64,000 bases of DNA from Sneathiella sp. (lineage in GTDB: Bacteria; Pseudomonadota; Alphaproteobacteria; Sneathiellales; Sneathiellaceae), in NCBI GenBank assembly GCA_021741195.1, contig JAIOYL010000001.1, forward strand, positions 930 through 64,929, given 5' to 3'. Made by a program: the position numbers and the translations under genes. Positions 1 through 64,000 of the stretch are shown in pieces. The stretch's first letter is position 1, and each line of letters opens with the position of its first letter. The notes under the pieces are model-generated. The model was not told the origin of the DNA and did not search any database. It worked only from the letters and a program-made list of their open reading frames with translations.

Positions 1-367
1 TGCTGAGCTCTATTTCTGCAACGATTAACCCGTCAAGCGGGCTCTTGAACTCGTCCACTTCCCACAATCGTCCGTCCGGCCCTTTTACCTGATGGCGGGT
101 TTTACGAATAATGGCGCCGGTCGCCTGATCGATTTGTGCTTCAATATCACCGGCTGGAATTTCATACTCGAACTCTTCCCGCGCCAATATCTTCTTTGAA
201 ATAGAAGGATATTTGAGCGTGAGATACCCTTTACCTCCGGCAAGCCGAAGCCGTATGGTCGGCGACTGATCAAGTCCGGTCAGATAAAACTGAAGAACAT
301 GGAAGGAGGATTGCACCTGATCTTTCCAACTGTCGTTGGCGGTGAGAAATTTTCGCTCAATTTCCAT
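1..367 (-). CDS. CYTH domain protein (adenylate cyclase/triphosphatase-like), 3' end runs off the window
   Basis: Manual translation from ATG at 367: MEIERKFL...IRLRLAGGKGYLTLK...REEFEYEIP...IRKTRH...WEVDEF...LIVAEIEL. EIERKF is the CYTH signature. Missed by the ORF track because it has no stop in the window. Confidence 0.9.
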   Translation of the reverse strand, partial: MEIERKFLTANDSWKDQVQSSFHVLQFYLTGLDQSPTIRLRLAGGKGYLTLKYPSISKKILAREEFEYEIPAGDIEAQIDQATGAIIRKTRHQVKGPDGRLWEVDEFKSPLDGLIVAEIELS

Positions 368-585
368 GGCAGCGGTTCAGTGTTTCGGCCGTCAGTCCAA
401 ATGAATACTCGCGTGTCATCCTTATATATTCTACTTCCGAATTGTATTAATGCGGTGAACCTGAGATAAATAACATAAAGTTGTCAGGGCGCTTGTTCAA
501 AAATAAACGCTTCCGCATCAGAATCAACAATAACCGGGCAATTGCTGTCATTCGTGACGTCGGCATCGATTAGAAAGCTTACCCA

Positions 586-1470
586 ATGAAACTTCCGCAT
601 GTTGCAATGGCCTTGGTGATAAGTGCGATATGGGGTTTTTCATTTGTTGCTTCGAAAGTCGGTCTCGATCATTTTCCGCCGCTTTTTTTCACGGCGCTGC
701 GGTTTTCGCTCGTGGCAATCCTGCTGTCGCCGTTTCTTAAAATCGTCAAATTCAGGATGAAGGCGGTTTTCTGGATCGCTATCACCGTCGGCGTCTTTCA
801 TTTTACATTTCTTTATCTCGGGATCGATGCCGCCGGCGGAGTGACCGCCGTTGCTATCGCGAGTCAGCTTATTGCGCCCTTCTCGGTGATCATGGCCGTT
901 GTAGTGCTGAAAGAGAAGATCGGCTGGCGACGGATTTTGGGGATCATGATGGCGTTTGGTGGGGTGATGGCCCTAGGCTTCGATCCGGTGATTTTTGATC
1001 AACTGGACGGTGTAGCACTGGTTGCCTTCGCCGCGCTGTTTATGTCGGCTGGCCTTATTCTGATGCGGCAAATCCAGAATGTCGGGACGATGACGATGCA
1101 GGCCTGGATCGGCGCGATTTCGGCGCTGCCGCTAATGCTTCTTTCCTTCACCATGGAGACGGGACAAGTCGCGTCCATCCTCTCAATGAATTGGGAGGCG
1201 GCGGGTGCTCTCGCCTTCGTTGTTATCGTGACGACAATCTTTGCACATGGCGGTTGGTACTATCTGCTGCAGCGCTACCCGATTGCGGCGCTGACGCCTT
1301 TTGGGCTGTTGGCACCGATTTTCGGCGTTATATTCGGCGTCGTTCTCTTCTCTGAGCCTATTACTCTGCGCTTCATTATCGGGGGAACGGTGACGCTCGT
1401 CGGCGTTGCCATCATCAACCTGCGGACGGCCAGGAAAAACCCGGCCATTGTTCCGGAACCGGAAGTTTAA
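586..1470 (+). CDS. DMT/EamA family transporter
   Basis: 294 aa, about 10 TM helices, IWGFSF start, two EamA repeats. Confidence 0.9.
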   Translation: MKLPHVAMALVISAIWGFSFVASKVGLDHFPPLFFTALRFSLVAILLSPFLKIVKFRMKAVFWIAITVGVFHFTFLYLGIDAAGGVTAVAIASQLIAPFSVIMAVVVLKEKIGWRRILGIMMAFGGVMALGFDPVIFDQLDGVALVAFAALFMSAGLILMRQIQNVGTMTMQAWIGAISALPLMLLSFTMETGQVASILSMNWEAAGALAFVVIVTTIFAHGGWYYLLQRYPIAALTPFGLLAPIFGVIFGVVLFSEPITLRFIIGGTVTLVGVAIINLRTARKNPAIVPEPEV

Positions 1471-1949
1471 CGGTTTTCGTCGAGGTAGATTTTGAGGCGG
1501 TCGAGAAATCCGAAGAAGTCCTTCTTCTCCCATTCCCGCCATCCATCAAACGTATCCGCCAGCGCGCTTTCAAGAATCTCCTGCGCTTCCTGCCGCGCCT
1601 TTTCCCCTGCGTCGGTCAAATAGAGGATTTTCGAGCGCCCATCCTCCGGATTGTCTTCTGCCCGGAGGAAGCCCTTTTTCAGGAGTTTCGCGACTGTCTT
1701 CGTGATGCCGGGCTGCGGCTGTTGCATGGCCCAGGCGATTTTTGAGACGGTTTTACCCTCTTCCGGTTGGTGGCTGAAATGGTTGAGCAGGATAAATTGC
1801 GGTGGCGGTACATTGGTGCCGTCAAGCAACTGCCGCATTTTCGTGTCGGTTAGTTGGCTGATAATGCCGATCCAGTTAATGATCCGAAAATCTGAAGAGG
1901 GAAGCTCATCTTTCCGGTCATATTTTTCTTTGTCAGGTTGCATGCTCAT
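1467..1949 (-). CDS. MarR family transcriptional regulator
   Basis: QFILL...QPGITKTVAKLLKKGFL...DGRSKILYLTDAG winged-helix pattern. Start overlaps the upstream stop (ATGA). Confidence 0.9.
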   Translation of the reverse strand: MSMQPDKEKYDRKDELPSSDFRIINWIGIISQLTDTKMRQLLDGTNVPPPQFILLNHFSHQPEEGKTVSKIAWAMQQPQPGITKTVAKLLKKGFLRAEDNPEDGRSKILYLTDAGEKARQEAQEILESALADTFDGWREWEKKDFFGFLDRLKIYLDENR

Positions 1950-3100
1950 CCTGTTAGTATATCAGGCATTTTGCGGCGTGGGGAGGGGGAAACGTCAGTT
2001 TGATAGCCTAAACGGTAAAACATCTGGACTGTTCCCGGCTCCGATATCCCTAAATGCGTCAGAAACGCCCTCTGAATGTCCCTCATTTCCGGATATTCCT
2101 GCAAAATCTGGCTGACGGGATGCATGGCAACACCCTGTGCCGTCGCCGTCAGGTTAAGCCGCACGTAAGTTCTTCCAGCCTTGACTTGTGTGGATCGCGA
2201 GTTATCACTCGTGATCAGCCATCCCATATTGTAGGTACCCTCGACCCATCCCATGGCGTAATCTGTTCCGCCCTGATAGGCGAGGGTGCCGGGTGTCGTC
2301 GCTTTTTCCGGGCTCATCAGGCCCAGCCGCCTGGACCACCAGAAAAATGGGCCGTGCAGAGCGATGCCATCTGGATTTTCGGCAATTTCATCTGCACCGA
2401 TACGCAGTCGCTCAATGCTTTCAAGCAAGGTGCGCGGCGTTTCAATTTCCTTGAGAACTGCAATTCTGGCAAATTCACGAAGTGGCGCGACAGCCGGCTC
2501 GGTCACAGCAAGGTCAATCTGTTCACCGCCGTTCAACGGCACGCGGCTTAGCGCGATCAAATCCTTCTCCTTCAGATATTCCTTTTCGTAGCCCTGCTTG
2601 TTTGAGCGCCTTCTCGTGATTTCGGCAAATAAGGGATCTTTGACGGCTTGAGCATCTTTCTCGAGCCGGATACGGGCCACCGGCTTCGCCGCGATATCAA
2701 GGCTGTCGGCAGCCGGTTCGCCTTCCGGAAAAAGCTCTATAACCGTTGCATATCCCTTTTCCCGTGCCGCAATATCCAGAAGCTCCAGGAAAGTGCCGTG
2801 GCCGATCAGAATTTGCCGGCCGAATGGATCGGTTTGTTCGAGTACCCTTGCCGGATCAACATGGAGGGTTATCTCCTTCGCGGTCGACAGATCGGCAAGC
2901 CAGGGCTGCATGTTATGGGGATTGGGCGCCAGGATCGCATAGCTCAGCATCCATTCACGAACTTCAAGATCTGCCGCCGGGCCTCGCCAGGGCTTAACGG
3001 CGCTGTCCGGCATTTCATCGCATCCCGTCAATCCAAAGCCTGAGGCGGCGATCACGAGTCCGCTACCGCCAATTGTCCGTATAAAATTGCGCCTGTTCAT
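1946..3100 (-). CDS. Tat-exported lipoprotein of Acg/nitroreductase-like FMN-binding family
   Basis: Likely start MNRRNF at 3100 with GGAG RBS. Twin-Arg signal and lipobox LTGC. APNPHNMQPW, RRSNK and AMHPVSQ motifs of Acg-type proteins. Confidence 0.8.
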   Translation of the reverse strand: MNRRNFIRTIGGSGLVIAASGFGLTGCDEMPDSAVKPWRGPAADLEVREWMLSYAILAPNPHNMQPWLADLSTAKEITLHVDPARVLEQTDPFGRQILIGHGTFLELLDIAAREKGYATVIELFPEGEPAADSLDIAAKPVARIRLEKDAQAVKDPLFAEITRRRSNKQGYEKEYLKEKDLIALSRVPLNGGEQIDLAVTEPAVAPLREFARIAVLKEIETPRTLLESIERLRIGADEIAENPDGIALHGPFFWWSRRLGLMSPEKATTPGTLAYQGGTDYAMGWVEGTYNMGWLITSDNSRSTQVKAGRTYVRLNLTATAQGVAMHPVSQILQEYPEMRDIQRAFLTHLGISEPGTVQMFYRLGYQTDVSPSPRRKMPDILTG

Positions 3101-3145
3101 GAGGTAATCTCCTAGTTCAACGTCTTTATGGTCACGGTATTTAAA

Positions 3146-3176
3146 ATTCCTAGGAATGTATGTGATCCGCATCACA
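3146..3176. promoter_or_regulatory. Two adjacent palindromes: ATTCCTAGGAAT (3146-3157) and CRP/FNR-family-like TGTGA-N6-TCACA (3161-3176)
   Basis: Read directly in the divergent intergenic region between the Acg-like gene and the MFS gene. Confidence 0.6.
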
Positions 3177-3266
3177 AATCATGGCGTTGGATCTTCAACA
3201 AAAAATACCCTTTCAAGTCTTACGGGAAATGGGTAAGGTCCAGGCTCCTCATGCGAGTTTTAGCCG

Positions 3267-4442
3267 ATGTCCGAAGGTCATTATTCGAAGCGTTCCACGC
3301 ATCTGCGTCTGTCGCTTTTTTATATTGCTTTTTTCTCGGTCTATGGGATTGCCATTCCGCTTTGGCCGCGCTGGCTGGAGCATCATATTACCCTTGAATA
3401 TGTGGGCCTCGTTATGGGGGCGTCCTATTGGGCGAAGCTGATCTTTGTGCCTGCGACCTCTTGGATCGCGGATGTCACGGGAAACAGAAAATCCATTCTC
3501 GTCTCGCTGGCCATGTTCGTGATCCTCGCGCTTCTCCTATTGCCCAATGTCGAAGGATGGTTCTTATATGCGTTGATCTGGGGCGCTGCGGGAGCGGCGC
3601 TTTCCTCGGGCGTCCCGCTTTCCGACGGCTTGACGCTGCGCGCCCAGCAGACAATCGGGATTGATTTCGGCAAGGCCCGTCTTTGGGGAAGCTTAAGCTT
3701 CATCGCATTTTCTATTCTTGTTGGCTGGGCGGCGGATCATTATGGGATCGACGCGATTTATGTCGCAATCCTGCTGACGGCGATATTCCTGTTTTTCGCC
3801 TCCATGATACTTCCCGGTATTCGCACCAAGCCGGACAAAGGAAAGGTACCGTTTTTCAGACCGCTTGCCCTGCCAAATTTCCCGCTGTTTGTAGTGACCG
3901 TCGCGCTTTTGCTGGCGACCCATGCCGGGCTCTATGGTTTTAGCGCCATTCATTGGAGCAATCTTGGTTATACGAACGCGGAAATCATGCTCTTCTGGGT
4001 CATTGGCGTCGTCGCCGAGATTGGCATGTTCGCTATATCGGGCAGGCTTATCGGCAGGTTCGGCGCAACACCGATGATTATCGTTTCCGCCCTTGGCGGG
4101 ATGCTACGCTGGGTTTTGCTCGGGGTTGCAACTTCGCCATTTATTCTAGGTTTCGCGCAAACGCTCCATGCTCTGACGTTTGCCCTCCTGTACATGTCCT
4201 TTATTGCCTATATCGGCAAACGGGTACCGCCCGCCATTGCCGCCTCCGCGCAGGGTCTTTATGACAGTCTCTCCATGGGTGTATTCTTCGGTATATTCAC
4301 TATCATTGCGGGCTGGCTTCACCAGCAGAATGGTTCTTACAGTTTTTATTTTATGGCGATGCTCTCTTCAATCGGGCTGGTCCTTGCCTGCCTCCTGCTT
4401 TACCGGGTTCGCCAGTATGATAGGTTGAATGGACCGTCCTGA
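3267..4442 (+). CDS. MFS transporter, HcaT/LacY-like (MFS_1_like)
   Basis: 391 aa, 12 TM helices, FGKARLWGSLSF motif, AQTLHALTFAL in the C-terminal half. Confidence 0.85.
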   Translation: MSEGHYSKRSTHLRLSLFYIAFFSVYGIAIPLWPRWLEHHITLEYVGLVMGASYWAKLIFVPATSWIADVTGNRKSILVSLAMFVILALLLLPNVEGWFLYALIWGAAGAALSSGVPLSDGLTLRAQQTIGIDFGKARLWGSLSFIAFSILVGWAADHYGIDAIYVAILLTAIFLFFASMILPGIRTKPDKGKVPFFRPLALPNFPLFVVTVALLLATHAGLYGFSAIHWSNLGYTNAEIMLFWVIGVVAEIGMFAISGRLIGRFGATPMIIVSALGGMLRWVLLGVATSPFILGFAQTLHALTFALLYMSFIAYIGKRVPPAIAASAQGLYDSLSMGVFFGIFTIIAGWLHQQNGSYSFYFMAMLSSIGLVLACLLLYRVRQYDRLNGPS

Positions 4443-4444
4443 TC

Positions 4445-5842
4445 TCAGAGTGAATTGAGGAACGCGAGTAACTGGCGGCGTTCCTGTGCCTTGAGAAAGA
4501 GGTAATTTTCCTTCGACCTTTCCGCTTCGCCGCCATGCCAGAGGATGGCCTCCTCGACTGACCGGGCGCGGCCGTCATGCAGGAATCTGGTATGCTTGTT
4601 GACCGCCTCCACGAGACCGATGCCCCAAAGAGGAGCCGTCCGCCATTCGGAGCCGGTCGCCTCGAAATCCGGACGGCCATCAGCCAGACCCTCGCCCATG
4701 TCATGGAGCAGGAGGTCGGTAAAGGGATGGATGGTCTGATTCGACAGTATGGGGACAGTGGGATGGCGGCCTGTAACGAACATCTGGATATGACATCCAC
4801 CGCAGCCGACCGAGGCGAAAAGCTTTTCGCCGACCAAAACGTCCGGATCGCTGGTATTGCGTCGCGCCGGAACAGCAAGGGTCTGGGTATAGAGGGTTAG
4901 TTTTTCGAGGAATTTATCGCTGAGTTGCGGCGTCTTTCCCGTCGGAGCCTTCTGGCAAGCGCTTTGCGGCGCGGGGCAGTTTTCATTCGGAAACAGGCTG
5001 GACGTAATGCCGATATCGCCATTGGCCGCGGCCGCATTCTGATGCACGAGGCTCGGGGCGTTTGATTTCCAACCGAAACGGCCGATACGCTGATTTTTTT
5101 GACTTTGATCCCAAACATGGTTGAGTCGGCCGGAAATGCCGTCTTTGTCGCGATCGTCAGGGTCGGCAAGGGCCTGCAAATCTTGCTCCTGGATGGCTTC
5201 GAGCAAACCAAGTCCGATGACCGCGGGCGCCACTCGCGGCGAGATCATGATATCCGGCCCCAGCGGTCCGAAAGAGAGATCTGTAAAATGGTAGGTCGGC
5301 GCGGCGAGAGAATAGGCGGTGCCGTCCGCGAAATGGCCCGGTAATTCAGTCGTTTCAATCATCACTTTGCCTTCCGCCCGAACAGAGGGAATAGCCCGGT
5401 CATTCAACTGATCGCCATAGGCCGGATGCGGCTTTGGCCCGCCAACATCATTTTTCCCTGGTATGCTGAGGCGGATGAGCATTGATAAAAGCTCATCCCC
5501 TTTGTGCTCCGGCGGTTGGCCGCGACCGTCGCGGAGATGGCAACCCGAACAGGACACCCGGTTGAACGTTGGACCCAAGCCGTCGAGGGACTTGACTGAG
5601 GCTGGCGCAATCACCCAGTTGGTGTTGAACAGCTTGTTGCCGAAAAAGAAGACGCGCAGGTCTTCCCGGCTAATGCTCGCGGCAGGCAGTGAAAAGGAGT
5701 TTCTTCCGCGGGTCTGCTGTGTGGTCTCCCCCCCGGGGCTATCTGAAATCGCCGAAACCGCGTCACGCGGCATTTCTGCCGCGTGTGAGAGGGGGGGCAT
5801 GAAAAGTAAAATGAGCAAATAAGACCAGGCCGCATGTTTCAT
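4445..5842 (-). CDS. Di-heme oxidoreductase family (DHOR/DUF1111, IrpB-like) exported cytochrome c
   Basis: Signal peptide. Two CxxCH motifs (CSGCH, CGGCH). GLGPTFN, GRFGWK, TDLLLHDMG, WRTAPLWG and LHDGRAR motifs. Confidence 0.9.
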   Translation of the reverse strand: MKHAAWSYLLILLFMPPLSHAAEMPRDAVSAISDSPGGETTQQTRGRNSFSLPAASISREDLRVFFFGNKLFNTNWVIAPASVKSLDGLGPTFNRVSCSGCHLRDGRGQPPEHKGDELLSMLIRLSIPGKNDVGGPKPHPAYGDQLNDRAIPSVRAEGKVMIETTELPGHFADGTAYSLAAPTYHFTDLSFGPLGPDIMISPRVAPAVIGLGLLEAIQEQDLQALADPDDRDKDGISGRLNHVWDQSQKNQRIGRFGWKSNAPSLVHQNAAAANGDIGITSSLFPNENCPAPQSACQKAPTGKTPQLSDKFLEKLTLYTQTLAVPARRNTSDPDVLVGEKLFASVGCGGCHIQMFVTGRHPTVPILSNQTIHPFTDLLLHDMGEGLADGRPDFEATGSEWRTAPLWGIGLVEAVNKHTRFLHDGRARSVEEAILWHGGEAERSKENYLFLKAQERRQLLAFLNSL

Positions 5843-5866
5843 TGGTTTACTCTATAGTGTTGGCAA

Positions 5867-7096
5867 TCAGCCGTCTGTTGGAACAACTACTTTAACGCCG
5901 AGCAATTTTCCGATTTCCTTGATGACATCGGATTGCGCCTGCAAAGCTGTGATAACCGATTCCGCCTCGGCGCGGGCCGGGTTACCTTGCTTTGCGGCAA
6001 GGATCGAATCATATGGGTAGTTCAGCTCTGAAATCGCCGCATCGGTGCGATTGAACGCTGCAATCATTTTGGTGTTCAGGCTGGGCGCGAGACTGGCCAC
6101 AAGAGTGTCAAGACCGGCACCCGACACACTACCGTAGCTGCCGAAATAGACATTCCGGATGCCCCGCTGATCAAAGATGATATCGTTCAGCGTATTATCG
6201 GAGAAGCAGGATTGTTCGTCTTCCTGGTCTCCGCTATCGAGCCCGGTTGCCATCCGTTCTGCGGCAAGTTCAAATTCGCTTAATATAGCGAGTGAAGTCA
6301 GAATGCGCCCCAGAGCTTCCTGATCCGAATAGCCTTTGAATTTTGCGGCGTAGCTGTCAGGATCGCTCGCGTTCCACGCTGTGACAAGACCAGCTAAATC
6401 ATCAACTAGCATTTTGGTGATGGTTGCGAGATAGAGCCGCCGCCGGTCATTATTGCCCTGGCCTGCGACGTAGTCTGACCAGGGACGGTCGCCCGCGGCG
6501 GTCGGGTTCATATCCTGACCCCACAGCAAAAACTCTATCGCATGATAGCCGGTCGTGACATCCGCTTCGTCCTGAACCTGATCCAGATTGCGAATGCTGG
6601 CTTCGGTGATCGGGACGGAACTATCGTTGATCAGGCCAGCATTTGGATTGCCTTTGATGTAATCAATGAAGCCTTCGTTTATTGGCCAGGCATTGAGGCT
6701 GCCTTCCGGACCTTCTTTTTCGGCCTTTTCATCGACAAAATCGATTGGCCCTTCATAGAAGCGGAAAGCTTCTGTCTGCAAATAACTTGTTCGGGCGTTG
6801 ATCCAGGCGTTCCTTGCCGCATTGAGCGCATCCTGTGACGGATTTTGCAGTAATTCGTCAATCGCGAACTGCATTTCCTTGGCGTCCGCAAGTGTTTGTT
6901 TATACGTTACCTCTACAAGAGCGGCATAATTCGCAATTGTGGGATAAGCATCATAGTCCGGGACGTAACCTGCAGCGTCCTTATCAAGGGCATAGCTTGA
7001 AATATTGCGCACCGGATCGGTTTGCGAGGCATGACCGATGGTGGTCTGTACGAGGGCCAGCAGGGACACGCTGGCGACAAGGGCGGTTTTATTCAT
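5867..7096 (-). CDS. Imelysin family iron-regulated protein (IrpA/IcmP-like)
   Basis: Signal peptide. TEAFRF, LNAWP, GYHAIEFLLWGQD (GxHxxE) and EDEQSCFSDNT motifs. RBS GAGGA favours ATG at 7096. Confidence 0.9.
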   Translation of the reverse strand: MNKTALVASVSLLALVQTTIGHASQTDPVRNISSYALDKDAAGYVPDYDAYPTIANYAALVEVTYKQTLADAKEMQFAIDELLQNPSQDALNAARNAWINARTSYLQTEAFRFYEGPIDFVDEKAEKEGPEGSLNAWPINEGFIDYIKGNPNAGLINDSSVPITEASIRNLDQVQDEADVTTGYHAIEFLLWGQDMNPTAAGDRPWSDYVAGQGNNDRRRLYLATITKMLVDDLAGLVTAWNASDPDSYAAKFKGYSDQEALGRILTSLAILSEFELAAERMATGLDSGDQEDEQSCFSDNTLNDIIFDQRGIRNVYFGSYGSVSGAGLDTLVASLAPSLNTKMIAAFNRTDAAISELNYPYDSILAAKQGNPARAEAESVITALQAQSDVIKEIGKLLGVKVVVPTDG

Positions 7097-7113
7097 GAAA
7101 TTCCTCATTTGTC

Positions 7114-8166
7114 TTAAAAGCCGATTGCATAGGAGATGAGAAGGCCAAGGCCTTTTGAACTGACGTTATCTTCTTCGGCAACCCGCCAGGCGGCAGCGAC
7201 GCCGAGGCCCATGTCAAATTCGTAGCCGACTGTGAGATCGATAACGTCGTCGTCTGTTGCCACGCCCGCCGTATCCGTGTCGCGTCGCTGATAGGTGGTT
7301 GAGGCAACCCAGTTTTCGTAATTTAATGCAACACCAACAGTGAGATATTTCGCTGTGTCATCGCTGATGCCGCCCGAATTGTCGAAATAGGCGTATTCCG
7401 TCATCGGTGAAATCGTGACATCTTCGCCAATGTTAAAGGCGTATTCCGCCCCGACAACATAGCCCAGTTGGCGGCTGTCGCCGCCGTCACCGGCGGCGAG
7501 GGAAGAAAAGCCGGCATGGTAACGAAAGCCGGCGAGGCCGTTGAAGCCACCGTCAAGCGCAACGGAATAGGATGAAAAATCCTCTGTATTGGCAGGGCCG
7601 CCATCAGACTGAGTAAGGGGACCACGCTTTGTTCCAAGAGAATTGCTGAGGAATGTCGTGTCCTGAAAGAACGTACTGGCGGAGAAGGTATGCACGCCCC
7701 CGGCTTCGAAATTGACACTGCCGCCGAGACCGATCATTTCCGCCAGTTCATAGTCTTCGTTCAGATTGGTGCCGTAGATCCCCGGCGCGATCTCCCAGGC
7801 GATCCCAAAATTTGGTGTGAACTTACCGGCATAAAGAGAGTATCGCTCCGTGTCGTAGTTGGCCGTGATGATATTCAGGTATCCGCCCAGATCCTGAAAC
7901 GCCCGGTTGCTTGTGGTATCCTCCACCGGTTCAAGCGTCGCCTCCAGATTGACAGAAAATTTTTTATTGAATGCGACAGTTGTTCCAAGAATGACGGTTG
8001 GATAAAGGTCATTTATCTCGGCATTCGGGTCATCCGACTGATAGGTCCAGTCATTTTCAATCTCGACAGAAAGTTCTCCGGAAATCCTGGGATAGTTCTG
8101 TTCTTCGGCAAATGCCGAAAAACTGGATAGGGATGCGAGGGAAGCAACAACTAACGCCTGTTTCAT
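7114..8166 (-). CDS. Outer-membrane beta-barrel/porin-like protein
   Basis: Signal peptide ending AFA, alternating amphipathic strands, very acidic loops, C-terminal Phe (YAIGF). Confidence 0.75.
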   Translation of the reverse strand: MKQALVVASLASLSSFSAFAEEQNYPRISGELSVEIENDWTYQSDDPNAEINDLYPTVILGTTVAFNKKFSVNLEATLEPVEDTTSNRAFQDLGGYLNIITANYDTERYSLYAGKFTPNFGIAWEIAPGIYGTNLNEDYELAEMIGLGGSVNFEAGGVHTFSASTFFQDTTFLSNSLGTKRGPLTQSDGGPANTEDFSSYSVALDGGFNGLAGFRYHAGFSSLAAGDGGDSRQLGYVVGAEYAFNIGEDVTISPMTEYAYFDNSGGISDDTAKYLTVGVALNYENWVASTTYQRRDTDTAGVATDDDVIDLTVGYEFDMGLGVAAAWRVAEEDNVSSKGLGLLISYAIGF

Positions 8167-8250
8167 TTTTTATTTTCCAATTTTTACGAATTTCAACGAG
8201 GTCCCCAAAAAAGGTGGCGGATTGGCTAATGTGAATCTGAATGAATTTGT

Positions 8251-8300
8251 TAATAATGATAATGCGAATTATTTGCAATAAAAAAATGAGAATGATAACT
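8251..8300. promoter_or_regulatory. Fur-box-like iron-responsive operator region
   Basis: 7-1-7 palindrome TGCGAAT-T-ATTTGCA (8263-8277) overlapping AATGATAAT, plus AATGAGAATGATAAC at about 8285-8299, upstream of the porin-imelysin-DHOR genes. Confidence 0.65.
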
Positions 8301-8455
8301 AAACGCAAAAAAATGCGGCAGGTGGATCAGGAAAACTGTTGTATCTTGGCCGAAAACAGAGATTTGCCATGCAGCGAAAAGATGAATTACCTGTTCGCGC
8401 AAATGGCCTTATGCTAGTTAAAGTTCAGTTCCCATGGTTGAAATTGGAATGAAAA

Positions 8456-10258
8456 TTGAGTGATCTGTTACCCGAGCTGCCTATGAAATCCGCTGCCGTT
8501 GCGTTATATGGCAGGCTTCTGCGTGACTATGTGATGAGTTATAAATGGCGGTTGTCTGCGGCGGTATTTTTTATGATCGTCAGCGCGATGACTTCAGCGG
8601 CCACGGCATTTGTGATGAAACCGATCGTCGATGAAGTCTTTTTTGAAAAGAATTCGGAATTCGTCCTGTACACAACTCTTGCCGTTATCGCCATATTTAC
8701 GGTGCGGGGGGTTGCAACCTACGGACAGACCATCGTCATGGACTGGGTTGGAACGCGGGTCGTGTCGGACATTCAGAAGGACCTGTTCAAGAGGCTTGTT
8801 TTCGCCGACCTGGCTTGGTTTCACAATAACCCGTCGGGCAATCTTGTTTCGCGTTTCGTATTCGACACCAATTTTTTGAAAACCGTGGCGACGCAAACAC
8901 TGGTTGTCATGACGAAAGATAGTCTGTCGGCGATCTTTCTGATCGCTTCGTTATTTTATTATGACTGGAAAATGGCGCTGTTTATCCTGATTGCCTTGCC
9001 ACCAGGTGCGCTCGCCATCCGACAACTTGGCAAACGTTCACGTAAGGCCGCACACAAAGTTTTAGAGCAAACAGCCGGTTTCAGCTCATTCCTTGAAGAA
9101 AATTTTCAAGGAATACGTGTCGTCAAGGCCTATAGCCGGGAGCAACAAGCGACGCGGCAGGGCGATGAAGTTATTGAGGGTCGCTTCAAGTATCAGTATA
9201 AATCGCTTCGGATTGAAGCCTCGAGCGGTCCGATCGTCGAGACGCTGGCCGGATTAATGATTGCTGGCGTCATCTTCTACGGCGCGAGCAATGTTCTCGC
9301 GGGAGTGACGACGCCGGGTACATTTTTCGCGTTTGTTACAGCCGTGATGCTCGCCTATCAGCCAGTCAAGAGCGTCGCCAAGATTTTCCCGCGAATGCAA
9401 AGCGGGCTGGCGGCGGCGCATAGGATATTTATGCTGCTTGATATCCGGCATAAGGTTGTTGACAAGCCGAGTGCAACACCGCTTGAATTTCACAAGGGAG
9501 AAGTGGAGTTCCGCCATGTACGCTTTGCCTATAATCCGGATGAGGTTGTTCTAAAAGATATTTCCCTGAAAATTGGGGCGGGAAAAAGAGTTGCTCTGGT
9601 TGGTCCTTCCGGGGGCGGAAAATCAACTATCCTTAATCTAATCCCGCGCTTTTATGACGTTGGCGCGGGCGATATCCTGATCGACGGCCAGAACATTCGT
9701 GATGTCACTTTAAGCTCGTTACGCCGGAATATTGCGCTCGTCAGCCAGGATGTTTTTCTATTTGACGACACAATCAGAGCAAATATCGCCTATGGCCGGG
9801 AAAATGCGACGGAGGATGAGATCATCGCAGCAGCGAAATCCGCTGCTGTTCACGGGTTCGTCTCCGCTCTGCCGAAAGGGTATGACACCCTTGTCGGCAG
9901 CCAGGGAGTCCGATTGTCGGGGGGGCAGAAACAGAGGATAGCAATTGCCCGCGCCATGCTGAAGGATGCGCCGATTCTGTTGCTTGATGAGGCGACGTCC
10001 GCGCTCGATACGGAATCGGAACGAAAGATACAGGTTGCTCTCAAACACCTGATGAAGGGGCGGACGTCGCTTGTCATTGCGCATCGACTATCAACTATTC
10101 TGGATGCGGACATGATCAATGTTGTTGTCGCCGGTGAAATTGTCGAGACAGGCTCCCATGACCAGCTTCTCATGCAAAAAGGCGTCTATGCCGACCTATA
10201 CAATAATCAGTTTGCCTTTGAAGGAAGTGTCACGCCGTTTCGGGAAATCAAGACCTAG
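8456..10258 (+). CDS. msbA: Lipid A export ABC transporter, MsbA-like
   Basis: TMD-NBD fusion. GPSGGGKST, LSGGQKQR, LLLDEATSALD and IAHRL motifs. Next to a GT9 gene. Confidence 0.8.
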   Translation: MSDLLPELPMKSAAVALYGRLLRDYVMSYKWRLSAAVFFMIVSAMTSAATAFVMKPIVDEVFFEKNSEFVLYTTLAVIAIFTVRGVATYGQTIVMDWVGTRVVSDIQKDLFKRLVFADLAWFHNNPSGNLVSRFVFDTNFLKTVATQTLVVMTKDSLSAIFLIASLFYYDWKMALFILIALPPGALAIRQLGKRSRKAAHKVLEQTAGFSSFLEENFQGIRVVKAYSREQQATRQGDEVIEGRFKYQYKSLRIEASSGPIVETLAGLMIAGVIFYGASNVLAGVTTPGTFFAFVTAVMLAYQPVKSVAKIFPRMQSGLAAAHRIFMLLDIRHKVVDKPSATPLEFHKGEVEFRHVRFAYNPDEVVLKDISLKIGAGKRVALVGPSGGGKSTILNLIPRFYDVGAGDILIDGQNIRDVTLSSLRRNIALVSQDVFLFDDTIRANIAYGRENATEDEIIAAAKSAAVHGFVSALPKGYDTLVGSQGVRLSGGQKQRIAIARAMLKDAPILLLDEATSALDTESERKIQVALKHLMKGRTSLVIAHRLSTILDADMINVVVAGEIVETGSHDQLLMQKGVYADLYNNQFAFEGSVTPFREIKT

Positions 10259-11225
10259 GGTCAGGACCCGCAGCCTTGGAAATGCTGCGATAGAAATTTT
10301 CGATTTCATGCAATACCCGGTCAAAGGGAAGGGGTTCTTCGTCAGTCTCTTCTGAATTCGAAGTCGGTCGCGTTACCGGCGTGCCGGCCGGTTCACTTTT
10401 AAGGCATAAGGTGCAATCGCCCCAGGGACCATAAACATCAGGCTTTCCGATCCCGAAGAGGCCGACGGTCGGAATATTTACGGCGACGGCGATATGCATC
10501 AGGCCGGAATCATTGCCAACGAAGAGATCGCATTGCGAGAGAATCGTTGCGGCTTCCATCGGTGTTGTTTTGCCAACAAGATTAATGACCTGCTGTTCGG
10601 GGAGCGCGTTCACCACTGGCATAGCCTGAGCTTCCTCTCCGGGTGCACCGAAGACGACGACACGAGCGCCCTCCAATATGCCGCCGACACCGGTTATCAA
10701 CTTCGCCAGCTTGATATAATTCTCATAATGCCATTGCTTTTGATAGAAATTGGCTGTTGGCGCAAGCGCCAGAATCTTTCTCCGGCCTTGCCGTGGACCA
10801 AGCCATTTTGTGGAGGTTTCGAGTTGCGCGTTTGTTGGAACAATACGCGGCGGCAACGGAAAATCGAGCCCAATCACATTCGCATTGGCAAGCGCCTTAT
10901 GAAGGTCATCCCTGCCGCCTTTCCAGATATGGTGATGGCGCGCCGGCAGAAAACCCAGAAGCGAGCCTCGAAAATCGACGATTCGATGCCAGTAGACCGG
11001 GCCAAGCGCGAGTGCAACTTCCGGCCAGTGGAGGCTGAAACGCCGCTTCTTCACTCCGATGACGCGGGCAACTCCCGGAATAGCTTCGAATATGCTTGTC
11101 GGGATGTCACCGCAGACAACTGTGATCGGGATTTCCGGCTCTTGTTCAAGGAGATAGTGCAAGACGCCTGTCGTCAGCACAGCATCTCCTAACCGGTTCG
11201 AGGCGACAAATAACGTTCGCTTCAT
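10248..11225 (-). CDS. Glycosyltransferase family 9 (LPS heptosyltransferase-like)
   Basis: SNRLGDAVLTT N-terminal motif, FVGNDSGLMHIAVA, TVGLFG. Confidence 0.9.
   Translation of the reverse strand: MKRTLFVASNRLGDAVLTTGVLHYLLEQEPEIPITVVCGDIPTSIFEAIPGVARVIGVKKRRFSLHWPEVALALGPVYWHRIVDFRGSLLGFLPARHHHIWKGGRDDLHKALANANVIGLDFPLPPRIVPTNAQLETSTKWLGPRQGRRKILALAPTANFYQKQWHYENYIKLAKLITGVGGILEGARVVVFGAPGEEAQAMPVVNALPEQQVINLVGKTTPMEAATILSQCDLFVGNDSGLMHIAVAVNIPTVGLFGIGKPDVYGPWGDCTLCLKSEPAGTPVTRPTSNSEETDEEPLPFDRVLHEIENFYRSISKAAGPDPRS
10255..10269 (+). repeat. CTAGGGT-N3-GACCC motif copy 1 (CTAGGGTCAGGACCC)
   Basis: Contains the msbA TAG stop. 12/15 positions are invariant across the three copies. Confidence 0.8.
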
Positions 11226-11393
11226 GAAAAAACCTTTGAAAACAAACTTTGGTACCGGCTACATATACGATTATGCTCAGTGCCTCCATGATTTTCAGCT
11301 TAACGGGAATAAGAGCGGAAAATTTTTATCAATCTGTTATGGGATAAGATTTGCGCCAAGATATGACGCAATAACAATTTAGGAGTTAAAGCA

Positions 11394-11915
11394 TTGGCAA
11401 AAAATATTAATTTTAAACGATTTGCGACAGATGCGCGCATCTCCCTGTTATGGATAGCAATTATTTTCCTTTCCGCCGTGAATGTAACCCTAACCCATGC
11501 AGATGAAATGAATATGAAGATCATGGGAAAGATCAAATCTGAGAAGGGAGCAATTTACTTCAGCCCCGGAGATTTGGCGGCATCCAAGCCAACCGAAATA
11601 GTTACAACCAGCCCCTGGACGACGGGGAAAACGACGTTTCGTGGTGTATTGCTGCGCGATATCCTGAAGTCGGTTGACGCGAAGGGCACAATGTTGAAGG
11701 TTTCAGCCATTGATGACTACACGGTTGAAATACCGATCTCGGATGCCGAAAAATACGACGTTATCATTGCCTATAAAATGAACGGGCAATGGTTGGAGGA
11801 TGGCGTTTATGCGCCGTTCTGGATCATTTATCCGTATGATAGCGGCAAAAATCTTGCAGAGGAAAAATATTACGGTCGCTCAATCTGGCAATTGACGAAG
11901 ATTGTGGTCGAGTAG
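11394..11915 (+). CDS. Periplasmic oxidoreductase molybdopterin-binding-domain-like protein
   Basis: TTG start with AGGAG RBS and an N-terminal hydrophobic signal. TTSPWT, FRGVLLRDIL, AIDDY, WIIYP and RSIWQL motifs. Confidence 0.7.
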   Translation: MAKNINFKRFATDARISLLWIAIIFLSAVNVTLTHADEMNMKIMGKIKSEKGAIYFSPGDLAASKPTEIVTTSPWTTGKTTFRGVLLRDILKSVDAKGTMLKVSAIDDYTVEIPISDAEKYDVIIAYKMNGQWLEDGVYAPFWIIYPYDSGKNLAEEKYYGRSIWQLTKIVVE

Positions 11916-11951
11916 CCATCACGGTGTTTTTTTATAACGCTGACACCTGAT

Positions 11952-12596
11952 ATGGACGACGACTACGTTGAAAAGAACTGGTGGCTTGTTCGGCATATGC
12001 CTGTAGCCTCGAAAACGATCTACGGCCATTTGGACCTGCCAGCGGCTTTTTCCGATCGTCGAAGGCTTAAGGAGCTGGCGGGACAGCTTCCGGGTGACGG
12101 TTCGTTTTTCTCCAGTGATCTCATTCGTTGCACGGAAACAATGCGGCAGATACTGGCGGTTATGGCAATCGATGATCCGCGCTGTATTGAGCTGCCCAGG
12201 CTTCGTGAGCAATCTTTCGGGAACTGGGAGGGGCGAACCTACAGTGAAATCGAGCGTGATGATCCGAAAATGTACAAGTCGTTCTGGGAAGATCCGGCGG
12301 CCAGCAGACCGGTGGGAGGTGAGAGCTTCAATGAGATGGTCATCAGAGTACAGGGAACGCTCGCCGAACTTTTGAGTGCGCATAATGACAATAATATCGT
12401 TATTGTTGCTCATGCGGGCACAATAAGGGCGGCAGTCGGAATGGCCCTTGATCTTGAGCCGCAGAAGATGTTGTCTCTTTCAGTTTCGCCTCTCTCGCTC
12501 ACCCGTCTAACATCTTTCAGTAAGGGCGTAGAGACGAACTGGCAGGTAAGTTGCGTCAATGATTGTGGCGCGTCGCGCTTGCCTTCGAGGGATTAG
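11952..12596 (+). CDS. Histidine phosphatase family protein (CobC/alpha-ribazole phosphatase-like)
   Basis: LVRH, SSDLIRC, LREQSFGNWEG, GESF and VAHAGTIR motifs. Adjacent to cobT. Confidence 0.8.
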   Translation: MDDDYVEKNWWLVRHMPVASKTIYGHLDLPAAFSDRRRLKELAGQLPGDGSFFSSDLIRCTETMRQILAVMAIDDPRCIELPRLREQSFGNWEGRTYSEIERDDPKMYKSFWEDPAASRPVGGESFNEMVIRVQGTLAELLSAHNDNNIVIVAHAGTIRAAVGMALDLEPQKMLSLSVSPLSLTRLTSFSKGVETNWQVSCVNDCGASRLPSRD

Positions 12597-12611
12597 AAGG
12601 TGTGGGGAGAG

Positions 12612-13631
12612 CTACGCCGACGCTTCGCCGCTGACACCCGCATCGGCAAAACTCGCCATCCCGTTATGGGTCGCGACGGCGCCTTTAATAATTCCGAGGG
12701 CAAGCGCTGCGCCGGAACCCTCACCAAGCCGCATCCCGAGTGAAAGAAGGGCTTCCTTTTTTAAGTTCCGGAGAAGATTTATGTGGCCGGGCTCCGCCGA
12801 CACATGGGCCGCGACGCAGTGATCAAGGGCTTCAGGGTTCGCCTTGTAAAGGACCGCTGCCGCCGAGCAGGCGACATAGCCATCAAGAAGAACGGGGATG
12901 GTTTTGTGCCGTGCTGCCAGGATTGCGCCGGCCATCGCCGCAATTTCCCGTCCTCCCAGATGCTGAAGAACCTTGAGAGGATCACCGAGGATTGCCCTGT
13001 GGCGGGCGATGCCTGCATCAATGACCGCAGCCTTCTTCTGGACACCTGTTGTTGATATGCCAGTGCCTGGCCCCGCCCAGTCCACTCCTGTGCCACCAAA
13101 AAGGGCAGCCGAAAGGGCAGCTGCGACAGTCGTATTGCCAATTCCCATTTCCCCGACGACAAGGATATCCGTATTTTTGTCAACGGCGTTCCAGCCGGTT
13201 TCCATAGCGTTCGCGCATTCGTTTTCGGTCATGGCAGGACCCTGGCTAAAGTCAGCTGTGGGGCGGCCAAGATCGAGTGCTTTCACGGAGAAATAGGCAT
13301 CAAAGGCAATGGCGAGTTGGTTGATTGCCGCGCCGCCCGCATTGAAATTAGCGACCATCTGCGCCGTGACTTCCTGGGGAAATGCAGATACGCCCTGATC
13401 GCATACGCCGTGATTTCCCGCAAAAACAATAACCTGGGGGTGAGCGTAAGTCGGCGGATGCTGCCCTTGCCAACCGGACATCCAGACAGCAAGTTCCTCG
13501 AGTTTACCGAGTGCACCCGCCGGCTTTGTCAGAACTGCATCGCGCGCCAGCGCCCTGTCGGCGGTGGCCTGATTGATCCCGGGCAAATTTGAAAGATGCT
13601 GCTGAAATTTTTCTAAAGGAGAGGCAGTCAT
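12612..13631 (-). CDS. cobT: Nicotinate-nucleotide--dimethylbenzimidazole phosphoribosyltransferase
   Basis: LTKPAGALGKLEEL, FAGNHGV, GEMGIGNTT, LGMRLGEGSGAALA. Likely start MTASP at 13631. Confidence 0.95.
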   Translation of the reverse strand: MTASPLEKFQQHLSNLPGINQATADRALARDAVLTKPAGALGKLEELAVWMSGWQGQHPPTYAHPQVIVFAGNHGVCDQGVSAFPQEVTAQMVANFNAGGAAINQLAIAFDAYFSVKALDLGRPTADFSQGPAMTENECANAMETGWNAVDKNTDILVVGEMGIGNTTVAAALSAALFGGTGVDWAGPGTGISTTGVQKKAAVIDAGIARHRAILGDPLKVLQHLGGREIAAMAGAILAARHKTIPVLLDGYVACSAAAVLYKANPEALDHCVAAHVSAEPGHINLLRNLKKEALLSLGMRLGEGSGAALALGIIKGAVATHNGMASFADAGVSGEASA

Positions 13632-13844
13632 ATGCAGAAAATCCTGACAACAAGGAGGGACTGAAAACTGCCGCCATTCTAGGCATGCACGGAAAGATTG
13701 CAATCCATAGAACAAAATAAGATGCACGGCAGGAGAAATATGATCTTGCCATTACATTAGGAAATGCCTAATTATTTAGAACGATCATTCCAAAAATTCG
13801 AGTGAAATGACGAGAATGTGAATATTAAAAAAGGGAACTGACAG

Positions 13845-14375
13845 ATGAAAAATGAAAAACTGGCTGCGGGTGCAAAATTTCCGCTCATGACTCTGCCTGG
13901 CGTCTCGGGAAGTGAGATTACAATAGGCGGCGGCAACGGGTGGGACAGGTGGCAGCTTGTTGTTGTCTATCGCGGCAAGCATTGCCCCATCTGCAAACGC
14001 TACCTCGCGACGCTTGAAGAATTGAAAGCGGAGTTCGAAGCGGAGAATATCGACGTTATTGCAATCTCCGGTGATGGTCTTGAAAAAGCCGGCGTACAGG
14101 TTGAAGAAGGGGCTCTGACTTATCCGGTGGCTTATGATATGTCGCTCGATCAAATGGCTAAGCTTGGCTTATATATATCAGATCCAAGGTCTCCGGAGGA
14201 AACAGATAGGCCTTTTCCGGAACCCGCCCTTTTCGGCATTAGGCCAGACGGCGTAATTCAGATAATCGATATTTCAAATGCACCGTTTGCGAGACCGGAG
14301 TTGGGAGCGATCCTGAAAGGCCTTAAATTTATCCGTGAAAAAGCCTATCCGGTCCGCGGTACGCATGGTGCCTGA
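13845..14375 (+). CDS. AhpC/TSA-like redoxin family protein
   Basis: YRGKHCPIC (CxxC), IAISGD, FPEPALF thioredoxin-fold motifs. Confidence 0.85.
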   Translation: MKNEKLAAGAKFPLMTLPGVSGSEITIGGGNGWDRWQLVVVYRGKHCPICKRYLATLEELKAEFEAENIDVIAISGDGLEKAGVQVEEGALTYPVAYDMSLDQMAKLGLYISDPRSPEETDRPFPEPALFGIRPDGVIQIIDISNAPFARPELGAILKGLKFIREKAYPVRGTHGA

Positions 14376-14653
14376 GCCCTGAATTTTTACGGCCTTCATG
14401 AAACCGTCTAAATCGAAAATTTTATGAACATTCGTAATTTAAGTTGAAATAATAAATTAATATACGAATATAAAGAGTGATATCGTAGGATGGTGTATTC
14501 GGTCCGGCGGACTTGTCGCTTTAAAAAAAGAAATAAATATATGATCACGAAACATGGCTGCCAGACGTTTTTTCGTTAGCACGTTGGGACATGTCATTCG
14601 AACGGTCGTAAAAATGAAGTTATTGCAGGGTTGGAGAGTGGGGAATTAGGTAA

Positions 14654-15154
14654 ATGCGCGATCAAGAGACACCTGCTCACTCTGATAAGGGCGTTAGACG
14701 AGGCGTTGAATGTAAAGTCAAATGGTTTAATACGACAAAAGGGTTTGGGTTCGTTGCGCCATTGGACGGCACTGCGGATGCCTTTGTACATATTTCTGTC
14801 TTGCAGCATATAAACATGCAGGGATTGCCGGAAGGAGCCGCAATTATCTGCGACCTTCTTCCCGGTGAACGAGGGTTGCAGGTGATGAAAATTCTCGATC
14901 TGGGGCCAGCTCCTGTATTGGCCCAGTCGAATGCCGAAGCCGAATTCGTTGAAGGAACCGTGAAGTTTTTCAATAGCCAGAAAGGGTTCGGTTTTGTGAC
15001 GCCGGATGACGGCAGCCTGGATATCTTTGTCCATATGAAGGCACTCGAAAAATCCGGTCTGGGTGTGCTGGAAGCGGGCCAGCATGTCCGGTTGACCGTT
15101 TCTGATAGTCAAAAAGGCCCATCTGCCGAAGGAATTCAAATTCTTGGCGCATGA
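14654..15154 (+). CDS. Cold-shock protein with two CSD domains
   Basis: Two repeats of VKWFN/VKFFN..KGFGF..D.FVH. Long AT-rich leader. Confidence 0.9.
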   Translation: MRDQETPAHSDKGVRRGVECKVKWFNTTKGFGFVAPLDGTADAFVHISVLQHINMQGLPEGAAIICDLLPGERGLQVMKILDLGPAPVLAQSNAEAEFVEGTVKFFNSQKGFGFVTPDDGSLDIFVHMKALEKSGLGVLEAGQHVRLTVSDSQKGPSAEGIQILGA

Positions 15155-15291
15155 TTGCGGGCTTACTGCCTGTTCTGAAAAGCACCGGCCCTAAAGCCAT
15201 TGCCAAATCAGGAAAGAAAGGGCACTCTTGCCGCTGAAGCGGGATGTAAATACACCTGAAAAAATAAAAATAACGATCAGGAGGAAGTGTC

Positions 15292-16482
15292 ATGTCAAAT
15301 ATTTTATCGGGTTTCCGGGTACTTGATTTCGGCCGTTATATCGCCGGACCCTATTGCGCAACGGTTCTGGCCGATTTTGGGGCGGAAGTTATCCGTATCG
15401 AAAAACTGACGGGCAGCGAAGACCGCTATATCGCACCCCTCAATGAAGAGCAAACCGGCGACGGTGGCCTGTTCCTGCAGATGGCGCAGAATAAACTCGG
15501 CATGACGCTTAATCCGATGAAGCCTGAAGGACGCGATGTGGTCAAACGGCTGGTGAAGACGGCAGATATCGTTGTTGCCAATCTGCCCATCGAGACCCTG
15601 ACCGCGATGGGTCTCGATTATGAAAGCCTTAAAGCGGTCAAAGACGATATTATTCTTGTTCACGGCTCCGCTTTCGGTGACGAAGGTCCCTACAAGAACC
15701 GAGTCGGGTTTGACGGCCTTGGTCAGGCGATGTCCGGCGCCATGTATCTGTCCGGCAGCGAGGGCGAGCCGCGCAAGCTTTATGGCCCCTGGGTGGATTT
15801 TACGACTGCCTTGATGGGGGCTCTTGGGGCAATGGCGGCGTTGCGTCACCGGGATATGACAGGAGAAGGACAAGTTGTCGGGACCTCGCTATTCGGGTCC
15901 GCTATTCTGATTTCCAGCGTGTCGTTGTTGGAGCAGGAAATGCTGAAGCTCAACCGGGTTGGCACGGCAAACCGCGCTCAGGGCGCGGGGCCTGCGGATA
16001 CCTTTAAAACAAAGGACGGCTGGGTATTGGTGCAGTCGCTTGGCTGGCCGCTGTTTGAGCGTTGGACGAAACTTATCGGGGAAGACCATTGGCTGAGTGA
16101 TCCACGGTTTGACACTGATCAGAAGCGGGGCGACAATAATCATATCCTGTCAGAGCGGATGGCCAAATGGTGCGCGGAGAGGACGACGAAAGAGGCGATC
16201 GCGGAAATGGATGCGGTGAGACTTCCTTGTGGCCCTGTCATGTCGCCGCAGGAGGTATTGGAGGATCCGCATCTGGCTGCCATGGGACTGATGACGCGCG
16301 TTGCGTATCCAGGTTTCAATAAAGGTGTCCCGCTGACGGAATTGCCGATCAAGATGTCGAAAACGGATACAAAGCTAAAACACCGTGCGCCGACACTGGG
16401 TGAGCATACGGATCAGGTCATGGAAAGTCTTGGTTATTCCGCAGATGAAATTGCGGACCTCAGGTCCAAACGCGTTATCTAG
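15292..16482 (+). CDS. CoA-transferase family III (CaiB/BaiF)
   Basis: LSGFRVLDFGRYIAGP, LADFGAEVIRIE, RAPTLGEHTDQV. Confidence 0.92.
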   Translation: MSNILSGFRVLDFGRYIAGPYCATVLADFGAEVIRIEKLTGSEDRYIAPLNEEQTGDGGLFLQMAQNKLGMTLNPMKPEGRDVVKRLVKTADIVVANLPIETLTAMGLDYESLKAVKDDIILVHGSAFGDEGPYKNRVGFDGLGQAMSGAMYLSGSEGEPRKLYGPWVDFTTALMGALGAMAALRHRDMTGEGQVVGTSLFGSAILISSVSLLEQEMLKLNRVGTANRAQGAGPADTFKTKDGWVLVQSLGWPLFERWTKLIGEDHWLSDPRFDTDQKRGDNNHILSERMAKWCAERTTKEAIAEMDAVRLPCGPVMSPQEVLEDPHLAAMGLMTRVAYPGFNKGVPLTELPIKMSKTDTKLKHRAPTLGEHTDQVMESLGYSADEIADLRSKRVI

Positions 16483-16493
16483 GGTCATGACCC
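16479..16493 (+). repeat. CTAGGGT-N3-GACCC motif copy 2 (CTAGGGTCATGACCC)
   Basis: Contains the CoA-transferase TAG stop. GGGTCATGACCC is a perfect palindrome. Confidence 0.8.
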
Positions 16494-16506
16494 CGGCTTC
16501 CGGTGA

Positions 16507-17196
16507 TTATTGCGGCAGCCAATGATCAAGGAAATTATTGAGCCAGGCCTTTAAACCAGGGTCGTACCTGCGTCGACCTTCAAACTGGGCCTCTGCGGAT
16601 TGCGCGCCCGGATCTGACAGCATATGGGCGGCTTTTGTCGCCCATCGCCTGTTCATGGCCTCTGTTACTTCAGGATGAAACTGGATGCCATAGGCATTTT
16701 TACCAACCCGGTAGGCTTGGTTGGGGAAAATATCGCCCGTCGCGAGCAAGGTTGCATCTGCGGGAAGATCGAAGCCTTCGCGGTGCCACTGATAGGCCTG
16801 CAGGGGTTCGGTAAAAAGAGGACTTCCCTTGTCGGTCGGTGTCAGCAGGTAATAGCCGATTTCGCGCATGCCTAGCCCATGTTCACATACTTTCGCTCCA
16901 AGCGCACGGGCCATGATCTGTGCGCCAAGACAGATGCCCAAATAGGGTGTCTCAGACTGCAGGATCAGATCGACCAGTTTCGTCTCTTCGCGAATAAATT
17001 CTTCATGATCATCATTGGCGCTCATGGGGCCACCGAATATGACGGCGGCGGTATGATCATCCATTGCTTTGGGGAGCGGATCACCGATTGCGGGAATGCG
17101 CATATCGAGCTCGAACCCTCGGGTTCGAAGCGCTTCACCGACACGGCCGGGATCGGAAGTCGCTTGATGCAGGACGAGAAGAACTTTTTTTGGCAT
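16507..17196 (-). CDS. Class I glutamine amidotransferase-like protein
   Basis: GGPMSAND, LGICLGAQ (nucleophile Cys), QWHREGF, GIQFHPE (His-x-Glu). Confidence 0.9.
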   Translation of the reverse strand: MPKKVLLVLHQATSDPGRVGEALRTRGFELDMRIPAIGDPLPKAMDDHTAAVIFGGPMSANDDHEEFIREETKLVDLILQSETPYLGICLGAQIMARALGAKVCEHGLGMREIGYYLLTPTDKGSPLFTEPLQAYQWHREGFDLPADATLLATGDIFPNQAYRVGKNAYGIQFHPEVTEAMNRRWATKAAHMLSDPGAQSAEAQFEGRRRYDPGLKAWLNNFLDHWLPQ

Positions 17197-17352
17197 TTTT
17201 TAACTACACATACCCTGACTTAAATAGTGAATAACGCCATCGCCCCGCTATAGTTTAGCTTTCCTTCCGCGAGAGACAAGACCATATGCGGATATTATGC
17301 GAAAATGATTTCCAATTACTTACTTACTTATGTGGTTTATGGAGGTGGGAAT

Positions 17353-18597
17353 ATGGGTATATTAAACAAAGTAATTTTAATTGCGGCGGTCACGGTAGGC
17401 ATATACTCACCTGCCATAGCGCAGATCATGGATAGCAACGAGGTCGGTGCGGAAATCACGATCCGGTCGTCAGATTTGCCAAAACCCTATACAACGCCCG
17501 TCGAGGCTCTGGGTCCGCGTGTTGTCAGTACCAACAAGGAAGGCGAGCTAAACCTGCCGCCGGGCTTCAAGGTCAATCCTTTCCGTAAAGAGTTAACTCA
17601 TGCAAGATGGTTGCTCACGCTTGAAAATGGAGATGTCCTGTTAGCTGAACCCCGTGCCAGAGCAATTACATTGCTTCGGGATGCCAATGGCGACGGTGTC
17701 GCCGAGATTGAAGACAGGGTCGTTTCGGGCCTTGATGCGCCGCATGGCATGGCTGTTGTTGGAAACTGGCTCTATATTGGAGAACGGACGCAGGTGCGCC
17801 GCGTTCCATTCAAATTGGGGGATACGCACACATCAGGGCCAATTGAGGACGTGACGGAGAAAGGCTCTCTTGGGGATGGCAGGGGACACTGGACGCGTAA
17901 CCTGCTCTATGACGCCAAAGATAATGCACTATATATCACTGTCGGCAGTGCCTCCAATATCGGGAAAGAGGAGTTGCCGCGCGCCAGCATACAAAAACTT
18001 TATCTTGATGGCAAAAGGATGGAAACAGTGGCGACGGGCCTTCGCAATCCGGTGGGGATTGATGTCAATCCGGTGACCCGCGCACTTTACACAGTTGTCA
18101 ATGAGCGCGACGGCTACGGTGACGGACTGGTCCCGGATTATCTGACAGAAGTGAAGGCGGGCGGGTTTTATGGCTGGCCCTATGCCTATACCGGGACCAA
18201 TCCGGACCCGGATTATGGGGCGGATGCGCCGGACATGGTGGCGAAATCAATTCTTCCCAACGTGCTTTTCCAGTCTCATTCCGCGCCGCTCGGGCTTGCC
18301 TTCTATACGGGTACGCAGTTTCCGGCTGAATATACCAATGATGCCTTTGTCGCGTTTCAGGGGTCGTGGAATTCGTCGAAGCCGACAGGGTACAAGATCG
18401 TGCGCGTTCCGTTTAAAAATGGCCGCCCGACCGGTTCCTACCAGAATTTTGCGACGGGGTTCCGGATAGAGGCCGAAGATCCGGGCGCCGCGAGGATATG
18501 GGGCCGTCCGGTTGGTCTGGCGATTGCCAAGGATGGGGCACTGCTCGTCGCTGATGAGGTGAGCCAGACGGTCTGGCGCATCTCCTACGGTGAATGA
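17353..18597 (+). CDS. PQQ-dependent sugar/sorbosone dehydrogenase family
   Basis: Signal peptide. HWTRN, VGSASN, GLRNPVG, NERDG, FYGWPY and HSAPLGL motifs. RBS GGAGG favours ATG at 17353. Confidence 0.88.
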   Translation: MGILNKVILIAAVTVGIYSPAIAQIMDSNEVGAEITIRSSDLPKPYTTPVEALGPRVVSTNKEGELNLPPGFKVNPFRKELTHARWLLTLENGDVLLAEPRARAITLLRDANGDGVAEIEDRVVSGLDAPHGMAVVGNWLYIGERTQVRRVPFKLGDTHTSGPIEDVTEKGSLGDGRGHWTRNLLYDAKDNALYITVGSASNIGKEELPRASIQKLYLDGKRMETVATGLRNPVGIDVNPVTRALYTVVNERDGYGDGLVPDYLTEVKAGGFYGWPYAYTGTNPDPDYGADAPDMVAKSILPNVLFQSHSAPLGLAFYTGTQFPAEYTNDAFVAFQGSWNSSKPTGYKIVRVPFKNGRPTGSYQNFATGFRIEAEDPGAARIWGRPVGLAIAKDGALLVADEVSQTVWRISYGE

Positions 18598-18727
18598 GCC
18601 GATCGAATCGGATATCAGTAGACTCGACGCTCCCCGGAGGATATATCAGTGGGACTTTGGACGCCGACCTAGGCTGAGTTAGCGGGTAGGCCATCAATAT
18701 ATTAAAACCGGATGAAGAGATCAGGGT

Positions 18728-19054
18728 ATGAGTTGGACCGACGAGAGAATTGAAAAACTGAAAAAACTCTGGGGCTCCGGAAAGACGGCTGCCGAAATTG
18801 CGGAAGAGCTGGGCGACGTCACGCGAAATGCAGTTATAGGGAAAGCCAATCGTCTCGGTCTTTCGTCAAAATCGACACCTGCGGCGGCGTCGAAGCCTAA
18901 GAAGAAAGTCATCCCGGCGCATCGCGCCTGCCAATGGCCGATTGGTCATCCGGGAGAGGCCAATTTTCATTTTTGCGGTGACGAGGCGGTTCCGAGCAAG
19001 CCATATTGCCTCAAGCATTGCAATATGGCCTATCAGAACAAGGACAACAGTTAA
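18728..19054 (+). CDS. gcrA: GcrA cell-cycle regulator (compact form)
   Basis: MSWTDERIEKLKKLW...TRNAVIGKANRLGL and CQWPIG...FHFCG...PYC. Confidence 0.9.
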   Translation: MSWTDERIEKLKKLWGSGKTAAEIAEELGDVTRNAVIGKANRLGLSSKSTPAAASKPKKKVIPAHRACQWPIGHPGEANFHFCGDEAVPSKPYCLKHCNMAYQNKDNS

Positions 19055-19059
19055 GGGCC

Positions 19060-19410
19060 TCAGGCTTGCTCAAACATCTCCAGTCTGAGTTTCAATTTTT
19101 CGCCGAGCCATAGAGCGTTGTCTCGGTGATCCTGAAGGTCATCGCCGGTTTCGGGATGAACAAGTATATCAAGACCCTGGCGGTTCAGCATCAGCCAGGG
19201 GACAATTTTACCGAAATCCAACGTCGCGAAAACAACCTGATACATCGATATCGAATGCGGCCCGACGGGCTCATCATGCCAACGTCCTAATTTAACATCA
19301 AACCGTTCCGCCAGCTGCTCGCGGACTTGTGCGGCGGCATCTTTCGTTTCCGGGCGATAATAGATATGGGCGTGATAACCGCTGATTACTTTTTCCGTAT
19401 CCTTGGGCAT
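19060..19410 (-). CDS. DOPA 4,5-dioxygenase family protein
   Basis: YHAHIYY, PVGPH, LVHP.TGDD..DH..ALWLG. Confidence 0.9.
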   Translation of the reverse strand: MPKDTEKVISGYHAHIYYRPETKDAAAQVREQLAERFDVKLGRWHDEPVGPHSISMYQVVFATLDFGKIVPWLMLNRQGLDILVHPETGDDLQDHRDNALWLGEKLKLRLEMFEQA

Positions 19411-19535
19411 GTCGACTTTCCCTTGAAAATTTGCTGGCCTTGATCAGGCGATCATTGTTAACATAGGTATTCAAGGCCGCCTTGTCATGGCAAGACATTA
19501 CCGGCTCCAAAAAAACATAAACCGGAGGTAAACCC

Positions 19536-20396
19536 GTGTCCTTTGAGCATATCCTGTATGACGTTGAAGATCAGATTCTGACAATTACCCTTAACCGTCC
19601 CGATAACCTGAATGCTTTTACGTCCATCATGCGCGATGAGTTGATCGCCGCCTTTGACAAGGCGGACGCGGATGATGATGTCCGCGCCATTATTATTACC
19701 GGTGCCGGGCGCGCCTTCTGCGCTGGGGCGGATCTCGGGGCGGGCAAGGATACCTTTAACTACAAGGCACGGGGCTTTCAGAAGGAAGGCGAGCTTCATC
19801 GTGATGGCGGCGGCCGGGTGACCCTTCGAATGTATCAGTCGAAAAAGCCGATTATCGGCGCGATTAACGGCCCGGCGGTTGGAATCGGCGCGACGATGAC
19901 GCTGCCGATGGATATCCGCCTGGCCTCGGACAAGGCAAGAATTGGGTTCGTCTTTTCACGGCGCGGCATCGTCATGGAGGCCTGCAGCAGCTGGTTCCTG
20001 CCGCGTCTGGTCGGGATTTCCCAGGCCGCCGAATGGGTGTACTCGGGCCGTATTTTCCCCGCCGATGAGGCGAAGGCAGGCGGGCTTATCAAAGCGATCT
20101 ATCCACAAGATGAATTACTGCCCGCCGCGCGTAGCCTCGCCAAAGAACTGACCGCGGAATCAGCTCCCGTCTCCGTTGCTCTCTGCCGCCAGATGATGTG
20201 GCGGATGCTGGGGGCGGATCATCCGATGGAAGCGCATAAGATTGACAGTCGTGGCATCGCCATGATGGGGCGGAGCCCGGATGTCGCCGAAGGGGTAACG
20301 TCCTTCCTCGAGAAGCGCCCGGCGAAATTCTTGATGCGCCCGTCCACCGATATGCCGGCTTTTTATCCCTGGTGGGAAGAGCCTGAGTTCAAATAA
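19536..20396 (+). CDS. Enoyl-CoA hydratase/crotonase family
   Basis: ITLNRPD, AFCAGADL, AINGPAVGIG, EGVTSFLEKRP. Confidence 0.92.
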   Translation: MSFEHILYDVEDQILTITLNRPDNLNAFTSIMRDELIAAFDKADADDDVRAIIITGAGRAFCAGADLGAGKDTFNYKARGFQKEGELHRDGGGRVTLRMYQSKKPIIGAINGPAVGIGATMTLPMDIRLASDKARIGFVFSRRGIVMEACSSWFLPRLVGISQAAEWVYSGRIFPADEAKAGGLIKAIYPQDELLPAARSLAKELTAESAPVSVALCRQMMWRMLGADHPMEAHKIDSRGIAMMGRSPDVAEGVTSFLEKRPAKFLMRPSTDMPAFYPWWEEPEFK

Positions 20397-20424
20397 ACGT
20401 AGCCCGGCATGAAAATACTCCTAT

Positions 20425-20460
20425 AAATTATAATAATTTTAAATAATACTATTATAATTT
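20425..20460. promoter_or_regulatory. AT-rich inverted repeat AAATTATAATA-N14-TATTATAATTT
   Basis: Perfect 11-bp arms about 50 nt upstream of the AsmA-like gene. Confidence 0.45.
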
Positions 20461-20507
20461 GTCTTCGGTTCTTGTCATTCATGCCTACAAGAGCCGGAGA
20501 TATTTTA

Positions 20508-21119
20508 ATGAAACTGAAATCCCTTCTTATTCCGGGCGGCACACTTGTTGTCATTGTGGCCGCTTTCGTTTTTGGTGTGCGCGAAGATGAGAAGTATGTG
20601 AATTCAACCGGCCAGACGCCAATTGTCACCATAGGCAGCGCCGCCGCCGGGGAGAAAGTGACCCTCAACAGCTTCGATGTTAATATTTTTACCGGCAGTG
20701 ACAGAATTTCGGCGCTGACTGTTCCTAATTCCGGTATCGGTTCCTCCAATACCGGTTTTGTTGTTGGAAAGGCAGAGATCAAGATCACCCCATGGAGTGT
20801 TCTCTGGAGATCGCTCCATATCAAATCAATCGAGATCACCAACCCTGCGATTGACCTGGCGACCAGTGCCACAAGTTCCAACCTTGCGGTCATTCTGCTG
20901 GCCGCCGGGGCTTATGCGGCGACCGCCGACAGCTCAGGTGGCGACGATAAGAAACTTCGGCTCGATAGCCTGACCATTAATGGTGCGAAACTGACTAGGA
21001 AAATCAATCCGTTGTCGACGCCGTTATCGACAACCCTGCCGACTATCCAGATGACGGACCTCGGCAGCCAGGGGGACGGCATGACACAGGCGGATTTAGT
21101 GAAAGTGGGCCTCTCCTAG
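20508..21119 (+). CDS. AsmA-like N-terminal domain membrane-anchored protein
   Basis: N-terminal TM helix, then the beta-rich pattern VTLNSFDVNIFTGS...IKSIEITNP...SNL...KKL.LD.L.I.G...LPTIQMTDLG. GGAGA RBS before ATG at 20508. Confidence 0.6.
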   Translation: MKLKSLLIPGGTLVVIVAAFVFGVREDEKYVNSTGQTPIVTIGSAAAGEKVTLNSFDVNIFTGSDRISALTVPNSGIGSSNTGFVVGKAEIKITPWSVLWRSLHIKSIEITNPAIDLATSATSSNLAVILLAAGAYAATADSSGGDDKKLRLDSLTINGAKLTRKINPLSTPLSTTLPTIQMTDLGSQGDGMTQADLVKVGLS

Positions 21120-21258
21120 GTCGTCAACCAGGCGACGAAGTAGGCACTGCATCCCTGATAAAAAGAATTCCGGAACGGAAAACTGTTCCCGCAGAATGGT
21201 TGCCTTTTGCGGGTTTACAGCCTAAATGTAGGGGGACGTTAATCGAGCAGGTATATAC

Positions 21259-21546
21259 ATGACATCCTTACTCCTTCTGATCAGTGCCATTATCAATATT
21301 TTTATCTGGCTATTGATTGCCAACGCGATTTTGAGCTGGCTGGTGGCATTCAATGTCGTCAACACGAACAACCAGTTCGTCTCTTCAGTCGGGAATTTCC
21401 TTTACCGGATTACGGAACCGCCGCTTCGGCCGATCAGGCGGGTCATTCCGACAATGGGGGGTCTGGATGTCTCGCCGATCATCCTAATCTTACTGCTGAT
21501 TTTCCTGCGCAACCTGATGTTCGAATATTTGCCGCAGATGATGTGA
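21259..21546 (+). CDS. yggT: YggT family membrane protein
   Basis: ILSWLVAFNVVN, TEPPLRPIRR, GGLDVSPIIL. Confidence 0.92.
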   Translation: MTSLLLLISAIINIFIWLLIANAILSWLVAFNVVNTNNQFVSSVGNFLYRITEPPLRPIRRVIPTMGGLDVSPIILILLLIFLRNLMFEYLPQMM

Positions 21547-21860
21547 ACCTGCCGATTAGAAAGAGCGACGGAGGCGTCCTTCTTGATGTCCGGCTGACGC
21601 CAAATGCCGCCCAGAACCGGATTGAAGAGGTTTTTGTCGACGCAGAGGGGCGGAGCCGGCTTAAAGTCAAGGTCACGGTAGTGCCCGAAAAAGGGAAGGC
21701 CAACAGCGCATTGGTCAAATTATTGTCGAAATCAATAAAGTGCGGCCAGGGAAAGTTTGACATTATCTCCGGAAAGCTGGACCGCAACAAGACAGTGCTG
21801 GTTAAGGGCGATCCAGTGGCATTGGAAATCGAACTTGAAGAATGGCTCAAGACAATTTGA
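21543..21860 (+). CDS. DUF167/YggU family protein
   Basis: [26 protein letters not shown]...RNKTV. Overlaps the yggT stop. Confidence 0.88.
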
Positions 21861-21889
21861 CCGGGCGGAACGCGGATCAGGGGGATGAC

Positions 21890-22774
21890 ATGACGGCAAA
21901 AATTATCGACGGCAAAATATACTCGGCCCGGGTGCGCGAAAAGGCGGGGAAGCAAGTCGCTATCCTGAAATCCAAATACGGATTGACACCGGGACTTGCC
22001 GTTGTGCTGGTGGGGGAGGATCCGGCGAGTCAGGTCTATGTGCGCAACAAAGGCAAGGCGACGGCGGAAGCGGGGATGAAGTCGGAGGAAATCCGTCTCG
22101 ATGTCTCGGCAACTGAAGCCGAAGTTCTCGAGGTGGTGCATCGCCTCAATGCTGATCCAACGATCCATGGCATACTGGTCCAGCTACCCTTGCCGAAACA
22201 GGTGAATGAAACGGCGGTGCTTGATGCCATTGATCCGATGAAGGATGTCGATGGCTTCCATGTGATCAATACGGGCCGTCAGGCGGTGGGGCTGCCTGCA
22301 ATGGTGCCCTGTACGCCGCTTGGCTGCCTGATCATGCTGAAAGATACGCTTGGCGACCTGTCAGGGTTGAATGCTGTCGTGGTTGGCCGATCCAATATCG
22401 TCGGAAAGCCAATGGCGAGTTTGCTGCTGGCGGAGAACTGCACAGTGACAATCGCCCATTCGCGAACCCGTGATTTACCTGCTGTCTGCCGAGGCGCGGA
22501 TATCCTTGTTGCCGCAGTCGGACGGCCCAACATGATCCGCGGGGACTGGATAAAGCCTGGCGCCACGGTCATCGATGTTGGTATCAACCGCATTCCAAAA
22601 GAGGATGGTAAGACACGTCTTATCGGTGATGTCTGCTTCAATGAGGCAGTTGAGGTGGCCGCGGCGATTACGCCTGTGCCAGGAGGCGTTGGCCTGATGA
22701 CAGTCGCCTGCCTGCTCGCTAACACAGTGACCGCCGCCTGTCGGCAGGCGGGTATTGAGGAACCGGAGGTTTAG
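21890..22774 (+). CDS. folD: Bifunctional methylene-THF dehydrogenase/cyclohydrolase
   Basis: [52 protein letters not shown]. Confidence 0.97.
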
Positions 22775-22784
22775 ATAACCCACC

Positions 22785-23099
22785 GTGAGATTTCCCCCTC
22801 ACCTGATTGGAAAATTCTTCAAGTTTGTCGCCGTTGGCGCATTGGTCGGGATCGTCTTTTCAATCCTGTTTATCGCGCTGCCCGTTGCCGGACTGTTGTT
22901 TCTGATCAGCGGCCTTGATCTGGGCTGGAATCTGCAATGGATTCCCTCCGCGCCAGCAATCATGACGTTTGGCGCAGGTGGCGGCGGCCTGTTCGCCACC
23001 ATCCTGTTCATAAAGGATCGCTATATCCCATACGTCGAGCAGGTTCCCGACTTTGAAGCGGATGCAGACGAGCCGGACTCAAACAAGCATCTTCACTAG
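22785..23099 (+). CDS. Small hypothetical membrane protein
   Basis: 104 aa, 2-3 hydrophobic segments, acidic tail. Directly downstream of folD. Confidence 0.55.
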   Translation: MRFPPHLIGKFFKFVAVGALVGIVFSILFIALPVAGLLFLISGLDLGWNLQWIPSAPAIMTFGAGGGGLFATILFIKDRYIPYVEQVPDFEADADEPDSNKHLH

Positions 23100-23110
23100 G
23101 GTACTGACCC
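23096..23110 (+). repeat. CTAGGGT-N3-GACCC motif copy 3 (CTAGGGTACTGACCC, extends to TAGGGT-N4-ACCCTA)
   Basis: Contains the TAG stop of the small membrane protein gene, 13 nt from the argG stop. Confidence 0.8.
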
Positions 23111-23122
23111 TATAAACCAGAA

Positions 23123-24331
23123 CTATGATTTCTGCCGGTGCAGCAGGCGCAGACGCAGCGCGTTGAGCTTGATGAAGCCCTCCGCGTCCCGCTGGTCATA
23201 AACCGTGTCCTCCTCAAAGGTCACATGCTCCATTGAATAGAGCGAATAGGGGCTTTTGCGGCCGACGACACTGACCCGGCCCTTGAACAGTTTCAGCCGA
23301 ACCGTTCCCGACACTTTTTCCTGACTCTTGTCGATCAGCGCCTGAAGCATTTCGCGTTCCGGTGAGAACCAGAGGCCATTATATATCAGCTCCGCGTAGC
23401 GTGGCATGATATCGTCTTTCAGATGCATGGCGCCCCGGTCGAGCGTGATCTGCTCGATGCCGCGATGGCCCTCCAGCATGACAGTACCGCCCGGCGTCTC
23501 ATAAATGCCACGTGACTTCATGCCAACAAACCGGCCTTCGACGAGATCAAGCCGACCGATGCCATTGGCGCCGGCAACCTTGTTTAGCGCCATCAGGATT
23601 TCGGCAGGGGAGAGGCGCTTGCCATTCAGGGCAACAGGATCGCCTTTTTCATACTCAATCTCGATATAGGTGGCGATGTCCGGGGCATCCTCAGGCGCGA
23701 CCGTGCGGGAATAGACATATTCGCCTGCTTCTTCCCATGGATCTTCGAGCGCCTTACCTTCGGCAGAGATATGCAGCATGTTTGCATCCACCGAGAAGGG
23801 GGCTTCGCCACGCTTATCCTTCGGGATGGGAATCTGGTTCTTTTCGGCGAACTCAATCAGCTTGGTCCGGGAATTCAGATCCCATTCCCGCCAGGGAGCA
23901 ATCACCTTGATGTCGGGGTTGAGCGCGTAATAGCCAAGTTCAAACCGCACCTGGTCATTCCCCTTGCCAGTCGCGCCATGGGCGACGGCGTCGGCGCCGA
24001 CTTCGCGGGCAATCTCGATCTGGCGTTTGGCGATCAGCGGGCGCGCGATGGAGGTACCGAGAAGATATTGCCCCTCATAGACTGCGTTGGCACGAAACAT
24101 CGGAAAAACAAAGTCGCGAACGAATTCTTCGCGCAAGTCATCAATATAGATTTCCTTGATTCCCAACATTTCCGCCTTGGCACGTGCCGGTTCCAATTCT
24201 TCGCCCTGTCCGAGGTCGGCGGTAAAGGTGACGACCTCGCAGTTATACGTGGTCTGCAGCCATTTCAGGATCACGGAGGTATCTAGACCACCGGAATAGG
24301 CAAGGACAACTTTTTTGATTGCTTGGGACAT
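23123..24331 (-). CDS. argG: Argininosuccinate synthase
   Basis: [46 protein letters not shown]. Confidence 0.98.
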
Positions 24332-24431
24332 GGCAGGGAACCTCAGTAGAGAATCTGTTTCTCGGACGAATTTGCAGCGCGCAAACTAGGGGAAAAGCGG
24401 CAGGATCGCAAGGGGCTGTTTCAGGCTTTGC

Positions 24432-24998
24432 TCAGCTACGGTGTGGATAGTGAATAACCGAAAGGGTCACTGCTTTTTCACTACCCTTGTTTCGGTATCC
24501 ATGGGGTTTGTCGCCGCGAAAGCGGATCGATTGCCCCGCTTTCAGCAAACGCCACAAATTTTCGGTCAGTATTTCCATTTGGCCGGATATAACCGTGATA
24601 TGCTCGATCACACCGGGTTCATGGGGCTCCGACCGGCGCTCGTAGCCGGGAAGGAAGGTCAGTTCCATATAATCAAACCCGAATCTTGGCTCGAAGGGAA
24701 AAAGCGGCGCGACGGCCATGCCGCTATCCCCCGGGAGTTGGCGAAGGTTATCAGCATCCCGAATAAGCGTATCTGAAGAAATTTCCGGAAGCGGTTCCAT
24801 CAGCGAAGAAACGGAGACACGGAAGCCGGTGGCCAGTTTCCAGAGGACGGCCGTGGTCGGGCTTGATTCGCCGCGCTCGATCTGTCCCAGCATGGCTTTG
24901 CTTACGCCTGTCGCCGCCGCCGCCGCATCCAGGCTCCAGCCCCGATCCTTACGCAGCGATTTAAGGGTGCGGGAAAGATGATCTTTGCGTTCCTGCAT
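24432..24998 (-). CDS. XRE-family HTH + cupin regulator (SutR/YdcN-like)
   Basis: WSLDAAA..TGVSKAMLGQIERGESSPT HTH, plus C-terminal cupin HEPGVIEH...KPHGYRN. Divergent from benE. Confidence 0.88.
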   Translation of the reverse strand: MQERKDHLSRTLKSLRKDRGWSLDAAAAATGVSKAMLGQIERGESSPTTAVLWKLATGFRVSVSSLMEPLPEISSDTLIRDADNLRQLPGDSGMAVAPLFPFEPRFGFDYMELTFLPGYERRSEPHEPGVIEHITVISGQMEILTENLWRLLKAGQSIRFRGDKPHGYRNKGSEKAVTLSVIHYPHRS

Positions 24999-25018
24999 AA
25001 ATTCCTCGGATTTTGCTT

Positions 25019-25071
25019 GTGCGTTATAACGTACGAATGTTAGTCTGCGCGTCGCGTACGTTATAACGCAT
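25019..25071. promoter_or_regulatory. Two operator palindromes GTGCGTTATAACGTAC and GTACGTTATAACGCAT
   Basis: TGCGTTATAACGTACG (25020-25035) and CGTACGTTATAACGCA (25055-25070) are exact reverse complements. Each has a perfect CGTTATAACG core. Confidence 0.75.
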
Positions 25072-25095
25072 ATACCGGGCGAAAGGATAGGCCGA

Positions 25096-26268
25096 ATGCT
25101 TCGATTTTTCTCACCCTCCTATATCTCCGCGGGCTTCGTCTCGGTTCTTGTCGGCTATGCCGGGGCTGGCGCGATCATTTTTCAGGCGGCGAATGCGGCC
25201 GGCGCCACGACGGCGGAAATAAGTTCTTGGCTCTGGGCATTGGGGCTCGGCATGGGGTTCGGCACCCTTTCCTTGACGCTCTGGTATAAACAACCGGTGG
25301 CGGTCGCCTGGTCAACTCCGGGAGCGGCGTTGCTGGTGACGAGCCTTCCTGGCCTGCCGATAAGCGAGGCAATCGGCATTTTCCTGTTCAGCTCTTTCCT
25401 GATCACAGTATGCGGGATCTCGGGGTTGTTCCAGAAAATAATGGATATCATGCCGCAGTCGATGGCGGCGGCACTTCTTGCCGCGGTACTGCTGCGCTTT
25501 GGTTTGGATACGTTTGTGGCGCTCGAAAATGACTTCACGCTGGTTTTCTTGATGCTGATGGTCTACCTCATCGCCAAGCAGTTTTTACCGCGCTATGTGA
25601 TCCCGCTGACCTTCGTGACCGGGATCGTTGTCGCTACCCTTTCGGGAATGATTGCGGATTTTCACCCCGAAATGTCCTTTACCAACCCTGTTTTCATGAT
25701 GCCCACTTTTGATATCGCCAGCCTGATCGGCGTTGGCATTCCTTTGTTCATTGTGACCATGGCATCTCAGAATGTGCCGGGAATTGCGGCCCTTCGAACC
25801 CATGGCTATGACGCGCCCGCATCGCCGATTATTACATCAACCGGTATCATAGGGTTGGTGCTGGCGCCCTTTGGCGGTTTCGCCTTTAATCTTGCCGCCA
25901 TTACGGCGGCGATCTGTATGAGCAAGGACGTCCATCCCGATCCCGCAAAACGCTATCCTGCCAGCCTGTGGATGGGGATATTCTTTTGCCTGGCAGGCGT
26001 GTTCGGGGGTACACTCACGGGGCTTTTCGAAGCCTTTCCAGCGTCCCTGATCATGGCGATCGCGGGTCTTGCACTGCTATCCACTATCGCCAATAGCCTG
26101 CATACCGCTCTTCAGGACGAAGCCGAGAGGGATGCGGCGATCCTCACCTTCGCCGTTACTGCTTCGGGAATGTCGCTTCTTTCAATTGGCGCGCCTTTCT
26201 GGGGATTGGTCTTTGGCATCGCCGCTCATATTTTCAAGAAATGCTTTACCGCGCGCCAGATTGGATAA
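25096..26268 (+). CDS. benE: Benzoate/H+ symporter BenE family (YdcO-like)
   Basis: AWSTPGAALL, VTMASQNVPG, AFNLAAITAAIC, IAGLALLSTI. Confidence 0.9.
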   Translation: MLRFFSPSYISAGFVSVLVGYAGAGAIIFQAANAAGATTAEISSWLWALGLGMGFGTLSLTLWYKQPVAVAWSTPGAALLVTSLPGLPISEAIGIFLFSSFLITVCGISGLFQKIMDIMPQSMAAALLAAVLLRFGLDTFVALENDFTLVFLMLMVYLIAKQFLPRYVIPLTFVTGIVVATLSGMIADFHPEMSFTNPVFMMPTFDIASLIGVGIPLFIVTMASQNVPGIAALRTHGYDAPASPIITSTGIIGLVLAPFGGFAFNLAAITAAICMSKDVHPDPAKRYPASLWMGIFFCLAGVFGGTLTGLFEAFPASLIMAIAGLALLSTIANSLHTALQDEAERDAAILTFAVTASGMSLLSIGAPFWGLVFGIAAHIFKKCFTARQIG

Positions 26269-26311
26269 ATAAAGAATGAGAAACTGATCCACCAGCGAGG
26301 ACATCCGGACA

Positions 26312-26785
26312 ATGATAACGATCACCGTGAAAGAGGACGGCTTTCAGGACTGGAAGGGCTTGCTTGACCTGCTGTATGGCGCGTTTTCTTATATGGCGGC
26401 GCGGATCGATCCCCCGTCGTCTCTGCACTTGCTGAACGAGGAGACCATTATCGAAAAAGCAGCGGAGGAAACGCTCCTCCTTGCTTATGACGGCGATCAG
26501 CTTATCGGCTGCTGCTTTCTCAAAGACATGGGCGAAGAGATGTATCTTGGCAAACTGGCCGTCCGGACAGAGGGGCAAAAATCAGGTATCGGAGCCGCGC
26601 TTGTCAATTACGCTATCGACCTTTGTCGCAGGCAGAAGAAAAAGCGGATCGAATTGCAGTCGCGGGTCGAACTTATCGACGTGCATGATTTTTTCCGTCG
26701 GCGGGGGTTCCGGCAAACTGGCGTAACCGCCCATAAAGGCTATGACCGGCCGACCAGTATCACTATGCAGCTATACCTAGAGTGA
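26312..26785 (+). CDS. GNAT family N-acetyltransferase
   Basis: YLGKLAV..GQKSGIG motif A, FFRRRGF. Confidence 0.88.
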
Positions 26786-27934
26786 GGCGGTCTCAGTCGC
26801 CCGCTTAGCGGCCGGGATTTTTTTGCTGGCGGATTTGAGTTGTCCGCAGGCCGCCATGATGTCGCGGCCACGCGGCACCCGGACAGGGGAGGAATAGCCG
26901 GCGTCATTGACGATTTTCGCGAAACGGTGGATCGCGTTATTGCTGGAGCATTGATACTGCGTACCAGGCCAGGGGTTGAACGGGATCAGGTTGACCTTGG
27001 CTGGAATATCATTCAAGAGCCGCACTAACTCCCGCGCATCGGCCGGACTATCATTGACGCCATCGAGCATGACATATTCGAACGTGATTCGCCGCGCATT
27101 ATTGCTGCCTGGATATTCCTTGCAGGCCTGAAGAAGCTCGCGGATCGGATACCGCTTGTTGATGGGCACCAGCTTGTCACGAATGTCGTCTGCCACGGCG
27201 TGAAGTGAAATCGCTAGATTGACACCGAGCTCTTCGCCGCATTGGCGGATCTTGGGAACAACGCCGGAGGTGGAGAGGGTAATCCGGCGCTTTGAGAGGG
27301 AAATGCCTTCTCCGTCCATAATGATTTTCAGGGCCTTTGCCACGTTATCGTAGTTCAGGAGCGGCTCACCCATGCCCATCATGACAATGTTCGAAATCAT
27401 CCGCTCACCCTTGGGGCTTGGCCATTCATTGATGGTGTCGCGAGCGACAAGCATCTGGGCGATGATTTCACCGGCGGTCAGATTGCGCACCAGCTTCATG
27501 GTTCCTGTATGGCAAAAGCTGCAGGTTAGGGTGCAGCCGACCTGGCTTGAGACGCAAAGCGCCCCGCGATCTTCTTCGGGAATATGGACGGATTCGACTT
27601 CCTGTCCGTCCGGGAATTTCACCAGCCATTTGCGGGTGCCATCGGTAGACTCCTGTAATGACGTAATTTCCGGCCGGTCTGCGGTAAAATGTTCAGGCAG
27701 CCGCGCCCGCATCTCTTTCGAGATCGAGGTCATATCCTCAAAATTGCTGGCGCCGCGGTAGTAAAGCCAGTGAAAAAGCTGACGTGCGCGCATTTTGGCG
27801 GATTTCGCATCCTCACCCGCCGCCATTAACGCGGCCGCCATTTCCTCCCGGTCAAGGCCAATCAGGCTCTTGCGGATGGCCAACAACTCCGGCTGCCGGT
27901 CAACGGCGTCAACGTCTGGAATCAAATGCTCCAT
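26777..27934 (-). CDS. rlmN: 23S rRNA/tRNA adenine-C2 methyltransferase (radical SAM)
   Basis: [43 protein letters not shown]. Confidence 0.97.
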
Positions 27935-27983
27935 CGAACTTTCAATCTATCTTAAAAAGCGGCTTATACTCTCGTCGGTGCGC

Positions 27984-28502
27984 TTAAGTACAGCTTTTTC
28001 TAATCTGCTGGTAAGCGGCGGTGAAGCCTTGTAGAGAATAGCTGTCGACCGTCAGCGTTCCGCGCTGCGACTTTCCCTTGACGACCATCTTGGATCCGCT
28101 TCGCATGGCATTGATCAGCTTTTCGTCGCTGCCACCTTCGGGTACCCAGGCAACCTCATTATTTGTTGCAAGGACAAATTTGCGATTTCCGATCAGGACA
28201 TCGACGGTGGATTTATCCATATAGGGATAACCGGGAATGTGACTAACCTCTTCTTTCGACTTGGATTTGGGGCGGAAGGTCACCATGATATAGATATCGT
28301 CGCGATTAACCCCCTGCGGCGTCGATTTGAGGGGTCGTGACAGCATATAGCAAACCTTGTTCCCGTTCTCGATCCAGCTATAGGCGAGCCAGTCGGTGAA
28401 AGTTCCGAGCGCACGCGGTTCTTGTTGCTGGGCGGTTGCCGGGCCTGGGATAGAAAAAACGGCTAAAGTGGCAAAGAAAATGGTTACGAGAAATCTAGTC
28501 AT
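27984..28502 (-). CDS. Invasion-associated locus B (IalB) family secreted protein
   Basis: Signal peptide from ATG at 28502. FTDW..Y...KVCY, LINAMRSGSKMVVKG.S.RGT...D.YSL.GFTAA. Confidence 0.8.
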   Translation of the reverse strand: MTRFLVTIFFATLAVFSIPGPATAQQQEPRALGTFTDWLAYSWIENGNKVCYMLSRPLKSTPQGVNRDDIYIMVTFRPKSKSKEEVSHIPGYPYMDKSTVDVLIGNRKFVLATNNEVAWVPEGGSDEKLINAMRSGSKMVVKGKSQRGTLTVDSYSLQGFTAAYQQIRKSCT

Positions 28503-28610
28503 GGGGAAAGAATACCGGCGGCTGGAAATTTTTTCCACCCCCGGCCCTATCAATTTTTCTTCATTTCGGATCATCCGCGATATTCTACCTTTTAATCGGT
28601 TCTTGTCGCT

Positions 28611-29150
28611 TTATTCGCTTCCGCGGCGTTTGATCGGCGCACCTTGAACGTGATCTTTCAGGGGAACCGGTTTGGATATTTCTCCGGTCGGCCGCTGGGC
28701 AAACCGGCCATGGGTGGCAATCCTGTCATACATAACGATTGCCCCCGCTGTTGCAACATTCAAACAGAATTTTGTCGGAATTTTGATGAAATAGTCACAT
28801 TTTTCCTGCATCGCCGGTGAGAGGGAGCCGCGCTCGCGCCCCAGGACATAGGCGGCTCCGATTGGGTGAAAGAAACTCGGGAGCTCCGTCGCTTCATCGA
28901 GCAGTTCAACGCCGACAATCTTGCAGCCCTTCGGCAACTGCATTTCCTCAAGATTGTTGTAATCGTACCAGGGGATGTTCTTTGGCGCGATACTGGTATC
29001 CGAGCGTGCCTTTCGAACCGAGTATTCGGCACCGATGGTAAAGACAAAACTCGCGCCAAAGGCGTTGGCGGTACGAAAAAGGTTGCCCGCGTTCATCGGC
29101 TTGCTGATTCCCTCGACGCCGATCCCAAAATATCCCCGGGATATTGCCAT
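28611..29150 (-). CDS. SpoU/TrmH family RNA methyltransferase
   Basis: KPMNAGNLFRTA, YVLGRERGSL, CLNVATAGAIVMYDR. Confidence 0.9.
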   Translation of the reverse strand: MAISRGYFGIGVEGISKPMNAGNLFRTANAFGASFVFTIGAEYSVRKARSDTSIAPKNIPWYDYNNLEEMQLPKGCKIVGVELLDEATELPSFFHPIGAAYVLGRERGSLSPAMQEKCDYFIKIPTKFCLNVATAGAIVMYDRIATHGRFAQRPTGEISKPVPLKDHVQGAPIKRRGSE

Positions 29151-29186
29151 TAATTCCTACTCCGCTGGCTGGTTTAATGCTAAAAG

Positions 29187-30251
29187 TTGAATGTTCCCAA
29201 AATAACACCCATGGTTCAGAATATGATTAAACGTTCCTCCCCTGATTCCGCAAGGCTTCCTTTTACCGTTACGGTCACGCGCGGACCCATGGTAGAAAGC
29301 CGTCATCAGGTTATCGCCGCAATATCGGATGCGCAGGGCAGATTGCTGAAAAGCTGGGGGAATGTCGAAAGCCCTGTTTACTTGCGTTCTGCCATCAAGC
29401 CCTTGCAGGCCCTGCAGCTGATAGAAACTGGCGCGGCCGATGCGTTCAACGTCAGCGAGAAGGAGTTGTCGCTCGCCTGCGCGTCGCACACAGGCGAACC
29501 GGTGCATGTCGAGGCCGTTACGGCGTGGCTGAAACGGATCGGGCTGGGCGTCGAGGATTTGGAATGCGGGAGTCACTGGCCGACATATGATCCGGCGGCA
29601 CGGGCGCTGGCGGCGGCCGGAAAGGAACCGACCGCGGCTCACAACAACTGTTCGGGCAAGCACACGGGATTTCTGACGACGGCCCGCCATATGGGGGAAG
29701 AAACAAAGGGCTATATCAAACTCGATCATCCCGTTCAGCGGCGGATTGTCAGTATTCTGGAGGATTTTACCGGTCTCAATCTTGGCAATGCGCCGGTCGG
29801 GATTGATGGCTGTTCCATTCCGACAATCGGTATTCCCCTGGACAAGGCGGCGTTCGTCTTCGCCCGATTTGCGGATCCCTCAAAGCTTGACGCGGATCGT
29901 GCTGCCGCCTGCCATCGTTTGCAAAAGGCGATATCGAAATATCCACAGATGATTGCGGGGTCCGACCGGCTCTGCACTGCACTTAACGAAGCTGCAAAAG
30001 GAAAAATGGTCGCCAAGGTCGGCGCGGAAGGTGTCTATCTAGCGGCCTTGCCTGAAGCCGGGCTCGGTATCGCCATCAAGGCTCTCGACGGTGCAACACG
30101 GGCGGTGGAGGTTGCTCTTGGCGCACTGCTTGATGAACTCGGAGTTCTCAATAACGATATACACAGGATCATTGATCCTTATGTACGGCCGGTCCTGCGC
30201 AACCGTAATAATATCGTCGTTGGTCATCTGGACGCGGTTTTCGATGGATAG
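29187..30251 (+). CDS. Asparaginase II family protein
   Basis: RSAIKPLQA, ASHTGEP.H, NNCSGKH, DGCSIP, KVGAEGV. True start may be ATG at 29210 or 29222. Confidence 0.9.
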   Translation: MNVPKITPMVQNMIKRSSPDSARLPFTVTVTRGPMVESRHQVIAAISDAQGRLLKSWGNVESPVYLRSAIKPLQALQLIETGAADAFNVSEKELSLACASHTGEPVHVEAVTAWLKRIGLGVEDLECGSHWPTYDPAARALAAAGKEPTAAHNNCSGKHTGFLTTARHMGEETKGYIKLDHPVQRRIVSILEDFTGLNLGNAPVGIDGCSIPTIGIPLDKAAFVFARFADPSKLDADRAAACHRLQKAISKYPQMIAGSDRLCTALNEAAKGKMVAKVGAEGVYLAALPEAGLGIAIKALDGATRAVEVALGALLDELGVLNNDIHRIIDPYVRPVLRNRNNIVVGHLDAVFDG

Positions 30252-30336
30252 CCGGTCTCGAAGATTGACCTTGGCTTTTGATCAGGGGTAAGTTTGCCAA
30301 TCGCAAAAACAATCAAGAATGAAAATAGGAAAAAAT

Positions 30337-31317
30337 ATGAAAGCGCTTGTTTGCAAGGAATTTGGCGATCCCGACATTCTGGTCATGGAGGATTTGCCAG
30401 AGCCGGAAGTTAAAAAGGGAATGGTGAAGATCGAAGTCCATTCAGTTGGTCTCAATTTCCCCGATACCCTGATGATTGCCGGGAAATACCAGTTCAAGCC
30501 GCCTTTTCCCTTCTCGCCGGGCATGGAATCATCGGGCATTGTGACAGCCGTTGGTGAAGGCGTTACCAAGGTCGCAGTAGGTGACCGGGTGATGGCCAAT
30601 CATGGCGTCGGCGGCTTTGCGGAATATGTGCTCGCGCCCGAAGACGGAACCTATAAAATTCCTGATAACCTGCCCTATGATCAGGCGGCGGGCTTTCCCG
30701 TAACCTATGGTACCACCTACCATGCTCTCGTCGATCGCGGCAATTTGCAGCCAGGTGAAGTGCTGCTGGTGCATGGTGCGGCAGGGGGTGTTGGTCTTAA
30801 TGCAGTGGAGCTTGGCAAGGCGCTTGGTGCCAGGGTCATAGGCACGGTTGGCTCTGATGACAAGATGGACATCGTCAAGCAATACGGCGCCGAGCATGTC
30901 ATCAATTATTCCACCGAGAATATCCGTGACCGGGTCAAGGAACTGACCGGCGACAAGGGCGCGGACGTGATCTACGATCCGGTTGGCGGCGATGCCTTTG
31001 ATCAGTCCATGCGTTGCATCAACTGGAATGGCCGACTGCTCGTGATCGGCTTTGCGTCTGGCCGGATCGCTGAGCTTAAAACCAATCTGGTTTTGTTGAA
31101 GGGTTGCTCGGTTGTCGGTGTGTTCTGGGGAGAGTTTGCCCGGCGCTATCCGGAACAAAACCGCGCCAATTTCATGGCCATGCTGGACATGGTTGAAAAA
31201 GGCAAGATCAAGCCGCATGTCTCCATGCATTTTCCGCTGGAAAAGGGCGCTGATGCCATGAAGGCGCTGCTCTCGCGCAAATCCACCGGCAAGGTCATCA
31301 TCACCGTCAAGGATTAA
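30337..31317 (+). CDS. NADPH:quinone oxidoreductase (MDR family)
   Basis: GLNFPD, LVHGAAGGVGL, DPVGG, GKVII. Confidence 0.92.
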   Translation: MKALVCKEFGDPDILVMEDLPEPEVKKGMVKIEVHSVGLNFPDTLMIAGKYQFKPPFPFSPGMESSGIVTAVGEGVTKVAVGDRVMANHGVGGFAEYVLAPEDGTYKIPDNLPYDQAAGFPVTYGTTYHALVDRGNLQPGEVLLVHGAAGGVGLNAVELGKALGARVIGTVGSDDKMDIVKQYGAEHVINYSTENIRDRVKELTGDKGADVIYDPVGGDAFDQSMRCINWNGRLLVIGFASGRIAELKTNLVLLKGCSVVGVFWGEFARRYPEQNRANFMAMLDMVEKGKIKPHVSMHFPLEKGADAMKALLSRKSTGKVIITVKD

Positions 31318-31323
31318 GCGGTC

Positions 31324-32562
31324 ATGGCGAAGGGGAGGGGGAAACTCGATTATGCGGTTAAGCGCCAGTATGAAGAATTCCCCTACCCGCCGCGCAATCC
31401 GGAAGACGAGAAACAACGCCTGATCGAGGGTAGTCCAAGCCATCTTGACGAGCTCAATCACTATTTGTTTGCTGGAAAGCGTGATTTTTCCAAGCCGTTT
31501 CGAGCGCTTGTTGCGGGCGGAGGCACAGGGGATGCGGCCATTATGCTGGCGCAGCATCTCGCAGATCGATGTGATCAGGGCACCGTCACCTATCTCGATC
31601 TATCGTCGGCCAGCCGTCAAATAGCCGAGGGGCGGGCAAAGGCGCGGGGCCTTACAAACATCGACTTTATGACAGGCTCCCTCCTTGACCTGCCGGCTAT
31701 GAAACTGCCGCTTTTCGATTATATCGATTGCTGCGGGGTGCTGCATCATCTGGAGGAGCCGGAAAAGGGGCTCAATGCCCTGACCGCCTGCCTCGCCGAG
31801 GAAGGGGGCATGGGGTTGATGCTCTATGCGACGCTCGGGCGAACAGGAGTCTATCCGGTTCAGAACGCCCTCAAGGCGCTCACATCAGGGGAAGCTCCCG
31901 CTCAGCAGGTGAAAATTGCTAAAGCCCTGTTGACGGATATGCCAAAAACCAACTGGCTGAACAAAAATACCAGCCTCGGCGATCATAAACTCGGGCAGGA
32001 CGCGGCGCTCTACGACCTGCTCCTGCATCCCCGTGATCGCAGTTATCTGGTGCCGGAGATACTCGAATTGCTCGACGGGTGCGGTATGGAGCTTGTCAGT
32101 TTTATCGAGCCGATCCGCTATACGCCGGAGCTTTATCTGACGGATAAGGACCTAGTGAAACGAACCCGGGATCTGGGTGAGGGCGTGCGGGCGGCGCTTG
32201 CTGAAAATCTTGCGGGCACCATCAAAACCCATACTTTTTACACGAAGAAGATCGTGAGCGGCGCTCCGGGTGTAGCCAGGTTGGATCCCGAGATGATCCC
32301 GTTCCTGAAAGATCGTAATCCGGAAGCTCTGGCCAAGGCGCTCGCGGCCCGCGCCAGCCTGACCGTGCATTTTGATGGCGAGAAAATGGTACTTCCTGTC
32401 CCGGAAGGCGCCGCGGATTTGGTTCGGAAAATTGATGGAAAAAGGACGCTTCGGGACATGCAAGCTGAACTTTCCCTGACGTGGCCAAATTTCCGCAGCC
32501 GTTTCGCCCCCGTCTATAAAATGCTGAACGGCCTGAACCTGTTGTGGCTTAAATCGGAATAA
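31324..32562 (+). CDS. Class I SAM-dependent methyltransferase with C-terminal extension
   Basis: QYEEFPYP, LVAGGGTGD motif I, DYIDCCGVLHHL. Confidence 0.85.
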   Translation: MAKGRGKLDYAVKRQYEEFPYPPRNPEDEKQRLIEGSPSHLDELNHYLFAGKRDFSKPFRALVAGGGTGDAAIMLAQHLADRCDQGTVTYLDLSSASRQIAEGRAKARGLTNIDFMTGSLLDLPAMKLPLFDYIDCCGVLHHLEEPEKGLNALTACLAEEGGMGLMLYATLGRTGVYPVQNALKALTSGEAPAQQVKIAKALLTDMPKTNWLNKNTSLGDHKLGQDAALYDLLLHPRDRSYLVPEILELLDGCGMELVSFIEPIRYTPELYLTDKDLVKRTRDLGEGVRAALAENLAGTIKTHTFYTKKIVSGAPGVARLDPEMIPFLKDRNPEALAKALAARASLTVHFDGEKMVLPVPEGAADLVRKIDGKRTLRDMQAELSLTWPNFRSRFAPVYKMLNGLNLLWLKSE

Positions 32563-32640
32563 GGTTGACGCCTCGGCTAACTGCAAGGCAGCGTTGCGTA
32601 TTTAAGGCTTTGAGTTTGTTTTGCACCAACGTAATCTGAT

Positions 32641-33612
32641 TTGATGGTATCTGTACACCCCCTGCTAAAGCCGATTTCGCGCGCGCCTGCCGTTGTTCAG
32701 GCAGCAAGTCTCATGATCCTTGCCTGCCTCGTTCTGTCGGTGATGGGAGGCTTGATCCGTTCCGTCGCAGATAGCGGAATGCCGGTCTTTCAAATCGTTT
32801 TGCTGCGAAACGTCGCGGGCCTGTTGTTCGTCCTTCCCTTGTTTATGAAAACCGGGCTGGGTGCGTTGAAAACGAAGCGTATCGGCGTTTACTTCGGACG
32901 GAGTCTGGTCGGTTTCGTCTCCATGCTGAGCTGGTTTTATGCAGTCAGCGTCCTGCCGCTTGCCGATGCGGTTGCCCTTAATTTTACGGCGCCGATATTC
33001 GGAACGATACTGGCGATTTTTGTCCTTCATGAAGTTGTCGGGATTCGGCGGGGAACGGCGATGCTGGTCGGGTTTTTGGGCGCGATGATTATTCTGAGAC
33101 CCGGCTTTACTGAAATGAGTCTCGGTTCTTATTCCGCGGTTTTCTCGGCTCTTACCATGGCCTGCTCGATAACTTTTGTGAAACTGCTGTCACGGACAGA
33201 GAACACGGCGGCCATTGTCGCCTGGACACAAATCCTGATCCTGCCGATGTCACTCATTCCGGCCTTATTCGTCTGGCAGGCGCCGACCCTTGAGCAGATT
33301 GTAACCATTCTGGCGATTGGGTTGCTGGCGACAGTCGGACATCTCTCCTTTACCAAAGCCTATTCTCTGGCTGATGCTTCCATTGTCATGCCGTTTGACT
33401 TTTTCCGGCTGATTTTTTCCGCCCTCATCGGCTTTATCTTCTTCCTGCAGGAACCGGATTTTTTCACCTATCTCGGCGCGGCGATCATTTTTGCATCCTC
33501 TACCTATATTGCGATCCGGGAATCGCGCGTGAGCGCCGCGGCGTCACGTGCAAAGGAAAAAGAGATTATCGCCCAAACAGCTGCCGAAACCAGATCGGGC
33601 TTAACCGGATGA
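32641..33612 (+). CDS. DMT/EamA family transporter
   Basis: 10 TM helices. LPLADAVALNFTAP, FLGAMIILRPG, VMPFDFFRL. Confidence 0.9.
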   Translation: MMVSVHPLLKPISRAPAVVQAASLMILACLVLSVMGGLIRSVADSGMPVFQIVLLRNVAGLLFVLPLFMKTGLGALKTKRIGVYFGRSLVGFVSMLSWFYAVSVLPLADAVALNFTAPIFGTILAIFVLHEVVGIRRGTAMLVGFLGAMIILRPGFTEMSLGSYSAVFSALTMACSITFVKLLSRTENTAAIVAWTQILILPMSLIPALFVWQAPTLEQIVTILAIGLLATVGHLSFTKAYSLADASIVMPFDFFRLIFSALIGFIFFLQEPDFFTYLGAAIIFASSTYIAIRESRVSAAASRAKEKEIIAQTAAETRSGLTG

Positions 33613-34532
33613 ATGTGGGCGCGCGGTCGGCGGCGTGGCTAAAGCTTTGGGACGGCATACCTGCCAATGGCCAGGGCGCTCTCTGGATGCTGCTTGGCGG
33701 CTTGCTCTTTTCCTGCATGAGTATGGGCATCAAGTTTCTTGGTGAGGGAATGGATAGTTTCCAGATCGCTTTTTTGCGGACGGTTTTCGGGTTTATCGTC
33801 ATCTTGCCCTTTGCATTGCGGCATGGAGTCGGCGCGCTGAGAACCAATGTCATCAAGCTTCATATCGCGCGCGCGTTTGTCGGTATCTCGGCGATGCTTT
33901 CGATTTTTTATGCGATTACCCACTTGCCGCTCGCTGATGCCGTCGCCCTTACTTTCACCCGCCCGCTCTTTCTGATTTTGCTCGCAGTATTGTTTCTGGG
34001 AGAGAAGGTCCGCTGGCGGCGCTGGTCGGCGACAGTGGCCGGATTTTTAGGCGTTCTCGTCATGGTGCAATCCCAGGCTCATTTCGAGCTTGCGTCCGTT
34101 GTTGCGCTTTTCGGGGCGCTGATGGTCGCGTCGGTTTCCGTATTCTTGAAAAAACTGAGTGTTACCGAAGCACCAACAACCATGATGTTTTATTTCGGGC
34201 TCTTTGCCTCCATCGTCTCGGCAATCCCGGCGGCTGTGGTCTGGGTGCCGCCCAGTCTTGAGGATCTGGCAATTCTGGTGTTTCTCGCCTGTTTTGGATC
34301 CGGTGCAAATTTCTGCGCGATCCGTGCTTTCTCGGTCGGTGAGGCAACGGCAGTTGCGCCGTTCGACTACACCCGTCTGATCTTTTCCGGCATTCTCGGC
34401 TATCTTGTTTTTGCCGAGATCCCCAACCCCGAGATGGTTTTCGGGGCAGGTATCATCGTCGCCTCAAGCCTCTATATCATTCGCCGTGAAGCCGGGCTTG
34501 GAAAAAAGAAACCGATCGTGCCGGAGAGCTAG
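33609..34532 (+). CDS. DMT/EamA family transporter (paralogue, overlapping start)
   Basis: LPLADAVALTFTRP, VAPFDYTRL. 4-nt overlap with the previous gene. Confidence 0.9.
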   Translation: MNVGARSAAWLKLWDGIPANGQGALWMLLGGLLFSCMSMGIKFLGEGMDSFQIAFLRTVFGFIVILPFALRHGVGALRTNVIKLHIARAFVGISAMLSIFYAITHLPLADAVALTFTRPLFLILLAVLFLGEKVRWRRWSATVAGFLGVLVMVQSQAHFELASVVALFGALMVASVSVFLKKLSVTEAPTTMMFYFGLFASIVSAIPAAVVWVPPSLEDLAILVFLACFGSGANFCAIRAFSVGEATAVAPFDYTRLIFSGILGYLVFAEIPNPEMVFGAGIIVASSLYIIRREAGLGKKKPIVPES

Positions 34533-34540
34533 AGCACTCC

Positions 34541-35182
34541 TTACAACGCGACATCGTATTCTGCTTCGGTTGCGGCTTTCACCTCGTCAAGCGTGACGCC
34601 GTCGGCAAGTTCGATCAATTTCATTCGGGGCGTACCGTTTTTTTCGAACTCAAACACTGCCATATCGGTAATGACCATGTCAACGACTTCTTTACCGGTT
34701 AAAGGCAAATTACAGGTTTTTAGAAGTTTCGGTTCGCCCTTGGCGGTATGCTCCATGACGACAATCACTTTTTTAACGCCAGCCACCAGATCCATAGCGC
34801 CGCCCATGCCCTTGACCATCTTGCCCGGGATCATCCAGTTGGCGAGATCACCATTTTGAGCGACCTGCATCGCGCCGAGAATGGAGAGATTGATATGGCC
34901 GCCGCGGATCATGGCGAAGCTGTCGGCATTGGAAAAATAGCTGGTAGTTGGTAATTCCGTGACCGTCTGCTTACCAGCGTTGATCAGGTCTGCATCCTCT
35001 TCGCCTTCAAATGGAAATGGGCCCATGCCGAGCATGCCGTTTTCACTCTGCAGCTGGATTTCCATTCCCTCCGGAATATAATTTGAAACAAGGGTCGGAA
35101 TGCCGATCCCGAGATTAACGTAGAAACCGTCTTCAAGTTCGCTTGCGGCGCGTTGCGCCATCTGTTCTCTGGTCCAAGCCAT
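34541..35182 (-). CDS. scoB: 3-oxoacid CoA-transferase subunit B
   Basis: [16 protein letters not shown] (catalytic Glu), KGMGGAMDL. Confidence 0.92.
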
Positions 35183-35206
35183 AGGGTATTCCTCTAAATC
35201 TTGCGG

Positions 35207-35923
35207 TCAGGCGACCTGATGACGGGGGCGGGTGGTCCGCTGTTCAATATGCTTTACCGGGTTGGGGACATGTACAATTCGCTGCACGTATACGCCTGGT
35301 ACGATAATATGATCCGGATCGATTTCACCCGAATCGACGAGATGTTCGACTTCGGCAACGGTAATCTTTCCTGCCGTCGCCATCATTGGATTGAAGTTGC
35401 GCGCGGTTTTACGGAATACGAGGTTGCCTTCCCTGTCGGCCATATAGGCGTGAACAAGCGCGACGTCGGCAGTCAGACCCCGTTCCATCACATAGTCTTC
35501 TCCATCGAAATTCTTCACTTCCTTGCCTTCCGCCACCAGCGTACCCACGCCGGTTTTTGTATAGAAAGCCGGAATGCCCGCGCCGCCAGCACGTATTTGT
35601 TCGGAAAGGGTTCCTTGCGGCGTGAAGACGACTTTCAGGTCTCCCGCCAGAAACTGCTGTGCGAAGAGTTTGTTTTCCCCGACATAAGAGGAAATCATGG
35701 TGGATATCTGCTTGCTTTCGAGGAGGACGCCCAGTCCGACCCCGTCTACGCCCGCATTGTTGGAAATGACGGTGAGATCTTTGACGCTGGACGCTTTCAC
35801 CGCATTGATCAGGGTTTCAGGGATACCGCAAAGGCCGAAGCCGCCTGACATCAAGGTCATCCCATCCTTTAAAATTCCGTCAAGGGCCGCTGTCGCGTCG
35901 GCATAAATCTTCCTGTCACTCAT
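35207..35923 (-). CDS. scoA: 3-oxoacid CoA-transferase subunit A
   Basis: GGFGLCGIPE, SNNAG, PQGTL.E.IRAGGAGIPAFYT, ARNFNP. Confidence 0.92.
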   Translation of the reverse strand: MSDRKIYADATAALDGILKDGMTLMSGGFGLCGIPETLINAVKASSVKDLTVISNNAGVDGVGLGVLLESKQISTMISSYVGENKLFAQQFLAGDLKVVFTPQGTLSEQIRAGGAGIPAFYTKTGVGTLVAEGKEVKNFDGEDYVMERGLTADVALVHAYMADREGNLVFRKTARNFNPMMATAGKITVAEVEHLVDSGEIDPDHIIVPGVYVQRIVHVPNPVKHIEQRTTRPRHQVA

Positions 35924-35979
35924 TCTCAGGTTCCTTATCAAGCGGAGTCAATCGTCGTTTGACGAAGCTATATACCAAA

Positions 35980-36003
35980 AAAATTGTTGCTGTGCACAAT
36001 TTT
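35980..36003. promoter_or_regulatory. Palindrome AAAATTGT-N8-ACAATTTT containing TGCTGTGCACAA (PhaR-box-like)
   Basis: Upstream of scoA. TGC-N3-GCA core. Confidence 0.45.
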
Positions 36004-36050
36004 ATAAGGGTGATAAAGACAGACAGCAAAAATATCAATGCCGCTTTTTC

Positions 36051-36431
36051 CTATTCGGCCTCTGCCGGTTCCTTTTTCAGGAAAACGCGCGCCTTCTCCC
36101 GGTGACCGTCGGTGATATATTTTTGCACAGTCGCCATTGCCGCCATAAGGACGCTGGCATCATCCGTAAACCCTATTCCCGCAAGAAAATCAGGAATGAC
36201 GTCGGCAGGCATGACGAAATAGGCAAGGGCGCCGAACAGAACGGCCTTTACAAAGGCCGGACTCTTGCCGTCGATCGCGCAGTAAAAACTCGCCGTCACA
36301 TCTTCTGAAAACGGGATCCTGCCAATATTTTTGCGAATCTTATGGCCAAATTCCCGCATCACCAGACGTTTGTCGTTCTGCAGTTTCTCGCTGTCAAAAG
36401 CGGACGTATCATTTTCAGGGTTTTTATCCAT
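36051..36431 (-). CDS. YkvA/DUF1232 family protein
   Basis: GALAYFVMP.DVIPD...GIGFTDD. Confidence 0.88.
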   Translation of the reverse strand: MDKNPENDTSAFDSEKLQNDKRLVMREFGHKIRKNIGRIPFSEDVTASFYCAIDGKSPAFVKAVLFGALAYFVMPADVIPDFLAGIGFTDDASVLMAAMATVQKYITDGHREKARVFLKKEPAEAE

Positions 36432-36550
36432 GGATATAATATGTGCTTGTGAAGTTCTCATTGCAAGAAGCAGGTTCTTCACATTTCGAACGCGGGCGTG
36501 TATGCAATGACGTTGAAATCAGGGACATCCTTAAATACTGGAGAATAACA

Positions 36551-37312
36551 ATGGATATTTCCGAAAAAGCGGCGATTGTAACGGGAGGGGCATCAGGTCT
36601 CGGCGAAGCAACCGCCAGGATGCTGGCATCCGCCGGTGCCAAGGTCGCAATCTTCGATATGAATACAGATCTTGCTGAAAAAGTCGCCGCCGAAATTGGC
36701 GGAATAGCCTGCACGGCGAATGTTGCCGATGATGCGTCGCTTGAGGCGGCATTCGACAAGGCGCGCGCGGCCCACGGTCCCGCCCGCATTCTCGTCAATT
36801 GCGCAGGCATTGGTCCCGCCGCCAAAACAGTATCCAGCAAGGGCATGCATCCTTTGGATAAGTTCGAGCAGGTTATAGCCGTCAATCTTGTCGGCACGTT
36901 TAACTGCATTCGCCGTGCGGCGGCCGATATGCTGGAAATGGAGCCAATGGACAGCGGTGAGCGGGGCATCTGCATCAATACGGCTTCTGTCGCCGCGTTT
37001 GACGGCCAGATCGGCCAGGCGGCCTATTCAGCGTCAAAGGGCGGAATCGTTGGAATGACCTTGCCAATTGCGCGCGATCTCGCCTCCATTGGCGTCCGGG
37101 TCGTGACGATTGCGCCGGGGCTGTTCGAGACGCCGCTCCTCAAAAGCCTGCCCGATGACGTTCAGGCAGCGCTTGGCGCCAGCGTTCCCTTCCCGAGCCG
37201 TCTTGGCCATCCGTCGGAATATGCGGCCCTTGCGCGGCAGATCATGGAAAACCAGATGCTCAACGGTGAAGTGATCCGGCTTGACGGCGCGATCCGTATG
37301 GCGCCGAAATAA
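36551..37312 (+). CDS. SDR, 3-hydroxyacyl-CoA dehydrogenase type II (HSD10-like)
   Basis: [50 protein letters not shown]. Confidence 0.93.
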
Positions 37313-37314
37313 GA

Positions 37315-37605
37315 CTAGCCAGCGATTTTATCCATAAACCCGGCAAGCTCGATATCCTTGCCGCTCAGGCCGTTGACGTCATGGGTGGCAAGGGTGACAT
37401 CGATGCGGTTATAGATATTGAACCATTCCGGATGATGATCCATTTTCTCGGCTTTTAGGGCGACACGGGTCATAAAAGCAAAGGCCTGGCTGAAGTTCTT
37501 GAATTTGAACTCTTTTTGGATGGCATCCCGCCCGTCGGCTCTTCGCCAGTCCGGCAGGTTTTGCAGCGCATTCGCAATTTCTTGCGCACTAAGCTTATTC
37601 GCCAT
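37315..37605 (-). CDS. phhB: 4a-hydroxytetrahydrobiopterin dehydratase
   Basis: [28 protein letters not shown]. Confidence 0.93.
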
Positions 37606-37690
37606 GGATTTCCTCCTGTCATGCGTTTATGACGTCTCTCTGACTATGTTGGCCTATTGTGACTATGTCCAGAGCAAGAGATAAGATTTC

Positions 37691-38578
37691 ATGACGAAAA
37701 TAAGTGAAGCGAGCCGCAACTGGTGGCATGAGGAAACCGAGGGCGTTGCCTTCACTCATGCGCTGGATATGAAACTGTTGCATTCCGAGCAAAGCCCATT
37801 TCAGAAAATTGAGGTGTTCGAGCATGAAATATTCGGCCGCGTTCTCACGCTTGATGATCTCGTGCAGGTCTCGCACGCCGATGAATTCATGTATCACGAG
37901 ATGGCGGTACATGTACCGCTGTTAGGGCGTAAACGTGAAAAAGCAGAGGTTCTGATCGTTGGTGGCGGTGATGGCGGCATCCTGCGCGAGGTGCTCCGCC
38001 ATGATTTCGTGACGCGTGTCGTCATGGTTGAAATCGATGAGAGGGTGATCGAGGTTTCAAAGGAATATCTGGGGATTAATGGGGATTATTCGGATCCCCG
38101 AGTTGAGCTGATGATTGGCGATGCCGCTCAATATATGCGGGAGGCGCGGGCTCGCGGCGACCTGTTCGATCTCATCATCCTCGACCTGAGCGAGCCGGTC
38201 GGACCATCTTCCAGCGTTTTCACACGGACATTCTGCGAGGATTTTTCTGGCTGCATCAAGCAGGAAGGTGTGGTCCTTGATAGTGACAGCATATTTGTCG
38301 GCAAGGACCGTGCCTATTTCCTGCAGGAGCTTTGCGGCGACAAAGACCAGAATCTCGTTTCGATCATGCAGCGGGACAGGCTTCTGCCCCATGTTGCCGG
38401 GTATCGCTCGATCGTCCAGCTCTATCCGGCGGCGGAGTTTGGGTTTTTCCTCTATAGCCATGATGGGTATGACTATTCCGAACCGGTGGTTTCATTGACC
38501 GGCCGTCACTATAATGCGGCGCTTCACAAGGCGGCTTTTGCCTTGCCGACCTGGTGGAAGGAAAATCTTGGGTTTTGA
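37691..38578 (+). CDS. speE: Polyamine aminopropyltransferase (spermidine synthase family)
   Basis: SPFQKI, DEFMYHEM, LIVGGGDGG.LREV, VEID. Confidence 0.88.
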   Translation: MTKISEASRNWWHEETEGVAFTHALDMKLLHSEQSPFQKIEVFEHEIFGRVLTLDDLVQVSHADEFMYHEMAVHVPLLGRKREKAEVLIVGGGDGGILREVLRHDFVTRVVMVEIDERVIEVSKEYLGINGDYSDPRVELMIGDAAQYMREARARGDLFDLIILDLSEPVGPSSSVFTRTFCEDFSGCIKQEGVVLDSDSIFVGKDRAYFLQELCGDKDQNLVSIMQRDRLLPHVAGYRSIVQLYPAAEFGFFLYSHDGYDYSEPVVSLTGRHYNAALHKAAFALPTWWKENLGF

Positions 38579-38592
38579 CAGATCGCTGACGA

Positions 38593-39213
38593 ATGATGGA
38601 GAGTAGGCACAAGGTGGATTTCATTGGCGGGTCCGTTGGCTATCGCCGCCGTTTTGGCGGCGGCCGTGGTCAGGCGCTGCCGAAAGCACTGGGTTTCCGA
38701 CCGGGCGTCACGCCAGATATTGTTGATGCCACAGCCGGGCTCGGCCGGGACGCGTTCCTGCTCGCCTCCCTCGGCGCCACCGTCACCCTGATCGAGCGCA
38801 ACGGAGAAATACAAACTCTTCTGGAAGAGGCGATGGTGCAGGCCGCCGCGGAAAGTCCGGAGCTTGCAGAGATTATCGCCCGCATGACCCTCCTCAAGGG
38901 CGATGCGCGGGATATATTGCCCGGTCTTCGCCCCGAAACCGTATTGATCGATCCGATGCATCCGCCGCGCGGGAAAACCGCTCTTGTTAAGAATGAAATG
39001 CGGTTGCTTCGGGAGCGTGTTGGCACCGATCCCGATTGCGCCGAGCTGATGCGTGTCGCCCTTGAGGCCACATCAAAACGGGTCGTCGTGAAATGGCCGC
39101 GACGCGCCGACCCGATTGCAGAGCTGAGGCCACCGTCCCATCAGATCATTGGAAAATCCACCCGCTACGACGTGTTTATGATGACGGCACCCGTGACAAC
39201 AGATCGAAGCTGA
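38593..39213 (+). CDS. rsmJ: 16S rRNA G1516 methyltransferase-like
   Basis: VDATAGLGRDAF.LA.LG, IDPMHP, KRVVVK.P, TRYDVF. Confidence 0.85.
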   Translation: MMESRHKVDFIGGSVGYRRRFGGGRGQALPKALGFRPGVTPDIVDATAGLGRDAFLLASLGATVTLIERNGEIQTLLEEAMVQAAAESPELAEIIARMTLLKGDARDILPGLRPETVLIDPMHPPRGKTALVKNEMRLLRERVGTDPDCAELMRVALEATSKRVVVKWPRRADPIAELRPPSHQIIGKSTRYDVFMMTAPVTTDRS

Positions 39214-39727
39214 TTTCCTCCTGGTAGATGGCGCTGGAGGACGCGAGATGGCTCGAAAACAGGGTAAAGCGCGTCACAGGGATTGTTTTCGTCTTGAATA
39301 GTGCGTGGTCCGTCAGGTAATTCCGGACCCGTTCGTAGGGTGAGTTATGCACCCTTGCCAGAGTTATATGCGGCCTGAATCGCCGGTCATCCACTGTCGC
39401 ACCGACGGATTCGATCGCTGTGACAATTTTTTTATGCAATAGGGAAATCGCGCTGATATTGCGGACACCCGCCCAGAGAATGCGCGGGCGCTTGTTGCTG
39501 CCGAATACCCCGACGCCTTCGATATCGAGGTCAAATCCCGGATGTGTTATCCGCCCGAGGGCCAGCGAGATATCCATCATCATCGGGCTTTGAACCTCGC
39601 CGATAAAGGCAAGGGTGACGTGAGAGTTTTCCGCGGCGATCCATCTCGCTTCGGGAATGCCACCGCGCAAGGCCGAAATGTTGTCCTTGATCTCTTGCGG
39701 TAAGGGGATGGCAACGAAGAGACGCAT
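39176..39727 (-). CDS. thpR: RNA 2',3'-cyclic phosphodiesterase (2H family)
   Basis: MRLFVAI, HVTLAF and PHITLAR (two HxT motifs). Confidence 0.93.
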   Translation of the reverse strand: MRLFVAIPLPQEIKDNISALRGGIPEARWIAAENSHVTLAFIGEVQSPMMMDISLALGRITHPGFDLDIEGVGVFGSNKRPRILWAGVRNISAISLLHKKIVTAIESVGATVDDRRFRPHITLARVHNSPYERVRNYLTDHALFKTKTIPVTRFTLFSSHLASSSAIYQEEISFDLLSRVPSS

Positions 39728-39767
39728 TTGAAATATCCTCTATGGATAAAGTAAGGAGGGAAACCCA

Positions 39768-40433
39768 CTATTTTTCTAAAAATGCAACAACGTAGGGCAG
39801 CATGTTGCCGACAATTACTTTCACGCCAGCCGCGTTTGGATGAATATAATCACTTTGATTAAGCTCTGGATCCGCCGCGACACCATCCAGAAAAAACGGG
39901 TAATAGCCGGTTTTGTATTTACTGGCAAGATCCGGAAAAATCTGATCGAATTCGGTCGCATAGTCGGCGCCCATGTTCGGTGGCGCGCGCATGCCGGCGA
40001 GCAGGACGGGAATTTCTTTATTCTCAAGAATTTCCAGGATTTCGTCCAGGTTCTTGCGGGTTTCTTTCGGCGGAATTCCCCGCAACGCGTCATTGGCGCC
40101 GAGTTCCAAAATGACCAAATCGGCGCCATTTCCCAAAGCCCAGTCAAGGCGCTGAAGACCGCCAGCCGTGGTGTCACCGGACACACTTGCATTTTCTATC
40201 GTCACCTTAAGTCCTTTTTCGAGCAAGGCGGCTTCGAGCTGGCTTGGAAAATCTTCACCTGTCGGCAAGCCATATCCGGCGGTCAGGCTATCGCCGATTG
40301 CGACAATGCGGATTGCCTCCTCCGCCTTCGCCGTGGCCATAACGCCACAAAAGGCAATAATAATAAGGACAAAAAGATTGATTATCGGCAGATACCCGCC
40401 ATATGCCAAAGTCAGTCCCTGTTGTTTTTGCAT
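39768..40433 (-). CDS. tesA: Arylesterase/thioesterase, SGNH hydrolase
   Basis: GDSLTAGYG, NASVSGDTT, LGAND, DYIHPN. Confidence 0.93.
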   Translation of the reverse strand: MQKQQGLTLAYGGYLPIINLFVLIIIAFCGVMATAKAEEAIRIVAIGDSLTAGYGLPTGEDFPSQLEAALLEKGLKVTIENASVSGDTTAGGLQRLDWALGNGADLVILELGANDALRGIPPKETRKNLDEILEILENKEIPVLLAGMRAPPNMGADYATEFDQIFPDLASKYKTGYYPFFLDGVAADPELNQSDYIHPNAAGVKVIVGNMLPYVVAFLEK

Positions 40434-40443
40434 TGGAATAATT

Positions 40444-41157
40444 TTGCCTCAAGAGCCGATTATCAAATTATCAGACATTCATCTTACACTTAAGTCGGAT
40501 GCCGGTCCCGTCAATATCCTGCGTGGTATAGATTTGACTGTACAGCCGGGCGAGACCGTCGGAATTGTCGGGCCTTCCGGATCGGGCAAGTCGACATTGA
40601 TGTCGATTATGGCGGGGCTGGAGGTGCCGACATCTGGCTCAGTGATGATCGCCGGGGCCGCCATCGAGAAACTTGGTGAGGATGATCTTTCCCGATTCCG
40701 GCGGGAGAACATCGGCATCGTTTTCCAATCCTTTCACCTGATCCCGACCATGACAGCGCTTGAGAATGTGGCGATACCGCTGGAACTGGCGGGGAGGCCC
40801 GATGCGTTCGCGCTTGCGGCGGAAAGGTTGGCGGCGGTTGGATTGGCGGACCGGGCAAGCCATTATCCGGCGCAGCTCTCCGGTGGAGAACAACAAAGAG
40901 TGGCGCTCGCGCGCGCAATGGCAACGGGACCGAAAATTCTGCTGGCGGACGAGCCGACCGGTAATCTTGACGGTAAAACCGGCGACGTTATCGTGGATTT
41001 GATGTTCCGGCTCCATGTTGAGCAGGGAACGACCATGGTGCTGATCACCCATGATGATGCACTCGCCCGTAAATGCAGTCATCTGATCCGGTTGGAAGAC
41101 GGCCAGGTCGTATTCGCTGAAAAGGCGCGGCAAGAAGAGGCTCTGGCCGGTGAATAG
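40444..41157 (+). CDS. ybbA: ABC transporter ATP-binding subunit (YbbA-like)
   Basis: GPSGSGKST, LSGGEQQRVALAR, ADEPTGNLD. TTG start at 40444, divergent from tesA. Confidence 0.88.
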   Translation: MPQEPIIKLSDIHLTLKSDAGPVNILRGIDLTVQPGETVGIVGPSGSGKSTLMSIMAGLEVPTSGSVMIAGAAIEKLGEDDLSRFRRENIGIVFQSFHLIPTMTALENVAIPLELAGRPDAFALAAERLAAVGLADRASHYPAQLSGGEQQRVALARAMATGPKILLADEPTGNLDGKTGDVIVDLMFRLHVEQGTTMVLITHDDALARKCSHLIRLEDGQVVFAEKARQEEALAGE

Positions 41158-43696
41158 ACAACATAACCCTGAATCCTTGGGGCTCGCCGTCAAATTTGCA
41201 AGACGCGATCTAAGGGGAAACCTCAAAGGCTTCCGGATTTTTCTGGCCTGCCTTGTCCTCGGCGTTGCCGCGATCGCCGGTGTCGGAACGCTCTCCGCTT
41301 CTATTACGGAAGGCCTCAGGGCGAATGGCCAGGTGATCCTGGGCGGCGATATCGATGTCCGTCTGACCCATCGCCCGGCGAGCGCAGAAGAACTTGGCTG
41401 GCTCGAAGAACAGGGAAAAATCTCTAAAATACAGACTTTGCGGGCCATGGTCGGCGCTTTCGACGGCGGTAAAAGGACATTGGCTGAACTTAAGGTTGTG
41501 GATGAAGTTTATCCGCTGTTCGGGCAATTGACCGTGACGGCGGCAGGCGGCACTCAAAACCCGCAAGAAATGCTGGCGAAGCGGCAGGGGGAATATGGGG
41601 CGCTGGTTGAACAGGGCCTGATCGACCGCCTGGAACTTGTCCTTGGTAGCCAGATCCGAATTGGCGAACTCAATTTTGAGGTGAGGGGCATAATTGCATC
41701 CGAACCTGACAAGGCCTCACAAGGCATGGCGCTCGGTCCAAGAACGATTATTTCCACAGACGCCCTCACGGAGACGGGCCTGGTGCAACCGGGAAGTCTC
41801 TTGCGCTATCATTACCGGATTGCGCTTCATCCGGATCAATCGATTGCAGGCTTCTATGAAAATGTAAAAACGGTCTTTCCCGGTGCCGGTTGGCGCATTC
41901 AGGATGCCACTAATGGCGCGCCCGGTATCAAGCGGTTTGTCGATCGTGTTGCGCTCTTCCTGACCCTTGTAGGATTGACGGCGCTTGTGGTCGGTGGCGT
42001 TGGTGTCGGAAATGCGGTTCGTGCTTATCTCGAAGGTAAAATTCCGACAATCGCCACCCTGAAATGCCTGGGAGCCAGCAGCCGCTTTATTTTCCGCATT
42101 CATTATTTGCAGGTTCTGTTTTTGGCGCTGGCCGGATCACTCGCCGGGCTGCTTCTGGGGGTTGGCGGAGCGATCATCGCCTCGGAATTTCTTGCCCGCA
42201 CCTTGCCGATACCGCCTGAGATCAGCCTGCAACCTGGTCCGCTTTTGCTGGCGTCGGCCTATGGCTTGTTGACTGCGACCCTGTTCACAATTTGGCCGCT
42301 CGCCCGCGCGCGCGAAACGCCAGCCGCGGCGTTGTTCCGCGATACAGTCTCGCCCCACAAATGGCCGCGCCCGGTTTACTTTGCCGCAATTCTATTCAGC
42401 TTCGCCGCGCTGGTCATGTTGGCAATTTTTACCAGTCAGGAAACCACGTTTGCGTTGATATTCGTTGCCGCCATCATCGGCATTTTCGGGGTGCTAATCC
42501 TCGTTGGCTATGGTGTGCAAGCAGCGGCGAGGACGTTGCCAAGGTTCAAGACACCGTCTTTGCGTCTGGCTATCGCGAATCTTCACCGTCCGGGCGCAGC
42601 AACAAGAAGCGTTATTCTCTCTATGGGGCTCGGCCTGACCCTGTTTGTCACGGTTGCGTTGATTGAGGGAAATCTGACGCGGCAGGTACAGGAACAGCTG
42701 CCTGAAAAAGCGCCAGCCTTTTTTTTCATTGATATCCAGCCAAATCAACTCGCGGATTTTGTGAAGACGGCAGAATTGGTTCATGGCGTCAGCGAGATCA
42801 CTCATGTGCCCAATATGCGGGGGCGTATTACCAAAGTGAAGGATGTTCCCGCAGCCGAGGTTAGCGTTGCACCGGAAGCCAAATGGGCCCTTCGCGGTGA
42901 TCGTGGCCTTACCTATGCCGCCACACCTCCGGCGGGTGCGGTTGTTGTCGAAGGAAAATGGTGGCCGGAAAATTACAGCGGTCCGCCGCTTGTCAGCATG
43001 GATCGGGATATCGCACAAGGGATGGGCCTCAAAATTGGCGATAGCTTGACCGTCAATGTCATGGGACGGGATATTGACGCAAAAATCGCCAATTTAAGGG
43101 AAATCGACTGGACAACACTTGCGATAAATTTCGTGCTGGTGTTTGATGAAAACAGTTTACGCGGCGCGCCTCATTCGCATCTCGCGACGGCACGGGCGGA
43201 GGGTGTGGCCGAGTCAGATTTGTTCCGGGCCGTTACGGATAAATTCGCCAATATCTCGGTGATCCGGATGAAAGAGGCGTTGCAGACAGTGAGCAGTATA
43301 CTGGAGCAGCTTTCCTCCGCCGTATCTGCCATCTCGTCGATTACGCTGATTGCCGGGGTCATGGTTCTGGCGGGCGCTTTCGCGGCGGGCCACAGGAAGC
43401 GGGTCTATGACGCGGTCATTCTGAAGGTGCTGGGTGCAACCCGCAGGGATATTTTCGTCACCTTTTTGCTTGAGTATGCGTTGCTAGGTCTGGTGACATC
43501 CGTGATCGCTGCTGTGGCGGGATGGCTTGCCGCCTATCTGATCATCACCGAGCTTCTGGAAGCCAAATGGATTAGTCTGCCTTTTACAATCATTGCAACC
43601 ATTTTAGCAAGTGTTGCCGTCACGCTATTATTCGGATTGTTGGGGTCGTGGCGGGCGCTAGGCGAAAAGGTTGCGCCGGTGTTGCGGTCCGATTGA
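41150..43696 (+). CDS. ybbP: Type VII (MacB/FtsX-like) ABC permease, YbbP-like
   Basis: 848 aa, LGGDI, AFFFIDIQP.Q, two FtsX-like permease halves. Confidence 0.88.
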   Translation: MNRQHNPESLGLAVKFARRDLRGNLKGFRIFLACLVLGVAAIAGVGTLSASITEGLRANGQVILGGDIDVRLTHRPASAEELGWLEEQGKISKIQTLRAMVGAFDGGKRTLAELKVVDEVYPLFGQLTVTAAGGTQNPQEMLAKRQGEYGALVEQGLIDRLELVLGSQIRIGELNFEVRGIIASEPDKASQGMALGPRTIISTDALTETGLVQPGSLLRYHYRIALHPDQSIAGFYENVKTVFPGAGWRIQDATNGAPGIKRFVDRVALFLTLVGLTALVVGGVGVGNAVRAYLEGKIPTIATLKCLGASSRFIFRIHYLQVLFLALAGSLAGLLLGVGGAIIASEFLARTLPIPPEISLQPGPLLLASAYGLLTATLFTIWPLARARETPAAALFRDTVSPHKWPRPVYFAAILFSFAALVMLAIFTSQETTFALIFVAAIIGIFGVLILVGYGVQAAARTLPRFKTPSLRLAIANLHRPGAATRSVILSMGLGLTLFVTVALIEGNLTRQVQEQLPEKAPAFFFIDIQPNQLADFVKTAELVHGVSEITHVPNMRGRITKVKDVPAAEVSVAPEAKWALRGDRGLTYAATPPAGAVVVEGKWWPENYSGPPLVSMDRDIAQGMGLKIGDSLTVNVMGRDIDAKIANLREIDWTTLAINFVLVFDENSLRGAPHSHLATARAEGVAESDLFRAVTDKFANISVIRMKEALQTVSSILEQLSSAVSAISSITLIAGVMVLAGAFAAGHRKRVYDAVILKVLGATRRDIFVTFLLEYALLGLVTSVIAAVAGWLAAYLIITELLEAKWISLPFTIIATILASVAVTLLFGLLGSWRALGEKVAPVLRSD

Positions 43697-43719
43697 GGGA
43701 ATGGGCCTTTCCGAGCCAA

Positions 43720-43760
43720 TCCTGATCGCCGGAAGAATATCGTATCCCCAGCGATCAGGA
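43720..43760. terminator. Long inverted repeat between ybbP and the EF-hand gene
   Basis: TCCTGATCGCCGG...CCAGCGATCAGGA. Pairs fully (one G-U) on the minus-strand RNA. No clear U-tract. Confidence 0.5.
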
Positions 43761-43800
43761 GTTAGATGGCTATCTGGTAACCGTCATCAGCGATGACTGA

Positions 43801-44034
43801 TTATTTCATCATTGTTACTTTTTCAAATTCTTCTACGGACAATTCACCGCTACCATCTGCATCGGCGGTAGCGAATTGTCCCTTGGTTACATCCGGCATT
43901 ACAACCAAGAGTTCTTCATAGCTGACAGTGCCGTTTCCGTCTGTGTCAACTGCCTTGAAATCCGTTGTGGCCGCCAATGCAGGTGCAGCAGCGAGAATTG
44001 AAAGGGCAGCAGCGGCAATAAGCAGTTTCTTCAT
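43801..44034 (-). CDS. Small secreted EF-hand protein (copy 1)
   Basis: Signal peptide (APALA), loops DTDGNGTVSYEE and DADGSGELSVEE, GGAGA RBS. Confidence 0.9.
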   Translation of the reverse strand: MKKLLIAAAALSILAAAPALAATTDFKAVDTDGNGTVSYEELLVVMPDVTKGQFATADADGSGELSVEEFEKVTMMK

Positions 44035-44324
44035 AAAAAGTCTCCATTTAAAAAGGGTTGAGAATCCCGAAATACGATTTTTCCGGATCTGGAAATAGTC
44101 AATACAATTTCATTTCCGGATCGCATCATCGAGATTTGAGGCGCGACTTTGGTCTTGGATTGTGGCGGAGTAATGTCCGGCATACAGCGGAAAAAAATTT
44201 GTTTCAAATTATAATTTCACCTATGAAGTGCAAAATTGCCGCGGCATGAATAACCCTCGACAGATGATGATCTGCCGGGGGCCATGTTTTGCAAGACGGT
44301 TAGCAGTCGGCAGTCAGCAAAGGA

Positions 44325-44555
44325 TTAGCTTTTTGTCGCAGTTTTATATTCTTCCATGGACAATTCACCGCTTTTATCTGTATCGGCGGCGGCGAATTTT
44401 TCCTTGCTGATGTCAGGCATCACGACGATCAACTCCTCAAAGCTGACGGATCCGCTTCCATCTTTATCAATTGTCTTGAAATCGGGCGTTGCCGCCAGTG
44501 CGGGTGCTGCTGCAAGGATAGTTACTGCGGCGGCCGAGATAAGTAATTTCTTCAT
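44325..44555 (-). CDS. Small secreted EF-hand protein (copy 2)
   Basis: Signal peptide, loops DKDGSGSVSFEE and DTDKSGELSMEE, GGAGA RBS. Confidence 0.9.
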   Translation of the reverse strand: MKKLLISAAAVTILAAAPALAATPDFKTIDKDGSGSVSFEELIVVMPDISKEKFAAADTDKSGELSMEEYKTATKS

Positions 44556-45002
44556 AATAAATCTCCGTTTATCAATTTAAGGCAGTCCGGCATCGGTTAT
44601 TCGACGCTTGTCTACCGAACAATCAAACAGCAGGTTTTGTTCAAAATCCTGTTGCTGATGTTCTAGTGGGAAGATTGACGAGGGATTAAGGCGCCATGAT
44701 GCCGTGAATTAGGCCACTTAAAGGAAATATGGAGGCAATAGCGTCCCAATTTTCAACGAAATATACCGTAAATCTGCCAATCGCCGCCCCAACCGCCGCA
44801 TTTGGATTTAATCTGCCTTATTTTTTCGCCGAGCTTTTTATCATAATCTCCGGTGACAACGCCTTTGATCAGGCGGATGGGCACAATGGCAAGGAAGGTT
44901 GCCCGATTGCGCTCAATAGATTGTTGCGGTCGATTTTCCTTGAAAAGCAGTGAGAAAAATACAATATCAAACATGAATTCAACTCCTTCAGAGGAATTAT
45001 AG

Positions 45003-45710
45003 ATGGCAACAGACTTTTCAAAGTTAAATGCAGCAAGGACCGGTACTCGTGATCAGGCGGTTCTTGATGAGGGCCTGCGCAGCTATATGCTGAAGGTCTA
45101 TAACTATATGGCATCAGGCCTCGCGCTGAGCGGTATCACGGCAGCACTGACAGCCTCTACGCCGGCTATTTATAACGCTGTTTTCGGGACACCCTTGCAA
45201 TGGGTTGTTATGCTGGCGCCGATTGGGCTGCTATTTGCAATGATGCGGACGAGCGCGAGCACAACAAAAATCCTTTACTGGATTATGGTCGCGACCTTCG
45301 GTGTTTCGATTTCCTACATCTTCCAAGTCTATACTGCGGAGAGCGTTGTCAGGGTCTTCTTTATCACGGCCGCGACCTTTGGCGCCGCCAGCCTGTACGG
45401 CTATGTGACCAAGCGGGACTTGACGGGATTGGGCAGCTTCCTGTTCATGGGGCTCGTTGGTATCATCATCGCGTCTGTTGTGAATATCTTCATGCAATCA
45501 ACGATGATGCATTTTGTGGTATCGGTTCTTGGTGTGTTGATTTTTACCGGCCTTACGGCCTTCGACAGCCAGCGGATCAAATCCCAATATTACGAGGGGC
45601 ATAGTCAGGAAGTTCTGGAAAAAGGGGCGATCATGGGCGCCGTTTCCATGTACCTCAATTTCCTCAACCTGTTCATGTTCCTGTTGAGCCTGCTCGGCAA
45701 CCGCAACTAA
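45003..45710 (+). CDS. yccA: Bax inhibitor-1/YccA family membrane protein
   Basis: DEGLRSYMLKVYNYM, YGYVTKRDL, GLTAFD.QRIK, A..MYL.FLNLF. Confidence 0.92.
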   Translation: MATDFSKLNAARTGTRDQAVLDEGLRSYMLKVYNYMASGLALSGITAALTASTPAIYNAVFGTPLQWVVMLAPIGLLFAMMRTSASTTKILYWIMVATFGVSISYIFQVYTAESVVRVFFITAATFGAASLYGYVTKRDLTGLGSFLFMGLVGIIIASVVNIFMQSTMMHFVVSVLGVLIFTGLTAFDSQRIKSQYYEGHSQEVLEKGAIMGAVSMYLNFLNLFMFLLSLLGNRN

Positions 45711-45732
45711 AGCATCTGAAAATATGCTTCTG

Positions 45733-45759
45733 AAAACCCGGCCTCGCGCCGGGTTTTTT
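45733..45759 (+). terminator. Rho-independent terminator after yccA
   Basis: AAAACCCGGC-CTCGC-GCCGGGTTTTTT. Confidence 0.85.
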
Positions 45760-45833
45760 GTTGTACGTCCCTTTGAAGCTGATAAACTTGGTTGCCTGCA
45801 AACAGCTTTTAAAGAATTAAAAAGGACAGTCCG

Positions 45834-47312
45834 ATGCGTATCCTCATCGCTATGATGAAACATGAAACCAATACGTTCTCGCCGATCGTTGCCGACTGGA
45901 AACGATTTCAGGACTGGAGCGCGTATCTGGGTGAGGATGCACTAAAGGCTTACGAAGGGACGGGGATGCCATTCGGCGCCTATGTTGAGCTCGCCCGTGC
46001 GGCTGGGGCGGAGATTATTACGCCGGTTGCCGCCGAAGCCATGCCCTCCGGACCGGTCACGAAGGACGCCTATAACCGGATGGTAGAGCCGATCCTTGAG
46101 GCCGTTCGCGGCGGTGTCGATGCAGCGATGCTGGATTTGCATGGCGCTATGGTAGCCGAACATACGGATGATGGGGAAGGGACACTGCTCGAAAAAATAC
46201 GCGAAATAGATCCGGACCTCCCAATCGCTGTCACGCTTGATCTGCATTGCAATTTGACCGGCAGGATCATGAATAACTGCACTGCTCTCATCGGCTACAA
46301 GACCTACCCGCATGTCGACATGTATGAGGTTGGTAAGCAGATCGGCCAGGTGCTGCTGGATTCCATGGCGGGCAAAGTCAATCCTGTAATGTCCTGGGGC
46401 AACACGCAGCTTTTGAGCCAGACCCTCCGGCAGGGAACGGATGATGAGCCGATGGCGACCCTGATCCGGATGTGTCAGGAAGCGGAGAAGGAATCTGGTG
46501 TTCTTGCGGCAACGGCGTTTGGTGGCTTTGCCCTTGCGGATATCAGGCAAGCCGGCAATTCGGTGATTGTCGTAACCGATGGCGACAAGGCCAAGGCGGA
46601 TGAAATTCGGGACCGGATTTTGGCGAAAGCCTGGGAGCTCCGGGAAGACTTTGTCTACAAACACACGCCGCTTGCCGATCAGGTCGCCAAGGCCAAGGCC
46701 ATGACTGACGGACCCATTCTGTTGCTTGATCATGCCGATAACTGCGGTTCCGGCGGGACGCAGGACGTCATGACAGTCATTGAGGAGGTCCTGAAGCAGG
46801 GACTCGAGGATGTCGCCGTCGCCGCCGTTTGGGATCCCGCTGCTGTGAAGGAGATGCAGAAGGCGGGAATAGGGTCGACGATTACGCTCAAACTCGGCGG
46901 CAAGACGGATATGCCGTCAATCGGTGAAGTGGGCGAGCCCCTTACCGTGACCGGGAAAGTGAAGACGCTGACCGACGGCGAATGGGTCGTCAGAGGGCCT
47001 ATGTATACGGGTGTGAAGGTCTTTATGGGACAGACGGCTGTTCTTGATACAGGGAATATGGAGATTGTTATTGTCTCAAACCACCATGAACCCTGGGATG
47101 TTGGAGTCTTTACCTCCGTCGGCATACAGCCGGAATATAAACGCTATCTGATCCTGAAAAGCCGTATCCATTACCGCGCGGGATTTGCACCGATCGGCAA
47201 GGCGACGCTGACGCTGGACGGTAAGGGCGTGACAACATCTGATAACAATCTGCTGCGATATGAAAATGTCCGGCGGCCCATATATCCTTTGGACCTGCTC
47301 AACGAGGCGTGA
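45834..47312 (+). CDS. M81 family metallopeptidase (MlrC-like)
   Basis: HETNTFS, LDLHGAM, TLDLHCN, YKTYPHVD, DHADN.GSGG, LKSRIHYRAGF. Confidence 0.92.
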   Translation: MRILIAMMKHETNTFSPIVADWKRFQDWSAYLGEDALKAYEGTGMPFGAYVELARAAGAEIITPVAAEAMPSGPVTKDAYNRMVEPILEAVRGGVDAAMLDLHGAMVAEHTDDGEGTLLEKIREIDPDLPIAVTLDLHCNLTGRIMNNCTALIGYKTYPHVDMYEVGKQIGQVLLDSMAGKVNPVMSWGNTQLLSQTLRQGTDDEPMATLIRMCQEAEKESGVLAATAFGGFALADIRQAGNSVIVVTDGDKAKADEIRDRILAKAWELREDFVYKHTPLADQVAKAKAMTDGPILLLDHADNCGSGGTQDVMTVIEEVLKQGLEDVAVAAVWDPAAVKEMQKAGIGSTITLKLGGKTDMPSIGEVGEPLTVTGKVKTLTDGEWVVRGPMYTGVKVFMGQTAVLDTGNMEIVIVSNHHEPWDVGVFTSVGIQPEYKRYLILKSRIHYRAGFAPIGKATLTLDGKGVTTSDNNLLRYENVRRPIYPLDLLNEA

Positions 47313-47315
47313 GAG

Positions 47316-48629
47316 ATGCGTGAAGATGCTTACGGTAACGCCGTAACAAGCCAGTCCGAACAAACGATCGACGCGATCAATCGTTTTGCTGACAGTTATA
47401 TTGGTTTCGGTACGGATTTCGTGCCGATATTCGCCGCCGCGGACAGCGATCCGGAATGTGCCGTCGCGTCCGCTTGCGCGACATTGCTCGGCCTTTTCAT
47501 GGAAACACCTGACCGGCTCGAGATCGCAGGTAAATATTATGCCCAGGCGAAAGCGGCGATAGGGTCGGGAACGGAACGAGAGCGGCTTTTTACCACGGCT
47601 GTCCTCTTCCTGCACGACAATGAAATTGGCAAGAGTTTAAAAACACTGCGCCGGATTGTCATGGATCACCCGGGGGATCTCTTTGCCGCAAAGCTCGGCC
47701 AGAATTCCTTTTTTAACATTGGTGATGACGAGACTATGCTCTGGATAGCGGATCAGGTGATCGACCGGCACAAGACTTGCGCCTATGCCTATGGAATGCG
47801 CGCGTTTGGCCGGGAACAGACGAGCCAACTCAAGCTTGCAGAGGAAGACGGCCGCCGGGCGACGGAGATGCAGCGAAATGAGGCCTGGGCGCATCATGCG
47901 GTGGCGCATGTGATGCTGACCCAGGGGCGCCATGACGAGGGTATCAAATGGATGCAAGAACTCTCGGATACATGGAAAGACCGAAACAGCTTCATGTTTA
48001 CCCATAACTGGTGGCATCAGGCGCTTTTCTATCTGGAGCAGGAGGATTTCAAAACACCGCTTGAACTCTATGATGAGAAAGTCTGGGGGGTAGACAAATC
48101 CTACAGCCTCGATCAAGTGAATGCGATTTCGCTTCTTTGGCGGCTCGAACAGCTTGGCGTCGATGTTAGGGATCGCTGGGAAGATGTTAGTTCGTATGTC
48201 GCGGCACGTAGTCTCATCAATGACCAGCCTTTCTTTGATATGCATTACGGTTATGCACTGGCCCGTGGAAATCAGGAAGCCGCACTGGAAAGATTGATGG
48301 CAGGCATGGAGCGGATGGCGCGGGAGGCACCCGAAGTAACCCGGAAGGCCTGGGCCGAGGTGGCGCTCCCGGCGACGCGCGGGTTTGTCGCGATTGCCGA
48401 GGGGAACCATAAGGAGGCGGTTCGGCAGTTGTCGGCGGCACGCCCGCGCTATCAGGAAATCGGCGGTAGTCATGCACAGCGTGATCTATTCGAACTCGCC
48501 TGGCTGACCAGCCTCATGGAGGCCGGGGAATATGACACAGCGCTCCCCGTCCTTGAAGCGCGTGTGAATTTCCGTCGGGACGTTCCCACGGATACGCGGT
48601 TGCTGATGCGCGCGCGAGCTCGGAACTGA
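47316..48629 (+). CDS. TTC38-like tetratricopeptide repeat protein
   Basis: WAHHAVAHV, HNWWH.ALF, SLLWRL, GGSHAQRDLF motifs of the TTC38 family. Confidence 0.8.
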   Translation: MREDAYGNAVTSQSEQTIDAINRFADSYIGFGTDFVPIFAAADSDPECAVASACATLLGLFMETPDRLEIAGKYYAQAKAAIGSGTERERLFTTAVLFLHDNEIGKSLKTLRRIVMDHPGDLFAAKLGQNSFFNIGDDETMLWIADQVIDRHKTCAYAYGMRAFGREQTSQLKLAEEDGRRATEMQRNEAWAHHAVAHVMLTQGRHDEGIKWMQELSDTWKDRNSFMFTHNWWHQALFYLEQEDFKTPLELYDEKVWGVDKSYSLDQVNAISLLWRLEQLGVDVRDRWEDVSSYVAARSLINDQPFFDMHYGYALARGNQEAALERLMAGMERMAREAPEVTRKAWAEVALPATRGFVAIAEGNHKEAVRQLSAARPRYQEIGGSHAQRDLFELAWLTSLMEAGEYDTALPVLEARVNFRRDVPTDTRLLMRARARN

Positions 48630-48644
48630 CAAGGGAGGAAAACC

Positions 48645-49151
48645 ATGGCGCGTCCAGAAATAGCTGGAAAAGGAGGAAACAGGCGGATTTTCGCGCTGCT
48701 CGCCGAATACGGTTCCAGCCATCAGAACAAGCGGAACAAGCTCATCCACTGGATCGCGGTTCCGGTTATTTTCTGGACGATTGTCGCGTTGCTGTGGGAG
48801 ATACCTATTCCGGAAGCCTTTTCCGTCGTTCCCTACCTTAACTGGGCGACAGTCGCGTTGCTGCTGACGGTCATCTATTACGCAGTTCTCTCCTGGACCC
48901 TGGCAACCGGTATGGTGCTGTTTACACTGCTCTGCTTCGGCCTGATCAGCATTTATGAGGGCGCGCCCATCCTTGGGCTGCCAATCTGGCAATTTGCCAT
49001 TATCGCTTTTGTGATTGCCTGGATATTCCAGTTTATTGGCCACAAGATCGAGGGCAAAAAGCCCTCGTTCTTTAAAGATGTGCAGTTTCTGCTGATCGGT
49101 CCGGCCTGGTTGATGAGCTTTATTTACCGCAAGCTTGGTATCCCGATCTAG
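48645..49151 (+). CDS. DUF962/Mpo1-like membrane protein
   Basis: SHQN..N..IHWIAVP, QFIGHKIEGKKPSF. Confidence 0.88.
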   Translation: MARPEIAGKGGNRRIFALLAEYGSSHQNKRNKLIHWIAVPVIFWTIVALLWEIPIPEAFSVVPYLNWATVALLLTVIYYAVLSWTLATGMVLFTLLCFGLISIYEGAPILGLPIWQFAIIAFVIAWIFQFIGHKIEGKKPSFFKDVQFLLIGPAWLMSFIYRKLGIPI

Positions 49152-49639
49152 CTTTTTACATGCAGCTTGTAGTCCGGCGTTGTATTGAGAGGGCAGGAAT
49201 AGAGATATTCACCCTCTTTCAACTCGACTTCATAGTCGAGCGTTGTTCCGGTATCAAGGCCGCCGCCGGACACGCTGATCTTGCTGAGTTTATGAATCGG
49301 GTTCGCCCAGTTATAATCCTCCTCCCGTAGCCAGAAGCCGAGGGAATAGGGGACGTTCTTATTGGTGACCCGGAAAATATATTTACCGGGTTTCAGCGTC
49401 AGCGCGTCGGACTCGGCCACTCTCTTATCGCCGGTGGCTGCGTTTATTTTCTCGCAGTCGGCTTGCTCGGTTGACGTAAATCCATGATCCACACCGTTTT
49501 CCGCCTCAATGAACTGGCAGGGTGTTTGTGTCAGGGTAATAACCGTGACATCATCCGCGGCATTGGCGAGTGACGCGAAATTCAAGGCGAAAAGGGCTCC
49601 GCCAATGGCTGCAATATAGGAAAATGCGTTCCGTTTCAT
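49148..49639 (-). CDS. Secreted cupredoxin-like hypothetical protein
   Basis: Signal peptide. LKPGKYIFRVTN, GFWLR and LKEGEYLYSCPLNTTPDY give a cupredoxin-like topology. Confidence 0.6.
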   Translation of the reverse strand: MKRNAFSYIAAIGGALFALNFASLANAADDVTVITLTQTPCQFIEAENGVDHGFTSTEQADCEKINAATGDKRVAESDALTLKPGKYIFRVTNKNVPYSLGFWLREEDYNWANPIHKLSKISVSGGGLDTGTTLDYEVELKEGEYLYSCPLNTTPDYKLHVKS

Positions 49640-49744
49640 TTGTCCTGTCCGTTTCCTGTTTAGGGATCAAAGTCACGGACTATAATCTCGGAGATTGGGT
49701 GTATTTTGCAAATCACGTGGTTTCACCCTTGTGTGAGCGCAAGG

Positions 49745-50125
49745 TCAGTCGTCGTCAACTGTGTCAAATCGTCTGCGGTCAAAGACTTTTAAAACCTGCG
49801 CAAGTGTTTTGCCGCGCTTGAGAATACGACCGTTCTGGCCAAGAACGGAATAGGCTCCCTGCTTGGCGGCGAGCCGCGGCTCTTTATAGATCCGGAACAA
49901 TGGGTGGTCAGCCGTGCGGTGAAAAATAGCAAAGATGCAAGCGTTTTTCGTTTCCCCAATCGCGTAATCACGCCATTCGGATTTGGCGACCATCCGGCCG
50001 TAGACCTGTAGAATTTGGCTGAGTTCCAGCCGGTTGAAAAAAACAGAAGCTTGATGCTGCCCCGATCTTGCGTTTCTCGCAGATCGGGTCAAATGGTGAT
50101 CGTTGAAACTTACAACCTCACTCAT
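49745..50125 (-). CDS. DUF2794 family protein
   Basis: FFNRLELS.IL.VYGRMVA..EWRDYAI, GRILKRG..L..VL.VFD. GGGAGGG RBS before ATG at 50125. Confidence 0.88.
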   Translation of the reverse strand: MSEVVSFNDHHLTRSARNARSGQHQASVFFNRLELSQILQVYGRMVAKSEWRDYAIGETKNACIFAIFHRTADHPLFRIYKEPRLAAKQGAYSVLGQNGRILKRGKTLAQVLKVFDRRRFDTVDDD

Positions 50126-50273
50126 ATTCCCTCCCGTTTGCCGCAGCGATATTATTTTCTGCCAAGCTGATGAATTCGTCAAGTATTGTGAAAGACCTTC
50201 AACCGATATATCTTGTATTTAAGAAGTGAAAAGCCCGGTACAATGGAGCTTCCGGACAAAAAGGAATGATGGC

Positions 50274-50672
50274 ATGGGTGACAAAGTTTCCAAAAGTGAG
50301 GCTGATTGGCGTGCGCAATTGACGCCTGAGCAATATCATGTGGCTCGCGAGAAGGGCACGGAAAGAGCCTTCACAGGGCGTTATCACGATAATAAGGAAA
50401 GCGGCACATACAATTGTATTTGCTGCGGTGAGCCTTTGTTTTCCTCCAAGACGAAATTTGATTCAGGTACGGGCTGGCCAAGCTTCTCTGAACCCATGGA
50501 TCCGGAAAAAGTTGGGGAGGTATCGGACCGCAGCTTTTTCATGCGCCGGACAGAGGTCATCTGCAATAAATGCGATGCGCATCTGGGGCATGTATTTCCC
50601 GATGGCCCAAAACCGACGGGTCTTCGCTATTGCCTGAATTCGGCGGCGCTAGGTTTTAAAAAGGAAGATTGA
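50274..50672 (+). CDS. msrB: Peptide-methionine (R)-S-oxide reductase
   Basis: [43 protein letters not shown]. Confidence 0.97.
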
Positions 50673-50705
50673 AGCCCGAAGCCCGAAGTAATTCAGGAGT
50701 GTAAA

Positions 50706-51191
50706 ATGAAGGGAAAAGAAGAAGCCGCCGCTATCGCCATAAAAGCTGACGAAGTGGCGCCGCGTACCAAGCCGTCAAATTATCCTGAGCCGTTTTTCAG
50801 CCGTATGAACGGGCGGGAAAAGCGTCAGTTAGGGGATGTGTTCGGCCTCAGTAATTTCGGCGTAAATCTGACCAAGTTGTCACCGGGTGCAGAATCAGCG
50901 CTTCTGCACCGCCATAGCAAGCAAGATGAGTTTATTTATATTCTGGAAGGCGAACCTACGCTCGTCACGGAGATGGAAGAAGTGACCCTTACTCCCGGAT
51001 ATTGCGCCGGGTTCCCGGCGGCGGGTGCTGCCCATCAGCTGGTCAACCGGACAAATAAGGAGGTTGTTTATCTCGAAGTCGGAGATCGGTCTCCAGGTGA
51101 TGAGGGGAGCTATCCAAAGGACGATCTGAAGGCCGCGCTGGGTGCCGATGGCAAATGGCAATTCACCCACAAGGATGGCCGGCCCTATTAG
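50706..51191 (+). CDS. Cupin domain protein
   Basis: LGD.FGL.NFGVN, H.HSKQDEFIYIL.G, AHQLVN. Confidence 0.88.
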   Translation: MKGKEEAAAIAIKADEVAPRTKPSNYPEPFFSRMNGREKRQLGDVFGLSNFGVNLTKLSPGAESALLHRHSKQDEFIYILEGEPTLVTEMEEVTLTPGYCAGFPAAGAAHQLVNRTNKEVVYLEVGDRSPGDEGSYPKDDLKAALGADGKWQFTHKDGRPY

Positions 51192-51211
51192 AGTCGCACC
51201 GGAAGTGAACG

Positions 51212-52213
51212 CTAACCCGCAGCAGATACTTTATCCGAGAAATGGCAGGCCGCGAGGTGATCGGGCCCGACCTCTTTGAGCGGAGGCTTTTCGGACCGGC
51301 AAAGGTCCTGCACCATGGGGCATCGGTCCTGAAACGAGCAACCGACCCGCCGTTCCGTCTGTCCGGTGACGTTGCCTTTAAGCTTGATGCGCTCGCGCCG
51401 TTTGCCTGATCCCGGTTTTGGCACGGCATCGAGGAGGATGCGCGTATAGGGATGGGCGGGGTTTGTAAACAGATTCTCGGTCAGGCCTTTCTCGACAATC
51501 TCGCCGAGATACATGACAGCAACTTCATCGCAAAGATATTCGACGACCGCGAGATCATGACTGATAAACATATAAGTCACGCCATATTGCACCTGCAGGT
51601 CCTTTAACAGATTAAGCACCTGGGCCTGGACGGAAACGTCGAGGGCGGACACCGGCTCGTCTGCAACAATAAGTTCAGGATGAGTAATCAATGCCCGGGC
51701 AATGGCGATGCGCTGGCGTTGGCCTCCAGAAAATTCATGGGGGTACTTTGTGACATCCCGCGTCTTCAGGCCAACCGATTCAAGGACTTCAGCGACGCGG
51801 CGGTCACGCTCCGCATTTGATATCGCGCCGAGCGCCGCCAACGGCTCCGCAACGATCCTGCCCACGGTGTGATGGGGATCGAGAGAGCCGTAGGGGTCCT
51901 GAAAAATCATCTGAAAATGCTGGCGGAGCGGCCGGAGCTGGTCAAAGCTGAGGCCAACGACTTCCTGCCCCAATATCTTAACGGAGCCAGAATCAGTCTC
52001 TTCAAGCGCCATGACATTGCGGGCGAGCGTTGATTTACCACAGCCGCTCTCGCCGACGATACCAAAGCTCTTGCCGCGTTGTATTTGGAAGGTGACGCCA
52101 TTAAGCGCGTAAACATGACCGGGCTTGGCAAACAGGCTTTCGCGGGGCAAGCGGTAATGCCGCACCAGATCAGTTACCTCCAATACCGGAACATGGGAGC
52201 TGCAATCCGTCAT
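51212..52213 (-). CDS. Oligopeptide/dipeptide ABC ATPase (DppF/OppF-like)
   Basis: [27 protein letters not shown]-terminal CSFQDRCP...ACH. Confidence 0.9.
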   Translation of the reverse strand: MTDCSSHVPVLEVTDLVRHYRLPRESLFAKPGHVYALNGVTFQIQRGKSFGIVGESGCGKSTLARNVMALEETDSGSVKILGQEVVGLSFDQLRPLRQHFQMIFQDPYGSLDPHHTVGRIVAEPLAALGAISNAERDRRVAEVLESVGLKTRDVTKYPHEFSGGQRQRIAIARALITHPELIVADEPVSALDVSVQAQVLNLLKDLQVQYGVTYMFISHDLAVVEYLCDEVAVMYLGEIVEKGLTENLFTNPAHPYTRILLDAVPKPGSGKRRERIKLKGNVTGQTERRVGCSFQDRCPMVQDLCRSEKPPLKEVGPDHLAACHFSDKVSAAG

Positions 52214-52260
52214 GAAAAGAGCTCCTCTGTCTTTTTTGTACGTGCTTCGGTGAGATGATG

Positions 52261-53205
52261 TCAGGCGGCTGCATGACGCGCATCAATACTCTCGATAGGC
52301 GGCGGTGTATTCCGGCAAATCTCCGTTGCAAGCGGACAGCGATCGGTAAAGGTACAGCCTGCAGGCAGGTTGACGAGATCGGGGACGGTGCCGGGAATGG
52401 TCACAAGGCGTGCCTCACGCGCCCGACCGAGTTTTGGCATCGCGGCGAAAAGTCCTTGTGTATAAGGATGGACAAGCTCGTCAAATATATTGTCCGTTCT
52501 ACCAGTCTCCACGGCCGCGCCGCCATACATGACCATAATGCTGTCCGTATTTTCCGAAACGACGCCTAGATCATGAGAAATCAGGATAAGCCCCATACCC
52601 TCTTCATGAACGAGTGCTTGAATCAATTCCAGAATCTGGTCCTGGATCGTGACGTCGAGGGCTGTCGTCGGCTCGTCGGCGATCAGGATATCCGGCGCGC
52701 AGGAGAGAGCCATTGCGATCATGACCCGCTGGCGTTGTCCGCCGGAAAGCTGGTGCGGGTAGTTTCCGATACGCTCTCTGGGGTTCGGTATGCCGACACG
52801 ATCCAGCAGGCGGACGGCCTCTGCACGCGCCTCCTCTTTTGTCAGGCCCATATGCAGGCGCAAGGGCTCCATGATCTGCCGACCGACCGTATGCACGGGG
52901 TTGAGCGAGGTCATGGGCTCCTGGAATATCATCGCGAGATTATTGCCGCGGATTTTACACATCTCCGCTTCCGATTTTTCAAGTAAATTTTCGCCGTTAA
53001 GCTCGATCTGTCCGGTCGTTTTACCCATCTCTGGCAGCAACCCCATCAAGGCCAGCGCCGTCATTGACTTGCCGCATCCGCTTTCGCCGACGATACCGAG
53101 CGTTTCCCCTTTTTCAAGGGAGAAATTCAAATCACGAACGGCTCGGGCAATGCCCTCGCTTGTCTCCAGGATAACATTCAAATTTTTGACATTGAGCAAC
53201 GTCAT
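52261..53205 (-). CDS. Oligopeptide/dipeptide ABC ATPase (DppD/OppD-like)
   Basis: [46 protein letters not shown]. Confidence 0.9.
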
Positions 53206-54057
53206 CTAGCGTTTCCTCGACAGTCTTGGATCGAGAATATCCCGAAGGCCATCACCGAGCAGATTCAAACCGAAAACCGCTGTCGCAATGGCGAGCCCGG
53301 GATAAATCGCCTGCATCGGGTCCAGAAACATCAGCGTTTGCGCCTCGTTCAGCATCCTGCCCCAGGAGGGCTCTGGCGGCTGGGTGCCAAGGCCGAGATA
53401 GGAGAGGGCTGCTTCAGCCAGAATGGCAATCGCAAAAAGGATAGTCGCCTGCACGATAATTATTGAAAGGATATTTGGCAGGATATGTTCAAAGGTGATG
53501 CGGAAACGCCCCTTGCCGGCGGCGCGTGCAGCCATGACAAATTCCCGCGCCCAGATCGCGTTGGCGGAGCCGCGCGTCAGCCTTGCGAAAACCGGAATAT
53601 TATAAAGGCCTATGGCGAGGATGGAATTAACGCCACCCGGGCCTATAATGGCTGTTAACATGATCGCGGACAGGATGGCGGGAAAGGCAAAGGAGAAATC
53701 GCTGAACCGCATGATCAGCTCTTCCGTCCAGCCGCGGCGTGCAGATGCAAGCAGACCAAGACTGACTCCGATGGAAAGGCCGATCGAAACCGCGACCACG
53801 GCCACGACAATCGAGTTCTGTGTTCCTGTCATCAGCATGGAGACGATATCGCGGCCAAACTGGTCCGTACCTAACCAATGTAGGGAGGAAGGGGGCAGGA
53901 AACGATTGGTGATGATAATGTCGTAGGCCGATCCGGGCGTCCAGAACAGCGACACGAAAGCACAGAGCAGAAGAAATCCTGTCAACAGGCCTCCAACGAC
54001 GAAGCTGCGGCTTCGGCGGCACCGGCTAAGAAAGGAAGTGGACTGGACGTCGCTCAT
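53206..54057 (-). CDS. Peptide ABC permease (DppC-like)
   Basis: HWLGTDQFGRD, EFVMAARAAG, EAALSYLGLG.QPP.PSWG. Confidence 0.9.
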   Translation of the reverse strand: MSDVQSTSFLSRCRRSRSFVVGGLLTGFLLLCAFVSLFWTPGSAYDIIITNRFLPPSSLHWLGTDQFGRDIVSMLMTGTQNSIVVAVVAVSIGLSIGVSLGLLASARRGWTEELIMRFSDFSFAFPAILSAIMLTAIIGPGGVNSILAIGLYNIPVFARLTRGSANAIWAREFVMAARAAGKGRFRITFEHILPNILSIIIVQATILFAIAILAEAALSYLGLGTQPPEPSWGRMLNEAQTLMFLDPMQAIYPGLAIATAVFGLNLLGDGLRDILDPRLSRKR

Positions 54058-55004
54058 ATGTCGTGAGCCTTGAGCCGCGGATCAATCACAGCATAGAGAA
54101 TGTCGACAATGAAATTCACAGTGATCACCATTGTCGCCAGAAGCAGGACGACATTTTCAACAACGATGGTATCGCGGTTATTGATGGCTTTCAGCACCAG
54201 CGAACCCAGACCGGGAATGTGAAAGACATTTTCCACAACCACCGTGCCGGTGAGGAGCGCGGCAAACTGGATGCCGGTAACGGTCAGAACCGGGATCATC
54301 GCATTCCTGAGCACGTGCCGCCATAAAGTCGCGCGCTGGCTGAGACCCTTGGCCCGGGCGGTCCGCACATAGTCCTCGCGAAAGACCTCAAGCACGGAGG
54401 AGCGGGTAATGCGGGCGAGAACAGCGCCCACTACGGTCGCCAAAGCAACGGCGGGTAACAGTAACGCCTTAAGGCATTTGAGAATTCCCTCATCCCATCC
54501 CGGAAAACCACCGGCAGGGAGCCAGCGGAGCTCGATCGCGAAAAGGATGATCACCAAGATCGCGAGCCAGAAATTCGGGATTGAAATGCCAAGCTGGCTG
54601 ATCCCCATCAAGGTAATATCACCGGCCTTGTTATGGTTTGCCGCCGCATAGAGACCAATGACAAGGGCAAGGACAACGCTCAGGAAAATTGACATAAGTG
54701 CCAGTGGCAAAGAGATTAAAACCGCCCCCTCCACCAGTTCCCACACTGGTACCTTATAGGCGTAACTGTTGCCCATTTGACCCTGCATCAACCCGCTGAT
54801 CCAGTCCCAGTAGCGTTCCGGTGCGGGACGATCAAGCCCGAGTTCCTTGGTGAGCGATACCACCGCGCTTTCCGGCGCGTCCACACCCAGGATCACCAGC
54901 GCCGGATCCCCGGGCAGAATCTCCATCACCAGGAAAATGACCATTGACGCGCCAATCAGCGTTACAATCAGGGTCAGGAAACGTTTCGCAAAAAAGACGC
55001 TCAT
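54054..55004 (-). CDS. Peptide ABC permease (DppB-like)
   Basis: LPGDPA, SIPNFWL, DYVRTARAKG, DILYAVIDPR. Confidence 0.9.
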   Translation of the reverse strand: MSVFFAKRFLTLIVTLIGASMVIFLVMEILPGDPALVILGVDAPESAVVSLTKELGLDRPAPERYWDWISGLMQGQMGNSYAYKVPVWELVEGAVLISLPLALMSIFLSVVLALVIGLYAAANHNKAGDITLMGISQLGISIPNFWLAILVIILFAIELRWLPAGGFPGWDEGILKCLKALLLPAVALATVVGAVLARITRSSVLEVFREDYVRTARAKGLSQRATLWRHVLRNAMIPVLTVTGIQFAALLTGTVVVENVFHIPGLGSLVLKAINNRDTIVVENVVLLLATMVITVNFIVDILYAVIDPRLKAHDI

Positions 55005-55242
55005 ATATTTAAGCCGGGCCAGGTAAGGTGAGGCAGGAACTACTTGATATTCTCATTCTTGCGAACAGGTTATCGTCAGAAGGAAGGGGGGTCAATCGCG
55101 GATCAATTTTGAAAGCAAAGAGATGCGTTACTATGCCGCACCGTGGTATTGTGTGTTGCAGTCGGATACTCGCAGGATTAATGATATATGCCTGATCGAA
55201 TTGGCCGTTATGGAACGGCATTAGCAGGTATATTACTCTGAT

Positions 55243-55851
55243 ATGAATAAAATATTCGTCTTCCTAATCGCTTTTTTCCTTCTGGCAAGCGCGCTGGCGA
55301 TTGGGCTTTGGGTGACCGGCGTGTTCCAGGGCGACGGACGCTTGTCGGGCTCTTCTATTGTTGTCGGTGTACCGCAAATTGGGGGCTCCTTTGAACTGGT
55401 CAATCACAAGGGCGAGACTGTAACGGACAAGGATTTTCGTGGAAAGCTGATGCTGGTTTTCTTTGGCTATACCAACTGCCCGGATGTCTGCCCGACAGAA
55501 ATGCAGACGATTTCGCTGACTATGGAGGAACTGGGTGACGATGCGGCGGACGTTGTGCCGATTTTTATCACCGTCGATCCGAAGCGCGATACAGTTGCCG
55601 CAATGGCGGGTTTCGTTGAGGCATTCCACCCGTCCCTCATCGGCCTGACGGGAAGCAAAGCGCAGATTAATGACGTAAAGAAGAAATACAGGGTTTACGG
55701 CGAGAAGGCGGAAGGCGACGACCCGGACTACTATCTGGTGGATCATACGTCCTTCACCTATCTGATGGGTCGGGATGGTTCCTTGATCACCGTTTTTTCA
55801 TATGGAACGCCACCCGAAGAAATGGCCGCAAAAATTCGTGAACAGATATGA
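55243..55851 (+). CDS. SCO1/SenC copper chaperone
   Basis: FFGYTNCPDVCP (CxxxC), ITVDP.RD, Y.VDHT. Confidence 0.95.
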   Translation: MNKIFVFLIAFFLLASALAIGLWVTGVFQGDGRLSGSSIVVGVPQIGGSFELVNHKGETVTDKDFRGKLMLVFFGYTNCPDVCPTEMQTISLTMEELGDDAADVVPIFITVDPKRDTVAAMAGFVEAFHPSLIGLTGSKAQINDVKKKYRVYGEKAEGDDPDYYLVDHTSFTYLMGRDGSLITVFSYGTPPEEMAAKIREQI

Positions 55852-55869
55852 TTGAATAAAGGAAAGAAA

Positions 55870-56364
55870 ATGAAATTTTTAAAATCGATGGCATTTGCGT
55901 CATTACTCCTCGTTGTTGGAGTAAGTACCGGCTCAGACATGTTTCTTGCCCATGCCGCAGAGAAAAACGGGATTGTTGTGGAGGACGCCTGGTCCCGCGA
56001 GCGCCCGGCCGGAGCGATCGTCGGCGGCGCCTTTGTGACCATTCACAACAAGGAGGGCGAGCAGGATCAGCTAGTCGCTGCCTCCAGTCCTATCGCCGAC
56101 AAGGTCGAGATCCATACGACAGTGATGCAGGGCGGAGTTATGAGTATGTTGCGGCAGGAGGAGCTGATCATTCCGGCGGGCGAAACCATTGTCATGAAGC
56201 CGGGTGGTTTTCACGTGATGCTGATGGGGCTCAAGGAAAATCTGGAAAAGGGCAAGAAATTTCCGCTCACCCTTAATTTCGCGCGTGCCGGGGAAATCAC
56301 CGTCGAGGTCCATGTCAAAGAGGCCGGCGCAATGAATATGGACATGAAAATGAACAAAGAGTAA
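55870..56364 (+). CDS. PCu(A)C copper chaperone
   Basis: Signal peptide. VEIHTT...M.M...PGGFHVMLMG (H-Xn-M-X22-H-X-M). ATG at 55870, or TTG at 55852. Confidence 0.92.
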   Translation: MKFLKSMAFASLLLVVGVSTGSDMFLAHAAEKNGIVVEDAWSRERPAGAIVGGAFVTIHNKEGEQDQLVAASSPIADKVEIHTTVMQGGVMSMLRQEELIIPAGETIVMKPGGFHVMLMGLKENLEKGKKFPLTLNFARAGEITVEVHVKEAGAMNMDMKMNKE

Positions 56365-56385
56365 TTTTCTTGTCGCTCAATGAGG

Positions 56386-56412
56386 AAAGGGGCTGTGTGA
56401 CGCAGCCCCTTT
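56386..56412. terminator. Bidirectional intrinsic terminator
   Basis: AAAGGGGCTG-N7-CAGCCCCTTT between convergent genes. Confidence 0.8.
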
Positions 56413-56416
56413 GTTG

Positions 56417-57247
56417 TTAAAACTGCGCAGTCGCCAATACAGCGAGTTCGCCGTCCGGGCCCGCGACCCAGACAGTGCTTTGATCGTCATTGTCGGCTTT
56501 TCCGGCGATCTTGAAGGACGCCGTATCGAAAATGGGACTGTAATTTCTGAAATTGAAATGCTTCAGCGCCCGCCCGCCCATATTCTTGACGGCGAGTCGC
56601 ATCAGTAATGTGCCAAGTAACGGGCCGTGTACGATAAGTCCGGGATACCCCTCTTCATGCAGACAATAGTCGCGGTCATAATGAATTCGGTGGCCGTTAA
56701 ATGTCAAGGCCGAGTAACGGAACAGCATGACCGGGTCCGGCGTAACGGTTTCAACCCACTGACCATCTGTTGGCGCGGGCTGCAGTTTTTTCTGTCCGCT
56801 ACCATTATTGGTTGGGGCCGCGCGGAAGACGATGTCATGCTCCTCCGTTATGCACAGGCCGTTTACATTGGTTACCTGGTGCTCCACGGTCACGAATACG
56901 AGCGCACCTGAATTGCCTTCCTTTGGCGTGACGCTTTTGATCGTCGAGGTTTTTTCTGCCAAATCCCCCGCTTTCAGTTCCTGGTGAAACGTCAGCCTTC
57001 CGCCGGCCCACATGCGCCTCGGCAGCTCGGCGGGCGGCAGAAAATCGCCTTTAAAGGCATGCCCGTCATGGGCAAGGCGCGATTGTTTGTCTGTCGGCAA
57101 AAAATACATCCAATGTCCGCCCGGCGGCACGATCGCCGACGCTGGACTATCCTCATCCATCAGCGCCGCAAAACCGTTTAAAGATTGTTGGTGGATTATT
57201 TCCGAGCGCTTTTCCTGATTGCCAACCCAGTTTTCCAGTTTTTTCAT
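56417..57247 (-). CDS. Double hot-dog MaoC-like dehydratase (itaconyl-/mesaconyl-CoA hydratase-like, HTD2 family)
   Basis: LPRRMWAGG, LFRYSALTFNGHRIHYD, LIVHGPL. Confidence 0.85.
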   Translation of the reverse strand: MKKLENWVGNQEKRSEIIHQQSLNGFAALMDEDSPASAIVPPGGHWMYFLPTDKQSRLAHDGHAFKGDFLPPAELPRRMWAGGRLTFHQELKAGDLAEKTSTIKSVTPKEGNSGALVFVTVEHQVTNVNGLCITEEHDIVFRAAPTNNGSGQKKLQPAPTDGQWVETVTPDPVMLFRYSALTFNGHRIHYDRDYCLHEEGYPGLIVHGPLLGTLLMRLAVKNMGGRALKHFNFRNYSPIFDTASFKIAGKADNDDQSTVWVAGPDGELAVLATAQF

Positions 57248-57340
57248 TTGTTTTTTTCTCGCGGTTGCGTTTCATGTATCGATTTGTTTAGCATAGGTGC
57301 ATTATCCCGCCCCGTAAACTTTTCAAACCAGAGAGCTGTC

Positions 57341-58297
57341 ATGTTGGATAAGTCAGACGCCTATAAATTATCCGATATCGATTTGAAGGATAATATGGAT
57401 GTTGGAGCGGCGGCAAAGGTGATTTTTCGGGAATGCGCGCATCATCTTACGACAAATTTTCATCAGTTTAGAAAAAGCGGCGATCCGGCGGCCTTGATGC
57501 AAATTCGCATCGGCGTGAGACGCATCCGGGTGGCGCTTTATGTTTTCAGGCCGGTTATCCAGAAGGAAATCCGGACGAATTTCAACCGCGAATACCGATA
57601 CTTCGGTAACCTCCTGGGAGATGCCAGAAATATGGATGTTTTCCTTGACGGAACGTTGGCTCCCGATACGAAACATAAAGAATTCCGAAAAGTTTCGAAG
57701 GAACTCTTGCGCCATGGAGAAGATCTGCGCGCGGAAGAATATGATATTATCGGCCGTGAAATTTCCGGCGGGCATTTTGAACGGGTATCGAAATCGTTTG
57801 AAAAATGGCTGCAATACAGCTGGGGCTCAAAACTTGGGCGGTCGGCGAAACGGGTCATGGGTGCTCCCATTGCCCCTTTTGCGCTGACGGCGATTGATGA
57901 AGCGAATATAGAACTGCTTAACCGCGGTGCGGATGTGGAACATCTGTCAGCCAGCGAATTGCATGATCTTCGCAAATATATCAAACGCTCACGGTATCAT
58001 TTACGCTTTTTCGCATCTCTGTTTCATGAAAACAAAATAAAGGAGGGATTTTCTCTTCTCGTGCAAATGCAGGATTGCCTTGGGCATATCAACGATGTGA
58101 AGGAGGGGATGATTATCCTCGGGCGTCTGAGCGCAAATGTCAGGGCGGATTATTTCGGGGAGACCTTGCTCTTCAATGCAAGTGTTTTCAAGGACGCGAG
58201 CAAGGAAGTTGACCGTCACCTGAAAGATTTCCGGTCACTTTGGGCGGCGTATGAAGATTTTTCCCTCGATAGGCGGGATCTTAGGGCTGAGGTCTAA
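57341..58297 (+). CDS. Stand-alone CHAD domain protein
   Basis: RIGVRRIRVAL, LGDARNMDVF, LHDLRK.IKR.RY, QDCLGHIND. Confidence 0.85.
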   Translation: MLDKSDAYKLSDIDLKDNMDVGAAAKVIFRECAHHLTTNFHQFRKSGDPAALMQIRIGVRRIRVALYVFRPVIQKEIRTNFNREYRYFGNLLGDARNMDVFLDGTLAPDTKHKEFRKVSKELLRHGEDLRAEEYDIIGREISGGHFERVSKSFEKWLQYSWGSKLGRSAKRVMGAPIAPFALTAIDEANIELLNRGADVEHLSASELHDLRKYIKRSRYHLRFFASLFHENKIKEGFSLLVQMQDCLGHINDVKEGMIILGRLSANVRADYFGETLLFNASVFKDASKEVDRHLKDFRSLWAAYEDFSLDRRDLRAEV

Positions 58298-58310
58298 AGT
58301 ATCCGTTCGG

Positions 58311-59129
58311 TCATTTCCGGTGAAAGGGAAGAGCGAGCATCCAGAACATGCTTTGCTTTCGATCGTTTTGATATTCATCGAGTCCAACGGTCATCCTGTC
58401 ATGGCCTTTTGATGGCTCGGCCATATAGGTGCCAAAAAGATAATCCCACCAAGGCAGGTTAAAGCCGAAATTGCTGTTATGTTCAGCGCGGATAACCGAA
58501 TGATGAACCCGGTGCATATCCGGCGTAACAACAAACAAGCGAAGTATTCTATCAATACCCTTGGGTAATCCGGCATTTGCATGATTGAACATGGCGACGG
58601 AGCTGAGCAATATCTCGAAAATGATCACCGCGACGACCGGTGGCCCAAGCAACAGGACCACGGCCAATTTCAGAAGCATGGAAAGCATGATCTCGATCGG
58701 ATGAAAGCGGGCGCCGGTCGAGACATCGTAATCGACATCCGCATGATGCATTTTGTGCAATTGCCATAGAATGGAAAACCGGTGAAAAATTACATGTTGC
58801 CAGTAGACGACCATGTCCTGAAGGGCAACGGCAATGACAATGGAGACGAGGATCGGCAGATCCACCAAATTGAGAAGTCCCCAGCCTCTCTCCGCCGCAA
58901 TCGCGGCAAGCCCGACTGCAAGAATGGGAAACAGGAGTCTCAGCAAAAAGGTATTGAAAAAAGTCACGGCGAAATTATTCGTCCAGCGCCAGACCTTCGA
59001 AACGCTTGGCCTGCGCTTCGGGGCGACGGTTTCCCACAGCCCAACCGCGCAAAGTGTTCCAAGAAAGAACCCCAGGCGTATTGTCGGCTCATGGCTGGCT
59101 ATAAAGTCGAGCATGATTTTGTCTGACAC
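58311..59129 (-). CDS. Sterol desaturase/fatty acid hydroxylase family
   Basis: His boxes YWQHVIFH, HKMHH, FNHAN, HRVHH. Confidence 0.92.
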   Translation of the reverse strand: MSDKIMLDFIASHEPTIRLGFFLGTLCAVGLWETVAPKRRPSVSKVWRWTNNFAVTFFNTFLLRLLFPILAVGLAAIAAERGWGLLNLVDLPILVSIVIAVALQDMVVYWQHVIFHRFSILWQLHKMHHADVDYDVSTGARFHPIEIMLSMLLKLAVVLLLGPPVVAVIIFEILLSSVAMFNHANAGLPKGIDRILRLFVVTPDMHRVHHSVIRAEHNSNFGFNLPWWDYLFGTYMAEPSKGHDRMTVGLDEYQNDRKQSMFWMLALPFHRK

Positions 59130-59242
59130 TCCCTTGATCTCGGGACAAAATAGGCGGCGCGACAGGCAATGACCATAAAATTCAGCCGTCTAGCGAAAAA
59201 GTGAAGACGGAGGGATGTTGGTTTGGCGGCGCTTCTTTCCAG

Positions 59243-59788
59243 CTAAACTGTCTGCGCTGCGGACTGGCCCGCGCCGACTTCGCCCATATATTTAATGTCG
59301 TCGCTAATGGCTTTCAGTAGGGAATGCGCCCGTTCGAAATCGGCTTTTCGGCCTCCTGTGCGTATCGTCAGTGTGCCTTCTGATGCGTCTTGCTCACTGC
59401 CGAGGGCCGGCGCATCCAGCCAATGCGCTCCTTTTTCCTCAACGAGTTTCGCATATCTGCGCGTTCCGTCGGGCGAGGTCTGGCCGAGATCGATGACCAA
59501 CGCGCCTGTAGCGAGATTGGAGAGCAATCCATCCTCGCCACCAAGAAAGGCATCAATCAAGGACTCTTTGGACAGCATCAGAATAATTATTCCATCCTTC
59601 AGCTTGTCACTCACCTCACTGGGAGCCTGGCATATATCAACGGCGTCGCGGGCGATTTTATAGCGCAAGGCCGGCGAACGGCTCGTCGCACGAATAACAG
59701 CCCCTTCCGATTTCAGCCGCCGTAAAACCGGACGTCCGATGTCGCCAAGACCCAAAAAACCAACTTCAATCCCTGCCAATTGCGCCAT
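59243..59788 (-). CDS. NAD(P)-binding domain of 3-hydroxyisobutyrate/6PG dehydrogenase family, lacking the C-terminal domain
   Basis: GFLGLGDIG, LDAP..GS...A.EGTL, YMGEVGAGQ, then stop. May be a pseudogene. Confidence 0.6.
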   Translation of the reverse strand: MAQLAGIEVGFLGLGDIGRPVLRRLKSEGAVIRATSRSPALRYKIARDAVDICQAPSEVSDKLKDGIIILMLSKESLIDAFLGGEDGLLSNLATGALVIDLGQTSPDGTRRYAKLVEEKGAHWLDAPALGSEQDASEGTLTIRTGGRKADFERAHSLLKAISDDIKYMGEVGAGQSAAQTV

Positions 59789-59858
59789 GCGCCTTCTCCC
59801 TCTTTTATTGTGAAAAGAGTATTATATGAAGCCGCCGCTTTGGCAAATATTTGTTGGA

Positions 59859-60269
59859 TTAAAGCCGTGTGAAGCGAACGGCGGCGCCCCGTTCAATGGC
59901 GGCAGCGGTCAGGCGGTCGATATCCAGGCCGTGGCGCAGCATTTCCAGCATCCGGAGTTCTTCCTGACTGAGTTGACCGTCTGAAACAGCCACGTCGCAG
60001 GCGAGCGCGTAAGCCGTATCATAGAGCTTTTTTGGCAAGACGGCGCGTATCTTGCGGATAATTTCTTCCAGTTTCTGATCCCCGTTGAGCATATCAACGC
60101 AGGTCGCGGCGTCGTCAGGGAGATGCTCTTCTTCATATTCGGAAAAGACGGGAAGGGTGCGAACAATTTCACCGATTGTGAAAAGCTCCCGGTCTGTCAT
60201 TTCGCGATCTGCCGCGGATACAATAACCATGGTCGAAATTAGGGCAGTATGCAGGTTGAGTGACGTCAT
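59859..60269 (-). CDS. TerB-like (tellurite resistance B) family protein
   Basis: MVIVSAAD.EMTDRE, AYALACDVA.SDG..S.EELRMLE. Likely start MTSLN at 60269. Confidence 0.85.
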   Translation of the reverse strand: MTSLNLHTALISTMVIVSAADREMTDRELFTIGEIVRTLPVFSEYEEEHLPDDAATCVDMLNGDQKLEEIIRKIRAVLPKKLYDTAYALACDVAVSDGQLSQEELRMLEMLRHGLDIDRLTAAAIERGAAVRFTRL

Positions 60270-60330
60270 ACGACGGTATCTCCGGTTTAATAATGAACAA
60301 GTGCCGTCAGAATATGTGGTTCGATCCCGA

Positions 60331-63105
60331 TTATCCAATGATATTTTTTTTAAATGCTTGTTCTTTCTCGGCAATAAAGTTCCGGGTGAGAGCAATTGCG
60401 TTTTTGAGGCCAAGGCGGTGAATTTCGACGTCCGGTGGGAAGGCGGAGGTAAGGCGGGACGGTAGCATGCTGTCAAGCATCACGAAAACCCCGAAATCGT
60501 CCTCGCGCCGGAGCAGTCGGCCGTAGGCCTGCTTGAGTTTGAGACGGGTCAGTTTGTCGTCATATTTGCTGCCGCCGAAGGCCTTTTTCCGCGCCTTATG
60601 CTTGATGTCCGGGCGCGGCCAGGGGATCCGGTCGAAAACCAGCAGGCGAAGCGACCGTCCCGGAACGTCGACGCCATCGCGTACCGCATCGGTGCCGAGC
60701 AGAACCGAATTTTCCTCCTCACGGAAGATATCGACAAGAGTTGAGGTATCGAGCGCATCCTGATGCTGGGCATAGAGATCGAGCCCGGCAGCAGCCAATG
60801 GTCCCCGGATATTTTCATGCACCGCACGTAACCGCCAGATTGCCGTGAACAATCCGAGTGCGCCGCCGCCACTTGCGAGAAACAGTTCCCGATAGGCGGC
60901 CGAAACTTCCTTCATATGATCGCGGCGGACATCGGTGACCACGATCACCCGCGTTTGCCGCGCAAAATTAAATGGAGAGGCGAGATGAGCGCGCATCGGC
61001 GGCAGGACCATGTGATGCGCCCCGGTGCGCATGTCTGCCGCCTGCCAGCTTTCATCTTCCCCGAAGCTATCGCGTAATGTGGCGGACGTTATAACAACTC
61101 CATGCGCTGGCTTGAGGATTGTTTCGGCGAACGGACGCGTGGGATCGATATAGCTTCGGTAATATCCAAGATCGAGTTCGCGCCCGGCGACGCGTTCAAT
61201 GGCGAACCAGTCGACAAAACCATCCGGAGTCGGATTTTCCAGTTCTTTCAGCATCTCGCGCCAGGGCGTAATTGCAAGCAGGGTGCGGCGGGAAATTCCT
61301 TGAACCGCAGCCTCAATGCGGTGGCGGGTCGCCGTGTCTAGTTCCTCCGCCTCTTCGTCGAGTTTACCCAGCAGAATTTTGGCAAGCTTTGTCATGGGGG
61401 AGGCGAGACCCGTAAGTGCCTTTTCAAGTTTTTGCGCGGCATCGGGCAGCTCCGGCACAATATCGTCAATTGCGCATTCTATGGAATATGGACTGTCAGG
61501 CTGGCCGCATCGTGCCAGAACCTGTCTGCGGATATGGGTCAGGAATTCTTCCATCGGGCCGCTTGGCGCCCCCTCGCGAACCCGCGCGAGCCAGCCTTCC
61601 GCCGGCAGCTTGCGCGCCGCACGGATGGCCTTCTGCAATGCATCGTTGCCGGATTCATTATCACCAATCAGATCCGAGATGCGATTTTCGAGGCCCCGCA
61701 TCCGGCTCTTGCGGCCTGTATCGCTTCCGGCAATCCAGCGGCGAAGCTCCGCTGTCTCCTGACCGGTAAGATGGGCGGAAAAGGCGCTGTCGGCGGCATC
61801 AAAAAGATGATGGCCTTCATCAAATACATACCGTTTCGGAAGATAAGGATCATCGGGGCGGGTCGCGCCGTTGATCATGACGAGTGCGTGATTGGCGATA
61901 ACGATATCTGCCTTTCGCGCCTTGCGCCCGGATTTTTCGATGAAGCATTTGCGGTAATGTGGACAGGCGGAATAAATGCATTCCCCGCGCCGGTCCGCGA
62001 GCCGTGTAATCCGCCCGCGGCCCTCCAGCTCCAGCAGCCAGCTTGGGAAATCGCCGCCGACCATATCCCCATCGCGCGTCGCTTCGATCCAACTGGCCAC
62101 CAGGCCAAGGACGACCTGCTCCGAATTTGGCGCGGCGCCGCCCTGGAGCGCTTCTTCAAAGTTCAACAGGCACAGGTAATTTTCGCGGCCTTTTCGGATA
62201 ACCGCTTTCCCGGCTTTCTTGGCCGGGTCCTGATAGAGTCGGTCAAGCTCGTCATCGATCTGCCGCTGCAGGTTCTTGGTGAAGGTCGAAATCCAGACTG
62301 CTGTCCCGTTTTTCTCTGCCCAGAGGCTGGCGGGCGCGATATAGCCAAGGGTCTTTCCTGTGCCGGTCCCGGCTTCCGCCAGCACAATATTCGGCACATC
62401 CGCCTGATTGCGTGGAACAAAGGCGTGGGAGGCAAGTGCGCTGAAATCGGCCTGCTGGGGCCGTGCTTCCGCATTGTCCCCCAACATTTCTTTCAAGCGT
62501 TCGCGCGCTTCAAATTCGCTGACCGCGATATCGTCCGCTGGCGGTTCCGGCGCAAAATCCGGCCATTCAGAAAGATCGCGCCAGACGTCCAGACCTCCGA
62601 AACGATCCCGGCTTTCCGCCAGCCCAAGCGCCGCCAGAACCGACGGCGCCCAGTTCCATCCCGCCTGGCCCATGGTCATGGCGATCGCCATTGCCGATTT
62701 CCAGTTATTATTTTTTAAACCGGTTAAATTGGACAAAATAATATTTGCTGCATCGAAAAGGGCGAGTGTCTGTTCCTCCGGATCCGCCGATACTGGCAGA
62801 CCGGCGGCCTTGGCGATCCCTCGGGCGGTTGGCAGGCATTGGCGGGCTGGAAAGGTAAAGGCGTAAAGTTCCATAAGGTCAAATGCGGGAAAAGGATTGA
62901 CGCCGAGACGGCGCGCAACATTCGGTCGATGGACGAGGAGCGGCGGCTCGCGCAGGACCCGCGCGGCGGCACGCTGAAGGCTGGTTTTCTCAATCTCGCC
63001 ATCTGCCGTCAGCCAGAATGCCACCTCTCCACCAAGCACCAGAACCGGTACTTCGGGGAGACGAATCTCGCCATTTCCTTTGTTGCTGTTTGTTTTTTGG
63101 CCCAT
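60331..63105 (-). CDS. dinG: ATP-dependent DNA helicase, DinG/YoaA family
   Basis: EAGTGTGKT, KGRENYLC, CIYSACPHYRKC Fe-S cysteines, DEGH, TSATL, DGVDVPG, QAYGRLLR. Confidence 0.9.
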   Translation of the reverse strand: MGQKTNSNKGNGEIRLPEVPVLVLGGEVAFWLTADGEIEKTSLQRAAARVLREPPLLVHRPNVARRLGVNPFPAFDLMELYAFTFPARQCLPTARGIAKAAGLPVSADPEEQTLALFDAANIILSNLTGLKNNNWKSAMAIAMTMGQAGWNWAPSVLAALGLAESRDRFGGLDVWRDLSEWPDFAPEPPADDIAVSEFEARERLKEMLGDNAEARPQQADFSALASHAFVPRNQADVPNIVLAEAGTGTGKTLGYIAPASLWAEKNGTAVWISTFTKNLQRQIDDELDRLYQDPAKKAGKAVIRKGRENYLCLLNFEEALQGGAAPNSEQVVLGLVASWIEATRDGDMVGGDFPSWLLELEGRGRITRLADRRGECIYSACPHYRKCFIEKSGRKARKADIVIANHALVMINGATRPDDPYLPKRYVFDEGHHLFDAADSAFSAHLTGQETAELRRWIAGSDTGRKSRMRGLENRISDLIGDNESGNDALQKAIRAARKLPAEGWLARVREGAPSGPMEEFLTHIRRQVLARCGQPDSPYSIECAIDDIVPELPDAAQKLEKALTGLASPMTKLAKILLGKLDEEAEELDTATRHRIEAAVQGISRRTLLAITPWREMLKELENPTPDGFVDWFAIERVAGRELDLGYYRSYIDPTRPFAETILKPAHGVVITSATLRDSFGEDESWQAADMRTGAHHMVLPPMRAHLASPFNFARQTRVIVVTDVRRDHMKEVSAAYRELFLASGGGALGLFTAIWRLRAVHENIRGPLAAAGLDLYAQHQDALDTSTLVDIFREEENSVLLGTDAVRDGVDVPGRSLRLLVFDRIPWPRPDIKHKARKKAFGGSKYDDKLTRLKLKQAYGRLLRREDDFGVFVMLDSMLPSRLTSAFPPDVEIHRLGLKNAIALTRNFIAEKEQAFKKNIIG

Positions 63106-63210
63106 TTCCGCCTGTTCATCGCAAATTTTGAGTTGCGGTCGTTGACGTCATCCAGTTGTACGCCTACATTCCGCGCTTTCGAACGATCCTAAACCTCGGA
63201 GAAGGTCATT

Positions 63211-64000
63211 ATGTCACCGGAAGCTGAAATTGCACTATCGAGTAACTCCTGGGCATTTGTCGAGGCAAAAAAACTCGTGGACCGGTATGGAAAGGGCGCG
63301 CCGGAAAAGGGGTATGTGCTGTTTGAGACCGGCTATGGCCCCTCTGGCCTGCCGCATATTGGCACTTTTGGCGAGGTGGCGCGCACGACAATGGTCCGCC
63401 ATGCGTTCAGTATCCTCTCCGACATCCCGACCCGCCTGATCGCCTTTTCCGACGATATGGATGGACTTCGTAAAGTCCCGGATAATGTTCCCAATCAGGA
63501 ATTGCTGCAGGCGAACCTTTACAAGCCACTGACGCAGGTGCCGGATCCTTTCGGGACCCATAACAGTTTTGGCGAACATAATAACGCCCGCCTCCAGGCT
63601 TTCCTGAATCAGTTCGGCTTCGAGTACGAATTTAAGTCCTCTACCGAATGCTATAAATCTGGCATGTTCGATGAGAGCCTGTTGCTGGTGCTGAAAAACT
63701 ATGACGCCATCATCAATGTCATTTTGCCGACCCTCGGGGCGGAGCGTACCGCAACCTATTCCCCCTTTCTGCCGATCTGTCCGCGCACCGACGTGGTCCT
63801 GCAGGAGCCGATCATCGCCCGCGACGTGGCGGCGGGGACGGTCACCTACAAGGATCCGGAAACGGGAGAGGACGTTACCGTTCCGGTGACAGGGGGCCAT
63901 TGCAAATTGCAGTGGAAAGTCGACTGGGCGATGCGCTGGCATGCGCTCGACGTTGACTATGAAATGGCGGGCAAGGATCTGATTGACAGCGTGACGCTGT
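63211..64000 (+). CDS. lysS: Lysine--tRNA ligase class I, partial (runs off the window)
   Basis: Manual translation from ATG at 63211: [16 protein letters not shown]...[24 protein letters not shown]...[12 protein letters not shown]...[12 protein letters not shown]...YEMAGKDL. Confidence 0.95.

Follow-up and report, generated by a model that had tools for sequence, protein, structure and literature searches.

The stretch of DNA analysed here, 64,000 nucleotides long and hereafter the window, carries three exact copies of the 15-nucleotide pattern CTAGGGTNNNGACCC on the + strand, with none expected and none recovered in 100 dinucleotide-preserving shuffles of the window (Table 1). Exact matches and ORF coordinates agree with the original prediction that every copy supplies, with its TAG, the stop of a + strand ORF opposite a convergent - strand ORF. 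Its remark, made by eye, that the window holds no further copy also stood, as no fourth one was found with two mismatches or fewer. Pfam searches at the junctions recognised an ABC exporter (MsbA-like), Glyco_transf_9, CoA_transf_3, a class I GATase and argininosuccinate synthase, and found no family for the 104-aa ORF. Queries with IS transposases gave 0 matches on the contig of the window.

Table 1. Motif copies (relics 1 to 3) and the genes that they adjoin, in window coordinates.
Feature	Position	Strand	Description
MsbA-like ABC exporter gene	8456..10258	+	TAG stop rebuilt by relic 1
GT9 heptosyltransferase-family gene	10248..11225	-	reads through relic 1
Relic 1	10255..10269	+	C-TA + GGGTCAGGACCC; exact inverted-repeat tip, 12/12
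CoA-transferase family III gene	15292..16482	+	TAG stop inside relic 2
Relic 2	16479..16493	+	C-TA + GGGTCATGACCC; 1 mismatch to tip (11/12)
Class I glutamine amidotransferase gene	16507..17196	-	junction 2 partner; stop 13 nt past relic 2
104-aa ORF	22785..23099	+	TAG stop inside relic 3
Relic 3	23096..23112	-	+ strand reading C-TA GGGTACTGACCC TA
argG (argininosuccinate synthase)	23123..24331	-	junction 3 convergent partner

The unit first proposed, CTAGGGT-N3-GACCC, had to be redrawn as TA followed by GGGTCAGGACCC and, optionally, by a second TA. The 5' TA is present in all three relics, and relic 3, which reads TA GGGTCAGTACCC TA-G on the - strand with one mismatch (11/12), is the only one with TA on both sides. 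The claim that all copies lie on the + strand was correct for the exact matches, but the - strand of relic 3 is closer to the family consensus (one mismatch, TAGGGTCAGTACCC, versus three on the + strand), the one-stranded pattern arising because the definition demands a near-palindrome with CTAG at its left end. TA and the following G form the stop of the MsbA-like gene in relic 1, whose right side has no TA, and that of the CoA-transferase III gene in relic 2, where CG on the right side is a decayed TA. They also form the stop of the 104-aa ORF in relic 3; the C-terminus of this ORF (...LH*) is as in several congeners, whose stop is TGA. As predicted from its translation, the GT9 ORF runs through relic 1 to end in ...GPDPRS*, its last six codons (GPDPRS) being relic 1 plus adjoining base triplets and its terminal TGA lying inside the 3' end of msbA. 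The sequence of junction 1 recurs unchanged in contigs from two public metagenome runs on lake water, and the sample behind this genome assembly may be among them. These contigs, assembler output at 5-9x depth, confirm junction 1 and the MITE of contig C81 described below and contain no collapse variants, rare ones being beyond their reach.

The junctions lack U-tract terminators, as had been stated: an intrinsic terminator, searched for as a U-tract preceded by a GC-rich stem of 5 bp or more, was rejected at all three, where hairpins are of 4-6 bp. A different RNA element, namely a short hairpin placed right after the stop and terminating transcription or shielding the mRNA 3' end, would suit the position of the motif directly at stop codons, and the region 10245-10285 (- strand) folds better than its shuffled versions (z = -2.3). 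Against it, the stem is only 4-6 bp long with no U-tract, folding in five of the six contexts does not surpass that of shuffles, the motif is not conserved across congeners, and the parent MITE matches no known RNA family in Rfam; we regard this explanation as scarcely credible.

The source assembly, derived from a lake-water metagenome, is fragmented into 220 contigs. Within it we counted 10 occurrences of the exact 12-mer, where 300 letter-permuted controls gave a mean of 0.75, an approximately 13-fold over-representation. Copies flanked by TA numbered 6, 11 and 18 at 0, 1 and 2 mismatches, compared with 0, 1 and 6 in a reversed control and 0, 0 and 21 in a composition-shuffled one; given these 21 shuffled matches at two mismatches, a clear excess is confined to 0-1 mismatch. 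All 18 TA-flanked copies are situated between genes or at gene ends, and near-matches without the TA flank are mostly found inside long ORFs. Convergent junctions, the setting of the three copies originally described, account for only about 6 of the 15 solo copies of the genome, with five others between tandem genes and one between divergent genes. The three relics of the window fall within 13 kb, which is tighter than 15 random sites would give (p ~0.02, a rough value taken before allowing for window selection).

That no partner inverted repeat or transposase accompanies the motif proved true of the window, but both exist elsewhere in the genome. Two copies of a 265-bp MITE, 94% identical, were recovered at C81:12634-12898 and C167:2789-3053, with inverted repeats of about 32 bp starting GGGTCAGGA(C/T)CC. 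Located outside the window, this element has the attributes of a MITE, being short, non-coding and bounded by inverted repeats, duplicating its target, occurring in several copies and leaving empty sites in relatives; the window copies themselves, 12 bases long, are not MITEs. The 12-mer is the exact inverted-repeat tip of the C81 MITE and also of IS5-family elements in other genomes, which bears out both the resemblance to IS5/IS427-group inverted repeats noted in the original prediction and its reading of the copies as solo IS or MITE ends. An exact match of this kind, here to the same-genome MITE and to the IS5 element of a congener, was the finding that the prediction itself had set against a new functional site.

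A multi-copy resident IS was also detected at seven contig ends in the form C-TA|GGCTCAGGACCT...GAGTCCTGAGCC|TA-G, together with transposase fragments and with C-TA / TA-G borders in 7/7 cases. Its tip GGCTCAGGACCT differs from the scar at 2/12 positions, 10/12 bases being identical. The transposase of this genome is represented by end fragments only (MSELLMLSEAQMRRLTPYFP and the C-terminal 40 aa at 75% identity), the interior of the IS being missing from the fragmented assembly, and no complete resident IS was retrieved from 30 relatives with a 136-nt end query. One congener (G009) harbours a degenerate 752-bp IS in which the exact tip is present, as is an ORF with DUF4096 (E 1.8e-17). Full-length elements of 836-845 bp (two of 845 bp and one of 836 bp) with tips GG(G/C)TCAGGAC... 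were identified in a Kiloniellaceae MAG, in Devosia alba and in an Aestuariivirga MAG; the Kiloniellaceae tip GGCTCAGGAC is the variant of the resident IS, and one end of each of the other two elements carries the exact 12-mer. The Kiloniellaceae element encodes an ORFA with DUF4096 (3.1e-19) and an ORFB with DDE_Tnp_1 (2.3e-14) and DDE_Tnp_1_2 (6.4e-14), which together cover the NCBIfam model NF033580 (IS5 family transposase) at 3-113 and 127-258.

More broadly, the end TA|GGGTCAGGAYCCATYAAT was encountered in more than 120 DNA stretches, and all those classified below phylum level were alphaproteobacteria. At these loci the flanks of 35 MITEs and of one nested IS-containing pair read YTA...TAR almost without exception, and solo copies have YTA/TAR flanks like those of full elements. 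Carriers include Paracoccus zeaxanthinifaciens ATCC 21588, where the exact tip borders multi-copy elements; this strain is recorded as host of the IS5/IS427 element ISPze1 (PMC3281130). The IS427 group (IS427, IS1248, ISPze1, IS711) comprises elements of ~830-865 bp (832-865 bp in PMC3281130, Table 2), with short inverted repeats, a 2-bp duplication, and a pair of overlapping ORFs (DUF4096 followed by a DDE domain) joined by a frameshift, all of which apply to the elements described here. The YTAR/CTAG target of the group likewise corresponds to the C-TA...TA-G flanks of the full elements, which have the group's length and match NF033580. The parent element thus combines a two-frame DUF4096 and DDE transposase, a length of about 800-900 bp with short terminal inverted repeats and a 2-bp TA duplication, as expected of IS5/IS427. 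Unlike typical members of the group, the window contains no IS but only 12-base tips, and the resident IS is known from contig-end fragments whose tip differs at two of 12 bases.

The likeness extends to bacterial MITEs that rebuild stop codons (the IS630-type RUP, IS5-type MITEs, and Bru-RS/CIR of Alphaproteobacteria). These too are non-coding, shorter than 310 bp and bounded by terminal inverted repeats; insertion at (C/T)TA(G/A) duplicates TA, and they regenerate TAG through their G...C ends, are enriched at gene ends and leave empty sites in relatives. They differ in that the window copies are 12-base remnants and in that the parent transposase here is of IS5/IS427 rather than IS630 (DDE_3) type. 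For the same reason an IS630/Tc1-mariner origin, with which the CTAG/TA pattern is shared, was rejected, the transposases linked to the ends being of IS5 type and not DDE_3. Derivation of the motif from this IS5/IS427-type element appears highly probable to us.

Alignment of the orthologous junctions, as had been suggested for detecting empty sites, found the motif missing in about 20 congeners at junction 1, in 12/13 at junction 2 and in 9/9 at junction 3. The exception at junction 2 is a single decayed copy in genome G002, ATT-TA-GGAGCGCGACCC-TA-G-CTGCC, facing the empty ATT-TAG-CTGCC of G003, G014 and G001; it represents a 14-bp insertion with 4/12 bases now changed, and relic 2 is probably orthologous to this decayed TA-12-TA insertion. 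Congeners also offer clean empty sites for the C167 MITE (GGT-TA-AGTA), the C81 MITE and the solo copies of contigs C162 and C142. Another relic, on contig C150, is common to genome G013 and decayed in both, with 3/12 bases changed and an indel in G013. Junction 1 is no simple 14-bp insertion: the GT9 tail is as long as that of G002 and shares its terminal TGA with both G009 and G002, so that an additional deletion, or changes at a later stage, have to be supposed at this site. The 14-mer occurs in 8/25 genomes of the genus and in 0/16 outside it, and genomes rich in solo copies also contain elements with that tip. G006 has ~10 solo copies, and G275, from another family, possesses 18 exact TA-12-TA copies (16-mers) versus one MITE and three other ends.

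This distribution bears directly on the second idea of the original prediction, a domesticated DNA site bound by a host or transposase-derived protein and acting as a roadblock or in chromosome organisation at convergent ends. The palindromic 5+2+5 core is a typical dimer-binding format, the junctions are devoid of intrinsic terminators and the motif is about 13-fold over-represented, all of which would suit such a site. Purifying selection at orthologous positions, the mark of a conserved protein-binding site, was nevertheless not seen across congeners: nearly all of them lack the motif at the orthologous junctions, it is restricted to 8/25 genus genomes, and it has decayed in a roughly neutral manner where shared (4/12 in G002; 3/12 plus an indel in G013). 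With only ~6/15 solo copies convergent, and with an inverted-repeat tip explaining the motif fully, we consider a domesticated site very improbable, and no evidence was seen for a function of the scar of its own.

Each 15-mer is, very likely, the scar of an IS5-family (IS427-group type) element or of its 265-bp MITE, reduced to a 12-base remnant by loss of the interior. The tip identity, the target and duplication pattern, the lineage-specific presence, the empty sites and the decay are observed directly, and the collapse step and its mechanism are our inference. The target of such an element is the TA of YTAR (CTAG, TTAG, CTAA or TTAA), which becomes duplicated, giving ends of the form TA|GGGTCAGGACCCAT(T/C)AAT...ATTAATGGGTCCTGACCC|TA, with G as the first base of the element and C as its last. 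When a TAA or TAG stop is hit at its TA, TAG is therefore restored whichever strand the gene is on; rather than relics capturing stop codons, as first thought, the element enters a YTAR stop already in place, at its TA, and regenerates TAG with its own first G. Since such insertions do no harm, survivors accumulate at gene ends, convergent junctions included. Within the inverted repeat, the outermost 12 bases form the palindrome GGGTC-AG-GACCC, and GGGTC and GACCC therefore recur at both ends of the element as direct repeats, at the foot of the hairpin that it can form. Replication slippage between these 5-base repeats would leave TA-GGGTC(AG/CT)GACCC-TA, as in the 'nearly precise excision' of Tn10, the 12-base solo copy being the presumed residue once the interior is lost. 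Decay thereafter is neutral, with the right TA lost in copy 2 and copy 1 lying within the variable C-terminal tail of GT9.

Nearly precise excision of the Tn10 type is a transposase-independent deletion inside the inverted ends, where copy-choice joins short direct repeats flanking a hairpin (summarised in PMC12524634), and it likewise leaves a small palindromic remnant within the target duplication after interior loss at the hairpin base. The remnant is 12 bp here versus ~50 bp in Tn10, and the repeats are of 5 bp and exist only because the tip is palindromic; the mechanism itself is proposed here by analogy. Remnants of intermediate length were also observed, one of them composed of 12 nt, ATTAAT and 11 nt, and others of 30, 26 and 18 nt. 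The 18-nt collapse product predicted for a MITE variant with a GGATCC tip had no exact match, and two related 18-mers were found. The 12-nt product is far commoner than the other remnant sizes, and the 18 copies of G275, next to one MITE, are free of mutations, observations that could instead indicate a regular, enzyme-made product. Also weighing against the preferred reading are the one-sided TA of copies 1 and 2, the complication at junction 1, the 2/12 differences of the resident IS tip and the clustering of the three relics; at 11 sites compared in 4 congeners, a full element was nowhere found opposite a solo copy. Our literature search on the 12-mer itself and on IS5/IS427 MITE footprints returned nothing relevant. 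As to the route by which the 12-base remnant was made, we lean, with modest confidence, towards host-mediated slippage.

A rival route would be an excision footprint made by the transposase, in which the palindromic tips stay on the donor flanks, anneal and are sealed, leaving TA-12-TA after every hop. It would account for solo copies far outnumbering intact elements, as in G275 (18 against one MITE and three ends) and G006 (~10 solo), for the dominance of 12 nt among remnant sizes, for the three window copies within 13 kb, as local hopping would give, and for the central mismatched AG or CT expected from the annealing of two identical tips. However, remnants of 18, 26 and 30 nt fit varied slippage better than a single fixed cut, and the window copies appear to be of unequal age, copy 2 being apparently common to G002 and copies 1 and 3 not. 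To our knowledge, no DDE transposase is known to cut 12 nt inside its own ends. IS427-group elements have moreover been seen forming cointegrates, indicating replicative transposition (PMC3281130), which counts against a footprint of this type, and we judge it unlikely. More doubtful still is the bolder proposal that the palindromic 12-base tip is an adaptation of the IS427-type lineage, whose excision, by transposase or host, would regularly leave a sealed TA-12-TA. If such a regular footprint existed, solo copies would be a countable record of past transpositions, fitting the three-copy trail in 13 kb, and each footprint would recreate two YTAR targets, making gene ends hot spots of re-insertion.

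The 12-base palindrome could also be a minimal mobile unit in its own right, a 'nano-MITE' whose tip is valid from both sides and which would be moved by resident IS427-type transposases with duplication of TA. We know of no precedent for a 12-bp palindrome as a mobile unit. Solo copies and full elements do share the YTAR / TA signature, none of 11 sites compared in 4 congeners paired a full MITE with an orthologous 12-mer, and inverted repeats of the IS427 group can be as short as 12-14 bp (PMC3281130, Table 2). Two transposase-bound ends on one 12-bp duplex are nonetheless implausible, and partly collapsed intermediates exist, making this a highly unlikely origin.

Under the preferred reading, that of an IS5/IS427 scar, the element type is already known and the motif is an ordinary transposon scar rather than a new regulatory site. 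A false lead is hereby removed, as a stop-codon palindrome resembling a regulatory or chromosome-organising site turns out to be transposon debris. For annotation, TA-GGGTCAGGACCC(-TA) flags sites where members of a MITE/IS family widespread in Alphaproteobacteria once inserted; such insertions can change C-termini, as for the GT9 tail here. The plentiful single 12-base remnant, with its 18 exact copies in an unrelated genome, would furthermore provide a convenient natural system for hairpin-element deletion in bacteria. As a separate observation, the parent MITE replaces, on another contig, the N-terminus of a MarR-like gene.

The recurrence first noted at the three junctions is genuine, as are its statistics, and the motif is a scar left by an already known sort of mobile element, an IS5-family, IS427-type insertion sequence (IS) and its miniature derivative (MITE). 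In the window, CTAGGGTNNNGACCC occurs three times, each on the + strand, with 0 matches in 100 dinucleotide-preserving shuffles, and the TAG of each copy is the stop codon of a + strand ORF convergent with a - strand ORF, as the original prediction had it, with gene names that Pfam bears out. Copy 1 is read through by the GT9 ORF, whose C-terminus GPDPRS* is encoded across it, and no terminator-like site was found at the three junctions, both as first noticed; the motif folds into a hairpin of 4-6 bp only. The uniform + orientation held only as defined, because the motif had been written with CTAG at its left: copy 3 is a closer fit when read on the - strand (TA GGGTCAGTACCC TA).

Locations of the motif copies, related elements and remnants
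Feature	Location	Genes or sequence
Window copy 1	10255	MsbA-like ABC exporter (+), GT9 (-)
Window copy 2	16479	CoA-transferase III (+), class I GATase (-)
Window copy 3	23096	104-aa ORF without family (+), ArgG (-)
Convergent overlap at junction 1	window 10248-10258	msbA-like and GT9 genes, 11 nt
MITE copy, own genome	C81:12634-12898 (L231:435-699, outside the window)	inverted repeats ~32 bp, starting GGGTCAGGA(C/T)CCAT(C/T)AATTT
MITE copy, own genome	C167:2789-3053	as for C81
IS left ends, own genome	C29, C184, C152, C173	C-TA-GGCTCAGGACCTATTAAATTTC..., then ORF starting MSELLMLSEAQMRRLTPYFP
IS right ends, own genome	C4, C118, C124	...ATTAATGAGTCCTGAGCC-TA-G, after the C-terminal 40 residues of a DDE transposase
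Second IS5-family element, own genome	G000:C112:3966-4656	two frames
Relic-like sequence, congener G006	G006:C129 (L024 ~1500-1520)	TAGGGCGCTGACCCC at the msbA stop
Joined-tips remnant, congener G006	G006:C129 (L046:3206-3236)	30 nt, upstream of the CoA-transferase gene
Partial tip, congener G009	G009:C39 (L246)	TAAGGGTCAGATTACG; orthologous to the 12-mer scar G000:C162:5769
Sampled copies, G275 (another family)	C1, e.g. 7635, 16808, 201807, 226135 (L209, L211-L218)

Across the assembly (3.38 Mb, 220 contigs, 54.8% G+C; window on contig C26), the 15-mer pattern has five copies and its core GGGTCAGGACCC ten exact ones, vs 0.75 on average over 300 controls with permuted letters. TA precedes the core nearly always; all 18 TA-flanked copies with at most one mismatch are intergenic or at gene ends, and one-mismatch copies without TA lie mostly within long ORFs, as expected for background. 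TA-flanked copies number 6, 11 and 18 at 0, 1 and 2 mismatches, vs 0, 1 and 6 in reversed and 0, 0 and 21 in composition-shuffled controls, and the latter confine a clear excess to 0-1 mismatch. The convergent setting first described stands for the window copies but not genome-wide, where the solo copies comprise ~6 convergent, 5 tandem and 1 divergent cases.

Two inverted pairs of the 12-mer, the members of each ~253 bp apart, have far more sequence in common and are two copies of a 265-bp MITE, 94% identical. In addition, a multi-copy IS, which is IS427-type, breaks the assembly at no fewer than seven contig ends (C-TA-GGCTCAGGACCT...GAGTCCTGAGCC-TA-G); its interior is absent from the assembly, and transposase genes are therefore under-counted in this genome. 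The 12-mer being the tip of this MITE and of IS5-family elements elsewhere, the first of the two alternatives originally proposed, solo IS/MITE-end relics, is upheld. Contig C112 contains another IS5-family element, intact and more distantly related, with two frames 40-46% identical to the transposase of a Kiloniellaceae MAG element (L098). The C81 MITE sits in a CTAG within codons 5-6 of a MarR-like gene whose MITE-free form would read MKKAPRTLYLPRF...; its right inverted repeat gives an in-frame ATG, so that the gene can now begin MSPDPRTLYLPRF..., read in the GPDP frame that also gives the GT9 tail of the window.

In a scan of species-representative genomes, TA-GGGTCAGGAYCCATYAAT occurs in more than 120 stretches among the matches listed; all those classified below phylum level are Alphaproteobacteria (Rhodospirillales, Hyphomicrobiales, Rhodobacterales and Sphingomonadales), a few being labelled only Pseudomonadota, and these listed loci include at least 35 MITEs, mostly of 262-265 bp, besides full-length elements of 836-845 bp. 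The MITE family (~262-265 bp, ends TA-GGGTCAGGACCCATTAAT, L090-L168) spans four orders of the Alphaproteobacteria and matches no Rfam family; a literature search found no paper quoting its terminal sequence. The 845-bp element of the Kiloniellaceae MAG encodes ORFA (DUF4096) and ORFB (DDE_Tnp_1 / DDE_Tnp_1_2), which in two frames jointly cover the NCBIfam entry NF033580, "IS5 family transposase". This agrees with the IS427 group as published, whose elements measure 832-865 bp, make a 2-bp duplication, have two ORFs and a frameshift, and bear an IHF-like site within the left repeat (PMC3281130). Multi-copy elements of Paracoccus zeaxanthinifaciens ATCC 21588, which we infer to be ISPze1, present there in six copies (PMC3281130), begin with the exact tip as well, and a degenerate 752-bp element of congener G009, with a DUF4096 ORF, has it too.

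The second alternative, a domesticated protein-bound site, is not supported by the distribution of the motif. The 14-mer TAGGGTCAGGACCC occurs in 8/25 genomes of the genus and 0/16 outside it. At orthologous junctions, the proposed search for empty sites found the motif absent in ~20 congeners at junction 1 (their msbA ends ...REIKS, then TGA, TAG or TAA), in 12/13 at junction 2 and in all nine compared at junction 3. Junction 2 of congener G002 reads ATT-TA-GGAGCGCGACCC-TA-G-CTGCC, vs ATT-TAG-CTGCC in G003, G014 and G001: a 14-bp insertion, 4/12 bases of which have since changed, and to which window copy 2 (TA GGGTCATGACCC CG GCTTCC) looks orthologous. Congener G013 is shorter by exactly 14 nt at the C162 solo copy, the C142 copy is absent in G001, and the C150 relic, common to the own genome and G013, has decayed in both. 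Neither this presence/absence pattern, nor the empty sites, nor the decay is what a selectively maintained site would show.

Complete elements are, with hardly an exception, flanked YTA...TAR, and congener empty sites carry a single TA (GGT-TA-AGTA for the C167 MITE, a CTAG for the C81 MITE); it follows that YTAR is the insertion target and that TA is duplicated. With G as its first base and C as its last, the element turns TA into TAG on either strand. Convergent TAA or TAG stops that overlap by TA also form YTAR; the C75 solo copy is an example, its two convergent ORFs (512 and 244 aa) each closing with a TAG made of TA and the relic end base. CTAG is rare in the own genome (observed/expected 0.12 from base composition, 0.64 from a Markov model), and ~11% of its sites are stops of long frames, vs about half of solo copies supplying a stop codon, an excess that fits the purging of insertions within genes.

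All that is mildly new is the precise remnant of 12 bases, which probably originates in the palindromic tip. Because this tip is palindromic (GGGTC-AG-GACCC), the words GGGTC and GACCC recur in the left (GGGTCAGGACCC) and right (GGGTCCTGACCC) ends as direct repeats, which would sit at the base of the hairpin made by the inverted repeats; we infer that slippage between them left TA-GGGTC(AG/CT)GACCC-TA behind. As a precedent, Tn10-type elements undergo nearly precise excision through copy-choice at short repeats (PMC12524634). TA stands on both sides of 8/~13 sampled solo copies in G006 and G016 and 9/9 in G275; other remnants measure 12 + ATTAAT + 11 nt (ATTAAT being another palindromic word of the repeat), 30, 26 or 18 nt. 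Of 401 genomes sampled from the class, just two contain the exact 16-mer: the own genome, with 1 copy, and G275, with 18. The latter, a 2.7-Mb genome, has TAGGGTCAGGACCCTA in 18 mutation-free copies against a single MITE and three further ends bearing that tip; 6/9 sampled copies supply the TAG stop of a long ORF. A transposase-made footprint is a possible source besides slippage; among 11 sites in 4 congeners, no MITE was matched by the 12-mer at the orthologous position of a second genome, and public sequencing runs were searched in low-depth contigs only.

Copy 1 has the exact tip without TA at its right side. The GT9 tail is of equal length in the window and G002, and GT9 of G009 and G002 ends at the same TGA, within the final codons of msbA. 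A 14-bp insertion by itself thus does not account for junction 1, which must also have undergone some small deletion or subsequent change, and the msbA/GT9 overlap is older than the relic. Three relics within 13 kb are more than chance for 15 sites (estimated p ~0.02, before allowing for window selection) and, as they differ in age, a single burst is unlikely. Both relic-like sequences of G006 lie in the same syntenic region, and the msbA/CoA-transferase region may have been hit repeatedly in different species. At the C162-orthologous stop codon, empty in G013, the different partial tip of G009 suggests that one stop codon was hit independently.
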